The notes below the pieces were generated by a model. That model did not search any database. It was not told where the DNA came from and was given only the letters and a program-made list of their open reading frames with translations. Of a stretch of DNA of 64,000 nucleotides, positions 1-64,000 are shown piece after piece. Position numbers and translations under genes: made by a program. Positions within the stretch are counted from its first letter, which is position 1; each line of letters starts with the position of its first letter. Source of the stretch: Candidatus Micrarchaeota archaeon (GTDB lineage Archaea > Micrarchaeota > Micrarchaeia > Micrarchaeales > CABMGC01); assembly GCA_964419095.1 (NCBI GenBank), contig CAYQOG010000001.1:15759-79758 (forward strand). Direction: 5' to 3'.

Positions 1-48
1 TTCCGACAGCGCCGCGTAGATGACTTCCGTTTGTACTTCTGCTTCCAT
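1..48 (-). CDS. 5' end of an unidentified gene that runs off the left edge of the window
   Basis: ATG (minus) at 46-48 opens MEAEVQTEVIYAALSE...; only 16 codons are visible, so no family call is possible. Confidence 0.25.
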   Translation of the reverse strand, partial: MEAEVQTEVIYAALSE

Positions 49-176
49 AAAAAAACCGACGAACACCACATTTCCACTAATGGAAAATGGGTTTTTCTCT
101 TTTTTAATTTAATTATAAGGTGTAGTTAAGGTATATAATATACAATAAAAAAACGAATAGTGGAACTGTGGGGCCA

Positions 177-251
177 TAGCGGGAGATGGATTTGAACCAT
201 CGATCTCCGGGTTATGAGCCCGGCGGGCACTCCATGCTACCCTACCCCGCT
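177..251 (-). tRNA. tRNA-Met (anticodon CAT), archaeal initiator type
   Basis: Reverse complement reads AGCGGGG-TA-GGGT..GCCC-G-CCGGG-CTCATAA-CCCGG-AGATC-GATGG-TTCAAAT-CCATC-TCCCGCT-A. It has an A1:U72 pair and three G:C pairs closing the anticodon stem, as in archaeal tRNAi. No intron and no encoded CCA. Confidence 0.9.
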
Positions 252-281
252 ATTTTTACAGAATATCCTTTCACTTCTTTT

Positions 282-289
282 AATATAAA
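282..289 (-). promoter_or_regulatory. Putative TATA box for tRNA-iMet
   Basis: Minus strand reads cTTTATATTa about 31-38 nt upstream of the tRNA 5' end. The same TTTATAT core recurs upstream of other genes in the window. Confidence 0.4.
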
Positions 290-320
290 GCTTCTTGCCT
301 GCGTTATGGACGCGTTGCGC

Positions 321-1028
321 TCATGCGGTCTTCTCCGAAACAAAAAGGGCGCTGGCCTGCTCCTTATTGAGCACTCCGAATATCTTGCCGCAGTTCTCAC
401 ATTTGAAGTTTAGCTCGTATGCGGAATCGAAAGGAAGTATGAGCCTCTGGTCCTTGTAGCATGACTGGCAGTAGTAGAAGTCATTGCAGCCTTCCTGCAG
501 GTTGACCTTCTGGCTGTTGTGCTTCTCCGCAAGCGCCTCATAGAATGTTGATATCTTCTCCCTGTCCAAATACCATCTGAAGGTGAGCCATCCCTTGCTG
601 TCCTTGTTGATGTCGTATTTGGTTATTCCATAGCCATTAAGCACGTTGAGCATCCTTCTCACCTCATTGACCTTGGTTTCCATCCTTGCGGCGAGCTTGT
701 CGTCCGTGTGAGGTGCAGAATTGAGTATCTTCACCACATCGGCTCCCTGCTTGCCTACGTTCTTGGTTACGAATTCCGTGAAAAGGGCGTCAGAGACAAT
801 CTTCTCAGTAGCAATGATCCTGGTATTCTCGACAGCAAGCGCGGCCTCCTCCGCCTGCTTCTTCAATAGCTCCCCTTTCCTGGGCTTGGCTGCAAGCTTT
901 GCCTTGACTTTCGGGGCAGCTGCTGCCCTTTTTGCGGCCTTCCTGCGCACTGCCGGAGCTGCCTTCTTGGTCTTCCTCAAATTAGGCTTTGCCTTTTTGA
1001 CTGCCTTCTTGTTGTGTCTTTTCTGCAT
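321..1028 (-). CDS. tfe: Transcription factor E (TFE alpha / TFIIE-alpha homolog) with a Lys/Ala-rich N-terminal extension
   Basis: Winged-helix core (DDKLAARMETKVNEVRRMLNVLNGYGITKYDINKDSKGWLTFRWYL) plus a C-terminal zinc ribbon (CQSC...CENC). The first ~50 aa are K/A/P-rich. Confidence 0.8.
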   Translation of the reverse strand: MQKRHNKKAVKKAKPNLRKTKKAAPAVRRKAAKRAAAAPKVKAKLAAKPRKGELLKKQAEEAALAVENTRIIATEKIVSDALFTEFVTKNVGKQGADVVKILNSAPHTDDKLAARMETKVNEVRRMLNVLNGYGITKYDINKDSKGWLTFRWYLDREKISTFYEALAEKHNSQKVNLQEGCNDFYYCQSCYKDQRLILPFDSAYELNFKCENCGKIFGVLNKEQASALFVSEKTA

Positions 1029-1057
1029 AATGATCGCGATAGAGCCTTGCTCAGGTG

Positions 1058-1068
1058 TATATTATATA
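1058..1068 (-). promoter_or_regulatory. Putative TATA box of the tfe promoter
   Basis: tatataatata (minus) lies 30-40 nt upstream of ATG 1028, implying a very short leader and supporting the long TFE start. Confidence 0.45.
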
Positions 1069-1184
1069 CGGATATGGATTGGGTCAGCTGCCGTTACAAG
1101 TATATTACGCGGAACTATTATATATAGCTCTGCTTTGCATACAAACTAACAACATATATTTGTTAATTTGTAACTTATAAACGC

Positions 1185-2708
1185 CTAGTCCCTCGACAAA
1201 GCTATGACACCATTCATCCCCAGAGTGTCTTTTCTCAGAGGGTACTCCCCGTTGAAGCACGCGGTGCAGAAGTCCTTCCTCCCTATCGCCTCGATGACCT
1301 CTTCCAGCCTTGCATATTCGAGGGAATCCGCGCCAAGCATCCTTGCCATCTCTTTTGGCGTGGCGTTGCGGGCGAGCAGTTCTGCAGAGGTAGGATAATC
1401 GACACCCATGAAGCACGGCCAGAGTATCGGCGGAGACCCTATCCTCACATGAACCTCTCTCGCGCCAGCTTCGCGCAGGGCAGCAATGACCACGCCCAGG
1501 GTGTTTCCCCTAACAACGGAATCATCAAAAAGCACTATGCGCTTGCCCTCCACAACATCCTTGTCCACCGCAAGCTTGCCCTTCGCTATGTCTATGCGCA
1601 CGTCATCGTTAGGCGCTATGAATGATCTGCCTTCATGGTCGAGGAGCACAAGCCCCTTCGCTATCGGTATCCCGGTAACGCTGGCATATCCTCGGGCAAA
1701 GCGCACCGCGGTCTTCGGTATCGGCACCACTATATCTGCCTCTACACCGTCATGATGCCTTCCCACGCTCCTTCCTATGGCAAGCCTTGCGTCCCCCACA
1801 TTTACCCCATCTATAACTGTCTTGTCCTTCGAAAGGTAGATCACTTCCATTAGACAAGTTGTTTTGGTCCTCTTGTTGTATACCAAAGGGGAGTGTACCG
1901 TCATTATCTGATTGGCATCTATCGTCACGATCTCTCCTGGCGCGACGTCGTGCATCACTTTGCCCGCGAGTTTCGTTATTCCTGCACTTTCCGAAGCAAC
2001 AACGATGTTATCGCCGATCCTGCCTATCACAAGCGGCTTGTATCCGTTGTGGTCCCTCGCTGCCACGACGGTATTCCCATCAAGCACGACCATCGAGCAG
2101 GCACCGTCTATTTCTGCCAGAAGCGACGAAACGGCGCCAACAGTAGTCATGCCTGCCGCCTTCCTCTCGTTGATGTATCTTGGAAGGACTTCCGTGTCAG
2201 TGCTTGTTATCAACGGGCTTACCAGAGTTCTCAGGAACTCGAAATTTGAAAGGTTCCCATTGAAGCCCACCGCCACATCCCCCACCTGCATCGGCTGAGC
2301 CTCAGACATGAGCCTCTCAGTTTCCAGCGCCTCATCAAGACCGGAATCCTTCCTCCCGCCGCTTGTCGAATATCTTACCTGGCCGATAGCAATGCCAGAA
2401 CCTGAAGGCAGGTTTTTGATATTCACCGCCTCGCGCACGCGACCAGGGCCCCTTTCCATAGATATGCCGTCAGCCGAAGGCCAGGCGAGCCCTGCGGACT
2501 CCTGACCGCGGCTCTGCTGTTCCTTCAATAGCTTGTAGGTCAGGCTGCCTGCATTCGGCCCTATGACTGCCGCAACGCCGCATTCATCCCTTGCAGAGGA
2601 GCCGTTCCTGCGCGTAGCTGAGATTAAATTAACGGGCACTGGTATCGGTTGCTCTCGTTGTCTGAAAGCCAGCCTGGAAGGATTTGAGCTCATATCATAT
2701 TCGGACAT
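1185..2708 (-). CDS. purF: Amidophosphoribosyltransferase (glutamine-PRPP amidotransferase)
   Basis: Ntn catalytic Cys in DECGVAAVIG, a PRTase motif (IVLFDDSVVRGNT) and a C-terminal Cys cluster. The start is uncertain: either a long propeptide or the GTG about 24 codons in. Confidence 0.9.
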   Translation of the reverse strand: MSEYDMSSNPSRLAFRQREQPIPVPVNLISATRRNGSSARDECGVAAVIGPNAGSLTYKLLKEQQSRGQESAGLAWPSADGISMERGPGRVREAVNIKNLPSGSGIAIGQVRYSTSGGRKDSGLDEALETERLMSEAQPMQVGDVAVGFNGNLSNFEFLRTLVSPLITSTDTEVLPRYINERKAAGMTTVGAVSSLLAEIDGACSMVVLDGNTVVAARDHNGYKPLVIGRIGDNIVVASESAGITKLAGKVMHDVAPGEIVTIDANQIMTVHSPLVYNKRTKTTCLMEVIYLSKDKTVIDGVNVGDARLAIGRSVGRHHDGVEADIVVPIPKTAVRFARGYASVTGIPIAKGLVLLDHEGRSFIAPNDDVRIDIAKGKLAVDKDVVEGKRIVLFDDSVVRGNTLGVVIAALREAGAREVHVRIGSPPILWPCFMGVDYPTSAELLARNATPKEMARMLGADSLEYARLEEVIEAIGRKDFCTACFNGEYPLRKDTLGMNGVIALSRD

Positions 2709-2787
2709 TTGTTATATAAATATTTCCATGCCTTGCAGTGTTTACCTGTCAAAGGCGGCGTTGACTCCAATAAAAGAGAAAACCACG

Positions 2788-2862
2788 TGGGCCCGGGGGG
2801 ATTTGAACCCTCGGCTTGCTGGTTAAGAGCCAGCCACTCTGACCAAACTGAGTTACGAGCCC
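2788..2862 (-). tRNA. tRNA-Lys (anticodon CTT)
   Basis: Reverse complement reads GGGCTCG-TA-ACTC-AGTTTGGTCA-GAGT-G-GCTGG-CTCTTAA-CCAGC-AAGCC-GAGGG-TTCAAAT-CCCCC-CGGGCCC-A. There is one A:C mismatch in the T stem. No intron and no encoded CCA. Confidence 0.85.
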
Positions 2863-2926
2863 AAATAATAAGCAAGAATTATTTGTGCGACCAGCTTATT
2901 AATATTATCTGAATCGCAGTCAAAAG

Positions 2927-4261
2927 CTATTTCTTCAGGGCCTTTTCCGCGAACTTTGCGACGGCATCGTCAAGGTACCTGCCTTTCGGGCTGAGCTCGT
3001 AGGAAACCTGTACTATTGGCTTGTTGGCGTTTATCACATGCCTAAGGTCTGTCGGTGTCGCGGAGAGCACAACATCACAATCAGCCGCGTTGACGGTCGC
3101 CTCAAGGTCGCGCACCTGTTTCGGGCTGTACCCTACGGCAGGCAGTTCGTCAGACAAGAAGCTATACTTCTCGAATATGTCCTTCAAAGTTCCCACTGCG
3201 TACTTCTTCGCATTTACCACTTTTCCTGCACCAAACTGCCTTGCTGCAACAGAGCCTGCCCCAAACAGCATCCCCCCATGCGTTATTGTAGGCCCGTCCT
3301 CAACAATCAACACACGCTTTCCCTTAACGCCGTTTGGATTGTCGACGCCTATTACCGAGTCGGCATACACTATTCTTGCCATAGGGTTGATTTCTTCAAG
3401 GTCTTTCACAACTCTCTGGACATCAATCTTCTTTGCGCTGTTTACCTTGTTTATGATAAGTATGTCGGCCATCCGCGCAACAGTCTCTCCAGGATAATAA
3501 GTAAGCTCGTTGCCTGCTCTGAGCGGGTCCGCAACCACTATTGACAAATCGGCCTTGAAGAAAGAGGCATCATTATTCCCGCCGTCCCACAGAACAACAT
3601 CTGCTTCAGATTCTGCCTTCCTGAGTATCTTCTCATAATCCACTCCGGAGTAGACAACGAATCCGTTCTTTATGTGGGGCTCGTAGTCCTCCCGTTCCTC
3701 CACAGTTGTCTTGTACTTGTCAAGATCCTTTAGCGTAGCAAATCTCTCTACAATTTCATCCTTTAGTATTCCATAAGGCATCGGATGCCTCACCACTGCG
3801 ACTTTGAGGCCCAATTTCCTAAGGGCAAGGGCTACATATCTTGAGGTCTGGCTTTTTCCAACGCCAGTGCGCACTCCGCATACAGAAACCACAGGTTTCG
3901 TTGACTTGAGCATCGTGTGTTCCGGCGCAAGTATCCAGAAATCAGCCCCGTTCGCATTGACAAGGCTCGCCTTCTCCATCACGTCCTGGTATCTCAGATC
4001 GCTATAGGCAATTATGCAAATATCAACGTCAAATTTGCGTATAAGTTCTGGCAGTTCCGATTCATCGTATATCTTTATGCCTGAAGGGTAGAGTTTCCCG
4101 CTAAGTTCCTTTGGGTACGGCCTGCCTGATATGAAAGGTATCTGGTTTGCGGTAAATGCAACTACATTGTAATCAGGATTATCCCTGAAAAGCACGTTGA
4201 AGCAGTGGAAATCCTTCCCGGCAGCCCCTATTATGATCACCTTCTTGACCGATTTTTGCAT
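2927..4261 (-). CDS. COG2403-like predicted P-loop GTPase (cyclic 2,3-diphosphoglycerate synthetase-like family)
   Basis: N-terminal Rossmann-like KKVIIIGAAGKDFH, a central P-loop CGVRTGVGKSQTS, and ~440 aa as in that family. The family is recalled from memory and was not searched. Confidence 0.5.
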   Translation of the reverse strand: MQKSVKKVIIIGAAGKDFHCFNVLFRDNPDYNVVAFTANQIPFISGRPYPKELSGKLYPSGIKIYDESELPELIRKFDVDICIIAYSDLRYQDVMEKASLVNANGADFWILAPEHTMLKSTKPVVSVCGVRTGVGKSQTSRYVALALRKLGLKVAVVRHPMPYGILKDEIVERFATLKDLDKYKTTVEEREDYEPHIKNGFVVYSGVDYEKILRKAESEADVVLWDGGNNDASFFKADLSIVVADPLRAGNELTYYPGETVARMADILIINKVNSAKKIDVQRVVKDLEEINPMARIVYADSVIGVDNPNGVKGKRVLIVEDGPTITHGGMLFGAGSVAARQFGAGKVVNAKKYAVGTLKDIFEKYSFLSDELPAVGYSPKQVRDLEATVNAADCDVVLSATPTDLRHVINANKPIVQVSYELSPKGRYLDDAVAKFAEKALKK

Positions 4262-4352
4262 GATTGAAACATGGGATTGTTACTTTAAAAATGCATCGCA
4301 TAAAACACAGGTTTTATATCTGAAATTAACTGCAAAATAAATCTTCAAAAGC

Positions 4353-4360
4353 TTTATATT
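4353..4360 (+). promoter_or_regulatory. Putative TATA box upstream of gyrB
   Basis: gcTTTATATTc lies about 55-60 nt upstream of ATG 4414, and an SD-like GCTGAT sits 7 nt before the ATG. Confidence 0.35.
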
Positions 4361-4413
4361 CTTTCGAATGCAATGAATAAGTGTTCTAATCTTTTACAAA
4401 ATCAGCTGATATT

Positions 4414-6324
4414 ATGCCTGCCGAGAACCAAGAGTATGACGCATCAAAAATCGTCGTACTGGAAGGTGCCCAAGGCATAAGAAAAAGACCCGCAATGTAC
4501 ATCGGTTCCACAGGAACTGCAGGAGTTCTACACCTGCTTTATGAGGTTGTAGACAACTCTGTTGACGAAACTCTGGCTGGTTACGCGAAGAACATAACGA
4601 TTCGCCTTTTCATGGACAACGAGACCAACGTCGCTGAAGTCAGCGACGACGGGAGAGGCATACCTGTAGACATAATGCCGAAATACAACAAAGGCGCGCT
4701 CGAAGTTATAATGACCACGCTCCATAAGGGTGGAAAGTTCGGAGGCGACGCGTACAAGGTATCTGGAGGCCTACACGGCGTGGGGCTCACTGTTGTCAAT
4801 GCGCTTTCGGAATACACGGAAGTGACAGTGAAGAAGAACGGCCATCTCTACAGGCAGACATTCAGCAGGGGCACTCCAACCTCAGAACTCGCCCAGATAG
4901 GCGACACTACAGAAAGAGGCACAACAATAAAGTTTAAGCCAGACAGAGAGATCTTCCCATCAACCACATTTGACTCTGCAATACTGAAGGACAGGCTTCT
5001 ATACACAAGCTTCCTGAACCCCGAAGTCACGATCACGCTTACTGACGAAAGGTTTGAGCCTCACGAGACACAGACATACAATTCCAAGGAAGGCATAATC
5101 GACTTCATCAGATTCATAAACAACGAGAAGACAACACTCACCAACGTCATACGCTCAAAGCAGCAGAAGGACGACGTCGTCGTGGAATACGCGCTGCAGT
5201 ACAACAACACATATGACGAAAGGCTTGAGTCATTCGTCAACAACATAAGGACCCCGGAAGGAGGTACGCACGTCATAGGCTTTCACAGTGGCCTTACAAG
5301 GGCAATACTTAACTACATTGCCAAGAACAAGGCCATAAAAACTGAAATAAAAGTAACCGGAGAGGACATACGCGAAGGCCTCTCTGCAGTTCTCAGCGTT
5401 TTGATGCAGAATCCCGAGTTTGAAGGCCAGACAAAGGAGAAGCTAGGGAATACGAAGGTCAAAAACATACTCGAGGTAGACGTGTATGACAACATGTCCA
5501 GGTACCTTGAAGAACATCCGGCAGACGCAAAGGCAATAGTCGAAAAGGCTATAGTGGCTGCAACGGCCAGGGAAAGCTCAAGAAAGGCAAGGGAGCTGGC
5601 AAGGAAGAAGAGCATATTCGACAGCTCTGTTCTCCCGGGCAAGCTCTCAGACTGCATTTTCGACGATCCTGCAAAAACAGAAATCTTCCTGGTAGAGGGA
5701 GAAAGTGCAGGAGGTTCAAGCAAGAGCGGCAGGGACAAGAACACGCAAGCCATACTCCCACTCAGGGGAAAGATACTCAACGTCGAAAAGGCAAATTACG
5801 AGAAGATATTCGACAACAATGAGATAAAGGCCATGATCACTGCTTTCGGGGCAGGGATAAACGAAACTTTCAATATCGAGGGGCTCAGGTACCACAAGAT
5901 AATTCTGATGAGCGACGCAGACGTGGACGGAAGCCACATCAGGACGCTGCTGCTCACATTCTTCTACAGGTTCATGAAAAAGATAATCGAAGCCGGTAAT
6001 GTCTACATAGCGCAGCCTCCCCTTTACAAGATAACCAAAGGAAAGGAAGTTTCATACTGCTACAGCGAGGAAGAGCTGCTGGTCAAAAGAAAGGAACTGG
6101 GAGACAAGATCGACCTCCAGAGGTATAAGGGACTTGGAGAGATGAACCCGGACCAGCTCTGGGAAACCACAATGAATCCAGAAACCAGGCTTCTCAAGAG
6201 GGTGACAATAGCCGATGCCATGAGGACGGACCAGCTCTTCACCATACTCATGGGAGTCGATGTGCCAAAGAGAAGGAAATTCCTGCAGGAGCATGCCGAA
6301 GAGGTCAGAGTACTTGACATATAA
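4414..6324 (+). CDS. gyrB: DNA gyrase subunit B
   Basis: GHKL ATPase motifs (LHHLVYEVVDNSVDE-like, GGLHGVG), Toprim (LVEGESAGGS, PLRGKILNVEKA, DADVDGSHI) and the C-terminal tail YKGLGEMNP. Confidence 0.97.
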   Translation: MPAENQEYDASKIVVLEGAQGIRKRPAMYIGSTGTAGVLHLLYEVVDNSVDETLAGYAKNITIRLFMDNETNVAEVSDDGRGIPVDIMPKYNKGALEVIMTTLHKGGKFGGDAYKVSGGLHGVGLTVVNALSEYTEVTVKKNGHLYRQTFSRGTPTSELAQIGDTTERGTTIKFKPDREIFPSTTFDSAILKDRLLYTSFLNPEVTITLTDERFEPHETQTYNSKEGIIDFIRFINNEKTTLTNVIRSKQQKDDVVVEYALQYNNTYDERLESFVNNIRTPEGGTHVIGFHSGLTRAILNYIAKNKAIKTEIKVTGEDIREGLSAVLSVLMQNPEFEGQTKEKLGNTKVKNILEVDVYDNMSRYLEEHPADAKAIVEKAIVAATARESSRKARELARKKSIFDSSVLPGKLSDCIFDDPAKTEIFLVEGESAGGSSKSGRDKNTQAILPLRGKILNVEKANYEKIFDNNEIKAMITAFGAGINETFNIEGLRYHKIILMSDADVDGSHIRTLLLTFFYRFMKKIIEAGNVYIAQPPLYKITKGKEVSYCYSEEELLVKRKELGDKIDLQRYKGLGEMNPDQLWETTMNPETRLLKRVTIADAMRTDQLFTILMGVDVPKRRKFLQEHAEEVRVLDI

Positions 6325-6332
6325 GTGATAAA

Positions 6333-8792
6333 TTGAGAGAGCCAAAGAACGCGCCATTGGATGACGAGCTGCAAACCAGCTACATCGACTACGCAATGAG
6401 CGTGATAATAGGCAGGGCAATACCCGACGCCAGGGACGGCCTCAAGCCCGTGCAGAGAAGGGTTCTCTACACCATGTACGGATTAAAGAACTTCCACAAC
6501 CTGCCTACGAAAAAGAGTGCAAGGATAGTCGGAGACTGCATAGGAAAACTGCACCCCCACGGAGACATAGCGGTGTACGATGCGCTGGTCAGGATGGCGC
6601 AGGATTTCTCCATGCACCACAGGCTTGTCGAGGGTCAGGGCAACATGGGAAGCGTTGACGGCGATCCTCCCGCTGCAATGCGTTACACTGAAGTGAGGCT
6701 TACCAAGATTGCAGAGGAGATGCTGAACGACCTGGACAAGGAGACCGTTGCCTTCACGCCGAATTTCGACAACACTGAAACCGAGCCGGTTACTCTTCCG
6801 TCAAGGATACCAAACCTTCTGGTAAACGGGTCATCAGGAATAGCAGTAGGGGTTGCAACAAGCATACCTCCTCACAACCTCAACGAAGTGTGCGAAGCTA
6901 TCGTCCACGTCCTCGACCACAAAGAGTCTACCATAGAGGACGTGCTTGGAATAATAAAGGGGCCCGATTTCCCTACTGGAGGAATAGCCATAATGTCCCA
7001 GAACGCATACGCCGGTTACAGGCACGGCCGCGGCCAGACAACCATAAGGGCGAAGGCTGAGATAGACGAAAAGAAGAGGAAGATAGTCATAAACGAGATA
7101 CCATACAACGTAAACAAGGCAATCCTGATACAGACTATAGCTGAATTTGTACGAGAGAAAAGGATAACCGGAATAAGGGATCTGAGAGACGAAAGCGACA
7201 AGAGCGGCCTGCGAATAACCATAGACCTGAAAGATGACGCAAATCCTGAACAGGTGCTCAACATGCTTTACAAGCACACGCAGCTGGAGGTGACATTCCC
7301 GATAATCAACCTTGCTGTAGTCGGAAAGAGGCTGATGAGCCTCAACATCCTCAGCATGATTACCACATTCATCGACTACAGAAGGGAAATCGTACTCAAG
7401 AGAAGCCAGTATGAATTGAGAGTTGCAGCGGACAGGCTCCACATAGTCGAAGGCCTCATCCTTGCAATAGACAGAATAGACGAAATAATAAAGGACATAA
7501 AGGAAAGCGGAGAACTTGCACAGGCAAGAGCCACCCTAATGAAAAGTTACGCGTTGTCAGAGAAGCAGGCAAACGCTATACTTGACATGAAGCTCAGCAG
7601 GCTTACGCATCTTGAGAACACGTCGCTGAACAATGAGAAGAAAGAGCTCATAGCTAGCGTCTCCCATTACAAGGCGATAACAGAGCAGCCGGAGAAAGTT
7701 GACCAGATAATAAAAGAGGAGACCCATGATGTGAAGAAGCAATTCGGCAAGCCAAGGAAAACAGAAATACTCAACATAGACCAGCCGCTCGACATAACTG
7801 ATGAGGACATGATAAGCAACGAGCGTGTCACGGTCATAATGACCAACAAAGGGTATGTCAAGAGGCAGAACATAACCACTTTCAAGGAGCAGGGAAGGGG
7901 CGGCAGGGGAGTCATAGCGATAAACCTGACTGAAGGAGACTACGTCAAGGAGATTCTTACATGCAACAACAAGGACTTCCTCCTCTGCATATCCAATACG
8001 GGCAGGGCCTACTGGATCAAGGCGTACAACATCCCTGAAAGCAGCAGGTACGGGGCAGGAAAAGCAATAGTCAACCTGCTAAACCTCACGAGTGACGAGA
8101 AGATAGTGGTCATGCTCGACATGAAGAACACAGAGAAATCAAACATAGCATTCCTTACCGCGAAAGGAGTGGTCAAGAAGACCGACGCTGTGCTCTTCTC
8201 CAGGCCAAGGTCGAATGGCGTCAGGGCAATACACCTGCGCGAAGGAGACGAGATATCAGACGTCATAATCTATTCTAACTCCAAGTACCTCACAATACTC
8301 ACCAAAGCCGGCAAGTCGATAAAGTTCGAGGAAGAGGAGCTGAGGCAGATAGGAAGGACGGCATCAGGAGTAAGGGGAATAAGGCTGCATGAAAAGGACT
8401 TCGCGAAGAATATAATATCCGCAAACGATTCAGGAAGCATATTGACTGTTACGGAGAAAGGCTACGGAAAGATCACTGATATATCGCTTTACAGGACCCA
8501 GGGCAGAGGAGGAAGCGGTGTTATAAACATAAAGACGAACGAGAAGACAGGGCCTGTGTCAAAGGCACTGTTCATAAGCGGAGAGCAGCACCTGATGCTG
8601 ATTAATTCGAGCGGAATAAGCATAACCATACCGATAGACTCGATAAGGATAACAGGAAGAGCCGCAAGCGGAGTAAGGCTCATGAAACTTGAAGATGGGG
8701 CAAAGGTAGTCGACGCTAGGGTCATAAGGGGCGATGACGCAATGCCTCTGCCGCCTGCTGTTCCTAAACAGCAACCTCCGCCGCAGGCCTGA
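6333..8792 (+). CDS. gyrA: DNA gyrase subunit A
   Basis: GLKPVQRRVLY, HPHGD, and the active-site Tyr in AAMRYTE. C-terminal beta-pinwheel repeats (GRGGRGV, GRGGSGV). TTG start 9 nt after the gyrB stop. Confidence 0.97.
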   Translation: MREPKNAPLDDELQTSYIDYAMSVIIGRAIPDARDGLKPVQRRVLYTMYGLKNFHNLPTKKSARIVGDCIGKLHPHGDIAVYDALVRMAQDFSMHHRLVEGQGNMGSVDGDPPAAMRYTEVRLTKIAEEMLNDLDKETVAFTPNFDNTETEPVTLPSRIPNLLVNGSSGIAVGVATSIPPHNLNEVCEAIVHVLDHKESTIEDVLGIIKGPDFPTGGIAIMSQNAYAGYRHGRGQTTIRAKAEIDEKKRKIVINEIPYNVNKAILIQTIAEFVREKRITGIRDLRDESDKSGLRITIDLKDDANPEQVLNMLYKHTQLEVTFPIINLAVVGKRLMSLNILSMITTFIDYRREIVLKRSQYELRVAADRLHIVEGLILAIDRIDEIIKDIKESGELAQARATLMKSYALSEKQANAILDMKLSRLTHLENTSLNNEKKELIASVSHYKAITEQPEKVDQIIKEETHDVKKQFGKPRKTEILNIDQPLDITDEDMISNERVTVIMTNKGYVKRQNITTFKEQGRGGRGVIAINLTEGDYVKEILTCNNKDFLLCISNTGRAYWIKAYNIPESSRYGAGKAIVNLLNLTSDEKIVVMLDMKNTEKSNIAFLTAKGVVKKTDAVLFSRPRSNGVRAIHLREGDEISDVIIYSNSKYLTILTKAGKSIKFEEEELRQIGRTASGVRGIRLHEKDFAKNIISANDSGSILTVTEKGYGKITDISLYRTQGRGGSGVINIKTNEKTGPVSKALFISGEQHLMLINSSGISITIPIDSIRITGRAASGVRLMKLEDGAKVVDARVIRGDDAMPLPPAVPKQQPPPQA

Positions 8793-8851
8793 ATCCCTAG
8801 AAAACCATTAATAACCCCAACAGCCAGCTCCTAAATGAATCCGGTGGTAAA

Positions 8852-9181
8852 TTGGCAGTTCCAAGGCAACGCGTGGCAACCCCTGTCGAAATCACTCAGA
8901 CACCGGCAGGAATGACAAGAAACATACGGTCAAGATTACAGGAGATGCTAAGACGGGAGATAGATTTCGATAATATCGGCAGACGAGAAGAAAACGTCCT
9001 TGCCAAAACAAAGTTCTTCAAGGACCTATTTTTCGGAGTAGGTACATTCGCAATAGTGAACCACGCGAAAGCCCAAGCCGTATTGGACCGTATGCTAAGT
9101 GAAGGAGAGATAACTCCGCGCGAGTATGATATGGGGGTGGACCTGATACTCGAATCGCTGCGCGGTTCAATTAAGCCTTGA
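8852..9181 (+). CDS. Small hypothetical protein with weak phasin-like (COG3937-type) helical pattern
   Basis: FFKDLFFGVGTFAIVNHAKAQAVLDRMLSEGEITPREYDMGVDLILESL resembles small phasin-like regulators. TTG start; the 3' end overlaps the lhr stop by 15 nt (convergent). Confidence 0.35.
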   Translation: MAVPRQRVATPVEITQTPAGMTRNIRSRLQEMLRREIDFDNIGRREENVLAKTKFFKDLFFGVGTFAIVNHAKAQAVLDRMLSEGEITPREYDMGVDLILESLRGSIKP

Positions 9182-11944
9182 TGAAGCGCCCTTCCAGAAC
9201 CTTTTCGTCCGCGCGAATGTCTTCTGCGCCTCAATCAAGTCGGCGAAAAACCTTGGAAAGTCGCTTCTCATGTATTTCAACACCCTTACGGCTGTGGAAA
9301 GGCCAACACCATAAGTCTCAAGGGCTATAACGGCCCTGTTTCCATATGCGCTTACCAGCCCAGCCTCCTTTATTGCGTTTTCATAAGCGGCCATGTCCTG
9401 TTTTCCCAACCTCTTCCCCCCGATTCTCCTCAGCACTGCCTCTTCATAACCTTCATTATAGGCGCAAAGCATTGGGCTCTTGCACGAGTGGCAGAAGTAT
9501 TTGACGTCTTTATTCAGATTGACTTCCTCCTCAGATATGAAACCGCAAAAAGTGCAAAGGAGCTTCACCGTTCTGCCCTGCAGTGAAGACTTGAATGTAG
9601 CTATGTCGCGTTCGTTAGGCAGGTTAGGCATCAGGAGCTCCTTGTAGTGGTATGCGGATCTGAGAATCTCATTCGAGAGCGGAGAGCCCGGAGATCTTAC
9701 AAGCTCCACAGAAATCCTCCCCTGCCTAAAGTCCCTGATGAATGACAAAACGTCATCCGCATCGAAATAATTTTTGTTGAGGTCCCGCAATGCCTCGTCA
9801 AAAACCACGGAATTTCTGTAAAAGTCCATGAGCCGCGTTGCAGCGGCCTTCGTAAGCGCGACTTTCTTCTCCACCACGCCGAAAAGCTTGGCGACCTGGA
9901 CGAACTTGTACCTGAAAAGATCAGACCCAGAGGCGATCACCGACACCCTGTCATGGGATATGCCCTCTTTGAGCAAGGAAAAGACGAGGTGCATGTCGGG
10001 TTTCCTTCCCAGGTCTCCAAATTCTATGACAATGGCATAGGGAGTTGCACGCAATGTGCAGCCTGGGTGCCTCTGCAAGAGTATGGAACCAATCACACGC
10101 GAGAGGAATTCGTTTGCGAGTCTCCCCAGACCCACATATACGACAGCATAGCTCTCAAGCTCCTCTATGAATACCTTCTGGCTTGTCGGTGTGAAGTGCT
10201 TCCTCTGCCTTGATATGAAATCCAGAGATGATTTAAGCACCTCGTCATCCATACTCGATGCACCGCTCGCAAGACCTTTCTCAAAAACCGAGTATACTCC
10301 TGCGGCTACCTGGTGCGATACAGGTATGTCCTCGCCTTCCCAGTCGGGCACCGCAGCTTCTATGTCGGAGCTCGGCTCGACAAGTATTACGCCTTCCTCA
10401 AGGCTTACAACGCGCCAGGGAATGCCCTTGCTTATGAAAGAGGCGCCTTCATCGAGATAATTGTAGACAAAATGCTCGTCAAGCGATGATATTATCTTAT
10501 TGCTTATGACATCCTTCACCGCAAATCTCACATTATCAGGTATCACGCTTATGTTGCTGAAGAAGTAATCCATGCCCCGTCTTCCTATGCTTGCAAAGCC
10601 CTCGGAATAGCGTATCAGGTTCAGCTCGCTTGCAAATTTAATGAGCCTGTCAAAGGTCCCTCTCTCCATGGCGCTGTACGGCGCGGCTGCTGATATCGTC
10701 TCATAGATCTTCGATGCCTCTATCCTCTTGTGCTCAAGAGTCATCGCGCATATCTGGTTTACCGCAACGTCAAGGGCATTCCTCTCTATCGAATGCACCT
10801 CCAGCTTTGCATCAAGGACATTGCCGATTATCACTGAAGACTCAAGCGCATCCATCACCTCTGCGACAAGGATTTTTCCCTTTGCCGCCTTTTTTTCAGT
10901 ATGCCCGGCCCTGCCGACTCTCTGGATCAGCCTCACCGCCTGCTTCGGCGAGCCGTACTGCACAACAAGGTCAACCCTGCCCACGTCTATGCCTAATTCA
11001 AGCGAACTAGTGGCGACTATCCCTTTTATCTTGGCCTCCTTGAAGGCGTTCTCGACCTTGACACGCTCGTCCTTGTCCAATGAGCTGTGGTGCACTGCAA
11101 CGCCTCCGAAATCACGCTCCTTGTTAAGATAGAGCAACTTGCTCCCAAGAGACTCGGCAACCTGCCTTGTATTTGTAAAGACAATCGTCGCTGCAGAGCT
11201 CCTGATCAACGCCGCGACTCTCTCTATGCGTGCAGTAGACTGCTTGTCCAATCCAAAGGTCTCGGAGAACGTTGCGCTGCCTGCATCAGGCACCTTTGGC
11301 ATCTCTATCCCTATCTCAAACTGCTTTGCAAGAGGAGATTTCACAACGGTGTGCTCCCTGTTTCCGAAGAGGAAGAGGGAAACCTCCTTCGACTCGCCTA
11401 TGGTCGCGCTTATCCCTATTCTCTGGAACTCTCCTGAAATGTTCCTCAGCCTCTCCAGCGCTATCGAGAGCTGCGCCCCTCTTTTTGTGTAGTAAAGTTC
11501 ATGGACTTCGTCCACGAGTACGCATCCGACATTCTTCAAAGCCGATTTAAGCCTTCCGGAAAGAAATATGTTCTGCATGCTTTCAGGAGTCGTTATCAGC
11601 AAGGCCGGGGGGCTCTCCACCTGCTTCTTCCTTTCTTTCTGCGATGTGTCGCCGTGCCTTACCGAGACCGTTATCCCTGCTTCTTTGCATATGCCCTCGA
11701 TTCTTTTTATGAGGTCCCTGTTGAGCGCGCGAAGCGGTGTGATATAGACTGCCTGTATCCCTTTTTCGCCACCGCTCTTGTAGATCTTGTTGAGCACGGG
11801 GATGAGAGCAGCTTCGGTCTTCCCGCTCCCTGTAGGCGCTGTTATCAGGCAGTTCTTTCCCGAAGAAACGGCGCTTAGGGAGAGTTGCTGTATCTCCGTG
11901 AAAGTACCGAATGACCTTAGGAATATCTCATATGGACTGGGCAT
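9167..11944 (-). CDS. lhr: Lhr-type ATP-dependent DEAD/DEAH-box helicase
   Basis: SF2 motifs APTGSGKT, DEVHE, SAT, HHSSL and QRVGRAGH. A long Lhr-type C-terminal region has a Cys4 ribbon (CTFCG...CHSC). ~925 aa. Confidence 0.9.
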   Translation of the reverse strand: MPSPYEIFLRSFGTFTEIQQLSLSAVSSGKNCLITAPTGSGKTEAALIPVLNKIYKSGGEKGIQAVYITPLRALNRDLIKRIEGICKEAGITVSVRHGDTSQKERKKQVESPPALLITTPESMQNIFLSGRLKSALKNVGCVLVDEVHELYYTKRGAQLSIALERLRNISGEFQRIGISATIGESKEVSLFLFGNREHTVVKSPLAKQFEIGIEMPKVPDAGSATFSETFGLDKQSTARIERVAALIRSSAATIVFTNTRQVAESLGSKLLYLNKERDFGGVAVHHSSLDKDERVKVENAFKEAKIKGIVATSSLELGIDVGRVDLVVQYGSPKQAVRLIQRVGRAGHTEKKAAKGKILVAEVMDALESSVIIGNVLDAKLEVHSIERNALDVAVNQICAMTLEHKRIEASKIYETISAAAPYSAMERGTFDRLIKFASELNLIRYSEGFASIGRRGMDYFFSNISVIPDNVRFAVKDVISNKIISSLDEHFVYNYLDEGASFISKGIPWRVVSLEEGVILVEPSSDIEAAVPDWEGEDIPVSHQVAAGVYSVFEKGLASGASSMDDEVLKSSLDFISRQRKHFTPTSQKVFIEELESYAVVYVGLGRLANEFLSRVIGSILLQRHPGCTLRATPYAIVIEFGDLGRKPDMHLVFSLLKEGISHDRVSVIASGSDLFRYKFVQVAKLFGVVEKKVALTKAAATRLMDFYRNSVVFDEALRDLNKNYFDADDVLSFIRDFRQGRISVELVRSPGSPLSNEILRSAYHYKELLMPNLPNERDIATFKSSLQGRTVKLLCTFCGFISEEEVNLNKDVKYFCHSCKSPMLCAYNEGYEEAVLRRIGGKRLGKQDMAAYENAIKEAGLVSAYGNRAVIALETYGVGLSTAVRVLKYMRSDFPRFFADLIEAQKTFARTKRFWKGASSRLN

Positions 11945-11971
11945 CCTCTCACCCTTAAAGATAAGCCGGAA

Positions 11972-13591
11972 CTATCCTAAAACATATACTGTTCCCGTGG
12001 CATTGTGTATGGTGTTGCCGTTAGTGTAGTTCATCCTCAAACCAAAGACATAGCCGTAAGGGAGGCTCTGGGCAAGCTGCCCTTCGTTGTAGCATTGCGT
12101 AGTGATGTTCACTATCCCGAGTCCCGGCAGGGTCTTGTTGAGCAGCGTGTATTTAGGGACGCCGTTCAGCACGCATCCGATAGAGCCCAACCTTACTGAA
12201 GTAATGTTCGCGTTGAGCAGCCTGAAAGAGAGGGTGCCGTTATTGTAGCTCGCATTCTGGCATCCGAAGCCGGTTATTCCGCAGGAAGGCTTGACCCCGT
12301 TCACGAATTGGACGGACTGCCCTGAAAGGTTCGAGACCTTTAGAATGTCTATGCTTAGCGGCACCTGCTGCAATGCCTTCGAGGTGTTCACAACTGCCAG
12401 AGCGGTAGCATTGAGCCCTCCAATCGCCGCCGTTGTCCTTATCAGCGAGGTAGGCCCTACGATCTGGTTTGTCGAGAAGATATAGCTGCTGCAGTAGCTT
12501 ATGCCGTTCGCCGTATCTATGATCCCGTAGCAGGAGCCGCTCTCCGCGCTGTTTGTAGCGACTCCGGAATAGACGAGCGACTGGTTACCTATCAATACCG
12601 TGTAACCAGTGCTGAGGCTGTTCCCTTCAACAAACGAGTCGTTGGCTATTATCACGCCTATGCTGAGCGCAGGAACGTTGACCTTGGGTATTGTCTGAGG
12701 CGCAAATTCCGAATAGTTGTTCTGTATGTACCCAAGGCAGGCTGTGTTTCCCTGAGCAGTAACGGTCTTGATCCATCCGTTCGAGTACCAGCTGCACAAC
12801 GATTCGTTGTCCTTTAGATGCACCAGAGTTACCTGGCTTCCTCCCACGGTAGAGTTCTGCGTCGTGAGGTTCCTTCCCTGAGCTCCAACTGCCATTATGT
12901 CAGGGAGAACGTATCCGCGCAGCCATATCGAGTAAACCACATTCCCGTTTGCATATTTGGCATGGGCAACGCTCATGTTTTCCACGTATCCGCCAACCAC
13001 ATCGATAAGCGGGGTAAGGAAGTCATTAAGGCCCGGCATTCCGGTTATGTTGAACTGCGTTATGTTGTATCCCGCGCTGAGGTATGAATAATAAAGGAAT
13101 CCTACTGTATTCAGGTTCACGTTTCCATGGGAAACCGCACTGCCTGGAGGAAGGAGCGAGTACGCCTGCGGTTTCTGCGGATTATTTATCGTTAGCTCCA
13201 GCGAGGCAGCTGCATTATTCCTATCCCCTATGTTATAGCGTTTTGCCGGATCCACTATGATGCTGATATTATATCGGCCGCCTTGCGTCGGTGTGTAGTT
13301 TATGGGTATTGTTGCAGTCTTGTCAGGAGGAACAGTGACCCCGTAGACGTTTATCACATTTCCGTTTATCAGCTCCTCAACGCCTATGTCGCTTATCATG
13401 CCGCTTCCAGTATTGTTTATGTAGGCGTCAAGCACTAATCTCTGATAAGGATAAACATTCTGATAGGAACTCGAATTATGCGCGAAAGCCGTGACCACGC
13501 TGATCTGGCCTTCCGAATAGAAGCGTATGTAGAGGGCAACTGCCAACACCACGAGAAACATGCCTATCCATATGAAAACTTCTCTTTTCAT
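11972..13591 (-). CDS. N-terminally anchored extracellular protein with a CARDB-like domain, rich in N-glycosylation sequons
   Basis: N-terminal TM (FIWIGMFLVVLAVALYI). CARDB-like segment NTGSG...VTVPPDKTATIPINYTPTQGGRYNISIIVDP. Many N-x-S/T sites. Confidence 0.6.
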   Translation of the reverse strand: MKREVFIWIGMFLVVLAVALYIRFYSEGQISVVTAFAHNSSSYQNVYPYQRLVLDAYINNTGSGMISDIGVEELINGNVINVYGVTVPPDKTATIPINYTPTQGGRYNISIIVDPAKRYNIGDRNNAAASLELTINNPQKPQAYSLLPPGSAVSHGNVNLNTVGFLYYSYLSAGYNITQFNITGMPGLNDFLTPLIDVVGGYVENMSVAHAKYANGNVVYSIWLRGYVLPDIMAVGAQGRNLTTQNSTVGGSQVTLVHLKDNESLCSWYSNGWIKTVTAQGNTACLGYIQNNYSEFAPQTIPKVNVPALSIGVIIANDSFVEGNSLSTGYTVLIGNQSLVYSGVATNSAESGSCYGIIDTANGISYCSSYIFSTNQIVGPTSLIRTTAAIGGLNATALAVVNTSKALQQVPLSIDILKVSNLSGQSVQFVNGVKPSCGITGFGCQNASYNNGTLSFRLLNANITSVRLGSIGCVLNGVPKYTLLNKTLPGLGIVNITTQCYNEGQLAQSLPYGYVFGLRMNYTNGNTIHNATGTVYVLG

Positions 13592-13595
13592 AAAA

Positions 13596-14060
13596 TCATC
13601 TCGCCCCTTCCTTTATCTTCTTTATCACATCCCCTATCTTCTTCGATATGTCCCTGTAATCCGATTCGAAGAGGCTGGCAGACCAGTTCGCAGCATCGAA
13701 CCTGTCTCCCATGCCTGGCTTCCTGAAATAGAATTTTCCCTGCTCATTCTCAACAAGGCCCATCTTCTTCATGCGGAGCAGGTGGTACCTGAGTGTTTTC
13801 TCGTTTATCACTTCCCAGTTCGTGTTTATGTAGTCTATCATCGACCTTACATCCGGGTCGCTATTCTTTATGAACTGGAAGTGGACCAGCGCATCCAGCA
13901 CGGCAAGCGAGCTGAGTCGCGACTCGCCAGGGTTGATGACCCCCAAGGAGAGCGCAAGCCATCTTATAGAAGAGCGGCGCGTCTCAAGGACCTCTCCGGT
14001 AAGCCTCATGTTCCTGAGGGTTATCTCCTTCTCTATGAGTTCGGACTCGTTGAGCTCCAT
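13596..14060 (-). CDS. Hypothetical winged-helix DNA-binding protein
   Basis: wHTH-like LRYHLLRMKKMGLVENEQGKFYF. Its stop is 4 nt from the start of the downstream surface-protein gene. Confidence 0.45.
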   Translation of the reverse strand: MELNESELIEKEITLRNMRLTGEVLETRRSSIRWLALSLGVINPGESRLSSLAVLDALVHFQFIKNSDPDVRSMIDYINTNWEVINEKTLRYHLLRMKKMGLVENEQGKFYFRKPGMGDRFDAANWSASLFESDYRDISKKIGDVIKKIKEGAR

Positions 14061-14156
14061 CAGTGCACCTAAATGAATAGCTAGTTCTTAGTAACAAAAG
14101 TATATATTAGACAACTGTTATTATACTATCAACAACAACGAATAAAAGCTGATATT

Positions 14157-14531
14157 ATGGCAACGACGAATCCTCCTTCACCGAGTGAACAGGACATAGA
14201 GAAGATGGTAAGGGACTACCAGATGCTGCAGGAGCAGCTTAGGAACTCCGCCATGCAGCTTGACCAGCTTCAGGGCGCAAAGGCAGACCTTGATCGCGCG
14301 AAGGAGGAAATAGAGAAGGCCGCCGGCAAGGTCTACATCACTGTAGGAGGGGTAATCGTCGAGACCACGAAGGAGAAGGCCCTATCTGACATAAAGGAAA
14401 GGTCAGAGCTGACTGAAGTTAGGCTGCAGTCTGCGAACAAGCAGTACACGGAGCTCAAGAACAGGGAGAAGCAGCTCGGAGAGAAGCTCACGAGCATGTA
14501 TCAACAGGGCAGGCAAGCCGGACCATCCTAA
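14157..14531 (+). CDS. pfdB: Prefoldin beta subunit
   Basis: Two coiled-coil arms flank a beta hairpin (KVYITVGGVIVETTKEKA). Size and position next to the RNase P protein genes are typical. Confidence 0.85.
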   Translation: MATTNPPSPSEQDIEKMVRDYQMLQEQLRNSAMQLDQLQGAKADLDRAKEEIEKAAGKVYITVGGVIVETTKEKALSDIKERSELTEVRLQSANKQYTELKNREKQLGEKLTSMYQQGRQAGPS

Positions 14532-14559
14532 ACAAATTCTATTAACCGCGGAGACAGAG

Positions 14560-15075
14560 ATGAAATACTTCGACATTGCCGATATGAAGGAAGGAGCGGA
14601 TCCCGGGCTCGTAAAAAGACTCGGACTCGCCAGGGTATTCTCAATCGGCAAAGAGATCGCGGTGACTGCAAGGCACACGCAGAATCTCAAGAATCAGATC
14701 GTCTGCTCAAGGGACACCGGCACGCTGATGAAGGCGATAAAGGACCAGGACGTGATAGGAATCTCTTTTGAGGACAACGAGATAGTGGGCAAGGCAATAG
14801 CGGCGGCAAAAGACGCAGGGAAGCCCGTAATGGTAAACATCTCATGCATATTCGCGATGCAGACGCACGAAAGGTATAGGAACATAGGCAGGATACGGGG
14901 GCTGATCAAGGCCGCGGCAGCTGCAAAAGCAGAGCTGATCATCTATTCGGGAGCCCGCAATCCAAATTACCTGCTTTCCATAAGCCAAATCACTGAAGTG
15001 GCAAAGTTTCTGGGCCAGTCCGAGGCAAAGTCAAAGGAATCAATGGCAAAGATCGGTGAATATATTGATAGCTAG
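14560..15075 (+). CDS. rnp3: RNase P protein component 3 (Rpp30-like), short form
   Basis: TIM-barrel-like pattern (GLARVF..., VIGISFE, PVMVNISCIF, ELIIYSGARNP) and conserved synteny with Pop5 and prefoldin. Shorter than typical Rpp30. Confidence 0.6.
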   Translation: MKYFDIADMKEGADPGLVKRLGLARVFSIGKEIAVTARHTQNLKNQIVCSRDTGTLMKAIKDQDVIGISFEDNEIVGKAIAAAKDAGKPVMVNISCIFAMQTHERYRNIGRIRGLIKAAAAAKAELIIYSGARNPNYLLSISQITEVAKFLGQSEAKSKESMAKIGEYIDS

Positions 15076-15388
15076 AAGAAAGTCGAGATACCTTCTCGTC
15101 GAATCCTCAAGGCAGCTCAACCTCGAATCGAAAGAGGAGCAGAGAAGCCTCGCAGAGGGCATAGCAAAAGTCATAGGAGAATCCGGATACATGAACGCAA
15201 GCCCAAAGGTAATGAGGCAAGTCGGCCCAAAAGTTTTCATAATCAGGACAAGCAGGGGAGAAGAGCCGTCAGTGATACTGGCACTCTCCTTCATAAAACA
15301 GATGAACAATGCCGAAATAGGATTCTACACGATAAGGAATTCGGGAAGCATAAGCAAGCTTGAAGAAGTGGCAGGCAGGCTCTATTAA
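15056..15388 (+). CDS. rnp2: RNase P protein component 2 (Pop5-like)
   Basis: N-terminal RKSRYLLVE motif, ~110 aa, GTG start overlapping rnp3 by 20 nt, and synteny. Confidence 0.6.
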   Translation: MNILIARRKSRYLLVESSRQLNLESKEEQRSLAEGIAKVIGESGYMNASPKVMRQVGPKVFIIRTSRGEEPSVILALSFIKQMNNAEIGFYTIRNSGSISKLEEVAGRLY

Positions 15389-15717
15389 CCTCTCCTTCTC
15401 ACCGCCCGTTCCCGATCCGCTGATTTTCTCACCGCAGCCTTGAAGTCATCTAACTTTGCGCCCAGAAGCTCCCGCGCTATCACAACACCCTTCTTCGTGT
15501 GGCCGTATAATGAATCAGGATAATCAGCCATATTGCGCAAGCTGCGTGTTCCACCGTGGCGGAGCTGATATCTAAGTTCAGAAGTTGCGTTGAAAACTTT
15601 CAACCCCTGCGAGATCCTGCGCACACTCCATATCGCAGCGTCAACTATTTCCTGGGGCGTAAGCCTCCCAGTGGCAGAGGAATCCCTACCACAAGCGACG
15701 CGCCTTGGCCTTTCCAT
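15385..15717 (-). CDS. Hypothetical protein
   Basis: An ORF only; basic C-terminus and no recognisable motif. Convergent 4-nt overlap with rnp2. Confidence 0.3.
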   Translation of the reverse strand: MERPRRVACGRDSSATGRLTPQEIVDAAIWSVRRISQGLKVFNATSELRYQLRHGGTRSLRNMADYPDSLYGHTKKGVVIARELLGAKLDDFKAAVRKSADRERAVRRRG

Positions 15718-15854
15718 AGGAAAATCATATCAGCCTAAACTATATAAGTTTTCTCCTTCCGACGACATATCTGCTTTTAAGGAATACCGGCACAGTCACC
15801 GACGGTTTAATATATCTATATCTAATAATATTCTCTACTACTTAAGGTGAATGT

Positions 15855-16202
15855 GTGAAGATAAGTGAATTGAAAGCAGGCGCGAGCAGCGTCGAAATAG
15901 AAGCGACAGTAGTCGAAAAATCAGAGCCCAGAGAGGTAGTCACGAAGTACGGAAAGAGGCTCAACGTGGCAAAGGCAACGCTAAAGGACGACAGTGGAAG
16001 CATCTCAATCTCCCTCTGGGAGAAGGATATCGACTCGATAAGCCTTGGAGACAAGATAAAGATAACAAACGGCTATGTGAGCGAGTACAAGGGAACGCCG
16101 CAGCTATCGACAGGGAAGTACGGAAAGATAGAGGTTCTCGAGAAGGGCTCAGGAGAGGTATCTGACGCAGAAGCCCCAACCAGCGACGATTTCAACGAGT
16201 AA
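15855..16202 (+). CDS. ssb: Single-OB-fold ssDNA-binding protein with acidic C-terminal tail
   Basis: OB pattern (VEIEATVVEKSEPREV...ATLKDDSGSISISLWEKD...ITNGYVSEYKG.PQLS.GKYG) plus the tail EVSDAEAPTSDDFNE. GTG start after AGGTGA. Confidence 0.7.
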   Translation: MKISELKAGASSVEIEATVVEKSEPREVVTKYGKRLNVAKATLKDDSGSISISLWEKDIDSISLGDKIKITNGYVSEYKGTPQLSTGKYGKIEVLEKGSGEVSDAEAPTSDDFNE

Positions 16203-17450
16203 TCAGAAGTCCAGCTGCAGTCTATCTCCTATGCGCGGAGCATGTGCATCAAAACCCTCCAGCTTCAGCTCCTCAGCCATCGTCCTGGAGTTCTCATGAT
16301 CGCCATGGACGCAGATGACAGTCTCAGGTCCTGCCTTTCGTATGTATTCGAACAGGTCGCTCCTTCCTGCATGGGCCGAGAAATCGTAAAATGCGAAAGG
16401 CGTTTTTATCCTTACGCTCCTGTTGTCTATCTCAAGAGGCTTGCCCTCCATCAGATTCCTTCCGTTTGTGCGTTCGACCTGATAACCTGTAAGAAAGATC
16501 TTTGAATTTTTGTTCAGTCTCGTTATATAATTGAGCACCGGCCCTCCTGTAAGCATTCCTGCAGTAGTGAGAATGATGCTTCCGCCGGTGAGCGCCCTCT
16601 GCCTTGAGCGTGGGTTATCAACCCAACCGACATTGCGTATCGCCTTTGCCAGCGTATCAGGGTTGTCGATGAACGCATGGTAATTCATGACTATCTCGGT
16701 GGCCGCCTTCGCCATGCCGTCTATGAATGCCTTGCCGGCTAGCCCTTCCTCCTGGAGCATTGCAAGCATCTCCTGCGCCCTTCCGACTGCGAAGACCGGA
16801 AGTAGAGCTATGCCATCAGCATCTAGAACAGCCTTTACATCGTCGATGAACTGCTTTCTCAGCACGTCCCTATCCGGGTGGTCCTTTGTGGCGTAGGTGG
16901 ACTCTGTAATCAGGATATCGCACTTCACCGTATCCGCACCGCGATGCAGCACCTGCGGCGTAGGCTTGAAGTCTCCCGTGTACATCAGCTTCTTGCCGTT
17001 CCTGCCTTCTATGACCGACAACGCGCTTCCTGTTATGTGCCCCGCATTGCGCAGGGTTATCGAATATTCGCCAACCTCCGCGGTGTCTCCGTATTTGTAC
17101 GGGACGTAGCTGTTGAGGAACGACTTGAGCTCCCGCTTGAAGAATTTCTGGGGTCCTTTCTGCAGCCTGTTTATCTTTATAGAATCCTCTATAAGAAGCT
17201 CCGAAAGGTCTCTAGTGGGGGCGGTGCCTATCGCGACAGGAAAAGAGGCATCGTAAAGTGCAGGGGAATAGCCGCTGTGGTCAAGGTGCGCATGGCTCAG
17301 GACGAACGCGTCGACTCTCCCTGGCTCCGCAGGGTACTCCGTCTTATGGTCGAGCTTTATACCGTAGTCAAGGAGAATGTTCTTGCTCCCCTCAATGAGG
17401 AAGCCCGAGCGGCCTACCTCTCCCGCTCCGCCAAGAAATCTGATATTCAA
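16203..17450 (-). CDS. Metallo-beta-lactamase / beta-CASP ribonuclease (aCPSF2- or RNase J-like)
   Basis: HAHLDHSG motif, downstream Asp/His motifs (TGDF, ESTY, CVHGDH), ~415 aa. Confidence 0.8.
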   Translation of the reverse strand: MNIRFLGGAGEVGRSGFLIEGSKNILLDYGIKLDHKTEYPAEPGRVDAFVLSHAHLDHSGYSPALYDASFPVAIGTAPTRDLSELLIEDSIKINRLQKGPQKFFKRELKSFLNSYVPYKYGDTAEVGEYSITLRNAGHITGSALSVIEGRNGKKLMYTGDFKPTPQVLHRGADTVKCDILITESTYATKDHPDRDVLRKQFIDDVKAVLDADGIALLPVFAVGRAQEMLAMLQEEGLAGKAFIDGMAKAATEIVMNYHAFIDNPDTLAKAIRNVGWVDNPRSRQRALTGGSIILTTAGMLTGGPVLNYITRLNKNSKIFLTGYQVERTNGRNLMEGKPLEIDNRSVRIKTPFAFYDFSAHAGRSDLFEYIRKAGPETVICVHGDHENSRTMAEELKLEGFDAHAPRIGDRLQLDF

Positions 17451-17520
17451 TAAATCACAATGCCCACAGTAAGATATGCAAGTCTTTTTAACTATTGTCA
17501 GGTAAAGCTATTTAGATTTG

Positions 17521-18228
17521 ATGGCTGAAGAGATCAACTTCCTCGAGCTCGCGTGCCTTCTCAAAGTTACGCAGAACACGGTCCTTGAGCGCTTCGGCAG
17601 CGCCATAAACGCAAGCATATTCGACGCATCCAACATCGCAGGCTCTCTGAAGCAGCACGGCCTGATAGACTTCACCGCTTATTATCCTGGCCCGAATGAA
17701 ATAATGGTTACCGAGGAAGGCAAGAAGCTGATAGCGGAGGCAGAGGCGAAGAGCGCAGAGCCGTACGACAAGCTCGACGAGGCCGTGCTCGAGCATCTCT
17801 CCGGAGGAAAGCGCATTCCCGCAGAGCTGCAGAATACGCTCAACCTGAGGCCGCGCGACCTTGCACTCAGGCTATACAAGCTCAACAAGCAGGGATTTCT
17901 GATCTACGAGCTCAAGAGCGGGAGAGTGGATCTTATGCTTACCGAATCCGGGTTCCTCAAGGTCGGAGGAACGCATCCTGTACAGAAGCCAAGGACCACG
18001 ACACCGGAGGCCGGGCAGCCCGAGCAGGCACCGCGGCAGCAGACCGCCGCGCAGCAGGAAACAAGGCAAATGGCAGAGGGGCAGCCGGCCAGCCCTACAG
18101 GGCCCGCTGCAGAACCGCAGCTCCATGGAAAGCCTTTCATGAAATCCGCAGGAAGGCCGTTAATTGCGGCAATAGTCGTAATAATAATCATAGTGCTTAT
18201 CCTGCATTTCTATCTGCACGCGATATGA
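17521..18228 (+). CDS. Hypothetical protein: N-terminal helical/wHTH-like domain, Q/P/A-rich linker, C-terminal TM anchor
   Basis: LRPRDLALRLYKLNKQGFLIYELKSGRV (wHTH-like), a low-complexity linker PEAGQPEQAPRQQTAAQQETRQ, and the TM IAAIVVIIIIVLILHFYL. Its stop overlaps the acdB start (ATGA). Confidence 0.5.
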   Translation: MAEEINFLELACLLKVTQNTVLERFGSAINASIFDASNIAGSLKQHGLIDFTAYYPGPNEIMVTEEGKKLIAEAEAKSAEPYDKLDEAVLEHLSGGKRIPAELQNTLNLRPRDLALRLYKLNKQGFLIYELKSGRVDLMLTESGFLKVGGTHPVQKPRTTTPEAGQPEQAPRQQTAAQQETRQMAEGQPASPTGPAAEPQLHGKPFMKSAGRPLIAAIVVIIIIVLILHFYLHAI

Positions 18229-18854
18229 GTGAGCCGATGACGCTACTCGACTACATGGAAGCAAAGCGCCTCCTCGACAAATATGGGATAGAAAGCATAG
18301 AGAGCAGATATGTGGCAAGCGCCAAGGAGGCCGTGTCATTCGCCAAAGGAAGCAGGATAGTCATGAAAGTTCTATCGGACAAGCAGCTCCACAAATCAAA
18401 GGCCGGCCTTGTGAAGCTGGATCTTGAAACTGAAAAGGAGATATCTTCCGCATACAATGAGCTTTACAAGAAGGCCCAGGCCGTTAAGCCTTACAAAATA
18501 ATAGCGCAGAAGATGGCATCGGAGGGCAATGAGATAATAATCGGAGGAAGGACCGATCCGCAATTCGGCAAGGTAGTCCTAATAGGCCTTGGCGGGATAT
18601 ACGTTGAGGTCTTCAAGGACTTCGCGCTAAGAGTCGCGCCAATAACGAGAAGAGATGCGGATGAAATGCTCAACCAGCTCAAATCGCAAAGGATAGTGAC
18701 CCACGAAGGCAAGCACACGAAGCTCATAGTGAGCCTGCTGCTCAAGATCGCAAAGCTGATGCAGGAAAACGATTCGGTAAGCGAATTGGATCTCAATCCA
18801 GTCATAGTCACGGACAAGGGATACGAGATAGTCGACATAAGGATATTGAAGTAG
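18225..18854 (+). CDS. acdB: Acetate-CoA ligase (ADP-forming), beta subunit (ATP-grasp)
   Basis: ATP-grasp-type sequence (VMKVLSDKQLHKSKAGLVKLDL..., IIGGRTDPQFG, ELDLNPV) directly upstream of the CoA-binding alpha subunit. Confidence 0.8.
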   Translation: MSEPMTLLDYMEAKRLLDKYGIESIESRYVASAKEAVSFAKGSRIVMKVLSDKQLHKSKAGLVKLDLETEKEISSAYNELYKKAQAVKPYKIIAQKMASEGNEIIIGGRTDPQFGKVVLIGLGGIYVEVFKDFALRVAPITRRDADEMLNQLKSQRIVTHEGKHTKLIVSLLLKIAKLMQENDSVSELDLNPVIVTDKGYEIVDIRILK

Positions 18855-18861
18855 TGGTATT

Positions 18862-20250
18862 ATGGCAAAAGAAAAGGATCTAAGACCGATGCTCAAGCCC
18901 AGGAGCGTTGCCATAATAGGCGCATCAAGGGATCCTGATAAGGTTGGCCATGTCATACTCCAGAATTATCTCAACGAAGGATACGGCGGGAAGATATATC
19001 CGGTGAACAAGAACGCCGACGAGATACTCGGATTGAAGACCTACAAAAGCGTGCTTGACATAAAGGACCATATAGACCTCGCAGTGATAGCAGTGCCCGC
19101 AATGATAGTCCCTTCAGTGATGGAGGAATGCGGAAAGGCAAAGGTCAAGACGGCAATTGTAGTAAGCGGCGGATTCGCAGAGATAGGAAATGTTGACCTG
19201 CAAAAACAGCTGAGAGACATAGCCGACAAATACGGCATAGTCACACTCGGGCCGAACTGCCTTGGAGTAATGGACCCGAGGTCGAGAGTTGACACGCTCT
19301 TCCTTCCCACATACAAGCTGAGCAAGGCGGAGATAGGCGGAGTGAGCTTCATGGCCCAGAGCGGCGCAGTCGGAAGCACGATACTAGACCTGATCGGAGG
19401 GGAGGGGTTCGGACTCTCCAAGTTCATATCATACGGAAATGCCGCGCAGGTCGACGAAGTGGACATACTGAACTACCTGATGAACGACGAAGAGACAAAG
19501 GTCATCATTATGTACATAGAGGGGATAAAGCGCGGCAAGGAGTTCATAGAGGTAGCCAAGAAAGCCGGAGCCAAGAAACCAGTGATAGTACTCAAGGCAG
19601 GGAAGACTGCCGCAGGGACAAAGGCGGCGCATTCGCACACTGCGGCGCTCGCCGGAGATTATGAAGTGCAGGAATCTATATTCAGGCAGGCAGGATTCAT
19701 AATCGCCGAAGACCTGAGCGACCTTCTCTACTGCGCAAAGATATTCGCTTCTGAACCAGCTCCTAAAGGCCAGAACGTCGCGATTGTCACAAACGGAGGA
19801 GGCGCGGGAGTGCTTACCACCGACGCAATAGCTTCATCTGCAGTGCTCAACATAGCAGAATTTACCGATGAGTCAAAAGAGGCCCTTAGGAAGGTGATGC
19901 CGCCTCTTGTCAACATTACGAATCCGCTGGACCTTGCCGGCGACGCAGGCGAGAAGCGCTACGGAGACGCGATGGAGATACTTGAGAAAGACGAGAACAT
20001 CGACATGATAATAGTAATAATGCTATTCCAGACTCCCGGCGCAGATTCGGCATCCGCAGCGAAGATGATCGAATTCAAGGACAGGAGCGATAAGCCGATG
20101 ATAGCGATAAGCATAGGGTCGGAGTACACGCAGATGCATAAGCGCATGATGGAGAGTGCAGGCCTCCCAGTCTACGATTCTCCGGCAGACGCGGCAGAGG
20201 CGCTTGCCGCACTCTACAAATACACCATGTTCAGAAAGAGAAAGGCATGA
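18862..20250 (+). CDS. acdA: Acetate-CoA ligase (ADP-forming), alpha subunit
   Basis: CoA-binding PRSVAIIGASRDPDKVG, GPNCLG, and the phosphohistidine segment AAHSHTAALAG. Confidence 0.85.
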   Translation: MAKEKDLRPMLKPRSVAIIGASRDPDKVGHVILQNYLNEGYGGKIYPVNKNADEILGLKTYKSVLDIKDHIDLAVIAVPAMIVPSVMEECGKAKVKTAIVVSGGFAEIGNVDLQKQLRDIADKYGIVTLGPNCLGVMDPRSRVDTLFLPTYKLSKAEIGGVSFMAQSGAVGSTILDLIGGEGFGLSKFISYGNAAQVDEVDILNYLMNDEETKVIIMYIEGIKRGKEFIEVAKKAGAKKPVIVLKAGKTAAGTKAAHSHTAALAGDYEVQESIFRQAGFIIAEDLSDLLYCAKIFASEPAPKGQNVAIVTNGGGAGVLTTDAIASSAVLNIAEFTDESKEALRKVMPPLVNITNPLDLAGDAGEKRYGDAMEILEKDENIDMIIVIMLFQTPGADSASAAKMIEFKDRSDKPMIAISIGSEYTQMHKRMMESAGLPVYDSPADAAEALAALYKYTMFRKRKA

Positions 20251-20253
20251 TGT

Positions 20254-21444
20254 TCACTCAAGGAGCTGGCCAATTGCCTTCTTGACGATCTTTTCCTTGC
20301 CCTCATCAGAGCTCAATGTATCAAACAGCTCCTTTGGATTCCTGTCAAGCGCATACTTGTTCTCCCGCAGTCTCTCGGCAAAGATGCCGAGGCCGTAATC
20401 CTTTATCGATACGCCTTCCGCCAATCCGCTTCCCAGCCCTTCCGACTTCTTGGAAGCGGCCGCCTCGATGCCGCTCCTTCCCAGCTCCACAATCGCCGAG
20501 TCGCTGTATCTCTTGATTATCTCCTGCGTCTCAATCTGCATGTTCTTGAAGCCGTCCTTGACCTTCCCTGAGAGCTCTATCCTAAGTATCGGTCTGTCGT
20601 CCCCGCAATTCTTCTCGATGAGGGTCCCTATCTCCCGCTCTATCGTTGCAGGGTCCTTGCCGTCAACAGTAATTTTCAGCAATATAAAACGCCTTGATCT
20701 TATTTGGTGGAACGCGTAGTCTCCTTTCTCCGTATCGTAGACGAAGAAGCCTTTCCGCTCCTGCTCCCCCGCCTTCAGCTGCGTAAGCACAGTGCTTCCT
20801 GATATCAGGAATGGCTTGCCATGGGCCGTGGTTTCCACCTTCGCATGTATGTGCCCATTAACATACAGGTCATACCCTTTCGGCAGCTCATCGAGGGTTA
20901 TGTATTCCTTGTCAAAAGGGAGAAGCTCATAGACCGACTGGTGGAAGAAGAGCACATTGAACATTCCATCGACCGGCTTGGGATTCTCCCGCGCTACAAT
21001 TTCCCTGAATCTGTCATCGGCTATCCCCCCAAGCCCTCGGACGGCAATCTTCTCGCCCTCCTTGCCTACTATTACCGTTGCGTTTGTCGCATCCACCAGG
21101 AGCCCGGCAAGCCCGAGCAGATCGACCGCATCCTCGACTCCCTCGGCCTTCCTTTCATGCGTTCCGGGTATCGCTATTATCGGAATTGAGGTGAAGTTCC
21201 TGCCCTCCCCACTAAAATCAACCACTCCCGCCTTCCACTTCCTCTTGGAGAGTTCCCTGAAGAGGGTTATCGCCTCTGCAAGGACCTCTGGGCTCGGCTG
21301 CCTGTTGTCGAATATGTCTCCAGGGATAAGAAGCACGTCTGCGCTCTCCGCCGCAAGTGCGAGAGCCTCCTCAGCCTGCCTGTACGCGTCCTCGCGGAAT
21401 CTCTCATAGCCTAGATGGAAATCAGAGAGCAATGCGATTCTCAT
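20254..21444 (-). CDS. mre11: Mre11 DNA double-strand-break repair nuclease
   Basis: Calcineurin-like phosphoesterase motifs (MRIALLSDFHLG, GDIFD, GTHE, NGHIH). Start placed at the internal ATG 21444. Confidence 0.85.
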   Translation of the reverse strand: MRIALLSDFHLGYERFREDAYRQAEEALALAAESADVLLIPGDIFDNRQPSPEVLAEAITLFRELSKRKWKAGVVDFSGEGRNFTSIPIIAIPGTHERKAEGVEDAVDLLGLAGLLVDATNATVIVGKEGEKIAVRGLGGIADDRFREIVARENPKPVDGMFNVLFFHQSVYELLPFDKEYITLDELPKGYDLYVNGHIHAKVETTAHGKPFLISGSTVLTQLKAGEQERKGFFVYDTEKGDYAFHQIRSRRFILLKITVDGKDPATIEREIGTLIEKNCGDDRPILRIELSGKVKDGFKNMQIETQEIIKRYSDSAIVELGRSGIEAAASKKSEGLGSGLAEGVSIKDYGLGIFAERLRENKYALDRNPKELFDTLSSDEGKEKIVKKAIGQLLE

Positions 21445-21555
21445 ACAATCACGGATAGTATTGCCAAGGAAAATAGAAATACCTATGCGCGGCGCCATCT
21501 TTCCCTAAAGATATCCATAACTTCTTCTAACGAGACGAAAATTTAATAATCTTTA

Positions 21556-22020
21556 ATGCATTTTTTAATTATGGCATTCAAGCGTCATGAAAAAACCGGA
21601 GTCATTATCCCCGAGAGATTCTGGACAGTCCATTACAATGGCAAATGCATACCGAATGACGATCATGATCTATCCAAAGGGGCCAACTGCCAGCGTTTTG
21701 CGTATGCACTTCTAGCAGAGAATGGGCTTGCCCTGCCGCCCTTGCGCTCAAGCGACCTCTGGAATGACACAGAGCATACCAAACGTGTTTTAGAACTAGA
21801 GCCTCTTGACATGCTTCTATTCCATAGGGTAGAGGATGCTTATGGCGCACATATGGCAGTTTACATAGGTGAAGACCGCGCCATACACCTTTCAAAAAGG
21901 ATGGAAATCCCAGAAATTCGCGAATTGGAAAGATTTGCATCGGATCCGCAATATCGTTTTTTCATAGGCGCTAAAAGAGCACTACTTCCTCAACCGCGCA
22001 GATCAGCTCTTTGCCCTTGA
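21556..22020 (+). CDS. Cytoplasmic NlpC/P60-like (permuted-papain/LRAT-like) cysteine hydrolase
   Basis: Candidate Cys in GANCQRFAY, followed by LDMLLFH...GAHMAVYIGEDRAIHLSK (the His...His pattern of NlpC/P60). No signal peptide. Looks AT-richer than its neighbours. Confidence 0.5.
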   Translation: MHFLIMAFKRHEKTGVIIPERFWTVHYNGKCIPNDDHDLSKGANCQRFAYALLAENGLALPPLRSSDLWNDTEHTKRVLELEPLDMLLFHRVEDAYGAHMAVYIGEDRAIHLSKRMEIPEIRELERFASDPQYRFFIGAKRALLPQPRRSALCP

Positions 22021-22938
22021 AACAAGATGCTTTATCAGGATCTCAGCAAGGTCTATCTTTGTAGCCTTCCTGAACCCCTGCCATGACATTGTCGGATTGA
22101 CCTCCAGGATGAAATATCCGTCCTTGGTCTGGGCTATGTCCACCCCTGCATACTCGAGCTTCAGCCTCTCTGCAGCCTTGATGGCGATCTCGCGCATCTC
22201 CTTGTCAGGTTTCGCTGCCGAGGGGACTCCTCCCTGGGCTACATTGCTCTTCCAATCCGCGCCCTTTCTGTATTCCGCTCCTATCACATTCCCACCAACC
22301 ACAACAACCCTGAAATCCCCACCCTCCTTCTTCTTCAGGTACTCCTGGATGTATATCGGCTTGTTCATGTTCGAGAAGTAGTTAAAGACGTTCATCGCCA
22401 TGTCCGGGTCGTCCACCTTGAATACGCCGAAACCCATGGCCCCCCTCAGCGGCTTTATCACTTTCTCATGCATTTGCTTGGATGCGTTGTAAGCAGCATA
22501 CGTGTCTTCAGAAACGAAGGTCTTAGGTACCGGCAGCCCTGCCTTTGCCAGCTCTGCAAGCGCCGCGAACTTGTCGCTTGCGATCAGCCAACTATTGAGC
22601 GAGTTCATCACGAAGACGCCTTTCTGCTCTATCGCCCTGACTGACCAGAGCCTGCTTCCGAACTGCTCGTAGTCCTTTATCATGCCCAGGTGCCTCAGAA
22701 AAGCAGCATCGATTTCCACCCTGTCGAGCTTGTTCTTCTCCACTATCTGAGAAATATCTATCCTGCCCGTTTCAAGGGTGATCCCGAGCTTGTCAACGTA
22801 TACATTCACGGCCCTGTGCCCCAATGCCTTTATCGCGTGCTCCAGGTCCTCTATGTCCTGAGGGTTATAGTCTATCTCAAATGGTCTTACCAAACCAATC
22901 TTTATCGAATCACCAATCTCCTGCTGCCATATCCCCAT
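22003..22938 (-). CDS. RimK-family ATP-grasp alpha-L-glutamate ligase
   Basis: ATP-grasp motifs (KPLRGAMGFGV, IYIQEYL, GDFRVVVVGG, KSNVAQGG, GVDIAQTKDGYFILEVN). Confidence 0.75.
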   Translation of the reverse strand: MGIWQQEIGDSIKIGLVRPFEIDYNPQDIEDLEHAIKALGHRAVNVYVDKLGITLETGRIDISQIVEKNKLDRVEIDAAFLRHLGMIKDYEQFGSRLWSVRAIEQKGVFVMNSLNSWLIASDKFAALAELAKAGLPVPKTFVSEDTYAAYNASKQMHEKVIKPLRGAMGFGVFKVDDPDMAMNVFNYFSNMNKPIYIQEYLKKKEGGDFRVVVVGGNVIGAEYRKGADWKSNVAQGGVPSAAKPDKEMREIAIKAAERLKLEYAGVDIAQTKDGYFILEVNPTMSWQGFRKATKIDLAEILIKHLVSRAKS

Positions 22939-22954
22939 CTAAACGCGCAACAGC

Positions 22955-24169
22955 TCATGCTGTAGAAGTCTCGCTCTCCCTGAAGAGAGTCTTTTCTATC
23001 GTGCTCTTGATTTTCTCAGGAGGATATGCAAGCTTTATCAGTTTAGTATGGCCGCGTATTCCTTTCCCCGATTCGTATGTCTGAATCAGCCCCTGCATCT
23101 CCAGGTCTGAGATGTACTTCCTGTACCATCGCGATGACTTGGCCTCCTTATGCATCGATTCGCTTATGCCTGAATACTTGCTGTAGACCTCTCCGCTGAA
23201 TATGTATGTGTCGCTGCCTTCCGTGAGCTTCTTGTACCTGCTCCCCTGTACCGAGAGCAGCGCTATCGCGTATACGATCAGCTTCTGGTGCTCCGGCAGA
23301 GTGTTCACCAATTCATAGGCAAGCTCCTCCTCCGCATTCTTCGCAGCCTCCCTAACGGCATCGGTAGTCACCATCTGAGATCCTTTCTCGTCAGCGTACT
23401 CGCCTGCCTTGGTTATTATCATCAGTGCAAGCCTCGCATCCCCGCTTTCGTTAGCCGCCATAGCGGCAGCAAGATTTATCGCTGCAGGGTCAACCTTGTC
23501 CTTCCTGAACCCCTTCTCCGCCCTCTCCTTAAGTATTGTCGCGAGTTCCGAGGAATTGTAGGGAGGGAAGACAAGCTCCTTTTCATATAGCGTTGACCTG
23601 CTCCTGGGGTCAAGGTCCTCCTTGAACGAGATCCTGTTGGATATCCCTATTATCGCAATGCCTCCCGACTTTATGTCGCTGTTCGCCCTAGTCAGCGTGT
23701 AGACAAGGTCATCAAGGTCCTTGACTACGTCAATCTCGTCCAATACTACGATGAGTATCTTCCCATCCTCGTCTATCCAGTTTATTATCCTCTCATAGAT
23801 GTCTATTATCCCGTATCCGCGCTTCGCGTAAAGGGGCATGTGGTCGCTCGTTATCTTGTTCAGTACCCTGTACCTGGAATTGTAGATCTTGCAGTTGATG
23901 TAACTTATCCGCGCCTTCACGGTCGGCAATTCCTTTATTTTCGATATCACGTGCTTTATGCACGAAGTCTTTCCCGTTCCTGTCTTACCATATATGAACA
24001 GATTCCTTCCCCTCTCCCCTCTCAATGTCGGGGTTATCGCCTTTACGATCTCGTTTATCTGCGAGTCCCTGAAGAGGAGGCGGTTCGGTATGTAGTGCGG
24101 AGAGAGTACTTCGCGGTCCGCGAAGATCTTTGACTCCTTGAATATGCCTGCAAAAGGTTCATCCTCCAC
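22955..24169 (-). CDS. cdc6: Orc1/Cdc6 replication initiator
   Basis: AAA+ Walker A GKTGTGKTS, Walker B VVLDEID, sensor motifs, and a C-terminal winged helix. Confidence 0.92.
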   Translation of the reverse strand: MEDEPFAGIFKESKIFADREVLSPHYIPNRLLFRDSQINEIVKAITPTLRGERGRNLFIYGKTGTGKTSCIKHVISKIKELPTVKARISYINCKIYNSRYRVLNKITSDHMPLYAKRGYGIIDIYERIINWIDEDGKILIVVLDEIDVVKDLDDLVYTLTRANSDIKSGGIAIIGISNRISFKEDLDPRSRSTLYEKELVFPPYNSSELATILKERAEKGFRKDKVDPAAINLAAAMAANESGDARLALMIITKAGEYADEKGSQMVTTDAVREAAKNAEEELAYELVNTLPEHQKLIVYAIALLSVQGSRYKKLTEGSDTYIFSGEVYSKYSGISESMHKEAKSSRWYRKYISDLEMQGLIQTYESGKGIRGHTKLIKLAYPPEKIKSTIEKTLFRESETSTA

Positions 24170-24178
24170 ATAAACACC

Positions 24179-24979
24179 TCATAAACCGAGCTTCTTTACA
24201 ATGCTCTCGAACTGCGCCTTCAGCGCAACATCCGTGAGCACCGGCACGATGCCGCTATCACTTAGTGCGCTAAACTTATTATCATGATTTATTGTGCCCA
24301 GCACTTCGCATCCAAGGGCGTCGGCAACCTCCTGTGCCCCTGCCAATTTCCCGTCGGACATGTTCTCCACCACTCCTAATATCGATATGCCCATCCTCTT
24401 TATCATGCGGCCCGAGCGTATGGTATTCAGCGCAGCGGTATGCTGCGGGGTCGTGACAAGTATGAATCCATCCATGTCAAGGAGCTGCATTATCGAGAGC
24501 GGGGCGTCAGATGTTCCAGGCGCAAGGTCGAGTATCAGGTAGTCGAGCGCGCCCCAGTCGGTGTTGTCGAAGAACTCGGCTATCATCTTCGCTACCATTG
24601 GACCCCTCCATATTATCGGCTTCGTTGACTCGTCGATGAACATGGCCGTTGAGAGAACCTTCACCCCGTGCCTGTCCACGGGCTTGAGCGGGTAAACCGC
24701 TTCCTTGACACCGGTCATCCCAAGGAACATGGCTACATTGGGCGTGTCTATATCCGCATCAAGAAGCCCCACCCCGAAACCCATCGCCATAAGCGTATAG
24801 GCGAGATTCACCGCAACTGTCGTCTTTCCCACTCCGCCCTTTGCGCTATATATGCCGATCTTGTGCTTTATATTCGAGAGCTTCTCCTTTATCTGCTGCT
24901 TCTGATTGATTATCCTTGCAAACGACGGATGGAATGCCTGCGTTTTAGTAGAATCCGCTGTTTGCTCCTCCATATGCAT
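24179..24979 (-). CDS. Mrp/NBP35/ApbC-family Fe-S cluster carrier ATPase
   Basis: Deviant Walker A SAKGGVGKTTVAVNLA and DLAPGTSD. The start is uncertain (ATG at 24979 or 24973; the ORF is open to 25039). Confidence 0.85.
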   Translation of the reverse strand: MHMEEQTADSTKTQAFHPSFARIINQKQQIKEKLSNIKHKIGIYSAKGGVGKTTVAVNLAYTLMAMGFGVGLLDADIDTPNVAMFLGMTGVKEAVYPLKPVDRHGVKVLSTAMFIDESTKPIIWRGPMVAKMIAEFFDNTDWGALDYLILDLAPGTSDAPLSIMQLLDMDGFILVTTPQHTAALNTIRSGRMIKRMGISILGVVENMSDGKLAGAQEVADALGCEVLGTINHDNKFSALSDSGIVPVLTDVALKAQFESIVKKLGL

Positions 24980-25208
24980 CAACCAAGGAAATAGGCACCA
25001 TGCACCTATACTTAGAATGCGATAAATATATATCTGCATTAACGGGGAAAAGAACGTTAATTAATTTAATCCTGTGCCGCAATGGCAATATCCCGCTATA
25101 ACGAAAGTTTTATATTCTAAAAGCAATCTATATAGGGTGTAATAGAATACGAGAATAACAGGATTTCAGGCTACATGGCTTGATTTTTCATATTCTAACG
25201 GTGTAATT

Positions 25209-25904
25209 ATGTATCCAAACGTACAAGCATATGATAGGGGAGTGATGTTCAATCCTGACGGGAGGCTCTTTCAGGTAGAGTACGCCAAGGAGGCAGTAAG
25301 GAAAGGCGCAACATCGATAGGCATGATAGCGCAGGACGCAGTCATATTCGTGGCTCACAAGAACATAGTGGAGCCGCTTGCGGTGCCTACCACGATCCAA
25401 AAGGTCTTCAGGGTGGACAGCCACATAGGTGCGACATACAGCGGCATGGTTGCAGACGGATTGCACATAATAGACATGGCAAGGCAGTCATCGCAGAACC
25501 ACAAGCTCATATACGACGACATAAAGTCGGTGGAGGCCCTCGCTAAGACCATTTCGTCCTACATGATGCAGCCTACCCTATACGGAGGCATGAGGCCCTA
25601 TGCCGTTTCAATGCTCCTCGGAGGAGTGGACTCGGAACCAAGGCTCTTCGAGATAGAGCCTGGCGCGTCGTTCCTCGGATACCAGGCAGATGCCATTGGA
25701 ATGGGCAAGAAGGTCGCAACTGAGATATTAGTCAAGGAGTACAAGAAGAATATGGGCGTAGACGACGCAATAGGATTGAGCATAAGGATCCTCAAGAAGA
25801 TTAGCGAGGAAAAGCTAACGATGGACAACATAGACATAGGCTATGTAAAGTCCGGAAATGAATTTGTCCTGCTCAGCCCTGACAAGCTGGCGGACTACCT
25901 CTGA
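25209..25904 (+). CDS. psmA: Proteasome alpha subunit
   Basis: N-terminal YDRGVMFNPDGRLFQVEYAKEAVRKG signature, ~230 aa. Confidence 0.95.
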   Translation: MYPNVQAYDRGVMFNPDGRLFQVEYAKEAVRKGATSIGMIAQDAVIFVAHKNIVEPLAVPTTIQKVFRVDSHIGATYSGMVADGLHIIDMARQSSQNHKLIYDDIKSVEALAKTISSYMMQPTLYGGMRPYAVSMLLGGVDSEPRLFEIEPGASFLGYQADAIGMGKKVATEILVKEYKKNMGVDDAIGLSIRILKKISEEKLTMDNIDIGYVKSGNEFVLLSPDKLADYL

Positions 25905-25917
25905 CAGTCGTGAGGAA

Positions 25918-26598
25918 ATGTCGAAGACGGTAATAGCGAAATACACGGTGAATGGGGAAAAGTTCGAGATTTTCGTCGACGCAGATGCTGCCTTCGAGTA
26001 CATAACAGGAAAGAAGGCAAACCCTATGGCCGCGCTCCAGGCTGAAGAAGTCTTCGAGGACGCAAACAAGGGAAAGCGGCAGAGCCAGGAGAAGATAAGG
26101 AAGGCTTTCAACACCGAGGACATCGCCAAGGTAACAGAGATCATACTGAAGCGCGGAAACGTGCCCATAACAACCGAACAGAAGGCAAAGATGGCAGAGG
26201 ACAAGAGGAAGCAGATCGTGAACATCATAGCAAGGAACTCCGTTGACCCAAGGACAAATGCCCCGCACCCGGAGCAGAGGATAGAGAACGCCATGCACGA
26301 AGCCAAGATCACCATTGACCCGTTCAAGAACGCGAACGAGCAGATAGAGGAGATACTGAAGAAGATAAACATGATACTCCCAATAAAGTTCGCAACGGCA
26401 AAGATAGAGGTCGTCATACCTGTCGCATACGCGAACAGGTGCTACGGCCTTCTCAAGCAATATGGAATGAAATCGGAATCATGGCAGAGCGACGGATCCC
26501 TCAAGGCCACTGTAGAGTTCCCCGCAGGGCTGAAGACCGAGTTCTTCGACAAGCTCAACAACCTGACAAAAGGCTCTGCGACAACGACAGCAATGTGA
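25918..26598 (+). CDS. sdo1: SBDS-family ribosome maturation protein
   Basis: N-terminal FYSH-like VIAKYTVNGEKFEIFVDADAAFEY. Size and position between psmA and rrp4 fit. Start at the internal ATG 25918. Confidence 0.85.
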   Translation: MSKTVIAKYTVNGEKFEIFVDADAAFEYITGKKANPMAALQAEEVFEDANKGKRQSQEKIRKAFNTEDIAKVTEIILKRGNVPITTEQKAKMAEDKRKQIVNIIARNSVDPRTNAPHPEQRIENAMHEAKITIDPFKNANEQIEEILKKINMILPIKFATAKIEVVIPVAYANRCYGLLKQYGMKSESWQSDGSLKATVEFPAGLKTEFFDKLNNLTKGSATTTAM

Positions 26599-26610
26599 AA
26601 AGGTGAAATA

Positions 26611-27210
26611 ATGCAAAGAATAGTAGTACCTGGAGAAAAACTGGAAGACAAGCCATTGAGAATAGACGAGGCGTTCATAGACGACGGCAAGACATACTCC
26701 ACGATAATGAGCATGTACGATGACGAGAAGAAGATACTCATTCCATTGGAAGGGTTGTGGTATCCGCGCGCCGGAGACAATGTCGTAGGCGTTGTGCAGG
26801 AGGACAAATTCAACGTGCTGATAATAGACCTTGATTCCCCCTTCAGAGGGCTCATCTTCGCAAAGGATGCGAACGAAGACCTCGCCGCAGGGGACATAAT
26901 CGAGGCGAGCTGCAAGGAACTGGACAAGACAAAGACGGTCATACTGGGAAGGCCGCGAAAACTCGCGGGGGGAATGATAATCTACGTAAAGCCTTCGAAG
27001 GTTGGCAGGATTCTCGGCAAGGGCAACTCGATGATAAGACAGCTCACACAGGATACAGGCACCCAGATAACCGTCGGAATGAACGGGCTGATCTGGCTCA
27101 AGGGCGGGAAGATAGACCTCTGCACCGAAGCTATACTCATGATACAGCAGGAAGCGCACACGAGCGGACTCACCGACAGGATAAAGGGACTGCTCGAGAT
27201 GGGCAAGTAA
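26611..27210 (+). CDS. rrp4: Exosome complex RNA-binding subunit Rrp4 (S1 + KH), short form
   Basis: VVPGEKL N-terminus, S1 (PRAGDNVVGVV), KH (GRILGKGNSMIRQLTQDTGTQITVGMNGLIW). Confidence 0.85.
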   Translation: MQRIVVPGEKLEDKPLRIDEAFIDDGKTYSTIMSMYDDEKKILIPLEGLWYPRAGDNVVGVVQEDKFNVLIIDLDSPFRGLIFAKDANEDLAAGDIIEASCKELDKTKTVILGRPRKLAGGMIIYVKPSKVGRILGKGNSMIRQLTQDTGTQITVGMNGLIWLKGGKIDLCTEAILMIQQEAHTSGLTDRIKGLLEMGK

Positions 27211-27222
27211 TTAAGTGATGAA

Positions 27223-27984
27223 ATGGGAGGAGGAAAAGACAAACCGGAATTGATAATAAACGGAAAGAGGACCGACGGCAGGATGCCCGATGAACTGCGC
27301 AAGATAAAGATAGAGGCGGGAATACTGAAGAACGCTGCAGGTTCTGCGTACATAGAATGGGGCAACAACAGGATAATAGCCGCAGTCTACGGCCCGAGCG
27401 AGGCGCTGCCAAAGCACACCCAGGATCCTGAGAGGGCCGTGGTAAAGTGCAGATACCAGATGGCGCCTTTCTCATCCCTTGAGGAGCACGGAAGGACAGG
27501 GCCTAACAGGCGCGCAATAGAGATATCGAAGGTAACGAAGGAGGTATTCGAGAACGTCATAATAAGGGAGAATTTTCCGGGCAGCGAGATAAGCATATAT
27601 GTGGAAGTGCTCCAATCCGACGGCGGCACAAGGGCCGCGGGAATAACCGCAGCGGCAGTTGCGCTTGCATGCTCCGGAATACCAATCACTGACATACCTT
27701 ATGCGGTATCGATAGGGAAGGTAGGAGAGCAGCTGGTCATCGACCTCAACAAGCTCGAGGACAACTACTCCGATTCAGACGTTCCTATAGCCATGAGCCC
27801 GAGGAACGACAAGATACTCCTGCTCCAAATGGACGGCACGATGTCAAAGGAGGAGATGTCCAAGGCCATGAAGATGGCAAAGGATGCGGGAGCAATAATA
27901 TCAAAGCTCCAGTCCGACGCACTGAGGACGCCATATCTCAAAATAAGCGAGAAATACAAGGGCGGGACTGGAATAGAGGCATGA
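27223..27984 (+). CDS. rrp41: Exosome complex exonuclease Rrp41 (RNase PH domain)
   Basis: RTDGRMPDELR, GSAYIEWGNNRIIAAVYGP, SDGGTRAAGITAA. Confidence 0.9.
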   Translation: MGGGKDKPELIINGKRTDGRMPDELRKIKIEAGILKNAAGSAYIEWGNNRIIAAVYGPSEALPKHTQDPERAVVKCRYQMAPFSSLEEHGRTGPNRRAIEISKVTKEVFENVIIRENFPGSEISIYVEVLQSDGGTRAAGITAAAVALACSGIPITDIPYAVSIGKVGEQLVIDLNKLEDNYSDSDVPIAMSPRNDKILLLQMDGTMSKEEMSKAMKMAKDAGAIISKLQSDALRTPYLKISEKYKGGTGIEA

Positions 27985-27988
27985 TTTC

Positions 27989-28771
27989 ATGAAGACAACG
28001 ATAACGGGAGAATACATCAAGGAACTGCTTGGAAAGGATTTCAGGGAGGATGGACGTAAGCTTTTCGAGTACAGGCCGATAAGCATAATCCGTGGCAACC
28101 TGCCCCAGGCAGAGGGCTCCTCAGAAGTGAACATAGGCAACACGAAGGTAATATGCGGAGTGAAGATCTCTGCAGGAACTCCAATGCCGGACAAGCCCGG
28201 CGAGGGAAATCTCATCACGGGAGCAGAGCTGCTTCCCCTGGCAGCTGAGGAATTTGATGTCGGCCCTCCTACGCCCGAGGCGATAGAGCTCGCAAGGGTG
28301 ACAGACAGGGGCATCAGGGCTGCAGGAGTAATAGACCTTCCGAAGCTCTTCATAAATGAGGAGAAAGTATGGGACGTCTTCGTGGATATCTACGTGCTTA
28401 ATTACGACGGCAATCTCTTCGATGCAAGCACTCTTGCTGCGATGACAGCGCTCAAGAGTGCAAGGATGCCGAAGTATGAGGACGAGAAGGTCATAAGGGA
28501 AGGCAACCTCGGAAAGCTCCCCACTGCAAACATGGTGACATCGAGCACGTTCGCGACGATATCCAACAAGCTCGCGCTCGATCCGAGCGGGAACGAGGAG
28601 CTCTTCATGGACGCAAGGATCACCATAGCAACCGACGAGAGCAACGTAAGGGCGATGCAGAAGGGCCGCAGCGGCGGATTCACGATAAAGGAAGTAGACC
28701 AGCTAATTGAGGCATCACTCGATAAGGGCAAGACGCTTAGGCAACTGGTCAACAAGGCGCTGGGTGAATGA
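27989..28771 (+). CDS. rrp42: Exosome complex subunit Rrp42 (RNase PH-like)
   Basis: REDGRKLFEYRPI, GSSEVNIGNTKVICGVK, YVLNYDGNLFDAS. Confidence 0.88.
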   Translation: MKTTITGEYIKELLGKDFREDGRKLFEYRPISIIRGNLPQAEGSSEVNIGNTKVICGVKISAGTPMPDKPGEGNLITGAELLPLAAEEFDVGPPTPEAIELARVTDRGIRAAGVIDLPKLFINEEKVWDVFVDIYVLNYDGNLFDASTLAAMTALKSARMPKYEDEKVIREGNLGKLPTANMVTSSTFATISNKLALDPSGNEELFMDARITIATDESNVRAMQKGRSGGFTIKEVDQLIEASLDKGKTLRQLVNKALGE

Positions 28772-28772
28772 T

Positions 28773-29015
28773 ATGTCAAACGGAACGATACGATACGGAG
28801 TAGGATTGAGGAAAAGGTTCGCGGCAGTCTCGCAGGAGAAGAAGGCCAGATACAAGTGCGACGTCTGCGGAAAGACGGCCGTCAAGAGAATAAGCACGGG
28901 GATATGGAACTGCAGGTACTGCAATGCCACATTCGCAGGAGGCGCCTATTCGCTCAAGACGGCAGCCGGAGAGACGGTCAGCATGATACTCAACAGGAGA
29001 AACGAGTCCAGGTAG
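28773..29015 (+). CDS. rpl37ae: Ribosomal protein L37Ae (eL43)
   Basis: GTIRYGVGLRKR...KARYKCDVCGK..VKR.STGIWNCRYC zinc ribbon. The ATG is 1 nt after the rrp42 stop. Confidence 0.9.
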   Translation: MSNGTIRYGVGLRKRFAAVSQEKKARYKCDVCGKTAVKRISTGIWNCRYCNATFAGGAYSLKTAAGETVSMILNRRNESR

Positions 29016-29020
29016 ATCAA

Positions 29021-29386
29021 TTGGTAAGGATAACCTACGAGCCGACCAACGAGGTCGTCATACACGACGTCATAGCGGTAGAGGTGGACACGCTGCTCAG
29101 GGGAAGGGTCACGCCTGCGGGAACAATGCCACTCTACTGGTGCAACGGCATACTCTTCACGTTCTCATCGCTTCCGCTCACGGACGAGGTAGTCAAGGAC
29201 TACATGCGCGGAAAGATCCATTGGCTCGAAGTGCAGTTTGCCAAGATGCCCGCGTACAAGCCAATACTCACCTTAAACGAGGAGGAATACAAGGGCTCGA
29301 TGAACATAAGGATAATAGACACTACAGCCAGCCCCATACACAGCGAGCTCGCGAAGTGGCTCAAAACCGGGATAAAGCAGCCTTAA
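29021..29386 (+). CDS. Hypothetical protein in the exosome superoperon, in the slot usually held by a Brix/Imp4-like gene
   Basis: Open frame between rpl37ae and rpoP. The only plausible start is the TTG at 29021, after GGTAG. No recognisable motif. Confidence 0.4.
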   Translation: MVRITYEPTNEVVIHDVIAVEVDTLLRGRVTPAGTMPLYWCNGILFTFSSLPLTDEVVKDYMRGKIHWLEVQFAKMPAYKPILTLNEEEYKGSMNIRIIDTTASPIHSELAKWLKTGIKQP

Positions 29387-29413
29387 TAATCATTAGGAAA
29401 TAAATGTGATACC

Positions 29414-29545
29414 ATGCCATACGTTTGCCTGCATTGCGGAAAAGAAGTGAAGAGCCTTGAGAAGTTCATCAGGTGCCCATACTGCGGTTACAGGGTTCTC
29501 GCAAAGAAGAGATCATCGCTTGCAAAGACTGTTTCTACAGACTGA
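29414..29545 (+). CDS. rpoP: RNA polymerase subunit P (Rpo12/RpoP, RPABC4 homolog)
   Basis: 43 aa: MPYVCLHCGKEVKSLEKFIRCPYCGYRVLAKKRSSLAKTVSTD, a CxxC...CxxC ribbon. Below the ORF-track size cutoff. Canonical position after L37Ae. Confidence 0.8.
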   Translation: MPYVCLHCGKEVKSLEKFIRCPYCGYRVLAKKRSSLAKTVSTD

Positions 29546-29564
29546 AAGCCGATTAAGGAGTAGA

Positions 29565-29831
29565 CTACTGCGGCGCGGCCCTGACCACTATGCCCTCTCC
29601 TATCTTCGTTACACGGTCGAAGGTTATGCTGTTCTTCATGAAGTCGCTGCGCACATTCCCGCTCCTTGCCAGTTGCTCAAGCTTATTCAGCAGAAGATGA
29701 GATACCGAATTAGATGAAAGGTCAATTATTACGCCCTTGACCTCCCCAAGGTCGCCTCCCGATGAAGAGATCACCCGCTTCCCGTACAAATCTGAAATTC
29801 TTATTGCCACAATCCCACTACTCGATGACAA
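29565..29831 (-). CDS. PRC-barrel domain protein
   Basis: ISDLYGKRVISSSGGDLGEVKGVIIDLSSNSVSHLLL matches the PRC-barrel pattern. Confidence 0.65.
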   Translation of the reverse strand: MSSSSGIVAIRISDLYGKRVISSSGGDLGEVKGVIIDLSSNSVSHLLLNKLEQLARSGNVRSDFMKNSITFDRVTKIGEGIVVRAAPQ

Positions 29832-30372
29832 GCCTGCTTATCTTCTTTGAAGCAAAGACTCTGACTATATACTCTTTGAGAGTATTTATAAAAGCGTCGT
29901 TATCTTTCTCCTTTTCAGCGAGCTCATCCTTCTCAAACATGTCAGGATTTCCTTCCACAAGGTGGCGCAGATACCTGTCGCTAATGTGGTAGTATCTCTT
30001 CCTGCAGGATTCGCATGAGAAGATCGGGATTACGGGAACGTCATCTATCTCTTCCGGTTTCTTAAGGTCAAGCTCCCTGACCACTCTGCCTTTGCAGTTG
30101 GTGCAATGAACCTTAAGCGCTATCCGTGAATACGAATCGACTTCTATTACTTTTGGATTGAAAGCGCTGCCAAGGTATGCGTAAAGGAGCGAATCAACCT
30201 TGCCTCCCTTTGAATAGACCTGATTTAGTATCTCTCCGGAATCGCTGAACTGGGTGATCAGCACTCCGCGCTTCGTCGGCTCCGCGATGCAGAGGCACTG
30301 CTTTCCCTCGACAGAATAGGTCGAGGTCCTATGCCTCCCCTCAGGGCTCCTGAAAACCTCCAACTCCTGCAT
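29818..30372 (-). CDS. Hypothetical zinc-ribbon protein
   Basis: CTNC...(32 aa)...CESC ribbon and an acidic helical C-terminus. Translationally coupled to the histone gene (1-nt gap) and overlaps the PRC-barrel gene by 14 nt. Confidence 0.5.
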   Translation of the reverse strand: MQELEVFRSPEGRHRTSTYSVEGKQCLCIAEPTKRGVLITQFSDSGEILNQVYSKGGKVDSLLYAYLGSAFNPKVIEVDSYSRIALKVHCTNCKGRVVRELDLKKPEEIDDVPVIPIFSCESCRKRYYHISDRYLRHLVEGNPDMFEKDELAEKEKDNDAFINTLKEYIVRVFASKKISRLVIE

Positions 30373-30373
30373 T

Positions 30374-30610
30374 CTAACCCCTGCTTATCACGTATTTCGA
30401 TATGTCCTTCTTGGTCACTTTGCCCCGTTTCTCCTTTTTTGCATTCTCAACGGCGAACTTCGAGATCCTTTCCGCCTCGGACTCAAGCATCCGCGCAAGC
30501 TCATCCACGCCGCTCTCGGTTATGTTCGCGTTGAAATAGCCCTTCACAAGCTGCTTTATAGCAGCCCTAGGTATTTTTGCCATAAGATCAGCACTCAAGA
30601 TCTTCATCAC
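30374..30610 (-). CDS. Archaeal histone-fold protein
   Basis: IPRAAIKQLVKGYFNANITESGVDELARMLESEAERISKFAVENAKKEKRGKVTKKDISKYV aligns by eye to the HMf-type histone fold (LPxAPIxRIxK...AxHAGRKTVxxxDI). Confidence 0.75.
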   Translation of the reverse strand: MMKILSADLMAKIPRAAIKQLVKGYFNANITESGVDELARMLESEAERISKFAVENAKKEKRGKVTKKDISKYVISRG

Positions 30611-30778
30611 AAATCAGAAATATATGGCTCATCACGATGATAAATGGACAAGAAAGGATATAAATGCGACAGCGGAACCGAGAACAGCCGCTAACCGTAG
30701 CAAAGGGATACGTATCTGCACGTAGTGCCACATAACGTTTTAAATACTGATTGCGGCAAGATAACTCTGTTGGTTCCT

Positions 30779-32167
30779 ATGATAGATATAACAAAGGATA
30801 ATTTTGAAGCAGAGGTACTCAAGTCTGGAATACCTGTTGTCGTAGATGCATGGGCCGTTTGGTGTGGCCCCTGCGTAACTCCAGATACTGTACTCTTAGG
30901 AGACAACAAACCGATTTCTCAAGTCCAAGCAAACGATTATGTTTTCACGCAAACAGGGCATAATCAAGTTAAGGATAGTTTCAGCAGGCAATACGATGGT
31001 GATATTCTTACTGTCAAAGCCTGTGGGATGCTCCCGTTCCAAATTACGCCAGAACATCCTGTATTGATATCTACTTCAGAATCAACGGACAGGATTATAG
31101 GTATGTCAAGCACTTACTGGAAGGAAGCAGGCAATCTCATAGCCAAAGAGAAAGACGACGACGGCGATTATCTGGTTATACCAAAACTGAAGGGCAATAC
31201 AGATACAAAATTAATTAGCCTGGGAAAGTACATAGCAGACAGAAATATCAGTATGGCTTCCCGCAAGAATGTGCCGCTGGAATTCCCCCTAAATGAAGAT
31301 ACGGCATGGCTCCTGGGTCTCTATGTCGCAGAAGGAAACGCAAGCGATAATGCAGTCGTGTTCAATCTGGGAGCAAAAGAGGTAAAACTGCAAAATGAGG
31401 TAATCAGAATAGGCAAGGATCTTGGATATTCCCCCTGCATAAGCCATTCATCCCAAAGCGCAGTCAAAGTCTCTATCAAGTCAAGGTTGCTTACAAGGGC
31501 GTTCCCAGAATGGTGCGGACATCTGGCCCCAAACAAGAAGATACCCGACTTCATCCTGATGCATAAAAACGATGCAATTCCAAAGAAATTCCTTGAAGGC
31601 TATCTGATCGGTGACGGGAACAAGAGGGATGGCATGCAATTTGCAAGATCTGTATCGAAGCTATTGATGATACAACTGCAACTGCTTTATACGCGATTTG
31701 GCAAATTCGCAGTCTTACAACTATCTCAAAAAGGCGGAGTGTCAAAAATACTAGGCAGGACTGTCCATACGCATGACATGTATACTATGTGCGTAAGGGA
31801 AAACGGCGCAACACAGGCAAGGCAGACTCCTGAATACATATACGTCCCTATAAGGGAAATAACGCGAAAAGCTTACTCTGGTGTAGTATGCAACATAGAA
31901 ACTGCTGACAACACCTACCTGATAAACAATGCAGTTGTACACAACTGCAGGATCTTCTCCCCGATATTCGAAGGCCTGGAGAAGGACTTCTCAAAGAAGG
32001 TAAAGTTCGCGAAGCTCAACGTGGACGAGAATCCCGACATCTCAGGAGAGTACAACATAATGAGCATACCCACCACGCTTCTTTTCGAGAAAGGCAACGT
32101 AAAGGCCATGTCCGTGGGCGCGGTGCCCAAGGAGGACTTCAAGAAGTGGCTGGAGAAAAACCTTTAA
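30779..32167 (+). CDS. trx: Thioredoxin precursor interrupted by an intein (spliced product predicted at 104 aa)
   Basis: N-extein MIDITKDNFEAEVLKSGIPVVVDAWAVWCGP and C-extein CRIFSPIFEGLEKDF...NVDENPDISGEYNIMSIPTTLLFEKG join to a canonical WCGPC thioredoxin. Confidence 0.9.
   Translation: MIDITKDNFEAEVLKSGIPVVVDAWAVWCGPCVTPDTVLLGDNKPISQVQANDYVFTQTGHNQVKDSFSRQYDGDILTVKACGMLPFQITPEHPVLISTSESTDRIIGMSSTYWKEAGNLIAKEKDDDGDYLVIPKLKGNTDTKLISLGKYIADRNISMASRKNVPLEFPLNEDTAWLLGLYVAEGNASDNAVVFNLGAKEVKLQNEVIRIGKDLGYSPCISHSSQSAVKVSIKSRLLTRAFPEWCGHLAPNKKIPDFILMHKNDAIPKKFLEGYLIGDGNKRDGMQFARSVSKLLMIQLQLLYTRFGKFAVLQLSQKGGVSKILGRTVHTHDMYTMCVRENGATQARQTPEYIYVPIREITRKAYSGVVCNIETADNTYLINNAVVHNCRIFSPIFEGLEKDFSKKVKFAKLNVDENPDISGEYNIMSIPTTLLFEKGNVKAMSVGAVPKEDFKKWLEKNL
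30872..31945 (+). mobile_element. Intein (358 aa) with LAGLIDADG homing-endonuclease domain
   Basis: Cys1 (CVTPDTVLL), block B ITPEHPVL, LAGLIDADG motifs LLGLYVAEGN and FLEGYLIGDGN, block F/G VVCNIETADNTYLINNAVVHN, then Cys+1. Confidence 0.9.
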
Positions 32168-32203
32168 CCCTTCTTCTACCATACATAATGTGCGGTTTTG
32201 CGT

Positions 32204-33478
32204 ATGCCAGTAGAATTACTCAGGGGCATGAGGGACTTCGGCCCAGCCGAAGCAATAAGGCTGCGCGAGATAATATCCAGGGTAGAGGACATCTTCAGGA
32301 GGTTCGGCTTCTATCCCATAGAGACGCCAAGCCTTGAGAGCAAGGACGTGCTGACCGCAAAGGCATACGGGCAGGAGGCAAACAAGGAGCTCTATATGCT
32401 TGAAGGAGGGGACGCAGGTCTTGTATACGATCTGACGGTTCCGCTTGCGCGATACGTTTCGATGAACAAGGACCTTGCGCTCCCTTTCAAAAGGTACCAG
32501 ATAGCGAAGGCCTGGCGCAGGGACGAGCCGCAGAAGATGCGCTCAAGGGAATTCATGCAGGCAGACATAGACATAGTGGGCAGCCGGGAGCCTTCGGCAG
32601 AGGCGGAAGTGATAGGCGCAACCGGACTTTCGCTCGAAGCTGTAGGGATAATGGACTACACGATAGCGATAAGCAGCAGGGTAATGCTCAATGGAGTACT
32701 CAACCTATTCAAGGTCCCTAAGGAAAAGCAGAACAGCGCCATAATAACCATCGACAAGATGGGCAAGATAAGCCGCGACGAGGCGATAAAGCAGATAGCG
32801 GCCCTTGGAATGGAGACCAGGGACGCGGAAGGCCTTCTCAACTTCATAAACGAGGAGATGGCTAATGAGGAAAAACTCAAGAAGCTTGCAGCCAATGTCC
32901 CTGAAGCGAAGGAGGAAACGGATAGGCTTGCAGTGATAATCGGGCTGCTCTCAAACTATCATCTCAACGGAACGATAAAAGTTGATTTGTCCCTCGCAAG
33001 GGGCCTGGACTATTACACCGGCACGGTCTGGGAATTCATAGCGATGAGGAACAACGAGCGCCTTCCGACGATCGCCTCAGGAGGCAGGTACGACTCGCTG
33101 ATAGAAATATACTCGAAGACGCCGCAGCCTGCTGTGGGTTCCTCAATAGGCATAAGCAGGGCATTCGAGCTTACAAAGAGCACGGATCCCAAGTCCACGT
33201 ATGCAAGAATATACATAGCGAACATAGGTCCTATGAATTACGATTACGCGGTGACCATCGCAAACTTCATGAGGTCGAGGGGGATAAGCGCCGATCTCAA
33301 TGTGACTACAAGGAGCATCTCAAAGCAGCTCGAGTATGCCAATTCGATGAAGATAAAGTACACGGCTGTGGTTGGAGACAGGGAAAGGGAAGCCAACAAA
33401 ATACGACTTCGGGACATGGATACGGGAAACGAAGAGTTATTAGACCTTGAGGAAACAATAAAGAAGCTGCAGGGCTGA
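32204..33478 (+). CDS. hisS: Histidine-tRNA ligase
   Basis: LRGMRDF, class II motifs (YQIAKAWRRDEPQKMRSREFMQADID, GGRYD, GSSIGISR) and an anticodon-binding C-terminus. ATG 32204 preferred over TTG 32198. Confidence 0.93.
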   Translation: MPVELLRGMRDFGPAEAIRLREIISRVEDIFRRFGFYPIETPSLESKDVLTAKAYGQEANKELYMLEGGDAGLVYDLTVPLARYVSMNKDLALPFKRYQIAKAWRRDEPQKMRSREFMQADIDIVGSREPSAEAEVIGATGLSLEAVGIMDYTIAISSRVMLNGVLNLFKVPKEKQNSAIITIDKMGKISRDEAIKQIAALGMETRDAEGLLNFINEEMANEEKLKKLAANVPEAKEETDRLAVIIGLLSNYHLNGTIKVDLSLARGLDYYTGTVWEFIAMRNNERLPTIASGGRYDSLIEIYSKTPQPAVGSSIGISRAFELTKSTDPKSTYARIYIANIGPMNYDYAVTIANFMRSRGISADLNVTTRSISKQLEYANSMKIKYTAVVGDREREANKIRLRDMDTGNEELLDLEETIKKLQG

Positions 33479-33482
33479 TCGC

Positions 33483-33974
33483 ATGGCAAGGAGCGAAGTC
33501 GAAGAGACAACTCACAGAGTTATCGAGAAAGGAGGACTGCTGGTCAGGCTCTATTTTGACGTTCACACTGAAGCAAAGGAGGACCTCCAGGCGCTCCTCG
33601 CCGACATGATAAACAACAAGCTGCTCAAGGCAGACGGAGTGGTCTATTGCTTCGGCGAGATAGACGAGCCCGTGAGCAGGGAGGGATCCTACAGCACAAG
33701 CGCAATAGTCACGGTCTTGGTTGACAGCCTCGAGCACCTTCTCAATGTCGTATTCACGTTCGCCCCGGCAGCCCTGGAAATCATGAAGCCTGAAAAGCAA
33801 TATATCATAAGGCAATCCGACCTGCAGAGCGCGCTTGTAACGCTTTCGTCAATATCTGCAGGATATTCCGAGTACATACTGAAGAGGGTAATGAAGCCTG
33901 AGGACTACGACAAGATCAGAGACGACCTCAGGGCAAGGGAGGAGTTGGGCAAGAAGATAATTAAGAAAGAATGA
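33483..33974 (+). CDS. Hypothetical protein, 4 nt downstream of hisS
   Basis: Protein-like composition and tight coupling to hisS. No motif recognised. Confidence 0.45.
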   Translation: MARSEVEETTHRVIEKGGLLVRLYFDVHTEAKEDLQALLADMINNKLLKADGVVYCFGEIDEPVSREGSYSTSAIVTVLVDSLEHLLNVVFTFAPAALEIMKPEKQYIIRQSDLQSALVTLSSISAGYSEYILKRVMKPEDYDKIRDDLRAREELGKKIIKKE

Positions 33975-34059
33975 CTTATCAGAATTGAAGTAAAAGTTCG
34001 AACGGCATAATCGTGATAATTGCTCCTCTACAGGTTCGGTAGGTTTCGCAGGGGAGGGG

Positions 34060-34583
34060 GTGATTTCTGCCTCCCCCAACGCCTCCGAACATCCTGCCCG
34101 CGCCTTCGCTCTGGCAAGGCCGAGTATTGCCCGCTCATGTATCATGTCCCTTTCGAAATCGGCAAAAGCCGCCGGAACCCGCGCCAAAAGAAGAGAGCAA
34201 CAGATTCTCAGCCGGGATGCTCGGGAAAACTGATACTACGAAATACCGCACCAAACAGCGTTGCAAGGAATCTATGAAAATTTAGAGTTAAAGAACTTCT
34301 GGTAGCTAATGGCGGCAGATTCTATCCCGCAAATTACAAAATAACCCGGCCCACAGGCTGGCATGCCTGGGAAACTGGAGGCGAATTGGCTATGCCAAGG
34401 GCAGAAGACCCAGAAAGGACCCTTTTCTACGCTCATGGAATTCGTAGGCCTTCTATTTTCGTAGGCTCTGACGCATGCACATCGGATCTTGGAAGACGCT
34501 TCTATCTAGATGCATCAAGTGCGGCTACATATCGGGCCCCGCTTATTGCGCATGGAGGAGACCCACGCTGCAGTAATCACCAT
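34060..34583 (-). pseudogene. Decayed small serine recombinase (resolvase/invertase family)
   Basis: Four family motifs are recoverable on the minus strand, but in different frames and separated by stops: MVITAAWVSS (YxRVSS with Arg>Trp), ERRKGSFLGLL, LFCNLRDRICR (LDRLxR), and AAFADFERDMIHERAILGLARAKARAG. Confidence 0.6.
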
Positions 34584-34634
34584 TCCTGAAGAGAGAACGC
34601 CTGCCTCCCGGAGCGACAATACGGGTCGAGTAAG

Positions 34635-35807
34635 TCAGTCGGCAAGGCCTCTCAGGAAGAATCTCTTTATGACCACGCTCGGAAGGTCCATGTCCCCGTA
34701 TCTTTCCAGGAAACCCTCAATGCCAAGCTTCTTCGAGACGCTTACTATTCTACCCAAATTCTCATGGCTGAGTGACGAATAGAATTTATTGGCCATGGAA
34801 TGCAATCGCATCTCAAGCCCATACTTCTTCATGAATGCGGTCTCATAATCCGCAAGGCTCGCGCCGTTGCTGAGATGCTTCCCTATCGATTCTGCCGCAA
34901 TCAAGGCCGCATTGCTTCCGAATATTATCCCCCCGCCTGTAGTTGCCTTGACCTGGCCTGCCGCATCGCCGACCAGCAGCACGCGCCTCTTTTCATCTAC
35001 AATCCTCTCCCGCCTTGCCATCGGTATGATGCTGGCGCCTCCTGTGATGGGGCGATGGCCATCAACCATGTCGGCCACCGCCTTGGTCTGCACGAATCTC
35101 TCGAATGCGAGCTTGCTGTTCCTGAAACCCGTGTCCACTCCTATGCCCACTTCGAGTATGTCGCGCGTATTGGGGCACATCCAGCCGAATAAGCCCGGAG
35201 TGAACCTGTTATCGAAGAAAAGGTCGACGATTTCGGGGTTCCCTGCCGAGACATTGTACTCTGCCTTGTAGGTCAGCGAATACCTTGGAATCTGGCCCAT
35301 CGAGAAGTGCCTTGCCACTGTGGAAACGGCGCCATCCGCACCTATTATTATGCCATTCCTGCTTATCGAATCGAGCTCCGCAGCCGATACCCGCTTTCTG
35401 GTTTCAACTGCCGCTCCTGCCGAAGCCGCATCATCCTTGCATATCCCATTGAGCCTCTTCCTGTCCAGCACCACTGCTACAGGATCCTTGGTCCTTATGC
35501 TAAGAGTCTTCCCTCCCGCATGTATGTTCGCGCCTTTCAGCGTGTTTGTCAGTGCGGTCCTGTAATCCACTCCAAGGCTACGCAGTCCTTTCACGGAGAG
35601 TATCCCCGATGCATGTATCGGGTGGCCAATGACCGCCTTCTGCTCGTAGACCCTGGTGGAAATGCCCTTTTCAGCTAGCGCTCTTGCTGCAATCATGCCC
35701 GCAGTTCCGCCGCCGATGACCGATACCTTCTCCTTCAAACAAGCACCGTAGTCTGCTTTATATAGCTTATCTAACAAAGATAAAATCGAATACTTATCAG
35801 CTGGCAA
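34635..35807 (-). CDS. Geranylgeranyl reductase-family FAD-dependent oxidoreductase
   Basis: FAD fold VSVIGGGTAGMIAARALAEKG, LLVGDAAGQVKATTGGGI, ~390 aa. Start codon uncertain (TTG). Confidence 0.8.
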   Translation of the reverse strand: MPADKYSILSLLDKLYKADYGACLKEKVSVIGGGTAGMIAARALAEKGISTRVYEQKAVIGHPIHASGILSVKGLRSLGVDYRTALTNTLKGANIHAGGKTLSIRTKDPVAVVLDRKRLNGICKDDAASAGAAVETRKRVSAAELDSISRNGIIIGADGAVSTVARHFSMGQIPRYSLTYKAEYNVSAGNPEIVDLFFDNRFTPGLFGWMCPNTRDILEVGIGVDTGFRNSKLAFERFVQTKAVADMVDGHRPITGGASIIPMARRERIVDEKRRVLLVGDAAGQVKATTGGGIIFGSNAALIAAESIGKHLSNGASLADYETAFMKKYGLEMRLHSMANKFYSSLSHENLGRIVSVSKKLGIEGFLERYGDMDLPSVVIKRFFLRGLAD

Positions 35808-35839
35808 ACTTATTTATCCTGTTCGGTGCGTGGCATAAT

Positions 35840-38800
35840 ATGTCGCTATTATCGGCAATACTAATCGGCTTCCTATCAATCATAGTGCCTGGGTTTTTCG
35901 TCTCCCTGGCATTGCTAAGGAGGACCAAATTCGGCCTTTTTGAGATAACGGTCATAGGCTTCATACTGGGCATGATCCTTGTCCCGATGGCCGTGTGGCT
36001 CGAGTCATACCTGATAAACGTCTCCCCGGTCTTCTCGTTCTCGGCAGGACTCTACAACGCAAACGTAGTGGCCATAACAATAATCGGGATAATATTCTGC
36101 TTCAGGCAGGGCGCATTCAAGGATCTTGGCGTCAGCCTCTCCGCGGGAATGCGGAACCGCTCGCCAGCGCAGGAGAGCAAGGCAATAGAGACTGATTACA
36201 GGAAAAGGCTCTCCGAGCTCCGCGTCACAATCTCAAGGCTCAAGGTGGACATGAAGCTGCTGAAGCAGCACGAGCAGGAGGAGCTTGACCTCGCAAGGCG
36301 CCATGAGGAGGAGATGCAGGCGCTCAAGAGCGCAGGGCCAGAGGAGAAGAACGCGGTGATGGCGCAGCACAGTAACCAGGAAAGAAGGCTCTTCGAGGAG
36401 CACGAGCGCGAGGAGAGGATGCTGCTCCGCACTGCAACCACCCCATCCGCGCCGATTACACAGAATGCATTCAAGCTCAACTGGATATGGCTCTTCGTCC
36501 TCGGGCTCATGGCAGCGACATTCGTTACGAGGTTCGCAAGCATAACCGCAGCGCCCAGGTATTTTGAATTCGACCCGTATTTCGACATGGTCAGCACCCA
36601 ATACATAATCACATACGGATACCAGCTCTACCTTGACACATCCGCATGGCCCAGCGCGGTCAACGGAACGAACCACAGGGCAGAACCGCTGATACCTTAC
36701 ATCGAGGCATATTGGTATGACATATCAGCGCCGCAGCACCAGACCACGCTTGCGGGACCTATCGCGCCTTCCCTTGGAAGCCCTGTACCACTTTCTACAG
36801 GAACCGCCTCGTCACAGGCTCCGCCAAACACGAATCTTCTCAGCCTGGTCAGCAGCTATTATCCTCCTATCGCAGCGGCACTTCTTGTATTCGTCGTATT
36901 TATCCTTCTCTACCATCTTTACGGAGACTTCCCCGCAATAATAGGCGCGGTGCTGGCAGCTGCAATGCCGACTCTGATAAGCACCTTCATAGCAGGAGAG
37001 CAGCTCCTCGAACCTTTCGGAATACTGCTCCTCTTCTTCTTCCTCGCCACGTATCTGATGGCGACAGAGAATCCCAATGAAAAGAGATACGCGATACTCG
37101 CAGGCCTCGCCTTTGCATCAAACTTCCTCGGCGCGCAATACTACACTGTGCCTGCAGGAGTCCTCGCAGTATACATACTTGCACAGGGCCTATTCAACGT
37201 GCTCAAGCAGAGGCCGATGCGCGACTTCTACATAATGAACATAATAGTCATCGCCGTATTCACAATCATATTCGCACTCTACATCCCATACGCGGCAACG
37301 CTCCAGAACAGAATACCGAGCTACTTCGGCGTGCCGACAATAGTGAGCTTCCCAGTGGCCGCGCTCCTGATAGTCGCGGCGTTCGAGTACATACCGTTGC
37401 TCGCAAAGGAGTACAAGATCGTTGACATCAAGACGGACCTGAAAACCTATCTTATCTGGCTGGCGCTCCTCGCGGTCATACTGACAGGACTCATATTCAC
37501 TACCCCGCTCGGCAAGCCTGTCGACGCATATCTCACGCTGAGCAAGCATTTCACGACTCCTTCCTCGCCGCTCTTCATGACCGTCCAGGAGTACGCCCCC
37601 ACCGGCCTCACCTTCGACTTCGGCGCGAATGGCTTCGGGCTGATTGCACAGAGCATAGCGGGATTCCCGCTGATACTCTGGATTGTGCTGATACTTTTCG
37701 TGGCCATAGAGCTTTACGCCATATTCATGAAGAACTCGCAGTCAGGGATCATGGTCCTCGCATTCGTGATACCTCTCGCATTTGCAGGAATGTCCGAGGT
37801 AAAGTACCTGCCCCATTTCGGCGTAGCGTACATAATAGCCATAGGCGTCATCTTCGGAGAGCTCTTCATATACCTCAGGGATCGTGGGGCGTCAAACACG
37901 CAGCTCTGGCTCCTATATGGCTTCGGAAGCCTCATAGTGATGGCCGAATTCGTCTCGTATATCGGACTTGGAGTGCTTCCCGCAGCGCTAAACCAGAACT
38001 GCAATGCAATAGCCACGGCGGGAAACAATGTAGGCGCCGACCTCTACTGCAACACCCTGCCTACGTACTGGTTGGATGCAACGGCATGGATGCGCGCAAA
38101 CGTCGGCCCTTACGGCCCTAGGATACTCTCATGGTGGGACTATGGCGACTGGATCAACTGGTTCGGCAACAGCAACGCCGTGCTCAGGGGAGACAACGCC
38201 GTGCCGCAGGCCGATTACAACACCGCAGCCAATTTCGTGCTGGGAAACGCCAGCGGATACGGCCCCGCCAGGCTCGCATCGTTCATGGACATTTCACAGG
38301 CAAAATACGTCCTTTTCGACGACCAGCTGGTTCCGAAGTGGGGCGCGCTGGACTTCCTCGCATGCATAGATACCAATCAAACCACCCAGGCATACGCAAC
38401 GGCGCAGGGCAAGCTCTACAACCAGAGCTTCATACTCGGCACATCTCCTTGCGAGGTAGCGCACGACCCTGCCGAGCTTCTGGTTCCCTCAAACGTCACC
38501 AGCGTCAATGAGTTCTGCTCGTTCTCCAATTCGACTACGAGCAACGCAACTGCGCTTCAGAGCATAGTGATAATCGGACAGGCATCCGCGAACCTCACGT
38601 ACTGCCTGCCCACCGCATTCCTGCAGACCGGGAACCCCACAAGGCTGCTCTACCAGAACGGCACCAAGTCAAATGCAGTGGTAACCACGAACCTCTATGA
38701 GGGAAGCTTCAGGACATCCCCAGGCCAGTCTTTCTACACGTTCGTGCTCATCTACCTGCCGAACGGGCCCAACGGTACCATAACTGACGCGCCGTCGCAG

Positions 38801-39007
38801 TTCTACAACTCCAACTACTACCGCGGCTACTTCCTCGGCAAGCTGCCGGGATTCACGCTCGCGTACCCGGGCAACTTCACCGGAGTCAATTACGTAAACT
38901 CGACAAGCAAGATAATGATCTTCTCGCTCAACAACTTCACAGGAAGCCTGCCCAAGGTGCTCCCGAAGCCCAAGTACGTCAACAACAGCTATGTGATGCC
39001 CGGCTGA
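35840..39007 (+). CDS. aglB: Archaeal oligosaccharyltransferase AglB (STT3 family) with an extra N-terminal module
   Basis: EL1 motif FEFDPYFDM, multi-TM core, WWDYGDWI (WWDYG) motif, and a large sequon-rich C-terminal domain. Residues 1-210 add 3 TMs plus a charged coiled coil. Confidence 0.9.
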   Translation: MSLLSAILIGFLSIIVPGFFVSLALLRRTKFGLFEITVIGFILGMILVPMAVWLESYLINVSPVFSFSAGLYNANVVAITIIGIIFCFRQGAFKDLGVSLSAGMRNRSPAQESKAIETDYRKRLSELRVTISRLKVDMKLLKQHEQEELDLARRHEEEMQALKSAGPEEKNAVMAQHSNQERRLFEEHEREERMLLRTATTPSAPITQNAFKLNWIWLFVLGLMAATFVTRFASITAAPRYFEFDPYFDMVSTQYIITYGYQLYLDTSAWPSAVNGTNHRAEPLIPYIEAYWYDISAPQHQTTLAGPIAPSLGSPVPLSTGTASSQAPPNTNLLSLVSSYYPPIAAALLVFVVFILLYHLYGDFPAIIGAVLAAAMPTLISTFIAGEQLLEPFGILLLFFFLATYLMATENPNEKRYAILAGLAFASNFLGAQYYTVPAGVLAVYILAQGLFNVLKQRPMRDFYIMNIIVIAVFTIIFALYIPYAATLQNRIPSYFGVPTIVSFPVAALLIVAAFEYIPLLAKEYKIVDIKTDLKTYLIWLALLAVILTGLIFTTPLGKPVDAYLTLSKHFTTPSSPLFMTVQEYAPTGLTFDFGANGFGLIAQSIAGFPLILWIVLILFVAIELYAIFMKNSQSGIMVLAFVIPLAFAGMSEVKYLPHFGVAYIIAIGVIFGELFIYLRDRGASNTQLWLLYGFGSLIVMAEFVSYIGLGVLPAALNQNCNAIATAGNNVGADLYCNTLPTYWLDATAWMRANVGPYGPRILSWWDYGDWINWFGNSNAVLRGDNAVPQADYNTAANFVLGNASGYGPARLASFMDISQAKYVLFDDQLVPKWGALDFLACIDTNQTTQAYATAQGKLYNQSFILGTSPCEVAHDPAELLVPSNVTSVNEFCSFSNSTTSNATALQSIVIIGQASANLTYCLPTAFLQTGNPTRLLYQNGTKSNAVVTTNLYEGSFRTSPGQSFYTFVLIYLPNGPNGTITDAPSQFYNSNYYRGYFLGKLPGFTLAYPGNFTGVNYVNSTSKIMIFSLNNFTGSLPKVLPKPKYVNNSYVMPG

Positions 39008-39041
39008 TCTCTCTTCTGTCTCTAAGCCAAAGGATGATCGA

Positions 39042-40187
39042 ATGAAGATGCTGCTGGTTCAGCCTTATCTGAACCTAATGGGAGGGGTGGACCGCGTCAT
39101 ACTACAGATAGCAAAGCATTACGACGCGAAGATACTCACCCTTGAGTACGACAAGAAGGCCGCATTCCCCGAATTCTCAAAGCTCGACATAGAGGTCATC
39201 AAGAAAAAGGACGGAGTATCCAATCTCCTTCCATACAGGGCTTCGCAGGGCTTCAGGTATGGCTACAACTTCTACAGGATGCGGGTAAAGGAGGATTACG
39301 ATGTGCTCAATCCGCACATCTCCCCGAGCGAATGGATCAGGCAGAGGAACGAGCGCGTGCTCTGGTACTGCCACACCCCTCCCAGGGAGGTATACGATCT
39401 CTATTCCGTCCGCATGCATGGCAGGTCCACACATGACAAGCTCATCTACGCCGCGATGGTCAAGACCTACAAGTTCATAGCCGGGAGAGTAGTCAAGAAG
39501 ATAGAGGAGATAGCCACGAACAGCAGCGTCACCGAGGAGAGGATAGGGAAATACTTCAATAGAAATGCCACGGTCATAAACCCGGGAATAGACGCAAAGG
39601 AATACTGCAACAAGGGCGACGAGAGATTCTTCTTCTACCCGTCGAGGATAGTGCCAAACAAGAGGCAGGATTACGTAATAGACGCTTTCAAGCAGTTCGC
39701 AAGGAAATCGAAGGACAGCAGGCAGAAACTGGTTCTTGCAGGGGCCTTGTCAAATGATCCGGAGCACAAGGCATACCTCGAGAAGCTGAAATCTGCCGCG
39801 AAAGGCCACAATGTCGAGATAATGACCAATGTTCCCGATTCAACGCTCAACAGGCTCTATTCAAGATGCACGGCCGTGATGTTCGCCGCGATAAACGAGG
39901 ATTACGGCTTCATACCGCTCGAGGCGATGGCAAGCTCCAAGCCCACAGTCTCTGTAAACGAGGGAGGGCCGAGGGAAACCATACTCGAAGGAAAGACGGG
40001 ATACCTTGTCAACTCGCCGCAGATGATGGCCACGCGCATGAAGCTGATAACGGAGCATCCTGACCTCGCCGCAAAGCTGGGCAGGGAAGGGAGAAGGAGG
40101 GTCGAGCGCGATTATACTTGGGAGAGCTTCTTCGGGAAGTTCGACAAGGTCGCAAGGAAGGTAAGCAAGTCAGGCACGCAGAAATAA
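39042..40187 (+). CDS. Glycosyltransferase, GT4 (group 1) family
   Basis: C-terminal GT-B signature EDYGFIPLEAMASSKPTVSVNEGGPRETI..GKTGYLV. Confidence 0.85.
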   Translation: MKMLLVQPYLNLMGGVDRVILQIAKHYDAKILTLEYDKKAAFPEFSKLDIEVIKKKDGVSNLLPYRASQGFRYGYNFYRMRVKEDYDVLNPHISPSEWIRQRNERVLWYCHTPPREVYDLYSVRMHGRSTHDKLIYAAMVKTYKFIAGRVVKKIEEIATNSSVTEERIGKYFNRNATVINPGIDAKEYCNKGDERFFFYPSRIVPNKRQDYVIDAFKQFARKSKDSRQKLVLAGALSNDPEHKAYLEKLKSAAKGHNVEIMTNVPDSTLNRLYSRCTAVMFAAINEDYGFIPLEAMASSKPTVSVNEGGPRETILEGKTGYLVNSPQMMATRMKLITEHPDLAAKLGREGRRRVERDYTWESFFGKFDKVARKVSKSGTQK

Positions 40188-40205
40188 AAACGTCTGGTTC
40201 GGAGT

Positions 40206-41429
40206 ATGCCTATGGCAAAAAGAAGGCATGCGTTTTCGGCGCTCGCAGTGGCGCTTTTCATGGCATCTGGTCTCGTCTCGGCCCAATGGATCCAGACAAG
40301 CGCATACCCAATAAACGTTACAGACCAGCAGTGCTTCACCTACTCCGGATTCATCTACTGCATGGGCGGAGGGACATTCCTGTCTTATACCACCGCCTCT
40401 TACTCAACCCAGCTTGGCAATCCCGGACTTGGATACTGGAACCAGGTCGGCAGCTACCCTGCTCCGGTGACCGGGCAGAGCTGCGTTTATTACTCCGGAG
40501 GCGTTTATTGCATAGGAGGATACAACAGGACACAGTTCTCGAATCAGACTTACACCGCCTTGTTTGTCAACGGCGGCATATCGGCATGGAGGGCTCTCGC
40601 GCAGTACCCTGCGGTCGTATCGGGACTGGGATGCGCGTCATCGGGAAATTATATCATATGTGCGGGAGGCGCGAACGCATATTCGCAGCCTACCGACTCA
40701 GTGTACATGACCCAGATATCCGGAAACGTGCTTATAGCTCCAGGCGCGCTTGAGGAATCTTTCGTATGGGCTCCTGAACCTCAGTACCCGATCAACGTGA
40801 GCGGCGCATCATGCGTAGGATACGGCAATAGCATCTACTGCATGGGAGGCAGCACCGGCTCGAATTACACAAATGCAACATATTCCGCTTCGGCAAGCCC
40901 GCAGGGCCTATCCCAATGGACCGTTTCAACAAGATATCCTGTGGCTGCTGGAGGCATGAGCTGCACAGTCTATCAGGGATATGTCACCTGCACCGGAGGG
41001 AATGACAACTCCGGATATCTCAACGAGACCTTCTTCGCGCCTCTCGGACCCGCGGGAATAGGACTTTGGTCGCGCTCATCCGATTATCCTGTCCAGGCAA
41101 CCGGAATGGGATGCGCTACCGCGCAAGGGCTGATGTACTGCATAGGAGGATACGACGGCTTCGGCTACGTCAACTCGACTTACTACCTGCATCTCAATTT
41201 CGAATCCGCTCCTACCACCGCTGTGCAGGTGGCTCCGAATCCCTCAAACCTCGGATCAGGCAGCACAACTACTATAACATCGAATGCGGGAGGCGGAAGC
41301 GGCGCCAATTATGCCATTTATATTGCAATTGCAGCGCTGGTCCTCGTCGCAATAATGGCATATTTCTATGTTTCGCGCCAGGCAAAATCCAAGAACCAGA
41401 GAGTCTCAGACGGCTCCTCTCAACCTTGA
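40206..41429 (+). CDS. Secreted six-bladed Kelch-repeat protein with C-terminal TM anchor
   Basis: Signal peptide (FSALAVALFMASGLVSAQ). Six repeats each ending YCMGG/YCIGG/ICAGG/YCMGG/TCTGG/YCIGG. Many N-x-S/T sequons. C-terminal TM IYIAIAALVLVAIMAYFYV. Confidence 0.75.
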   Translation: MPMAKRRHAFSALAVALFMASGLVSAQWIQTSAYPINVTDQQCFTYSGFIYCMGGGTFLSYTTASYSTQLGNPGLGYWNQVGSYPAPVTGQSCVYYSGGVYCIGGYNRTQFSNQTYTALFVNGGISAWRALAQYPAVVSGLGCASSGNYIICAGGANAYSQPTDSVYMTQISGNVLIAPGALEESFVWAPEPQYPINVSGASCVGYGNSIYCMGGSTGSNYTNATYSASASPQGLSQWTVSTRYPVAAGGMSCTVYQGYVTCTGGNDNSGYLNETFFAPLGPAGIGLWSRSSDYPVQATGMGCATAQGLMYCIGGYDGFGYVNSTYYLHLNFESAPTTAVQVAPNPSNLGSGSTTTITSNAGGGSGANYAIYIAIAALVLVAIMAYFYVSRQAKSKNQRVSDGSSQP

Positions 41430-41831
41430 GCTCTTGTGCCTCGATTCGCCTTTCGCAAGGCCTATCCTGACTATCCTTGCATTTATTCCATAGGTCCTGA
41501 GGTTGCCTTTCAGCCTAGGTACGTCTACGCGCTGGTCATATCCCAGCGCAATGACATCCGGTTTGTATCTCTTGAGCACAGCATAGATGCCGTTCTTGTC
41601 CTTGATCTTGTTTCCGAGCACCGCAAGGTCGACCGGCTTGAGCGCGCCTATCATGCGCACCCTTTCCTTCTCGTTGAATACGGGCTTCCTGTGCTTGAAC
41701 ATCCTTATGCTCGAATCCCGTGCGACAATGACGATAAGCCTGTTCCCAAGCGCCTTCGCCTTCTCAAGGTAGGTGAGATGGCCCGGATGCACTATGTCAA
41801 AAGAGCCGAACCCAAGAACCGTTTTTTTCAT
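41406..41831 (-). CDS. ribL: FAD synthase (FMN adenylyltransferase), archaeal RibL type
   Basis: MKKTVLGFGSFDIVHPGHLTYLEKAKALGNRLIVIVARD...RKP...ERVRMIGALKPVD closely follows the MJ1179/RibL pattern. The ORF is open to 41870; ATG 41831 preferred. Confidence 0.85.
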   Translation of the reverse strand: MKKTVLGFGSFDIVHPGHLTYLEKAKALGNRLIVIVARDSSIRMFKHRKPVFNEKERVRMIGALKPVDLAVLGNKIKDKNGIYAVLKRYKPDVIALGYDQRVDVPRLKGNLRTYGINARIVRIGLAKGESRHKSSRLRGAV

Positions 41832-41841
41832 AATTTCACCC

Positions 41842-42477
41842 TTAGTAGGGGTTGTCAAGATCTCCTGCATCTGCAGGCTTTTTATACCTCTTTACGAAAT
41901 TCGAGACCGTTGCTCTTGTATGGTTGTCGTATGCCTTAAGGTAGCCCCTCAATTTGCCTGGCTTTGTCACCTTGAGCAGTTCCGCGTAATCCTGTATCGA
42001 CATTCTGCTCTTATAATAAAAGAGGTCAATCAACGTCTTCTCCGGATCCGAAACAGGCACAACTACGTCTCCATATTTCACATCCTCAAAGCCAAAATAG
42101 TATTTCCTCGGAATGTGATGCAGCACCAATCTGCTATCGCCTCTGTAAATTCCGATAAAGGATTTCTTTACGGGTCTCGTTGTCATAACCTCCATTTTTA
42201 CCTGATCGTCTATCAGGTCCCGTATCATCAATGCCGCCAATCCTCCATAATAAAACGGGGTAAAGGCAAAACCCGCAAACTCATCTCTTTTGTGAAGGCT
42301 GAACACGCCCTTCATAACTTTATATACCCTGCGCTGCTTTGCCATTCTTGAGAGCGTCACTCTAATGATTCTGTCGTCCGTGCTCTTATTTTTTTCTGAC
42401 AGCAGAACTCTGACGTCATTTAGAGTGAATGTCTTGAAATCCCTGAACGCATCCGTTATCCTATCCCCTAACTTCAT
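41842..42477 (-). CDS. AbiEi-like (COG5340-type) putative antitoxin / transcriptional regulator
   Basis: N-terminal wHTH (FTLNDVRVLL...RVTLSRMAKQRRVYKVMKGVF) and a C-terminal segment VPVSDPEKTLIDLFYY typical of AbiEi. Overlaps the upstream NTase gene by 17 nt. Confidence 0.6.
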   Translation of the reverse strand: MKLGDRITDAFRDFKTFTLNDVRVLLSEKNKSTDDRIIRVTLSRMAKQRRVYKVMKGVFSLHKRDEFAGFAFTPFYYGGLAALMIRDLIDDQVKMEVMTTRPVKKSFIGIYRGDSRLVLHHIPRKYYFGFEDVKYGDVVVPVSDPEKTLIDLFYYKSRMSIQDYAELLKVTKPGKLRGYLKAYDNHTRATVSNFVKRYKKPADAGDLDNPY

Positions 42478-43138
42478 CCAACCACCTTTCCAATATGCCT
42501 ATCATGTCTTTGAAACTTGGCGCAGCGCCGCTTAGGATCAGCTGCCTAAGGTCCTTTTCATTCTTTGGAGGTCTGTCCTTTATTTTTGTAAGGAAAGCGT
42601 CAATTTTCCTGCATATCTCTTTTGAAGGTTTGCCAATCTTGTCTTTGAGGACCATTATGTCATACAGGTCGTGTATCTCTTCAGCTCCATTAACATATTT
42701 GCTGAGATAAGTATCTATCTTCTCAACAAGCAGTTCTCCTGGACCCAGGGCAAGTATCATCTTCCTTGATCCATCTACGCGCATGTATTCCACAGCATGG
42801 CCATCAGCCTTCCCGAATGTTATATCGAATTTCCCCGTAGTGCCATTGCCCCTGAATATTATGTGCAGTGTATTGGTTTTGTTGTTATACTTTTCCTCTC
42901 TTACCGGATAGTCGTTTTCTACAAGTAATTCGTGAATCTCCTTCTGGAGCCTGCTTTCTTCCGAGGCATCGAGATTACTATAGAAATCCAAATCTCGCGA
43001 AAACCTGTTTCCGCCATAGCAACGCCAGACTGCTGTTCCTCCATGCATTACAAAGGCATCGTAATTCTTCACCAGAAGGTCAAGCGCGTCGTCTTCAAGC
43101 ACGGCTCTATTCCTCTGAACCGCATCTAATATCTCCAT
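42461..43138 (-). CDS. AbiEii/AbiGii-family nucleotidyltransferase (type IV toxin-like, DUF1814)
   Basis: HGGTAVWRCYGGNRFSRDLDFY matches the GGTAL..YG..RFSxDLDF NTase signature. ~225 aa. Confidence 0.8.
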   Translation of the reverse strand: MEILDAVQRNRAVLEDDALDLLVKNYDAFVMHGGTAVWRCYGGNRFSRDLDFYSNLDASEESRLQKEIHELLVENDYPVREEKYNNKTNTLHIIFRGNGTTGKFDITFGKADGHAVEYMRVDGSRKMILALGPGELLVEKIDTYLSKYVNGAEEIHDLYDIMVLKDKIGKPSKEICRKIDAFLTKIKDRPPKNEKDLRQLILSGAAPSFKDMIGILERWLDEVRG

Positions 43139-43144
43139 ATTTTA

Positions 43145-43190
43145 CAACACCTTATAGTTAACTATTACGTTAACAATAAGTATTTATACA
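43145..43190 (-). promoter_or_regulatory. Putative promoter/operator of the abiE-like pair
   Basis: Minus strand reads gTATAAATAc, then two GTTAAC palindromes 6 nt apart (43157-43162 and 43169-43174), then the SD AAGGTG, then ATG 43138. Confidence 0.35.
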
Positions 43191-43199
43191 CCTATGCTA

Positions 43200-43806
43200 G
43201 CAGTAACTTTTTCGGCCATGCCAAATGCCAGAACTATCTTTATCATTACTTCGCTGGCCAAAGTGCATGTATTGGAGGATCCCCACCTAACATTCAGGTA
43301 TGGGCGACTGCAGGAGGCTCATGGACGCAGGTTTCTCCAGCTTCTGAGGCCCTAAGTCCGAACACCTGGTACAATGTAATATGGTACTATACCTCTTCAG
43401 GCGGCGGATATCATGTATAAACGGCGTTTCGCAAGGCGGCGCAACAGGAAGCGGATCCCTGTTTGCGGGAAGTACCCCGCTTATTATAAGTGGTTTTCCT
43501 ACCGCAGTCTTGCTTGCTGACCTACAGATCTACAACACCTCTCTCCCTGCAAACGAGGCACAGGCACTTTATCAGGAAGGAATAGGAGGCGCGCCTATCA
43601 ATCCAGCGTATGCAGTCGGATGGCGGCAGCTCAACGGAAATCCCAACGACTACTCTGGAAACCTGAATAATGGGGTCTCCACAAACGTCGCGTATACAAC
43701 GTCTGGGCATCTGGGTATTCTGCACCTTGAGCCTCTCGCCTGCCAGGTCGAGAGGTCGGTAATGTATAAATATGTTTCTATGCCATATATTATCACGTAT
43801 TATTAG
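43200..43806 (+). pseudogene. 5'-truncated, frameshifted fragment of a LamG/concanavalin-like domain surface protein
   Basis: One frame reads ...IQVWATAGGSWTQVSPASEALSPNTWYNVIWYYTSSGGGYHV*. The next frame continues INGVSQGGATGSGSLFAGSTPLIISGF...LADLQIYNTSLPANEAQALYQEGIGG (the LamG_3 pattern). No start codon or signal peptide. Confidence 0.55.
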
Positions 43807-43859
43807 GTCGTAAATTAAGCTTTTACGACTGTCAATTTTCTAATTAAATAGGTGAAGAA

Positions 43860-45506
43860 ATGGCTGAGAATCAACTAGGACAGCAGTACATGATACTGCC
43901 TGAAGGAGCATCAAGGCTCATAGGCAAAGAGGCGCAGAGAACGAACATAGCGGTAGGCTACGCTGTAGCAAGCATAGTAAGGACTACGCTCGGACCCAAG
44001 GGCATGGACAAGATGCTCGTAAGCGAGCTCGGTGACCTCGTAATCACGAACGACGGGGCAACCATACTCGAAGAGATGAACGTTGAGCACCCGATCGCCA
44101 AGATACTCGTTGACGTTGCAAAGACCCAGGACAAGGAAGTGGGCGACGGAACGACCTCTGCCGTGATAATCGCGGGAGACCTTCTAAGGAATGCGGGGCA
44201 GCTGCTCGACCAGGGAGTCCCTCCGGCCGCGATAATAAAAGGATACGAGATGGCGCAGGAGAAGTCAAAGGGCTTCCTGCAGGCTGTTGCAAACACAATA
44301 TCGATAAAGGACCAGGAGAAGCTCCTAAACATCGCATCGGTCTCAATCGGATCGAAGAACGTGGGCAGCGACCAGACAAAGAAGTACCTTACAAAGCTTG
44401 CGCTGCAGGCAATCGAGCAGGTCGCAGTCAACGCAAACGGCAAGGTGACGATAGACAAGGATTTCATCAAGCTTGAGAAGAAGGAGGGCGGCGCAGTGGA
44501 GAATACGGAATTCATAAACGGAGTCCTTATCGACAAGGAGGTAACGCACCCGGGCATGCCGAAGCTTGTAAAGAATGCCAACATAGCCCTGCTTGACGTG
44601 GCTCTGGAAATAGAGAAGACGGAGGTGGACGCCAAGATAGAGATAACATCGCCGGACCAGATGCAGGCTTTCCTGAACCAGGAAGAGAAGATGCTCAAGG
44701 ACATGGTCGAGAAGATAGTCAAGAGCAAGGCCACCGTGGTATTCATACAGAAGGGCATAGACGACGTGGCGCAGCACTACCTCTCAAAGGCAGGCATAAT
44801 GGCGATAAGGAGAGTAAAGAAGAGCGATATTGAGAAGCTGGCAAAGGCAACCGGCGCAAGGCTTGTAACGAGCCTAGACGACCTCTCGCAGAAAGACCTG
44901 GGCTTTGCAGGGCAGGTTGAAGAGAAGAAAGTGGGAGGGGAGTCGATGGTCTTCGTGGAGAAGTGCAAGGACCCAAAGAGCGTCACGATATTCGTAAGGG
45001 CCGGAACAAAGCAGGCCGCGGACGAAGTGGAGAGGGCTCTCACTGACGTGATCGGATCCCTCACGACAACCGTCCAGGACGGGAAATACGTAATGGGCGG
45101 GGGAAGCACGGAAGTTGAGATGGCCATGAAGCTCCGCGACTACGCTACTGACGTGGGCGGAAGGGAGCAGCTCGCCATAACCGCATTCGCGGACGCGCTT
45201 GAAGTGATACCAAAGACACTCGCAGAGAGCTGCGGAATGGACCCGATAGACACGCTTGTCCAACTGAGAAGCAAGCACAAGCTCAAGGACGGCAAGGTCT
45301 ACGGAGTCGACGTATTCAAGAATGTCATAGGAGACATGGACAAGCTCGGAATAATCGAGCCGCTAAAGGTCAAATCGCAGGCTATATCGAGCGCAACTGA
45401 GGCCGCAGCCTCAATCCTGAGAATAGACGACATGATTAGCTCGAAGGGCAAGGGCGGCGGCGGAGGCCAGGGAGGGATGCCCCCTGGCGGAATGGGAGAA
45501 GACTGA
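43860..45506 (+). CDS. ths: Thermosome subunit (group II chaperonin)
   Basis: TLGPKGMDKML, ITNDGATIL, GDGTTSAVI, VMGGGSTE, and a GGM-type C-terminal tail. Confidence 0.96.
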   Translation: MAENQLGQQYMILPEGASRLIGKEAQRTNIAVGYAVASIVRTTLGPKGMDKMLVSELGDLVITNDGATILEEMNVEHPIAKILVDVAKTQDKEVGDGTTSAVIIAGDLLRNAGQLLDQGVPPAAIIKGYEMAQEKSKGFLQAVANTISIKDQEKLLNIASVSIGSKNVGSDQTKKYLTKLALQAIEQVAVNANGKVTIDKDFIKLEKKEGGAVENTEFINGVLIDKEVTHPGMPKLVKNANIALLDVALEIEKTEVDAKIEITSPDQMQAFLNQEEKMLKDMVEKIVKSKATVVFIQKGIDDVAQHYLSKAGIMAIRRVKKSDIEKLAKATGARLVTSLDDLSQKDLGFAGQVEEKKVGGESMVFVEKCKDPKSVTIFVRAGTKQAADEVERALTDVIGSLTTTVQDGKYVMGGGSTEVEMAMKLRDYATDVGGREQLAITAFADALEVIPKTLAESCGMDPIDTLVQLRSKHKLKDGKVYGVDVFKNVIGDMDKLGIIEPLKVKSQAISSATEAAASILRIDDMISSKGKGGGGGQGGMPPGGMGED

Positions 45507-45531
45507 TCCCTCATAAACAACCTGTGTTCGA

Positions 45532-46113
45532 ATGACAAAGCTCATACTCTTTGTTGGCACCCCAGGAGCGGGCAAGTCTACTTTGCTGTCTGCGCTCGAG
45601 AACAAGAAGAAACCCATAGGCATAGTCAATCTCGGCAATGTGATGCTCGATATAGCAAAGAAGAAGACCGGAATGACGGACAGGGAGCAGTTGGGCATGC
45701 GAACCGAGGAAATCATCAAGGCCGACCGTGAGCAGGCGTTCAAGGAGATAATAGAGAAGAAGCAGGACACGATAATAGACACCCACCTCACGATAAAATT
45801 CGGAAGGAGATACATCCCCGGAGTGACGATAAAGGAGCTGGAGCACATAAGGATCAAGGCAATAATCTACATAGACGCCACTGCGAAGGAAATATGGCAG
45901 AGGAGGCACAGCGACCCTGCAAAGATGAACAGGCGCAATGTCGACGACACTGAAGCGGAAATAGACGAGCAGAGGAACATCAATCTTGCCATTCTTTCGT
46001 CATGCGCCATCACCCTCAGCATACCCATTTACATAATCTACAACAGCGATGGTAAGCAGGCTGACGCGCTGATTGAACTGGAGAAGATAGTAAAGGAGCA
46101 CTTCGTCGTGTGA
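45532..46113 (+). CDS. adkA: Adenylate kinase, archaeal type
   Basis: P-loop VGTPGAGKST, ~193 aa, and position upstream of the DUF106 gene as in the archaeal secY-adk cluster. Confidence 0.85.
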   Translation: MTKLILFVGTPGAGKSTLLSALENKKKPIGIVNLGNVMLDIAKKKTGMTDREQLGMRTEEIIKADREQAFKEIIEKKQDTIIDTHLTIKFGRRYIPGVTIKELEHIRIKAIIYIDATAKEIWQRRHSDPAKMNRRNVDDTEAEIDEQRNINLAILSSCAITLSIPIYIIYNSDGKQADALIELEKIVKEHFVV

Positions 46114-46643
46114 AAAGAAAAACGGATGGGATCTTGATAGATTTGGTAATACCTGAACTGGCCGCCATAGCAGTAGTGGACGTGGCCATAACCATCCTGA
46201 TACAGCGCACGATATCCGACGCGGAGAAAATGTACCATCTGCAGCGAAAGCTGAATACGCACATGAAGGACCTCCAGGAAATGTCAAAGAGGAATGCAAG
46301 CCAGACTGAAATGGCGGCCAAGCAGAATGAGATGACGAAGGCTTCAATGGAAAGCATGATGAACCAGATGAAGGCGATGCCCATTCTTTTCCTCGTATCC
46401 GTTTCATTCTACTTCTTCCTCCTTCCATACCTCTTCCCGGCAGGACAGCAGTATACGCTCAATCTGATTGTAACGCAGATAAAGTACAACGGCTTCCAGG
46501 ACAACATCTACTTCATCATATTCACAGTCGTCATAAGCCTGGCAGTTCAGTTTGCGCTCAGGAAGAGGGACGAGCGGGTCTTCGGACAGAAATACCGGGA
46601 CATTGAGGCGGCAAACAACGCCAATGCCCCCAAATCCCAATGA
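46110..46643 (+). CDS. DUF106-family membrane protein (archaeal YidC/Oxa1/EMC3-like insertase)
   Basis: TM, then a cytoplasmic coiled coil (KMYHLQRKLNTHMKDLQEM...QNEMTKASMESMMNQMK), then TMs. Conserved adk-DUF106 synteny. GTG start overlaps the adk stop. Confidence 0.7.
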   Translation: MKRKTDGILIDLVIPELAAIAVVDVAITILIQRTISDAEKMYHLQRKLNTHMKDLQEMSKRNASQTEMAAKQNEMTKASMESMMNQMKAMPILFLVSVSFYFFLLPYLFPAGQQYTLNLIVTQIKYNGFQDNIYFIIFTVVISLAVQFALRKRDERVFGQKYRDIEAANNANAPKSQ

Positions 46644-46684
46644 AAGGATACCACGTTATATACGCGTGACGAGCAAATGATATC

Positions 46685-47380
46685 ATGCATGCTAGTTATT
46701 CTGTCCAAGTCAAGGATCTCGAGAAGACCTACAGGTCGGGAGACATCGTTGTCAGGGCGCTTGAAGGCGTATCATTCTCGCTAAAGGAAGGCGAGTTCGC
46801 AGCGATAGTGGGCCCCTCGGGCAGCGGAAAGTCAACACTCATGAACATACTCGGCACCATAGACAAGCCGACCGGCGGAGAAGTATACATAGGCGGCGTG
46901 GCCACGTCGAGGATGAACGGGAGTGCGCTAGCTGAGTTCAGGAACAAGAAGCTCGGTTTCGTATTTCAGGCATACAACCTCATAGTGGGGCTGAACGCGG
47001 AAGAGAACGTGGAGCTGCCTCTGATGGCGACATCCATGTCGAACGAGGAAAGGAGGGAAAGATCAGGCAGGATACTCACGACACTTGGCCTCGCCGACAG
47101 GCTGAAGCAGAAGCCCACGCAGCTCAGCGGCGGGCAGCAGCAGAGAGTGGCAATAGCAAGGGCTCTGGTCAACGAACCCGCGCTCATCCTTGCCGATGAG
47201 CCAACAGGGAACCTCGACACGCATTCCGGCGATGAAGTTATCAAGCTCCTAAGGGAGATAAGCAGGAAGAGGAAAGTCACTATAGTCATGGTTACTCATA
47301 ATCCGGACATAACGAAGTATTGTGATAGGGTAATACACATACGCGATGGAAGGATAGAGAAACAGGAGGTTGTGAAATGA
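46685..47380 (+). CDS. ABC transporter ATP-binding protein (MacB/LolD/FtsE-like)
   Basis: Walker [10 protein letters not shown], signature [15 protein letters not shown], Walker [13 protein letters not shown]. Confidence 0.92.
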
Positions 47381-48624
47381 AAATATCGAACTCAATTGCA
47401 GTGGCGGCTTCGCTTATAATGCTTTTTGCGGCGCTGGTCGCGGCAGGCACAAGCGGGCCGTCGCCGGTACCCGCCCCGCCAGGATACACGCTCAGCACCA
47501 ATGCCACAGTATTGTGCAGAGGCATAACCAACTATATACCAATAACTGTGACAAACCACGGATCGGGAAGCATAGGATCGATGCAGGACGTGATGCTCAG
47601 CCTGAACAACCCCAAAGGTGTCTATTCCACAACGCTCAACGCCGGCACAATACCTGCCAACGCTACGGATACCTTCGAGATGCCTGTGTTTGTGTATGCT
47701 AACGCGTCGCTTTTCGTGCCCGCTGGAATAACGATAAACTATTACTACTATGTGCTCTACACCGACAACGAGGTGAAGAATGTCAGCTTCACGGTCAGGT
47801 CATGCCCGCAGCCATTGGCCGCAACAGTCTCTCCCAAGATAATAACTGCGGGGGCTATAGAGAACCTGACCGTTAACATAACAAACACAGGATCCGAGAC
47901 GCTCAATGCAATCTCGGTTTCCATGGCCATGCCTTCAGCAGACGCCGTGCTCCTGAGCGCCCAGCCTGTCGAAATAAACTCTATAGGGCCGCATAGCAGC
48001 ATAATGCTCAACCAGCGCGTCTATGTATCAAGGAATGCGTCAGAGAGTTTCCCCGACAACCTGACCATAAATTATTACAATGGAAGCACGCTGAGCCAGG
48101 CATCGAACTACACGCAGCTGCTTACAACGGGAATAATAAACATAACATCGTCGAGCCTCACGCTCTCGCCCAGCACTCCTTCTCCAGGCAGCATATTCTC
48201 GATATCGCTTGTGCTGACTAACACTGGCACATCGTCAGCGTCAGCAGTGACTGCAGCGATAGTCCCTACAAGGGGATTCTCCCCATACAGCGGCAATTCC
48301 GTATTCGTGGGCAGCATAGGCGCTGACAGCCAGGTGCCTGTGACGCTTACGCTGACATCGTCTCCAGATACGCAGAACGGAGTCTACAGCATACCGATAA
48401 GGATAAACTATCTCAACAGCATCAGGCAGAACGTGAGCCAGGAGATAACCGTACCGGTGAGACTCGCCATGGCCGGAGCATTCAACGCCTCGAATCTCAC
48501 TAAGGCCTATACGACCCGCGCTTCTGGAAGCGGACTCATATCCCTGCTGCTGATAATCATAATCATAGTACTCCTGATCCTGTATTACAGGGAGAGAAAG
48601 AAGAACAGGAGGCATGTTAAATGA
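47377..48624 (+). CDS. Extracellular repeat protein (CARDB/COG1361-like) with signal peptide and C-terminal TM anchor, encoded inside the ABC operon
   Basis: Signal-like N-terminus. Repeated ...ITVTNHGSG / VNITNTGSE / LVLTNTGTS modules. About 20 N-x-S/T sequons. TM LISLLLIIIIIVLLILYY. ATGA and ATGx overlaps with both neighbours. Confidence 0.6.
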   Translation: MKISNSIAVAASLIMLFAALVAAGTSGPSPVPAPPGYTLSTNATVLCRGITNYIPITVTNHGSGSIGSMQDVMLSLNNPKGVYSTTLNAGTIPANATDTFEMPVFVYANASLFVPAGITINYYYYVLYTDNEVKNVSFTVRSCPQPLAATVSPKIITAGAIENLTVNITNTGSETLNAISVSMAMPSADAVLLSAQPVEINSIGPHSSIMLNQRVYVSRNASESFPDNLTINYYNGSTLSQASNYTQLLTTGIINITSSSLTLSPSTPSPGSIFSISLVLTNTGTSSASAVTAAIVPTRGFSPYSGNSVFVGSIGADSQVPVTLTLTSSPDTQNGVYSIPIRINYLNSIRQNVSQEITVPVRLAMAGAFNASNLTKAYTTRASGSGLISLLLIIIIIVLLILYYRERKKNRRHVK

Positions 48625-49916
48625 GACCGGACAACCTTCTCTGGCTCAGCTTCAAGGACCTGACAGAGAAGAAAGTAAGGACCGCGCTTACCATACTCAT
48701 GGTCATGATAGGCGTAGCCTCGATAGTCGCATTGACATCGCTCACCGCCGGCATAAGCGCCAGTGTCCAGAGTTCACTCAACACACTGGGACCCACCTCG
48801 ATAATACTCAGCGGTCCGAAAGGATTCACGGTAACTGATACGGCGCAGCTTTCGTCGCTTCCCAATATCAGTACGATAATACCTGTCATAGAAGGATCAG
48901 GCTACATACTCGCAAACGGACAGAACACATCAATTACCATAGTGGGCATATCTACCGCAGGATTGGAGAACCTGCTAAGCGGCATAAACCTCTACCAAGG
49001 CGCAATGTACCAGGACTCAATCGCGCCGCTTGCGGTTGTGGGCCAGCAGGTCGCGTTTCCAACATCGCTGGCAGGGATGCAGAACTTCCAGGTCGGATAC
49101 CCTGCCACGATATACACTGGCAGAAGCGGCCAGAGCACCACGATATCCGTAGTTGGCATACTCCAATCCTATTCAAGCCTGATAGTCCCGATAAACACCG
49201 CGGTGATAATGTCTTTGCCTGCAGCAGAGCTACTGCTCCACAGAACAACATACAGCGCCATACTCGTAAAGGCGAGCAACACCTCAACCGTAAATAATGT
49301 GGCGCAGCAGATAACAAACATCTACGGGAGCTCTGTAACGGTAACAACAACACAGCAGATTGCGCAGACGGCAGCCTCGATAATAGGCTCGATAACAATA
49401 CTGCTTGTCATAATCGCCGGAATCTCGCTCCTCGTTGCAGCTATAGGCATAATGAACATAATGCTCATCTCCGTTTATGAGAGAACCCACGACATAGGCA
49501 TATTCAAGTCGATAGGCTTCAGGAACCGCGATATACTCATGATATTCCTGGTTCAGGCGATGATAATCGGGGTAGCAGGAGGGATAGTCGGCATAGCAGT
49601 AGGCGGCGCTGCAGGATACGGGCTTGCATTCCTATCAAATCACGCTTCTGCAGCAAGCAACTCCACCACAGGCCCAAGCTCTTCAGCATCTGCGGGTACT
49701 GGGCCAAGAGGCGGAGGCACGGCCTTTGTAGCAGGTGGCAGAGCCACCGCCTCAAGTTCCTCGTCATCCTCTTCGGTATCATTCCAGCCTGTCTTCCAAC
49801 CCGCAACGATACTCCTCGCAATGTTCGTCGCAGTGATGGTTAGCGCGATAGCGGGAGTGTATCCTGCATGGCGCGCCTCGAAGCTGGAGCCGATAGAGGC
49901 GCTTAGGCAGCTCTAG
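48621..49916 (+). CDS. ABC transporter permease (FtsX/MacB family)
   Basis: N-terminal TM, a large extracytoplasmic domain, then a C-terminal FtsX 3-TM module (ERTHDIGIFKSIGF...AGVYPAWRASKLEPIEALR). Confidence 0.85.
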   Translation: MRPDNLLWLSFKDLTEKKVRTALTILMVMIGVASIVALTSLTAGISASVQSSLNTLGPTSIILSGPKGFTVTDTAQLSSLPNISTIIPVIEGSGYILANGQNTSITIVGISTAGLENLLSGINLYQGAMYQDSIAPLAVVGQQVAFPTSLAGMQNFQVGYPATIYTGRSGQSTTISVVGILQSYSSLIVPINTAVIMSLPAAELLLHRTTYSAILVKASNTSTVNNVAQQITNIYGSSVTVTTTQQIAQTAASIIGSITILLVIIAGISLLVAAIGIMNIMLISVYERTHDIGIFKSIGFRNRDILMIFLVQAMIIGVAGGIVGIAVGGAAGYGLAFLSNHASAASNSTTGPSSSASAGTGPRGGGTAFVAGGRATASSSSSSSSVSFQPVFQPATILLAMFVAVMVSAIAGVYPAWRASKLEPIEALRQL

Positions 49917-49957
49917 CACATTTATAAAACCAGAAAGAGAATAACAACGGTGGACGC

Positions 49958-50533
49958 ATGGACGACCAATTTAAGATAGACAAGGCAAAGACGGCACTCG
50001 TGATTATAGACCTGCAGAAGGGCATATCTTCAAGAGAGACAAAGCCTTATGCGGCGCAGGAAGTTATAGCGAACGCGGCGAAGATGCTTGCATCATTCAG
50101 GAAAAACTCCATGAAGACATTCCTGGTCCATGTGGAAGGCACGCCAGAAACGATGCTCAAGGCAATCGCTGACGAGAGCTGGTCCAGGCCGGCGAACACT
50201 CCAAGCGACTGGGCTGATTTTGTTGCCGAGATTGCTCCCAATGCAACGGATGTCGTGATAAACAAGAGGCAGTGGGGCGCTTTCTACGGCACGGACCTGG
50301 AGCTCAGGCTGAGGCGAGGAGGCATTGAGACGATTGTGCTCTGCGGCATAGCCACGGATTATGGCGTAGAGAGCACCGCGAGGTTCGCGTACGAGTACGG
50401 CTTCCAGCAGATATTCGCCGAAGACGCCATGGCCTCAATGACAGAGGAGCAGCACAATTCGGCCATAAAATACGTATTCAGGAGGATGGGCAGGGTGAGG
50501 AAGACAGAGGAGATACTCAAGGCCCTCCGGTGA
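49958..50533 (+). CDS. Isochorismatase-family cysteine hydrolase
   Basis: TALVIIDLQKG, INKRQWGAFYGTDLELRLRRGGIETIVLCGIATDYGVEST (catalytic Cys in LCGIAT). Confidence 0.85.
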   Translation: MDDQFKIDKAKTALVIIDLQKGISSRETKPYAAQEVIANAAKMLASFRKNSMKTFLVHVEGTPETMLKAIADESWSRPANTPSDWADFVAEIAPNATDVVINKRQWGAFYGTDLELRLRRGGIETIVLCGIATDYGVESTARFAYEYGFQQIFAEDAMASMTEEQHNSAIKYVFRRMGRVRKTEEILKALR

Positions 50534-50642
50534 CGCAACCGCAACTAATAAATACATTAATAGTCAATAGTAAAAACATAATTCTAGAAGGATTAGTTAT
50601 CAGTTAGATAATTCAATTTCTGGAACGGAAAAAGGTGTAAAT

Positions 50643-50966
50643 TTGCCAAAACCAATGCACAGGTCCCACAGTTTCAGGCGCTTGGACAGGGTAACCCCAA
50701 GCAACAGGCATGTGATTCACTACGAGAGGAGAAGGGGAGCAATGCCTCATTGCGCAATCTGCAAGGCCGAGTTGAACGGCATAAGCTCGACGAAGGGAAG
50801 GGCCAAGTCCAGAAAGTCCAACTCAAGGCTCTTCGGCGGAGTGCTCTGCTCAAGATGCACGAGCAACGTCATAAAGCTAGCCAGCAGAATAGAGCACGGG
50901 GAGATGCGCCTCAATGACATAGGCATAACCCAGAGGAACTACGTGCTTCAGATGATCTCACACTGA
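50643..50966 (+). CDS. rpl34e: Ribosomal protein L34e
   Basis: RSHSFRRLDRVTPSNRHVIHYERRR...CAICKAELNG. Start is TTG 50643 or ATG 50655. Confidence 0.85.
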   Translation: MPKPMHRSHSFRRLDRVTPSNRHVIHYERRRGAMPHCAICKAELNGISSTKGRAKSRKSNSRLFGGVLCSRCTSNVIKLASRIEHGEMRLNDIGITQRNYVLQMISH

Positions 50967-50979
50967 TTGAGACGAGCGC

Positions 50980-51558
50980 ATGAAGGCCATAATCATATCA
51001 GGCATGCCCGCTGCAGGCAAGACCACAGTAGCAGGCATACTGGGGAAGAAGCTCAACCTTCCAGTAATAGGCGGAGGGGAGATTCTGAAGGAAATGGCAG
51101 TGGACCGCGGCTACAAGCCGGGGGGAGAGAACTGGTGGGACACCGCAGACGGCATAAAGTTCCTCAGGGAAAGGGAGACGAATCCGGACTTCGACAAGGA
51201 AGTCGATGCGAGACTCGCAAAGAGAATAGACCGGGGTAACATCATAATAACAAGCTACACCGCGCCGTGGCTCTCGAAGGACGGCTTCAAGATCTGGCTC
51301 GACGCCGGAGAGAAGAACAGGGCGGAAAGAATGTCAAAGAGGGACAGAACCAACATACAGGAAACGCTCAAGACGACGAAGATAAGGGATGACGAGAATT
51401 ACAAGCTCTACAAGAAGCTCTACAACATGGAGTTCGGAAGGGACAAGGTGCCCTTCGACATGGTGGTGGAGACGAACAGCATACCTGCTGAAAAGGTCGC
51501 GGAATTGATACTTGAGAAGCTGAAGAAGCTCAACATAATCGACGCTAAAAACAATTGA
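50980..51558 (+). CDS. cmk: Cytidylate kinase, archaeal type
   Basis: P-loop ISGMPAAGKTTVA, ~190 aa, and the conserved L34e-cmk-L14e order. Confidence 0.8.
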   Translation: MKAIIISGMPAAGKTTVAGILGKKLNLPVIGGGEILKEMAVDRGYKPGGENWWDTADGIKFLRERETNPDFDKEVDARLAKRIDRGNIIITSYTAPWLSKDGFKIWLDAGEKNRAERMSKRDRTNIQETLKTTKIRDDENYKLYKKLYNMEFGRDKVPFDMVVETNSIPAEKVAELILEKLKKLNIIDAKNN

Positions 51559-51568
51559 GATGATTTGA

Positions 51569-51805
51569 ATGGCACTTGTAGAAGTAGGAAGAGTATGCAT
51601 AAAGAAGAACGGAAGGGACGCGGGCAACAAGGCAGTGATAACGAAGGTTATAGACGCCAATTACGTCAGCATTGTCACCTCAACGAGGCTCAAGCAGAGG
51701 AAGTCCAACATAAAGCACCTCGAGTTCCTTGCGGAGAAGATAGATCCGTCGAGCAAGAGCGATCTTGCGAAGGCCCTGGAAGTCGAGGCCTCGAAGATAA
51801 AGTGA
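51569..51805 (+). CDS. rpl14e: Ribosomal protein L14e
   Basis: KOW-like VEVGRVCIKKNGRDAGNKAVITKVID, 78 aa. Confidence 0.85.
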   Translation: MALVEVGRVCIKKNGRDAGNKAVITKVIDANYVSIVTSTRLKQRKSNIKHLEFLAEKIDPSSKSDLAKALEVEASKIK

Positions 51806-51924
51806 GTCCGTATCAAATTCTCCGGCCTGATGTCTTAAGCATTATATACCAATAGCACCAATGTATTCCTGCAAACTCTCGGGAGCGTCAAAACTCCCGC
51901 TTTCCTGGCGGAAGAGGTGAGGAT

Positions 51925-53442
51925 GTGACTGATGCTATACTAGTTGTGGACCTTGCAAACAGGCTTAGTGGCAAGGTAATAATCAGCTCCGACATAACCG
52001 ACGAAGACCTCAAAGGATTCGACATAGAGGCGCTTGCGGGACAGATAGTATCTCATTTTGAGGGAAAGGAAGGGGCAAAACTGCTCGATGCCAAAACGCT
52101 GAAGGAGATAACTGGCGCAGTGCCGGTTGAAAAGGCTCCCATACAAGTTGAAGTGATACGCCCAAGCGGCTACAAGCCCGCAGCCAAGGATGTTGAGGCC
52201 GATTACAGGATAAGGAGCGTGGAAATAGACATGGCATCATCGAATGTGGGCGTATTCACCGATTATTTCAACGACCGGTTCAGGAAGATGCGCGAATTCT
52301 TCGGCAATTCGAGGGGGACAAGCCTCGGCAGCATGCTGAACAGCATAGACAGCGTAAAGCAGTACACGTCAGGAAGGGAGGTCAGCGTACTGGGCATGGT
52401 CTACGACAAGATAATAACGAAGAACGGGCACCTGCTCCTCACGATAGAGGATGAGACCGGCACTGCAAAGATCCTTTTCATCAAGCCATCGAAGGAGAGC
52501 AGCAGGGACCAGATAGACCTGTTCGAATCTTCAAAGAAAATAGTATCCGACGAGACAATAGCGATAAGGGGGAAGATATCCGGACCTTTCATAATAGCAA
52601 ACACTATCCTATGGCCGGACATACCAATAAGATCGAGAAAAGCCACGGAAGACGACCTTGCAATAGCATTCCTCTCTGACATACATGTGGGAAGCAAGCT
52701 CTTCCAGGAGAAACAGTTCGGCAAATTCCTCTCATGGCTCAATGGAGACCTTGACTACAACAAGGAGTTGGCCGGAAAGGTGAAGTATGTCATTGCAGCC
52801 GGAGACCTTGTGGACGGAATAGGCGTATACCCAAACCAGGACAAGGAATTGGCGATAACTGACATATACGAGCAGTATTCAGTGCTGCTCGACTACATGT
52901 CTGCCATACCTGATTACATACACGTATTCCTGCTCCCCGGCAATCATGACGCGGTGAGAAGGGCCGAGCCCCAGCCCCCACTCGGAGAGGAGCTTATAGG
53001 AAAATTCAGGAGGAGCAACATACACTTCGTATCTGATCCTGGCTACGTCACTGTAAACGGGCTTAAGATATTGGGGTATCACGGCACATCGCTCGATTCG
53101 ATAATACAGGGCATCAACGGATGCAGCTACAGCCATCCTGAAGGGGCAATGACAGAAGTTCTTAAGAGGAGGCACCTCTCTCCAATCTACGGCGACAACC
53201 CGATTGTGCCTTCGAAACGCGACCACATGGTGATAGACGAGGTGCCCGACATACTGCATATGGGCCATGTCCACAAGAACGGCTATTCGGATTACCATGG
53301 GACATTGATAGTGAACAGCGGCACTTGGCAGGCGCGAACGGCATACCAGGTGAAACTTGGGCATCTCCCCTCGCCGGCGATGCTGCCCGTCTATGAAACG
53401 AAGAGCATGATACTGTCCGCTGTCGACTTCAACACGAACTGA
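51925..53442 (+). CDS. polB: DNA polymerase II (PolD) small subunit DP1
   Basis: OB domain plus calcineurin-like phosphodiesterase motifs (FLSDIHVGS, AGDLVDG, LLPGNHD, GYHG, HMGHVH). GTG start after GAGGTGA. Confidence 0.93.
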   Translation: MTDAILVVDLANRLSGKVIISSDITDEDLKGFDIEALAGQIVSHFEGKEGAKLLDAKTLKEITGAVPVEKAPIQVEVIRPSGYKPAAKDVEADYRIRSVEIDMASSNVGVFTDYFNDRFRKMREFFGNSRGTSLGSMLNSIDSVKQYTSGREVSVLGMVYDKIITKNGHLLLTIEDETGTAKILFIKPSKESSRDQIDLFESSKKIVSDETIAIRGKISGPFIIANTILWPDIPIRSRKATEDDLAIAFLSDIHVGSKLFQEKQFGKFLSWLNGDLDYNKELAGKVKYVIAAGDLVDGIGVYPNQDKELAITDIYEQYSVLLDYMSAIPDYIHVFLLPGNHDAVRRAEPQPPLGEELIGKFRRSNIHFVSDPGYVTVNGLKILGYHGTSLDSIIQGINGCSYSHPEGAMTEVLKRRHLSPIYGDNPIVPSKRDHMVIDEVPDILHMGHVHKNGYSDYHGTLIVNSGTWQARTAYQVKLGHLPSPAMLPVYETKSMILSAVDFNTN

Positions 53443-56400
53443 ATGATCAAAATGGACAACGATGAATACTTCAAGGCGCTCTCTGACGAGTTCTCAGTAG
53501 CGTATGGGCTCGCGAACAAAGCCAGAGCCAAGGGATTCGACCCGAAAGAATACGTGGAGATAAAGCCGGCGCCTGATCTCGCCAGCAGGGTTGAAGGGCT
53601 TACTGCAATAGACGGCATCGCAGAGGTGATAAGGAGAAATTTCACCGGCCAGTCGAGAAGCAAGCTCGCCTTCAGCGTTGTCAAGGAGATGTGCACAGAC
53701 CCCCAATCAGAGAAGAACGACAAGTTCAAGAGGATCGAGACTGCCGTGAGGGTGGGCAGTGCGATATTGACTGAAGGCATACTCGTGGCCCCAACTGAAG
53801 GCATACAAGCCGTAAGGGGCTACAAGAACGGAGACGGGACTGAATATGTGGCGGTGGTCTATGCAGGGCCTATAAGGGGAGCAGGTGGAACCGCAGCAGC
53901 TCTGTCTGTAGCGCTTGCAGATTATGCGCGCCGATTCTTCAGCATAGGCCCATACAAACCGACCATGGACGACATCGAGCGCTATGTGGAGGAGGCAGAA
54001 CTTTATCACACAAGGGCCGCAAGGCTTCAATACCGCCCAAGTGATGATGATATAAGGGTGATAGCTAGCAACTGCCCCATATGCATAGACGGAGTCCCAA
54101 CTGAAAAAATAGAGGTAGCAATACACGGAAACCTGACGCGGCTGGAGCTTGATGGAAAGGAAGTCGCAATCACAAATAGGGTCAGGGGAGGAATTTCGCT
54201 GGTTGTGTGCGAAGGAATAGCGCAGAAGGCAAAGAAGGTGCTCAAGGAAGTCAAGGCTTTCGGGCTGGATTGGGACTGGCTCAACAAGATAATCAAGGTC
54301 GAAGTGAAAAAAGTCGAAAGCAACAAGAACACCAGCTTATTCCTCGATGATTTGGCGGCAGGCAGGCCTATCCTCGCCTACCCTGGATACATGGGGGGAT
54401 TCAGATTGCGCTACGGAAGGAGCAGGTTCACCGGCATAGCGGCAAAGGGCGTCAGCCCTGCGACCATGATACTCACAATGGGTTTCATAGCGACTGGAAC
54501 GCAGATGAAGATCGAGATGCCTGGAAAGGGATGCGTGGCACTGCCAGTGGACTCTATAGAAGGTCCATTCGTGAAATTGAGAAATGGCAGTGCGATGCGT
54601 GTAAACGACGCTGAGACGGCCAACAAGATAAAGGATGAAGTAGAGGAAATAATATCGCTGGGCGACATACTCGTCACATACGGCGATTTCAGAAAATCCA
54701 ACACTCCGCTCCAGCCCACGAGCTATGTGGAGGAATTGTGGTCCGCGCAGCTGGCCGAGAAAGGGTATTCAAAGAATACGGATCACCAGCAGATAACATT
54801 CGAGGAAGCATACGAAATTTCCTTGGAGTACGGAGTGCCTATGCATCCCAAATTCCTCTTCGAGTTCCAGGCTGCAAGCAAAGAGACCCTTGCTGAGATA
54901 ACCCTTGCGATAATCAGGAGCGGCAAGATTACCGCGGATAGGCTCTCGAAAGTCGATCTGCTTCAGATGGGTCTTGCAGCCGACTCAAAGAGGGCTCTTG
55001 AGCTGATGTGCGTGCCTCACGATTATGCAGATGGCACAGTTTCGATCAAGAAGGATTATGCGCAGGCGCTTCTTTCATGCCTCGGTTTCGTTTCGGGAAA
55101 GGAAGGCACCATAAATGTCAACGAACTTGTTCTGGACAAGTTCTCATCTCCTGCAACCGACACAATAGCCCTGGTAAACAGCATAGCCCCATTCGCGGTA
55201 ATGAAAAGATCCACATTCATAGGCGCAAGGATAGGAAGGCCGGAGAAAGCGCGAGAGCGATTGATGAAACCCTCGCCCAACGTCCTCTTCCCGATAGGCT
55301 ATTACGGCGGAAAGGACAGGAATGTATCCTCTGCATATGCCATCGATGCAAAGAAGTTCAAGTCGGGGCTAAAATCCGAAATAGCAAGGTACAGGTGCCC
55401 GGGCTGCAAGCTGATCATAGAGACAAGGTACTGCTACGATTGCGCCAAGCGCGCCTACATAGAGAGCAAATGCCCGGGCTGCGGAAGGATCACCTCAAGC
55501 GATAAATGCGAGAACTGCGGAACTACGCCCACAGTCTATGAAGAGCGCGATGTCAACCTCGCGAAAATGGTATCAAACGCGCTGAAGACGCTCCGGGTCT
55601 CGAAGATGCCTGACCTGATAAAAGGCGTCAAAGGCCTAACCAACGAGGGAAGAATAGCAGAACCATTGGAGAAGGGAATACTCAGGTCAATGTACCACGT
55701 CCACATGTTTAAGGACGGCACCGCGCGTTTCGACGCTACAGATGCGCCTCTTACGCACTTCTACCCGTCAGAGATAGGAGTGGGCGTGGAGAAGCTGCGC
55801 AGCCTCGGGTACACAAAGGATTATCTTGGGAACGAATTGACCGATACAGGCCAACTGGTGGAGATGCGCCATCAGGACGTGGTGCTCAACAAGAGGGGCC
55901 TCGAGAACATGCTGCAGATAGCAAAGTTCACCGACGACCTGCTCGAAAGGTTCTACAAGCTGCCCCGATTCTACAACGCCGTATATGCCCAGGACATGAT
56001 AGGGGCTTTGGTTATATCACTCTCGCCGCACACCTCGTGCGGAGTGCTCAACAGGATAATAGGATTTACATCTGCGAATGTAGGATTCGCGCATCCCTAC
56101 ATAATATCCGCAAGGAGAAGGAACTGCGACGGAGACGAGGACACGACAATGCTGCTGATGGACGCGCTGATAAACTTCTCAAAGGACTACCTTCCCCAGA
56201 GCGTGGGAGGGACCATGGATACGCCGCTGATATTGACCCTGAATGTAAAGCCTGACGAGGTTGACGACGAAGTCCACGCCATGGAGGTTGTAAAGGCTTA
56301 CCCTCTCTCATTCTACAACAAGACCTACGATTATGCATCGCCTTCAGAGGCCGAGCTTGAGCTCGTGGAGAACAGGTTGCGCGATAAGAGCGTATACTAC

Positions 56401-56895
56401 GACATAAACTTCACGCATGGATCATCAGCAACCGCAGTCTCTGCATCTCCGAGAAGGAGCCTTTACGCTGAGCTCAAGACAATGCAGGAGAAAGTCGATG
56501 CGGAGTTCAACATAATGGACAGGATCTATGCCGTTAACAAGAGGGACGCAGCAAGGAGAGTGATATCGAGCCACTTCATGCCAGACCTGATAGGCAATCT
56601 GCACTCTTTCTCAAGGCAGACCTTCAGGTGCTCGTCATGCAACGCCAAGTTCAGGAGAGTGCCACTCTCCGGCAAGTGCACCAGGGACGGGGGAAAGCTC
56701 CTTCTCACCATATCCAAGGGAGGGATAGAGAAATATCTCCAGATGGCGATAGCCCTCGCAGACAGATATGACCTTGACGCATACATAAAGCAGAGGCTCT
56801 CACTGGTCAAGGACGAGATAGACACGATCTTCGGAAAGGACGAGCTCGATCTGACTGCGACAGAGGGCCAGTTCAGCCTTACAAAGTACTTCTAA
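53443..56895 (+). CDS. polC: DNA polymerase II (PolD) large subunit DP2
   Basis: 1150 aa, the ATG abuts the DP1 stop, multiple Cys clusters (CPGC..C..C, CPGC..C..C, CSSC), and the conserved DP2 core. No intein-sized insertion. Confidence 0.95.
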   Translation: MIKMDNDEYFKALSDEFSVAYGLANKARAKGFDPKEYVEIKPAPDLASRVEGLTAIDGIAEVIRRNFTGQSRSKLAFSVVKEMCTDPQSEKNDKFKRIETAVRVGSAILTEGILVAPTEGIQAVRGYKNGDGTEYVAVVYAGPIRGAGGTAAALSVALADYARRFFSIGPYKPTMDDIERYVEEAELYHTRAARLQYRPSDDDIRVIASNCPICIDGVPTEKIEVAIHGNLTRLELDGKEVAITNRVRGGISLVVCEGIAQKAKKVLKEVKAFGLDWDWLNKIIKVEVKKVESNKNTSLFLDDLAAGRPILAYPGYMGGFRLRYGRSRFTGIAAKGVSPATMILTMGFIATGTQMKIEMPGKGCVALPVDSIEGPFVKLRNGSAMRVNDAETANKIKDEVEEIISLGDILVTYGDFRKSNTPLQPTSYVEELWSAQLAEKGYSKNTDHQQITFEEAYEISLEYGVPMHPKFLFEFQAASKETLAEITLAIIRSGKITADRLSKVDLLQMGLAADSKRALELMCVPHDYADGTVSIKKDYAQALLSCLGFVSGKEGTINVNELVLDKFSSPATDTIALVNSIAPFAVMKRSTFIGARIGRPEKARERLMKPSPNVLFPIGYYGGKDRNVSSAYAIDAKKFKSGLKSEIARYRCPGCKLIIETRYCYDCAKRAYIESKCPGCGRITSSDKCENCGTTPTVYEERDVNLAKMVSNALKTLRVSKMPDLIKGVKGLTNEGRIAEPLEKGILRSMYHVHMFKDGTARFDATDAPLTHFYPSEIGVGVEKLRSLGYTKDYLGNELTDTGQLVEMRHQDVVLNKRGLENMLQIAKFTDDLLERFYKLPRFYNAVYAQDMIGALVISLSPHTSCGVLNRIIGFTSANVGFAHPYIISARRRNCDGDEDTTMLLMDALINFSKDYLPQSVGGTMDTPLILTLNVKPDEVDDEVHAMEVVKAYPLSFYNKTYDYASPSEAELELVENRLRDKSVYYDINFTHGSSATAVSASPRRSLYAELKTMQEKVDAEFNIMDRIYAVNKRDAARRVISSHFMPDLIGNLHSFSRQTFRCSSCNAKFRRVPLSGKCTRDGGKLLLTISKGGIEKYLQMAIALADRYDLDAYIKQRLSLVKDEIDTIFGKDELDLTATEGQFSLTKYF

Positions 56896-56907
56896 CCGTA
56901 TTGCTTT

Positions 56908-57336
56908 TCATGGCTGGGTACTAATGCCCCTTACCCACGGTGCCACTCTAAAATGCTCAAGAGCGCTTGGCGCATTCCCGCTTAGTATGCCAACCATCAT
57001 GTTACTGTGTATCTCTGAATACGCATTCATCTTTATGCCTTCCAGCCGAGCATCCAGTTCGTCAAGCGCCTTAACCTCGCTAGTAAATGAGCATTCCAGT
57101 TGCTCTACCTGCCCAAGCCTCGCGTTTGCAGCGGCAGGACTGCCTTCACCCTCCCTGAGCTTCTCCATGTGCTCATGGAGCGCAGTTCCATCCCTGTAAA
57201 GCATCTGCACGGTCGCTTCCATTTCTATATCAAGATCGATGTGCCTGAACGTCCTGCCGACCACCTCCGTGAACTCCTGCCGACTCATCCTCCTGTTCCA
57301 TACCTGGTCAAGGAATTCCCTCGCCACTGGTCGCAT
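56908..57336 (-). CDS. Hypothetical helical protein
   Basis: An ORF only; helical and acidic, no motif recognised. Confidence 0.35.
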   Translation of the reverse strand: MRPVAREFLDQVWNRRMSRQEFTEVVGRTFRHIDLDIEMEATVQMLYRDGTALHEHMEKLREGEGSPAAANARLGQVEQLECSFTSEVKALDELDARLEGIKMNAYSEIHSNMMVGILSGNAPSALEHFRVAPWVRGISTQP

Positions 57337-57418
57337 GAATCTCTCTGAGCTAAAGCTATTTATAAATATTTTCTACAAGTCCAGCGCACCATGGCTAAAT
57401 TGCCAAAGCCTGCCTTGT

Positions 57419-57538
57419 TTATAATCCGCAGAGGAGCCCGACTCCTGCGCTGCACAACGCCGGGAATACTATGCTGAAGAAGACAGCGATTATCACTATC
57501 ACCACCAGTATTTCCAGTACGACTTTCACTACGTTCAT
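57419..57538 (-). CDS. Possible 39-aa hydrophobic micro-protein
   Basis: MNVVKVVLEILVVIVIIAVFFSIVFPALCSAGVGLLCGL: a single TM. Lies in an otherwise empty 240-nt gap, is not in the ORF track, and has no SD support. Confidence 0.2.
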   Translation of the reverse strand: MNVVKVVLEILVVIVIIAVFFSIVFPALCSAGVGLLCGL

Positions 57539-57577
57539 ATAGACACCATTAAACTGCTTCCAATAAGTTTATTAACG

Positions 57578-58912
57578 CTATCCTGACTTGCGGTATCTCC
57601 TTGAATTCACTGTCTTTATGGCATCCTCCAGTATGTCAAGCCCTTTTTCCAATGTGGATTGCGGTATCGTCAGTGCTGGTATTATCCTTATCGTGGATTC
57701 GCCTGCGGGAAGGAGCACAAGCCCCTTGTAGAAGCACAGCTTGAGTATCTCTTCCCTCTCTGCCGCCGCAGGCTCCTTGGTCTTCTTGTCCTTTACAAGC
57801 TCCACTCCAACCATGAGCCCCAGTCCTCTCACATCTCCTACAAGCTCATATCGCTCCTTCATCTCGCTGAGCCTCTTCATTGCAAACTTTCCTTTGGCAA
57901 GCGCATCATTCTCAAAGCGTTTCATGTTCCTCTTGACGTAGAGGAGAAGCGCTTCAGCCCCTGCTACCGCGGCCATGTTCCCTCCAAAAGTATTTGAATG
58001 CGCCCCCGCCGGTATGTCACCCAGCGAGCTTCGCGTAATCGTCGCTCCCATCGGCAGCCCTCCTCCTATGGCTTTTGCCATGGTATAGATGTCCGCCTCG
58101 ACCTTGAAATTGCTAAGCGCAAGGAATTTACCTGTTCTCATATACCCTGCCTGCACCTCGTCATCGACAAGAAGGATTCCGTTGTCGGATGCTATCTCCC
58201 TGACGCCCTTTACAAACTCCTTTGGAGGGACTATGTAGCCTCCTTCGCCCTGCACCGGTTCCATGAAAATCGCAGCCACCTCCTTGGGCGCTACATCCTT
58301 GGCCAGCGTATACTTCTTGATGTAGTCCACGCACTCCATCCCGCAGGATGGATACTCCTTGCCGAAAGGGCATCTGTAGCAGTAGGCGTATGGAGCATGA
58401 ACCACCGAGTTGAACGGGCCGAAATGGCTCCTCTGCGAGACCTTCGAGGACGTCATCGAGAGGGATCCATAGGTGCGCCCATGAAATGAGTTGTAGAATG
58501 CAAGGACATACTGTCTTTTTGTGAATAGTTTTGAGAACTTGAGCGCCGCCTCGTTCGCCTCGGTGCCTGAATTGGAGAAAAAGAGCCTGCCAAATCCTTT
58601 CGGGAACATCGTGAGCAGGTTTTCCGCGAATCTCACCGGCCGCTCCGCATAGAAATCCGTGAAAGCCGCATGCGTTATCCTCTCAACCTGCCTCTTTATC
58701 GCGTTCTTCACGAGTCTGTTCTCATTGTTTCCGAAATTGAAGACGTCTATGAACGAGGTGAAGTCGATGAACTTGTTGCCCGAAATGTCATATATGTAAG
58801 CGCCATCCGCGCTCTCGACAACCAGGGGATAGGGCTCGCGTGTCGTCGTCAGCATCACCCTCTTGTCCCTTTTTATCACGTCCCTTATCTTCTTGGTAAC
58901 CTTGATCGGCAT
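57578..58912 (-). CDS. Class III PLP-dependent aminotransferase (GABA/acetylornithine aminotransferase family)
   Basis: SNSGTEANEAALK, LLVDDEVQAG..RTGK, and the PLP lysine region DIYTMAKAIGGGLP. Confidence 0.88.
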   Translation of the reverse strand: MPIKVTKKIRDVIKRDKRVMLTTTREPYPLVVESADGAYIYDISGNKFIDFTSFIDVFNFGNNENRLVKNAIKRQVERITHAAFTDFYAERPVRFAENLLTMFPKGFGRLFFSNSGTEANEAALKFSKLFTKRQYVLAFYNSFHGRTYGSLSMTSSKVSQRSHFGPFNSVVHAPYAYCYRCPFGKEYPSCGMECVDYIKKYTLAKDVAPKEVAAIFMEPVQGEGGYIVPPKEFVKGVREIASDNGILLVDDEVQAGYMRTGKFLALSNFKVEADIYTMAKAIGGGLPMGATITRSSLGDIPAGAHSNTFGGNMAAVAGAEALLLYVKRNMKRFENDALAKGKFAMKRLSEMKERYELVGDVRGLGLMVGVELVKDKKTKEPAAAEREEILKLCFYKGLVLLPAGESTIRIIPALTIPQSTLEKGLDILEDAIKTVNSRRYRKSG

Positions 58913-58985
58913 ACCAGCTACTACAATACCTGCATATTTATTCCTATCTGGAAAGGGAAAGGCAAATGGTATTTAAGCATGCCCC

Positions 58986-59594
58986 GTGTATCATATCCGT
59001 GAGCGCATGGACCTTTGGCCGGCATATGGAAGGGAAGCAAAGAACCAGAATCTCGGCAAGTCGCGGCTGGTCCTTAAGACGGGCAACAGGCATCATACCT
59101 CGCTCGTGATGGTCCGGGATGCGGCAATGGAACTGGAGCTCAACAAGGCGATTTCCGTCTCATTCTCCGAAAGCGCGCGCTACATACTCGCAAAGCAGAT
59201 AACCTACGACATGCTCATCTCCATATACGATGTCAACAAGAGGAACGCAATCGCTATGCGCATAACGCAGCAGCTTACCGAGAATGCGACAAGCAAGATA
59301 ACAGCTGAGATAAAGAAGAAGGGCATGAAGAACATCGAGATAAGGATAATCGGGATGCAGGGCATCGATCCCGCAACCCAAGGGGCCGTTGACAAGATAA
59401 GGACGCATGTTCCAGGCAGGCTGATGGAACTCGACCTATTCGGCAACGAGGTGCGCCACATAGCACTGGACCTGAAGACCGGGGCAAGCTATGACCTGCT
59501 TACCGAAAACAGGCATTACGGCCCTGCCGAGCTGATAAACAACAATTCTGCCGGAGACTTTGCGCAGAAAAGGTCAGAGCTCGCTTTTGTGTAG
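58986..59594 (+). CDS. Hypothetical protein with weak resemblance to the CheD fold
   Basis: ITAEIKKKGMKNIEIRIIGMQG and RLMELDLFGNEVRHIALDLKTG recall the CheD segments (...KxxGA...AKIxGGA / ...EDxGGNxxRxxxxxxxTG). The candidate catalytic Cys position is not conserved. Confidence 0.4.
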   Translation: MYHIRERMDLWPAYGREAKNQNLGKSRLVLKTGNRHHTSLVMVRDAAMELELNKAISVSFSESARYILAKQITYDMLISIYDVNKRNAIAMRITQQLTENATSKITAEIKKKGMKNIEIRIIGMQGIDPATQGAVDKIRTHVPGRLMELDLFGNEVRHIALDLKTGASYDLLTENRHYGPAELINNNSAGDFAQKRSELAFV

Positions 59595-60101
59595 CTCCTC
59601 GTATGCAGGACCATCGGAAGCGAGAGTGCTCTTTTTCAAAGTTATCGAGTCAACCGAAAAGGTCCCGAAGTCAAAATCCTCATATTCTGTAGCGAGCTCC
59701 GTGAAGGCGCGTCTGTCCCTCATGCCCCTGACCCTTGCTATCGTTGCGTGGGGCACAAACCTCTCTTCTTCCTTTATGTTGAGCCCTTTCAGGAGGGCAT
59801 TATGCAGACGCGTGATCCTATCAGCTCCAACACTCACGCCAACATACACAACGCGAATCCGCTCTGGCTTGAAGAAACCGATGCCATGGAGCGTAACTTC
59901 GAACTTTCCTGTCCTCAGCGAATCCATCGCTGCGGTTATACGTGCGACCTCCTTCTCTTCTATCTCTCCAAAAAACTGCAGAGTTATGTGCAAAGCACTC
60001 CCATTCACAGTAGTGACATCCCTGAAAGCAAAGTACTTCGATGCATCAAGAATCCTCTTCTTTACCTCATCTGGCATCTCAATCGCAGCGAAGACCCTCA
60101 T
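59574..60101 (-). CDS. thpR: RNA 2',3'-cyclic phosphodiesterase / 2'-5' RNA ligase (2H family)
   Basis: Two HxT/S motifs (LHITLQF and PHATIAR), ~175 aa. Confidence 0.85.
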   Translation of the reverse strand: MRVFAAIEMPDEVKKRILDASKYFAFRDVTTVNGSALHITLQFFGEIEEKEVARITAAMDSLRTGKFEVTLHGIGFFKPERIRVVYVGVSVGADRITRLHNALLKGLNIKEEERFVPHATIARVRGMRDRRAFTELATEYEDFDFGTFSVDSITLKKSTLASDGPAYEELHKSEL

Positions 60102-60139
60102 GAATATATAATGAATTGCTCAATCTTAAATACGGTTTC

Positions 60140-60472
60140 ATGGTTACGTTCGAGGAATTCGCCAAGCTCGACATAAGGGTAGGGAAGATTCTCCAGATAG
60201 AGGACCATGAGAAGGCAAGAAAGCCTATGTACAAGCTGCTTATCGATTTCGGCCAGGAGATAGGCCAGAGGACGATAATAGCCGGGATAAAGGCAAGGTA
60301 TCCTAAGGAGGAGCTGAAGGACAAGAAGGTAGTGTGCATAGTGAACCTGGATCCGAAGGTCATAGCAGGGGAGGAATCCTACGGGATGGTACTCGCTGCA
60401 GGAGATGACATGGAGACGCTTTCGCTGCTTACCGTTGACAAGGACATACAGGAAGGGAGCAGGGTGAGATGA
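60140..60472 (+). CDS. csaA: tRNA-binding domain protein (CsaA/Trbp111-like)
   Basis: FAKLDIRVGKILQIEDHEKARKPMYKLLIDFG...IIAGIK..Y..EEL.DKKVVCIVNL.P..IAGEES.GMVLA. Confidence 0.8.
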   Translation: MVTFEEFAKLDIRVGKILQIEDHEKARKPMYKLLIDFGQEIGQRTIIAGIKARYPKEELKDKKVVCIVNLDPKVIAGEESYGMVLAAGDDMETLSLLTVDKDIQEGSRVR

Positions 60473-60476
60473 TTTT

Positions 60477-61067
60477 ATGATATTAGTGATTGTAGGTCTG
60501 CCAGGTTCAGGGAAAAGCACTGCAGCGCAACTGCTCCGCGAGGACGGCTTCAAGGTAATAGAACTCGGAGACATATGGAGGGACCTGCTGAGAAAATACA
60601 AAATACCCCGCAATGACCCAAAGGCGACAAGGGAGTTCACAAAGAATCTCAGGCTCAAATACGGAAAAGACATCTACGCAAAGCACGCATACAGGCTCGT
60701 CAAGGGATCAAAAGAAGACATAGTCATAATGGGAGTGAGGAGCACCTACGAGATGGACTATTTCAGGAAGCACATGAAGGACATTGTAGTAATTGCGATA
60801 ACCTCCCCGCTTAACACACGTTTCAAGAGGCTCCAGAACCGGGCAAAGCCCGAGGATCCAAAGACCCTTAAGGACTTCATCTGGCTGAATACACGTGAAA
60901 AGAGAGGGTTCCTCTCCGCAAAGAAGGAGGAGAAGCACGGAGTCATGGTACTGATAAAGAGCGCCGATTACGTAATATCAAACACTTCTACTGTGGGGGA
61001 CCTTGAGGACGACCTAGAGAATGCCATAGAGGGCGCAAAAAAGCAAGTGCCTGCAGGCAAGCCTTAA
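60477..61067 (+). CDS. P-loop nucleotide kinase (UPF0200/dephospho-CoA-kinase-like archaeal family)
   Basis: P-loop VGLPGSGKST, ~190 aa. The family call is by pattern only. Confidence 0.6.
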   Translation: MILVIVGLPGSGKSTAAQLLREDGFKVIELGDIWRDLLRKYKIPRNDPKATREFTKNLRLKYGKDIYAKHAYRLVKGSKEDIVIMGVRSTYEMDYFRKHMKDIVVIAITSPLNTRFKRLQNRAKPEDPKTLKDFIWLNTREKRGFLSAKKEEKHGVMVLIKSADYVISNTSTVGDLEDDLENAIEGAKKQVPAGKP

Positions 61068-61089
61068 CGCTGAAAAGTATGCGGATGAG

Positions 61090-61118
61090 CGTGCCCCCAT
61101 CCCCTCCACACGGGCACG
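61090..61118. terminator. Hairpin between convergent genes (possible bidirectional terminator element)
   Basis: CGTGCCC, a 15-nt C-rich loop, then GGGCACG: a perfect 7-bp stem between the stops at 61067 (+) and 61122 (-). No flanking T-run. Confidence 0.25.
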
Positions 61119-61121
61119 ACA

Positions 61122-61457
61122 TCACGCATGTATCTGTGCTATCCCACTCACATCCCGATTCACCCCGCCTACTGGCATCATGCTGCCCCTCAGTAACTTC
61201 ATCCCACCCTCTGTAAGCGCTAATGGCCTGTACTCATCACCCTTCTCCGTGAAGCTGAGTATTCCCTTCTCCTTGAGCTTCTTGAGCGTGTACCAGATGC
61301 CGCTCTGCGACATTCCGTAGGCCGCTGAAGCGTATTCCACGAACTCCGTTGCCGTAGGTATCTGGTTCAGCCCGATCTCAGCGAGGAGCACAACCTCCTT
61401 CTCGCTAAGCCTGATTCGCCCAGAGTCTTCGCTATATTGTTTTTTGTCCACTTGCAT
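61122..61457 (-). CDS. Winged-helix transcriptional regulator (MarR/ArsR-like)
   Basis: LSEKEVVLLAEIG...TATEFVEYASAAYGMSQSGIWYTLKKLKEKGILSF. Confidence 0.6.
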   Translation of the reverse strand: MQVDKKQYSEDSGRIRLSEKEVVLLAEIGLNQIPTATEFVEYASAAYGMSQSGIWYTLKKLKEKGILSFTEKGDEYRPLALTEGGMKLLRGSMMPVGGVNRDVSGIAQIHA

Positions 61458-61769
61458 AAAGCACCACCAGAAAAAAGAGCTTTGAGAGACTTTATGCAGC
61501 GGACATATTGCAATACTTATTATTGCATACGTCCGTGGCTATAGTTCCTGACGTTACCACTGGCATTGGCATTCCTGCCCACAAATGCTGCCTTTGGTTT
61601 GTCGTCATTTTTACAGCCTATACTTCCTACTGATTCTCTAAGCATCAGGTAGATATTTAAACCTTTTGTCCAAAACGGCATTCTGCAATATTGTAATGAC
61701 GTCGTAAATCCGACGCAGCCATTTGCACACTGAAGAATCGGGAGAAGCAAAGCTATTAAACCTGACGAG

Positions 61770-62648
61770 ATGAAATTGAAGAGTGAGTCATTGCTAATCG
61801 ATATGCTCCGGCTGCTGATCCTCATTTTCATAACCACTGCCTACGCCATGTTCGACGTCTTCAACAGGCGCAGTTTACCGAACATATTCGCATACGCCAC
61901 GATCGCTGTCGGGATAATAATGACATTGACCTATGACATGCATACGATTGAGCTGAGCCTGCTGTATGCGGCGATACTCTCTGGAATAGGCTACATCACC
62001 TACAAGATGGGCATACTGGGCGCGGGAGACCTCTACGAATTCGTTTTCATAAGCCTCGTATTCCCTGTGCAGCTAATGCCCTTCCTCACGAACATACCCC
62101 AGCTCCCATTTCCATTCATCCTCTCCGTTTTCATAGCAACGGGATACGCCACTGTGCTCTTTACCCCTATATACTACATAACCAAGGCAAAGAAAAAACT
62201 GGGCAGGATAAGCGTGGACAGGAAGGGCGCATGGTTGGGGATTGCGCTTCTTGCAGCGTATGTGCTCCTCATAGCCGCGGTGAACCTGATAGTGGGCCAT
62301 TTCATCCTACCATCGACCCTGCTGCTCCTTGTTGCTATACCCTCTGCGGTCATAATAATCTACAAGAACGCGATATATGAGGGAATGTCGCTACATGTCT
62401 ACCCCAAGGAATTGGAAGACGGGGACATGATAGCGGTAAACATGATGAGCCACTCAGAGCTCTCATACTTCAAGAACAAGTCAAAGCGCTTCGGTAGGCT
62501 TGTAACTGCGCAGCTGATATCCGACATAAGGAAAATAAATCGGAAGATACCGGTCTACAAGAACGCCATACCTCTCGCGCTATTTACGCTCATAGGTGTT
62601 GTGGTCTCTCTGCTCTTCGGCAACCTGATACTGCTGATGCTCTCCTAG
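61770..62648 (+). CDS. A24-family prepilin/pre-archaellin signal peptidase (FlaK/PibD/EppA-like)
   Basis: Polytopic membrane protein with the first Asp in AMFDVFNRR and the second in the LGAGDLYEF (GxGD) motif. Confidence 0.75.
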   Translation: MKLKSESLLIDMLRLLILIFITTAYAMFDVFNRRSLPNIFAYATIAVGIIMTLTYDMHTIELSLLYAAILSGIGYITYKMGILGAGDLYEFVFISLVFPVQLMPFLTNIPQLPFPFILSVFIATGYATVLFTPIYYITKAKKKLGRISVDRKGAWLGIALLAAYVLLIAAVNLIVGHFILPSTLLLLVAIPSAVIIIYKNAIYEGMSLHVYPKELEDGDMIAVNMMSHSELSYFKNKSKRFGRLVTAQLISDIRKINRKIPVYKNAIPLALFTLIGVVVSLLFGNLILLMLS

Positions 62649-62651
62649 AGC

Positions 62652-62951
62652 CTATGCCTTCTCCTGCTTGTAGACTTTCTCCTCGTTGTTGTCGTACTCC
62701 CAGTGCGTTACAGAAACGTTGATGCCATCCCTGCGTACCTCCATCAGGGTTTTGTCCCGAAGCAGGTAGACGCTCGCCACGTTCTTTCCGGTGCCGGCTG
62801 TCTCGCCTTCTATGATATGGAAACCCTTGCCTCCGAATGGCATCTCCGAAACCGCCACCGCAAGGTCAGGCTGGCCTGAGGGGCCAATCATCGCTTCCCT
62901 AGGCATAACGAATATGCCAGGTGTCATGTACTTCACAAAAGTTCTTGCCAT
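62652..62951 (-). CDS. Hypothetical protein
   Basis: An ORF only, 99 aa, no motif recognised. Confidence 0.35.
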   Translation of the reverse strand: MARTFVKYMTPGIFVMPREAMIGPSGQPDLAVAVSEMPFGGKGFHIIEGETAGTGKNVASVYLLRDKTLMEVRRDGINVSVTHWEYDNNEEKVYKQEKA

Positions 62952-63023
62952 TGTCTCATCTCACTATATTTGCAATATTGTTACGTAGCCCATCTTATAA
63001 ACTTGACCTCATATTCCGTTCAT

Positions 63024-63941
63024 TCATAAGGAGATGACTCCCCTGAGGAGCTCCGCTGCCTTGTCATAGGAAAGAGGCCGCGATCCCCTAGCCTTAGCGT
63101 ACCTGCACTGATATCTTATGTAGCTCTCATTGACACGCGTGGTCGGATCTATCTGCTTGCATCTCTCTATGTAGTCTGCTATGGCCTTCACGGCGTCATC
63201 CTCGCTCATGCCCTTCACGTTCACAAGGTAAGGCGCGAGTACCAGGTTGACTACCCTATGCCTCACATCTGCAATTGGAGTCGCGAGCAGCTTAGCTATC
63301 CAGTCATATCTCCTTTCATCCGCCTTTATGCTGATCTTCGGCACCGGCACCTTGATTCCTTTGGAATAGAGTACTACTTCACGCGGCAGCTCCTTTGCAG
63401 GTATCGGCAATCCCTTTGAGACCTCCGCCTTTATCGCACTCTCGATTATTCCAGCGGCTTTGTACTTCTGCATAGAGACCATGCCCTTGCCCAAGTCCTG
63501 ACGTGCCAGCGCATACTCTGGAGTCTTCGGCGAGAGCTTCAGGAAACCGCTGAAATGCATCGAGAATCCATTGTCATAGGAGATATCGACCCCCAGTTCC
63601 TTTGCCAGCCTGATTATGTTCCCATCTGATTCCTCCCGCAGCGCCTCGCCGCAGCGCCTCGCCTCTGCACGCACGTACCTGTCAACGGCTATCTTGCTGT
63701 TAAGCGCGCTGACGAGCATCCTCGCGTATATGTAGCTTAGAATGGACTTGTGCCTCACTTCCTTGAGTTTGCTAGTCGAATAATCAATCCTGGATCTGAC
63801 AAGGGCATGCTCAAGCCTCGACTTTCCCATCTCCATCATGGCAGAGTCGAATCGGGGGGCTAGTCTCGCTACGTATTCCTTCGCCTCTTTGGAGAAAGGA
63901 TACTTGTAGGCAAATTCAAGCGACGCTTCTGCTCCTTCCAT
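63024..63941 (-). CDS. priL: DNA primase large (regulatory) subunit PriL-like protein
   Basis: N-terminal FAYKYPFSKEAKEYV and a helical body. C-terminal W..KLL...I.D.RHR....LAPYLVNVKGMSEDDA is analogous to the PriL-CTD HxxRFxLxxFLxxIGM segment. ATG 63941 preferred (ORF open to 63989). Confidence 0.55.
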   Translation of the reverse strand: MEGAEASLEFAYKYPFSKEAKEYVARLAPRFDSAMMEMGKSRLEHALVRSRIDYSTSKLKEVRHKSILSYIYARMLVSALNSKIAVDRYVRAEARRCGEALREESDGNIIRLAKELGVDISYDNGFSMHFSGFLKLSPKTPEYALARQDLGKGMVSMQKYKAAGIIESAIKAEVSKGLPIPAKELPREVVLYSKGIKVPVPKISIKADERRYDWIAKLLATPIADVRHRVVNLVLAPYLVNVKGMSEDDAVKAIADYIERCKQIDPTTRVNESYIRYQCRYAKARGSRPLSYDKAAELLRGVISL

Positions 63942-64000
63942 AGTTAGATATCTCAAACAATCTTTATATAGAGATATTCGATTTGGCAATAGGCTTATAG

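Follow-up and report, generated by a model that had tools for sequence, protein, structure and literature searches.

The thioredoxin of an uncultured Micrarchaeota archaeon is interrupted, immediately before the second cysteine of its CGPC active site, by an intein which is of an ordinary kind in itself and resides in a host that is undescribed for such elements. In the window (the whole 64-kb stretch of DNA that was analysed) the ORF at 30779-32167 of the + strand encodes a 462-aa precursor, with the intein at residues 32-389 and splice junctions, marked here by a slash, of the form WCGP/C...HN/C. Judged from its sequence, the insert is very probably a genuine, splicing-competent intein lodged in the thioredoxin active site. 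In the searchable literature, outside which lie Callahan 2011/2013 and the supplement of Novikova 2016, no description of a natural thioredoxin intein was found. The features of the locus are as follows.

30738..30746, + strand: TATA-box-like element TTTTAAATA, a putative archaeal promoter read from the sequence, about 35 nt upstream of the ATG
30779..32167, + strand: precursor ORF, thioredoxin plus intein, 462 aa and stop; the identical protein (P0001) occurs in NCBI and Logan assemblies
30779..30871, + strand: N-extein, thioredoxin residues 1-31, ending ...VDAWAVWCGP (profiles, orthologues)
30842..30871, + strand: left half of the putative homing site, which joined to 31946-31975 reads GTAGATGCATGGGCCGTTTGGTGTGGCCCC^TGCAGGATCTTCTCCCCGATATTCGAAGGC; uninterrupted equivalent in 11 Micrarchaeota genomes
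30872..31945, + strand: class 1 intein of 358 aa with nested LAGLIDADG homing endonuclease (profiles, homologues, AF2 model, Foldseek)
31046..31057, + strand: block B T-P-E-H (TxxH), in which 37 family members all have T90 and H93 (precursor numbering)
31226..31813, + strand: homing-endonuclease domain, approximate bounds (secondary structure of the model, PI-PkoII alignment)
31310..31339, + strand: LAGLIDADG motif 1, LLGLYVAEGN, with predicted catalytic Glu185, at least 90% conserved
31589..31621, + strand: LAGLIDADG motif 2, FLEGYLIGDGN, with predicted catalytic Asp279, invariant
31883..31945, + strand: blocks F and G, VVCNIETADNTYLINNAVVHN, with penultimate His388 and terminal Asn389 invariant
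31946..32164, + strand: C-extein, 73 aa, holding the cis-Pro loop MSIPT (profiles, solved thioredoxins); stop codon at 32165-32167

The insert consists of 1074 nt, in frame, from the TGC codon of Cys1 (30872-30874) to a CAC-AAC end (His-Asn) at 31945, and is followed by the TGC codon (31946-31948) of Cys+1, the resolving cysteine with which CGPC ends. An earlier, sequence-only reading of the window had proposed an in-frame insert of 358 aa at 30872-31945, and these coordinates are right to the base; every motif it quoted (ITPEHP, LLGLYVAEGN, FLEGYLIGDGN and ...NNAVVHN/C) is found in the translation, its in silico spliced product of 104 aa with WCGPC and ...IMSIPTTLLFEKG... was reproduced, and its identification of the +1 nucleophile with the second Cys of the thioredoxin CXXC is borne out. 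ITPEHP spans 31040-31057. The nucleophilic first active-site Cys of the N-extein, Cys29, is at intein position –3, and the C-G-P-C sequence is still present in the precursor as Cys29-Gly-Pro-Cys32, the second Cys being Cys1 of the intein; the retention of this sequence, absent from the earlier reading, matters for the mechanism (see below). As for the initiation codon, the first residue of all intein-free orthologues corresponds to the Met encoded by the ATG at 30779 or to a neighbouring residue, and this ATG is therefore taken as the true start. An alternative start at GTG 30725 (480 aa) was discarded because of these orthologue starts and because the TATA-like box lies inside the extension. 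The position of TTTTAAATA would fit a transcript with a short leader, beginning near 30769, and would favour the ATG at 30779. A scan for sigma-70 promoters and terminators, inapplicable to an archaeon, gave counts not above those of shuffled controls.

When the insert is removed in silico, WCGPC is regained and the conserved cis-Pro loop ...MSIPT... is kept. The resulting 104-aa product scores 120 bits against TIGR01068 (cut-off 96.8) in a single stretch covering profile positions 2-100 of 101; PF00085 spans its residues 3-102 (profile positions 4-103 of 103), and its residues 2-104 can be aligned with solved thioredoxins (E 1.6e-35), matching residues 5-107 of E. coli Trx1. It is also 58-72% identical, over its full length, to 11 uninterrupted orthologues from the same locus, so that TIGR01068, the solved structures and the orthologues all agree with the earlier view that the two flanks are one contiguous thioredoxin. 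In the AF2 model the N-extein forms a strand-helix-strand, and Foldseek places the C-extein on solved thioredoxins with an rmsd of about 1 Å. By its match to the TIGR01068 equivalog the spliced host is a thioredoxin, with predicted disulfide reductase activity, and the unspliced precursor would presumably be inactive as a redoxin. Neither a second thioredoxin nor a second copy of the intein was found in the 64-kb window, within which a FAD-binding ORF (34635-35807) matches PF01494 and no thioredoxin-reductase family.

That the insert is an intein, as the sequence-only reading had it, is backed by catalytic residues, homology and the fold of the AF2 model, the Pfam profile PF14890 (Intein_splicing) being weak on the window protein itself (E 0.11, 12.8 bits, cut-off 35.8). 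The same profile matches 8 out of 8 thioredoxin-intein homologues at E up to 5, with a best value of 5.8e-7, and the intein matches intein-containing NCBIfam models (RpoA'', Tes, IF-2; E 6.5e-12 and 1.2e-9). C1, T90, H93, H388, N389 and C390 are invariant across 37 homologues, and all splicing residues are unchanged among homologues of 38-61% identity; the canonical block-F Asp is seemingly replaced in this family by an Asn (N372), itself invariant. The AF2 model of the precursor (pLDDT 90.8, pTM 0.82) contains a HINT fold, the first 16 PDB matches in Foldseek being all inteins, with TliVMA as the best (E 8.5e-21) and PhoVMA, PI-SceI, PI-PkoII and PI-PfuI among them, down to 6.1e-11. Pro at –1 is unfavourable to N-terminal cleavage in some engineered inteins; in the present family it is found at 9 of 146 junctions, and it is kept in all eight thioredoxin alleles.

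The insertion is not confined to the window. In public data the thioredoxin insertion is represented by at least eight clusters at 90% identity, and the further carriers comprise three Micrarchaeota-type sequences and thioredoxins of Nitrososphaerales (WCKP/C); the C-G/K-P-C1 sequence is conserved in 8/8 thioredoxin alleles. In the databases these proteins are labelled “thioredoxin domain-containing protein” or “thioredoxin”, with one generic JGI label, “intein/homing endonuclease”; the NCBI taxonomic label of a related sequence, P0002, is wrong. Empty sites were located by searching genome contigs for HisRS: in 11 related Micrarchaeota loci an uninterrupted trx with intact WCGPC lies directly upstream of hisS, in a conserved histone-trx-hisS position, and it is the only trx seen in these relatives. 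That the thioredoxin allele arose once is unsupported, the WCGP/C and WCKP/C inteins being 38-42% identical and no closer to each other than to NuoB inteins; in a star-like NJ tree the Micrarchaeota and Nitrososphaerales thioredoxin inteins are not sisters, and the distribution may reflect either a single allele of great age or two separate invasions, both of which fit. Within the window GyrB, GyrA, Lhr and the PolD subunits DP1 and DP2 are of normal length with uninterrupted profile matches and are therefore intein-free, as had been remarked before.

The central part of the intein shows the features of a LAGLIDADG homing endonuclease. In a phmmer search residues 140-293 of the intein match PI-PkoII (2cw7, E 7.7e-11), the sole sequence match in the PDB; the modelled domain has the duplicated alpha-beta-beta-alpha-beta-beta-alpha order and resembles I-DmoI and I-Tsp061I in Foldseek (target TM 0.54-0.68). 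Pfam LAGLIDADG_3 gives 21.5 bits on the window protein against a gathering cut-off of 22.5, and matches 8/8 thioredoxin-intein homologues (best 3.7e-12). The insert has a GC content of 43.8%, compared with a window mean of 50.7%, and ranks in the lowest 1% among all segments of 1074 bp. Its GC3 of 44.7% contrasts with values of 66.3% for the exteins, 64.6% for hisS and 61.4% for gyrA; the earlier remark that the insert is AT-richer than the exteins thus holds more strongly than it had suggested. On this composition the insert looks foreign to the host genome. The phylogenies of intein and host gene are at odds, the alleles that carry the intein are dispersed in the extein tree among those that lack it, and between the window and P0002 the inteins are 61% identical, the exteins 58% and the adjacent HisRS 44%. 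Taken together, these sequence data suggest that the endonuclease is likely to be active or to have been so recently.

The strongest alternative, which we regard as rather unlikely, is that the intein splices with a dead endonuclease and is a fixed, vertically inherited passenger, the patchy distribution being due to repeated precise loss. Decayed endonucleases are known from many inteins (PMC8966425), and the star-like tree of inteins from different alleles means that some lineages may be old. Against this, both LAGLIDADG acidic residues and a full-length domain are kept in 8/8 thioredoxin alleles as well as in 37 members of the family, the GC3 of the insert, about 20 points under that of the host genes, argues for recent arrival, the inteins of the window and P0002 are more alike than the flanking HisRS (see above), and at least 11 precise losses of the intein are less parsimonious than gain. 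A second alternative, that the insert is splicing-dead or decaying and the trx copy a pseudogene replaced in function by another thioredoxin, is very improbable. The view covers 64 kb of the genome, and an uninterrupted trx could lie elsewhere; the Pro at –1 and the Asn in block F are atypical, and the window protein falls under Pfam thresholds. However, the ORF is unbroken across 1386 nt, the splicing residues are invariant in homologues as distant as 38-61% identity, the exteins retain all thioredoxin motifs and the above-mentioned identity to functional-looking orthologues, and the gene occupies the conserved histone-trx-hisS locus whose trx is the sole one seen in 11 relatives. Finally, a chimera of assembly or binning, in which the intein of another gene was joined into trx, deserves hardly any weight in spite of the source being a metagenome-assembled genome and of the mislabelled P0002, as the junctions are in frame and exactly on codon boundaries, the identical protein P0001 came out of two independent assemblies, as a Logan contig (run SRR10333328) and an NCBI contig, and seven further clusters (JGI, ENA, NCBI, Logan) have identical junctions.

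The thioredoxin intein belongs to an archaeal family of 254 clusters at 50% identity (E up to 1e-30), distributed over well over 100 host proteins, in which the +1 residue is Cys in 140 cases, Ser in 8 and Thr in 1. A Cys at –3, the mark of an insertion point just ahead of the second CxxC cysteine, is found at 46 of 146 junctions (32%). The raw excess was 20-fold, but with other extein cysteines of the same proteins as a control the background frequency of a Cys at –3 is 10.5%, and the real enrichment is therefore about three-fold. More telling than this enrichment is the asymmetry with position +4, where a Cys, marking a site before the first Cys of CxxC, occurs at 2 of 139 junctions: insertion ahead of the second CxxC cysteine is favoured about three-fold in the family, and insertion ahead of the first is disfavoured about seven-fold. 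To our knowledge, this bias to the second Cys of CxxC has no earlier description. Since the intein sits before the second Cys of CxxC, the arrangement Cys(–3)-x-x-Cys1 is present in every family precursor split at that position. It would be a bold reading, and one we think improbable, that in redoxin active sites, zinc ribbons and Fe-S motifs alike the family has become a specialist of the second CxxC cysteine, with the result that the Cys(–3)-x-x-Cys1 arrangement would act as a built-in redox or metal switch. A DNA target common to the insertion sites was also considered, but eight spliced target sites share the TGY Cys codons alone, and a shared extended recognition sequence is for this reason unsupported. 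The family members found on IMG/VR contigs (32-41% identity), candidates for viral vectors of the thioredoxin intein, are all in other host proteins and none is in thioredoxin.

Unannotated inteins of the same family were recognised in NuoB of Nitrososphaerales (ETAC/C), in a TIGR00375 PHP protein (CPK/C), in TFIIB (CPK/C), in radical-SAM proteins and in small redoxins. Along all 358 aa they are 40-46% identical to the thioredoxin intein, with which they have the C1...VVHN/C ends in common; in most of them the insertion point precedes the last Cys of a cysteine motif, while host proteins and DNA targets differ. Among inteins of known structure, TliVMA and PhoVMA (7qsu, 7qss, 7qst), PI-PkoII (2cw7), PI-SceI and PI-PfuI have, like the thioredoxin intein, a HINT domain split by a LAGLIDADG endonuclease; the structure-based identity to them is 11-17% and their hosts are V-ATPase and DNA polymerase. 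Both PI-SceI and PI-PkoII are less compact than the thioredoxin intein with its 358 aa.

By analogy with class 1 inteins, splicing of the precursor would proceed in four steps. Cys1 would undergo an N-S acyl shift at the Pro-Cys bond, aided by the Thr and His of block B, and the resulting thioester would be attacked by Cys+1, the future resolving Cys of CGPC; the terminal Asn would then cyclise with the help of the penultimate His, and an S-N shift would join Pro31 to Cys, yielding the 104-aa thioredoxin (WCGPC) and the free intein. In homing, the free intein would cut an intein-less trx at the WCGP^C-coding sequence and repair would copy the intein in, a process which would account for the patchy distribution and the foreign base composition.

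The first of these steps could be subject to redox control. The precursor keeps Cys(–3)-Gly-Pro-Cys1, which makes it plausible that a disulfide between Cys(–3) and Cys1 would prevent step 1 for as long as it is not reduced. Such an arrangement is described in two systems: in the native intein of Pyrococcus abyssi (Pab) MoaA, a redox trap in which the Cys(–3)-Cys1 disulfide blocks the first splicing step (Callahan et al. 2011, cited after PMC3922620 and PMC10663303), and in the Ssp DnaE intein engineered with a Cys at –3, which is cleaved under reducing conditions only (PMC3922620). The thioredoxin intein resembles the MoaA intein in being of class 1, with Cys1, a host Cys at –3 and a position in the cysteine motif of an oxidoreductase-type host, and two relatives of the thioredoxin intein (P0011 and P0046) sit in radical-SAM CX3CX2/C motifs, comparable to MoaA; the MoaA case differs in its host and in the role of the cysteines, as in thioredoxin the –3 position is held by the catalytic nucleophile of CGPC and the +1 position by its partner. 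With the Ssp DnaE trap it shares the C-x-x-C1 geometry at the N-terminal splice junction, but that trap is artificial and concerns a mini-intein without endonuclease in another host, whereas the thioredoxin case is natural, with a Gly-Pro spacer. Redox- or stress-responsive inteins are also those of Mycobacterium tuberculosis SufB and Pab PolII (PMC5874633). As in these, splicing of the thioredoxin intein may be sensitive to oxidation via its catalytic cysteines, and SufB too is a host that is not a replication protein; by contrast, the disulfides of SufB and PolII are Cys1-Cys+1 or internal to the intein, and both host and intein lineage differ. The –3 Cys is the active-site Cys of thioredoxin and here needs no adaptive explanation for this reason; redox gating of splicing is, from the sequence, a tentative possibility that we would not favour over ungated splicing.

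With thioredoxin, a small, non-replicative redox protein is added to the hosts of inteins. The intein parts a catalytic dyad of two residues, and the mature active site is thus made by splicing itself. Whether conditional splicing is a physiological regulator or an in vitro curiosity is unsettled, and the thioredoxin case is a natural test system for this question, with a host of 104 aa, a simple activity assay, a natural Cys(–3)/Cys1/Cys+1 triad and, as ready controls, C29S and the orthologues that lack the intein. The CxxC bias of the family, for its part, bears on how inteins select and colonise their sites. If the gating outlined above were true, it would be self-referential, in that the trapped oxidised precursor would be freed by the very thiol-reducing system to which thioredoxin belongs, and thioredoxin maturation would act as a feed-forward sensor of the cellular redox state.

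The open reading frame 30725-32167 (+) has an internal ATG at 30779, and the uninterrupted orthologues all start at the Met equivalent to this codon or at its neighbor. Because these starts and a TTTTAAATA box agree, the GTG-extended form beginning at 30725 was dropped and the precursor was taken as 462 aa long, with the following layout:

30738-30746: TTTTAAATA box, read from the DNA
30779-32167 (+): precursor, thioredoxin (trx) exteins interrupted by the intein
30872-31945 (+): intein, 1074 nt or 358 aa, in frame

The sequence-only reading had placed a 358-aa insert at exactly these positions, and the DNA agrees: the N-junction (a slash marks the insertion point) reads TGG TGT GGC CCC / TGC GTA ACT, with the Cys1 TGC at 30872, and the C-junction GTA CAC AAC / TGC AGG, with AAC ending at 31945. 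Every intein motif it had quoted was found, and joining the flanks in silico gave the announced 104-aa product with WCGPC restored.

The claim that the insert is a LAGLIDADG intein is borne out by its catalytic residues and by profile and structure matches. A 37-member family alignment shows no variation at Cys1, Thr90 and His93 (block B), His388, Asn389 or Cys390, and conservation of Glu185 and Asp279, the acidic residues of the LAGLIDADG motifs. In our block alignment an invariant Asn stands where block F usually has Asp. The intein matches intein-containing NCBIfam models (RpoA'', 6.5e-12; Tes, 1.2e-9) and, in the PDB, PI-PkoII (E 7.7e-11). The full precursor was modeled with AlphaFold2 (pLDDT 90.8, pTM 0.82) and the model used as Foldseek query; endonuclease-bearing inteins take the first 16 places among the PDB matches (TliVMA at E 8.5e-21, then PhoVMA, PI-SceI, PI-PkoII and PI-PfuI), followed by the free LAGLIDADG enzymes I-Tsp061I and I-DmoI for the middle domain; the C-extein matches thioredoxins at about 1 Å rmsd. 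The proposed check with Hint and LAGLIDADG profiles came out mixed, since all eight thioredoxin-intein homologues match LAGLIDADG_3 and Intein_splicing, but the window protein itself scores just below threshold (21.5 vs 22.5 bits and E 0.11, respectively). A whole-database search recovered the same architecture and junction in seven further 90%-identity clusters, three about 60% identical (WCGP/C) and four about 40% identical (WCKP/C), one of the latter labeled Nitrososphaerales by NCBI. By every feature tested it is a class-1 LAGLIDADG intein of the textbook type, and we are highly confident that it is genuine and splicing-competent in the thioredoxin active site.

That the flanks form one contiguous thioredoxin was likewise upheld. 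The spliced product matches NCBIfam TIGR01068 'thioredoxin' at 120 bits (cut-off 96.8) in a single stretch over profile positions 2-100 of 101, its residues 3-102 match positions 4-103 of 103 of PF00085, and solved thioredoxins align to residues 2-104 (4ba7, E 1.6e-35; E. coli Trx1 residues 5-107). Syntenic loci were fetched from species-representative genomes with the neighboring hisS product as query, for which the nearest relatives belong without exception to Candidatus Micrarchaeota (DPANN archaea). The intein-free alleles sought among relatives are present in 11 of the fetched Micrarchaeota loci, where an uninterrupted trx with WCGPC intact lies directly upstream of hisS and shares 58-72% identity with the spliced product from end to end; judged from their sequences, these are empty homing sites.

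The insert is AT-richer than the exteins, as the sequence-only reading had it: its GC is 43.8% (whole window 50.7%), which ranks among the lowest 1% for segments of this size, and its GC3 is 44.7% (exteins 66.3%, hisS 64.6%, gyrA 61.4%); most other alleles examined show a similar drop. When the spliced exteins are placed in a tree, each of the four Micrarchaeota-type alleles that carry the intein branches next to alleles that lack it. The window extein is 73% identical to the intein-free allele L004 and only 58% to the intein-bearing thioredoxin P0002; between the window and P0002, the inteins are 61% identical and the adjacent HisRS proteins only 44%. Together, base composition, tree scatter, the intein and HisRS identities and the conserved endonuclease residues make spread by homing more likely than ancient vertical inheritance followed by numerous precise losses, and the endonuclease is likely to be active now or to have been so recently.

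P0002 (HUC38662.1) bears the NCBI label 'Candidatus Acidoferrum sp.', a bacterial name; its contig (L002) carries archaeal genes (proteasome alpha subunit, exosome RNase PH subunits, SBDS-family protein, ribosomal protein L37ae and a histone-fold protein), has the histone-trx-hisS synteny in common with the window, and is probably mis-binned. Within the window, the only other stretch with GC as low as the intein is 41842-43138 (-; minimum over 1074 bp 42.7%, starting at 42139), probably a small mobile toxin-antitoxin island. GyrB and GyrA were rightly read as intein-free. These features are:

4414-8792: adjacent GyrB (636 aa) and GyrA (819 aa), both uninterrupted
42461-43138 (-): AbiEii-type nucleotidyltransferase toxin (PF08843, E 1.9e-13)
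within 41842-43138 (-): unannotated 211-aa ORF

The gyrase pair in this Micrarchaeota genome is consistent with the patchy occurrence of gyrase among archaea, the topic of PMC9348778. ORFs 35840-39007 (+, 1055 aa) and 11972-13591 (-, 539 aa) gave no Pfam match at E ≤1e-5.

The invariant residues suggest standard class-1 splicing, in which an N-S shift at Pro31-Cys1 would be followed by trans-thioesterification by Cys+1, Asn cyclization and an S-N shift. The reaction itself would then form the peptide bond completing C-G-P-C, and Cys+1 would become the resolving cysteine. Pro at -1 is unfavorable in some engineered inteins; it is kept in 8/8 thioredoxin alleles and is present in 9/146 family junctions. 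A point absent from the sequence-only reading is that the unspliced precursor retains C29-G-P-C32, in which the intein Cys1 stands where the resolving Cys would be. According to section 17 of PMC3922620 and section 3.2 of PMC10663303, a Cys(-3)-Cys1 disulfide is a 'redox trap' that blocks the first splicing step until reduced, engineered in Ssp DnaE and native in the P. abyssi MoaA intein, and the thioredoxin precursor has the same Cys arrangement as both. Since the arrangement matches, redox-gated maturation of thioredoxin in vivo is a reasonable, if tentative, hypothesis by analogy.

The element belongs to a very large archaeal intein family with well over 100 different host proteins (P0008-P0265); an exhaustive intein-only HMMER search gave 4794 fifty-percent-identity clusters at E ≤1e-3 and 254 at E ≤1e-30. 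The nearest relatives outside thioredoxin are 40-46% identical across the full 358 aa, and hosts include:

Nitrososphaerales NuoB: ETAC/C, between two adjacent cysteines (dozens of clusters; P0015-P0120; locus L036 1000-2655)
TIGR00375 PHP protein: CPK/C
TFIIB: CPK/C
radical-SAM proteins: CQSRCLT/C
PriL, a GNAT protein and many small zinc-ribbon proteins

The adjacent NuoB cysteines are ligands of the N2 Fe-S cluster. Four further small thioredoxin/glutaredoxin-fold redoxins (P0101, P0115, P0162, P0093) host members at the equivalent position (CSH/C, CGH/C, CPH/C, CPY/C), so redoxin active sites have been invaded repeatedly. The WCGP/C (Micrarchaeota) and WCKP/C (Nitrososphaerales) inteins share an identical site at only 38-42% identity, no closer to each other than either is to NuoB inteins, and the site may represent one ancient allele or two independent invasions, both of which fit the data.

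One MAG (GCA_030157145.1; L036 and L039) has both NuoB and TFIIB alleles, P0127 contains two inteins, each at a CxxC site, P0132 (3308 aa) has up to eight stretches matching the family, and the gene adjoining a PHP-intein gene (L037 3347-4364) also has homing-endonuclease domains. IMG/VR contigs classed as viral (L041-L044, L058) carry members at 32-41% identity in other host proteins, including two that have HExxH-type metallopeptidase-like motifs and two methyltransferase-like ones, and could be vectors spreading the family between lineages.

A census of the best 150 HMMER family matches (146 N-junctions analyzed) gave the following distribution:

Cys at -3: 46/146 junctions (32%), in 45 different 5-residue contexts
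Cys at every other position from -8 to -1: 1-3% each
other extein cysteines of the same proteins: 10.5% with Cys at -3, 10.5% with Cys at +3
junction Cys+1 with Cys at +4: 2/139

Set against the 10.5% among other extein cysteines, insertions appear to be over-represented about three-fold ahead of the second CxxC cysteine and under-represented about seven-fold ahead of the first, figures that are indicative only because the matches are cluster representatives and not independent events. The preference could possibly stem from selection for the -3 Cys as a redox or metal switch, from a penalty that a +4 Cys imposes on splicing chemistry, or from structural accessibility of the second Cys. A common endonuclease target does not account for it, since the DNA of eight different family target sites has only Cys codons in common.

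Full-text literature searches gave nothing relevant on a natural thioredoxin or glutaredoxin intein, which may have been tabulated earlier in key papers or supplements, or on inteins in Micrarchaeota or Thaumarchaeota, and no paper naming both intein and NuoB; public database copies carry no thioredoxin-intein annotation. The kind of element is already well known, and the novelty lies in the host and the insertion site. The family-level CxxC preference and the idea that a trapped precursor is freed by the same thiol-reducing system to which its thioredoxin product belongs are more novel, as yet unproven readings. The elegant site offers a small, assayable system and an entry to a large, uncharted intein family.
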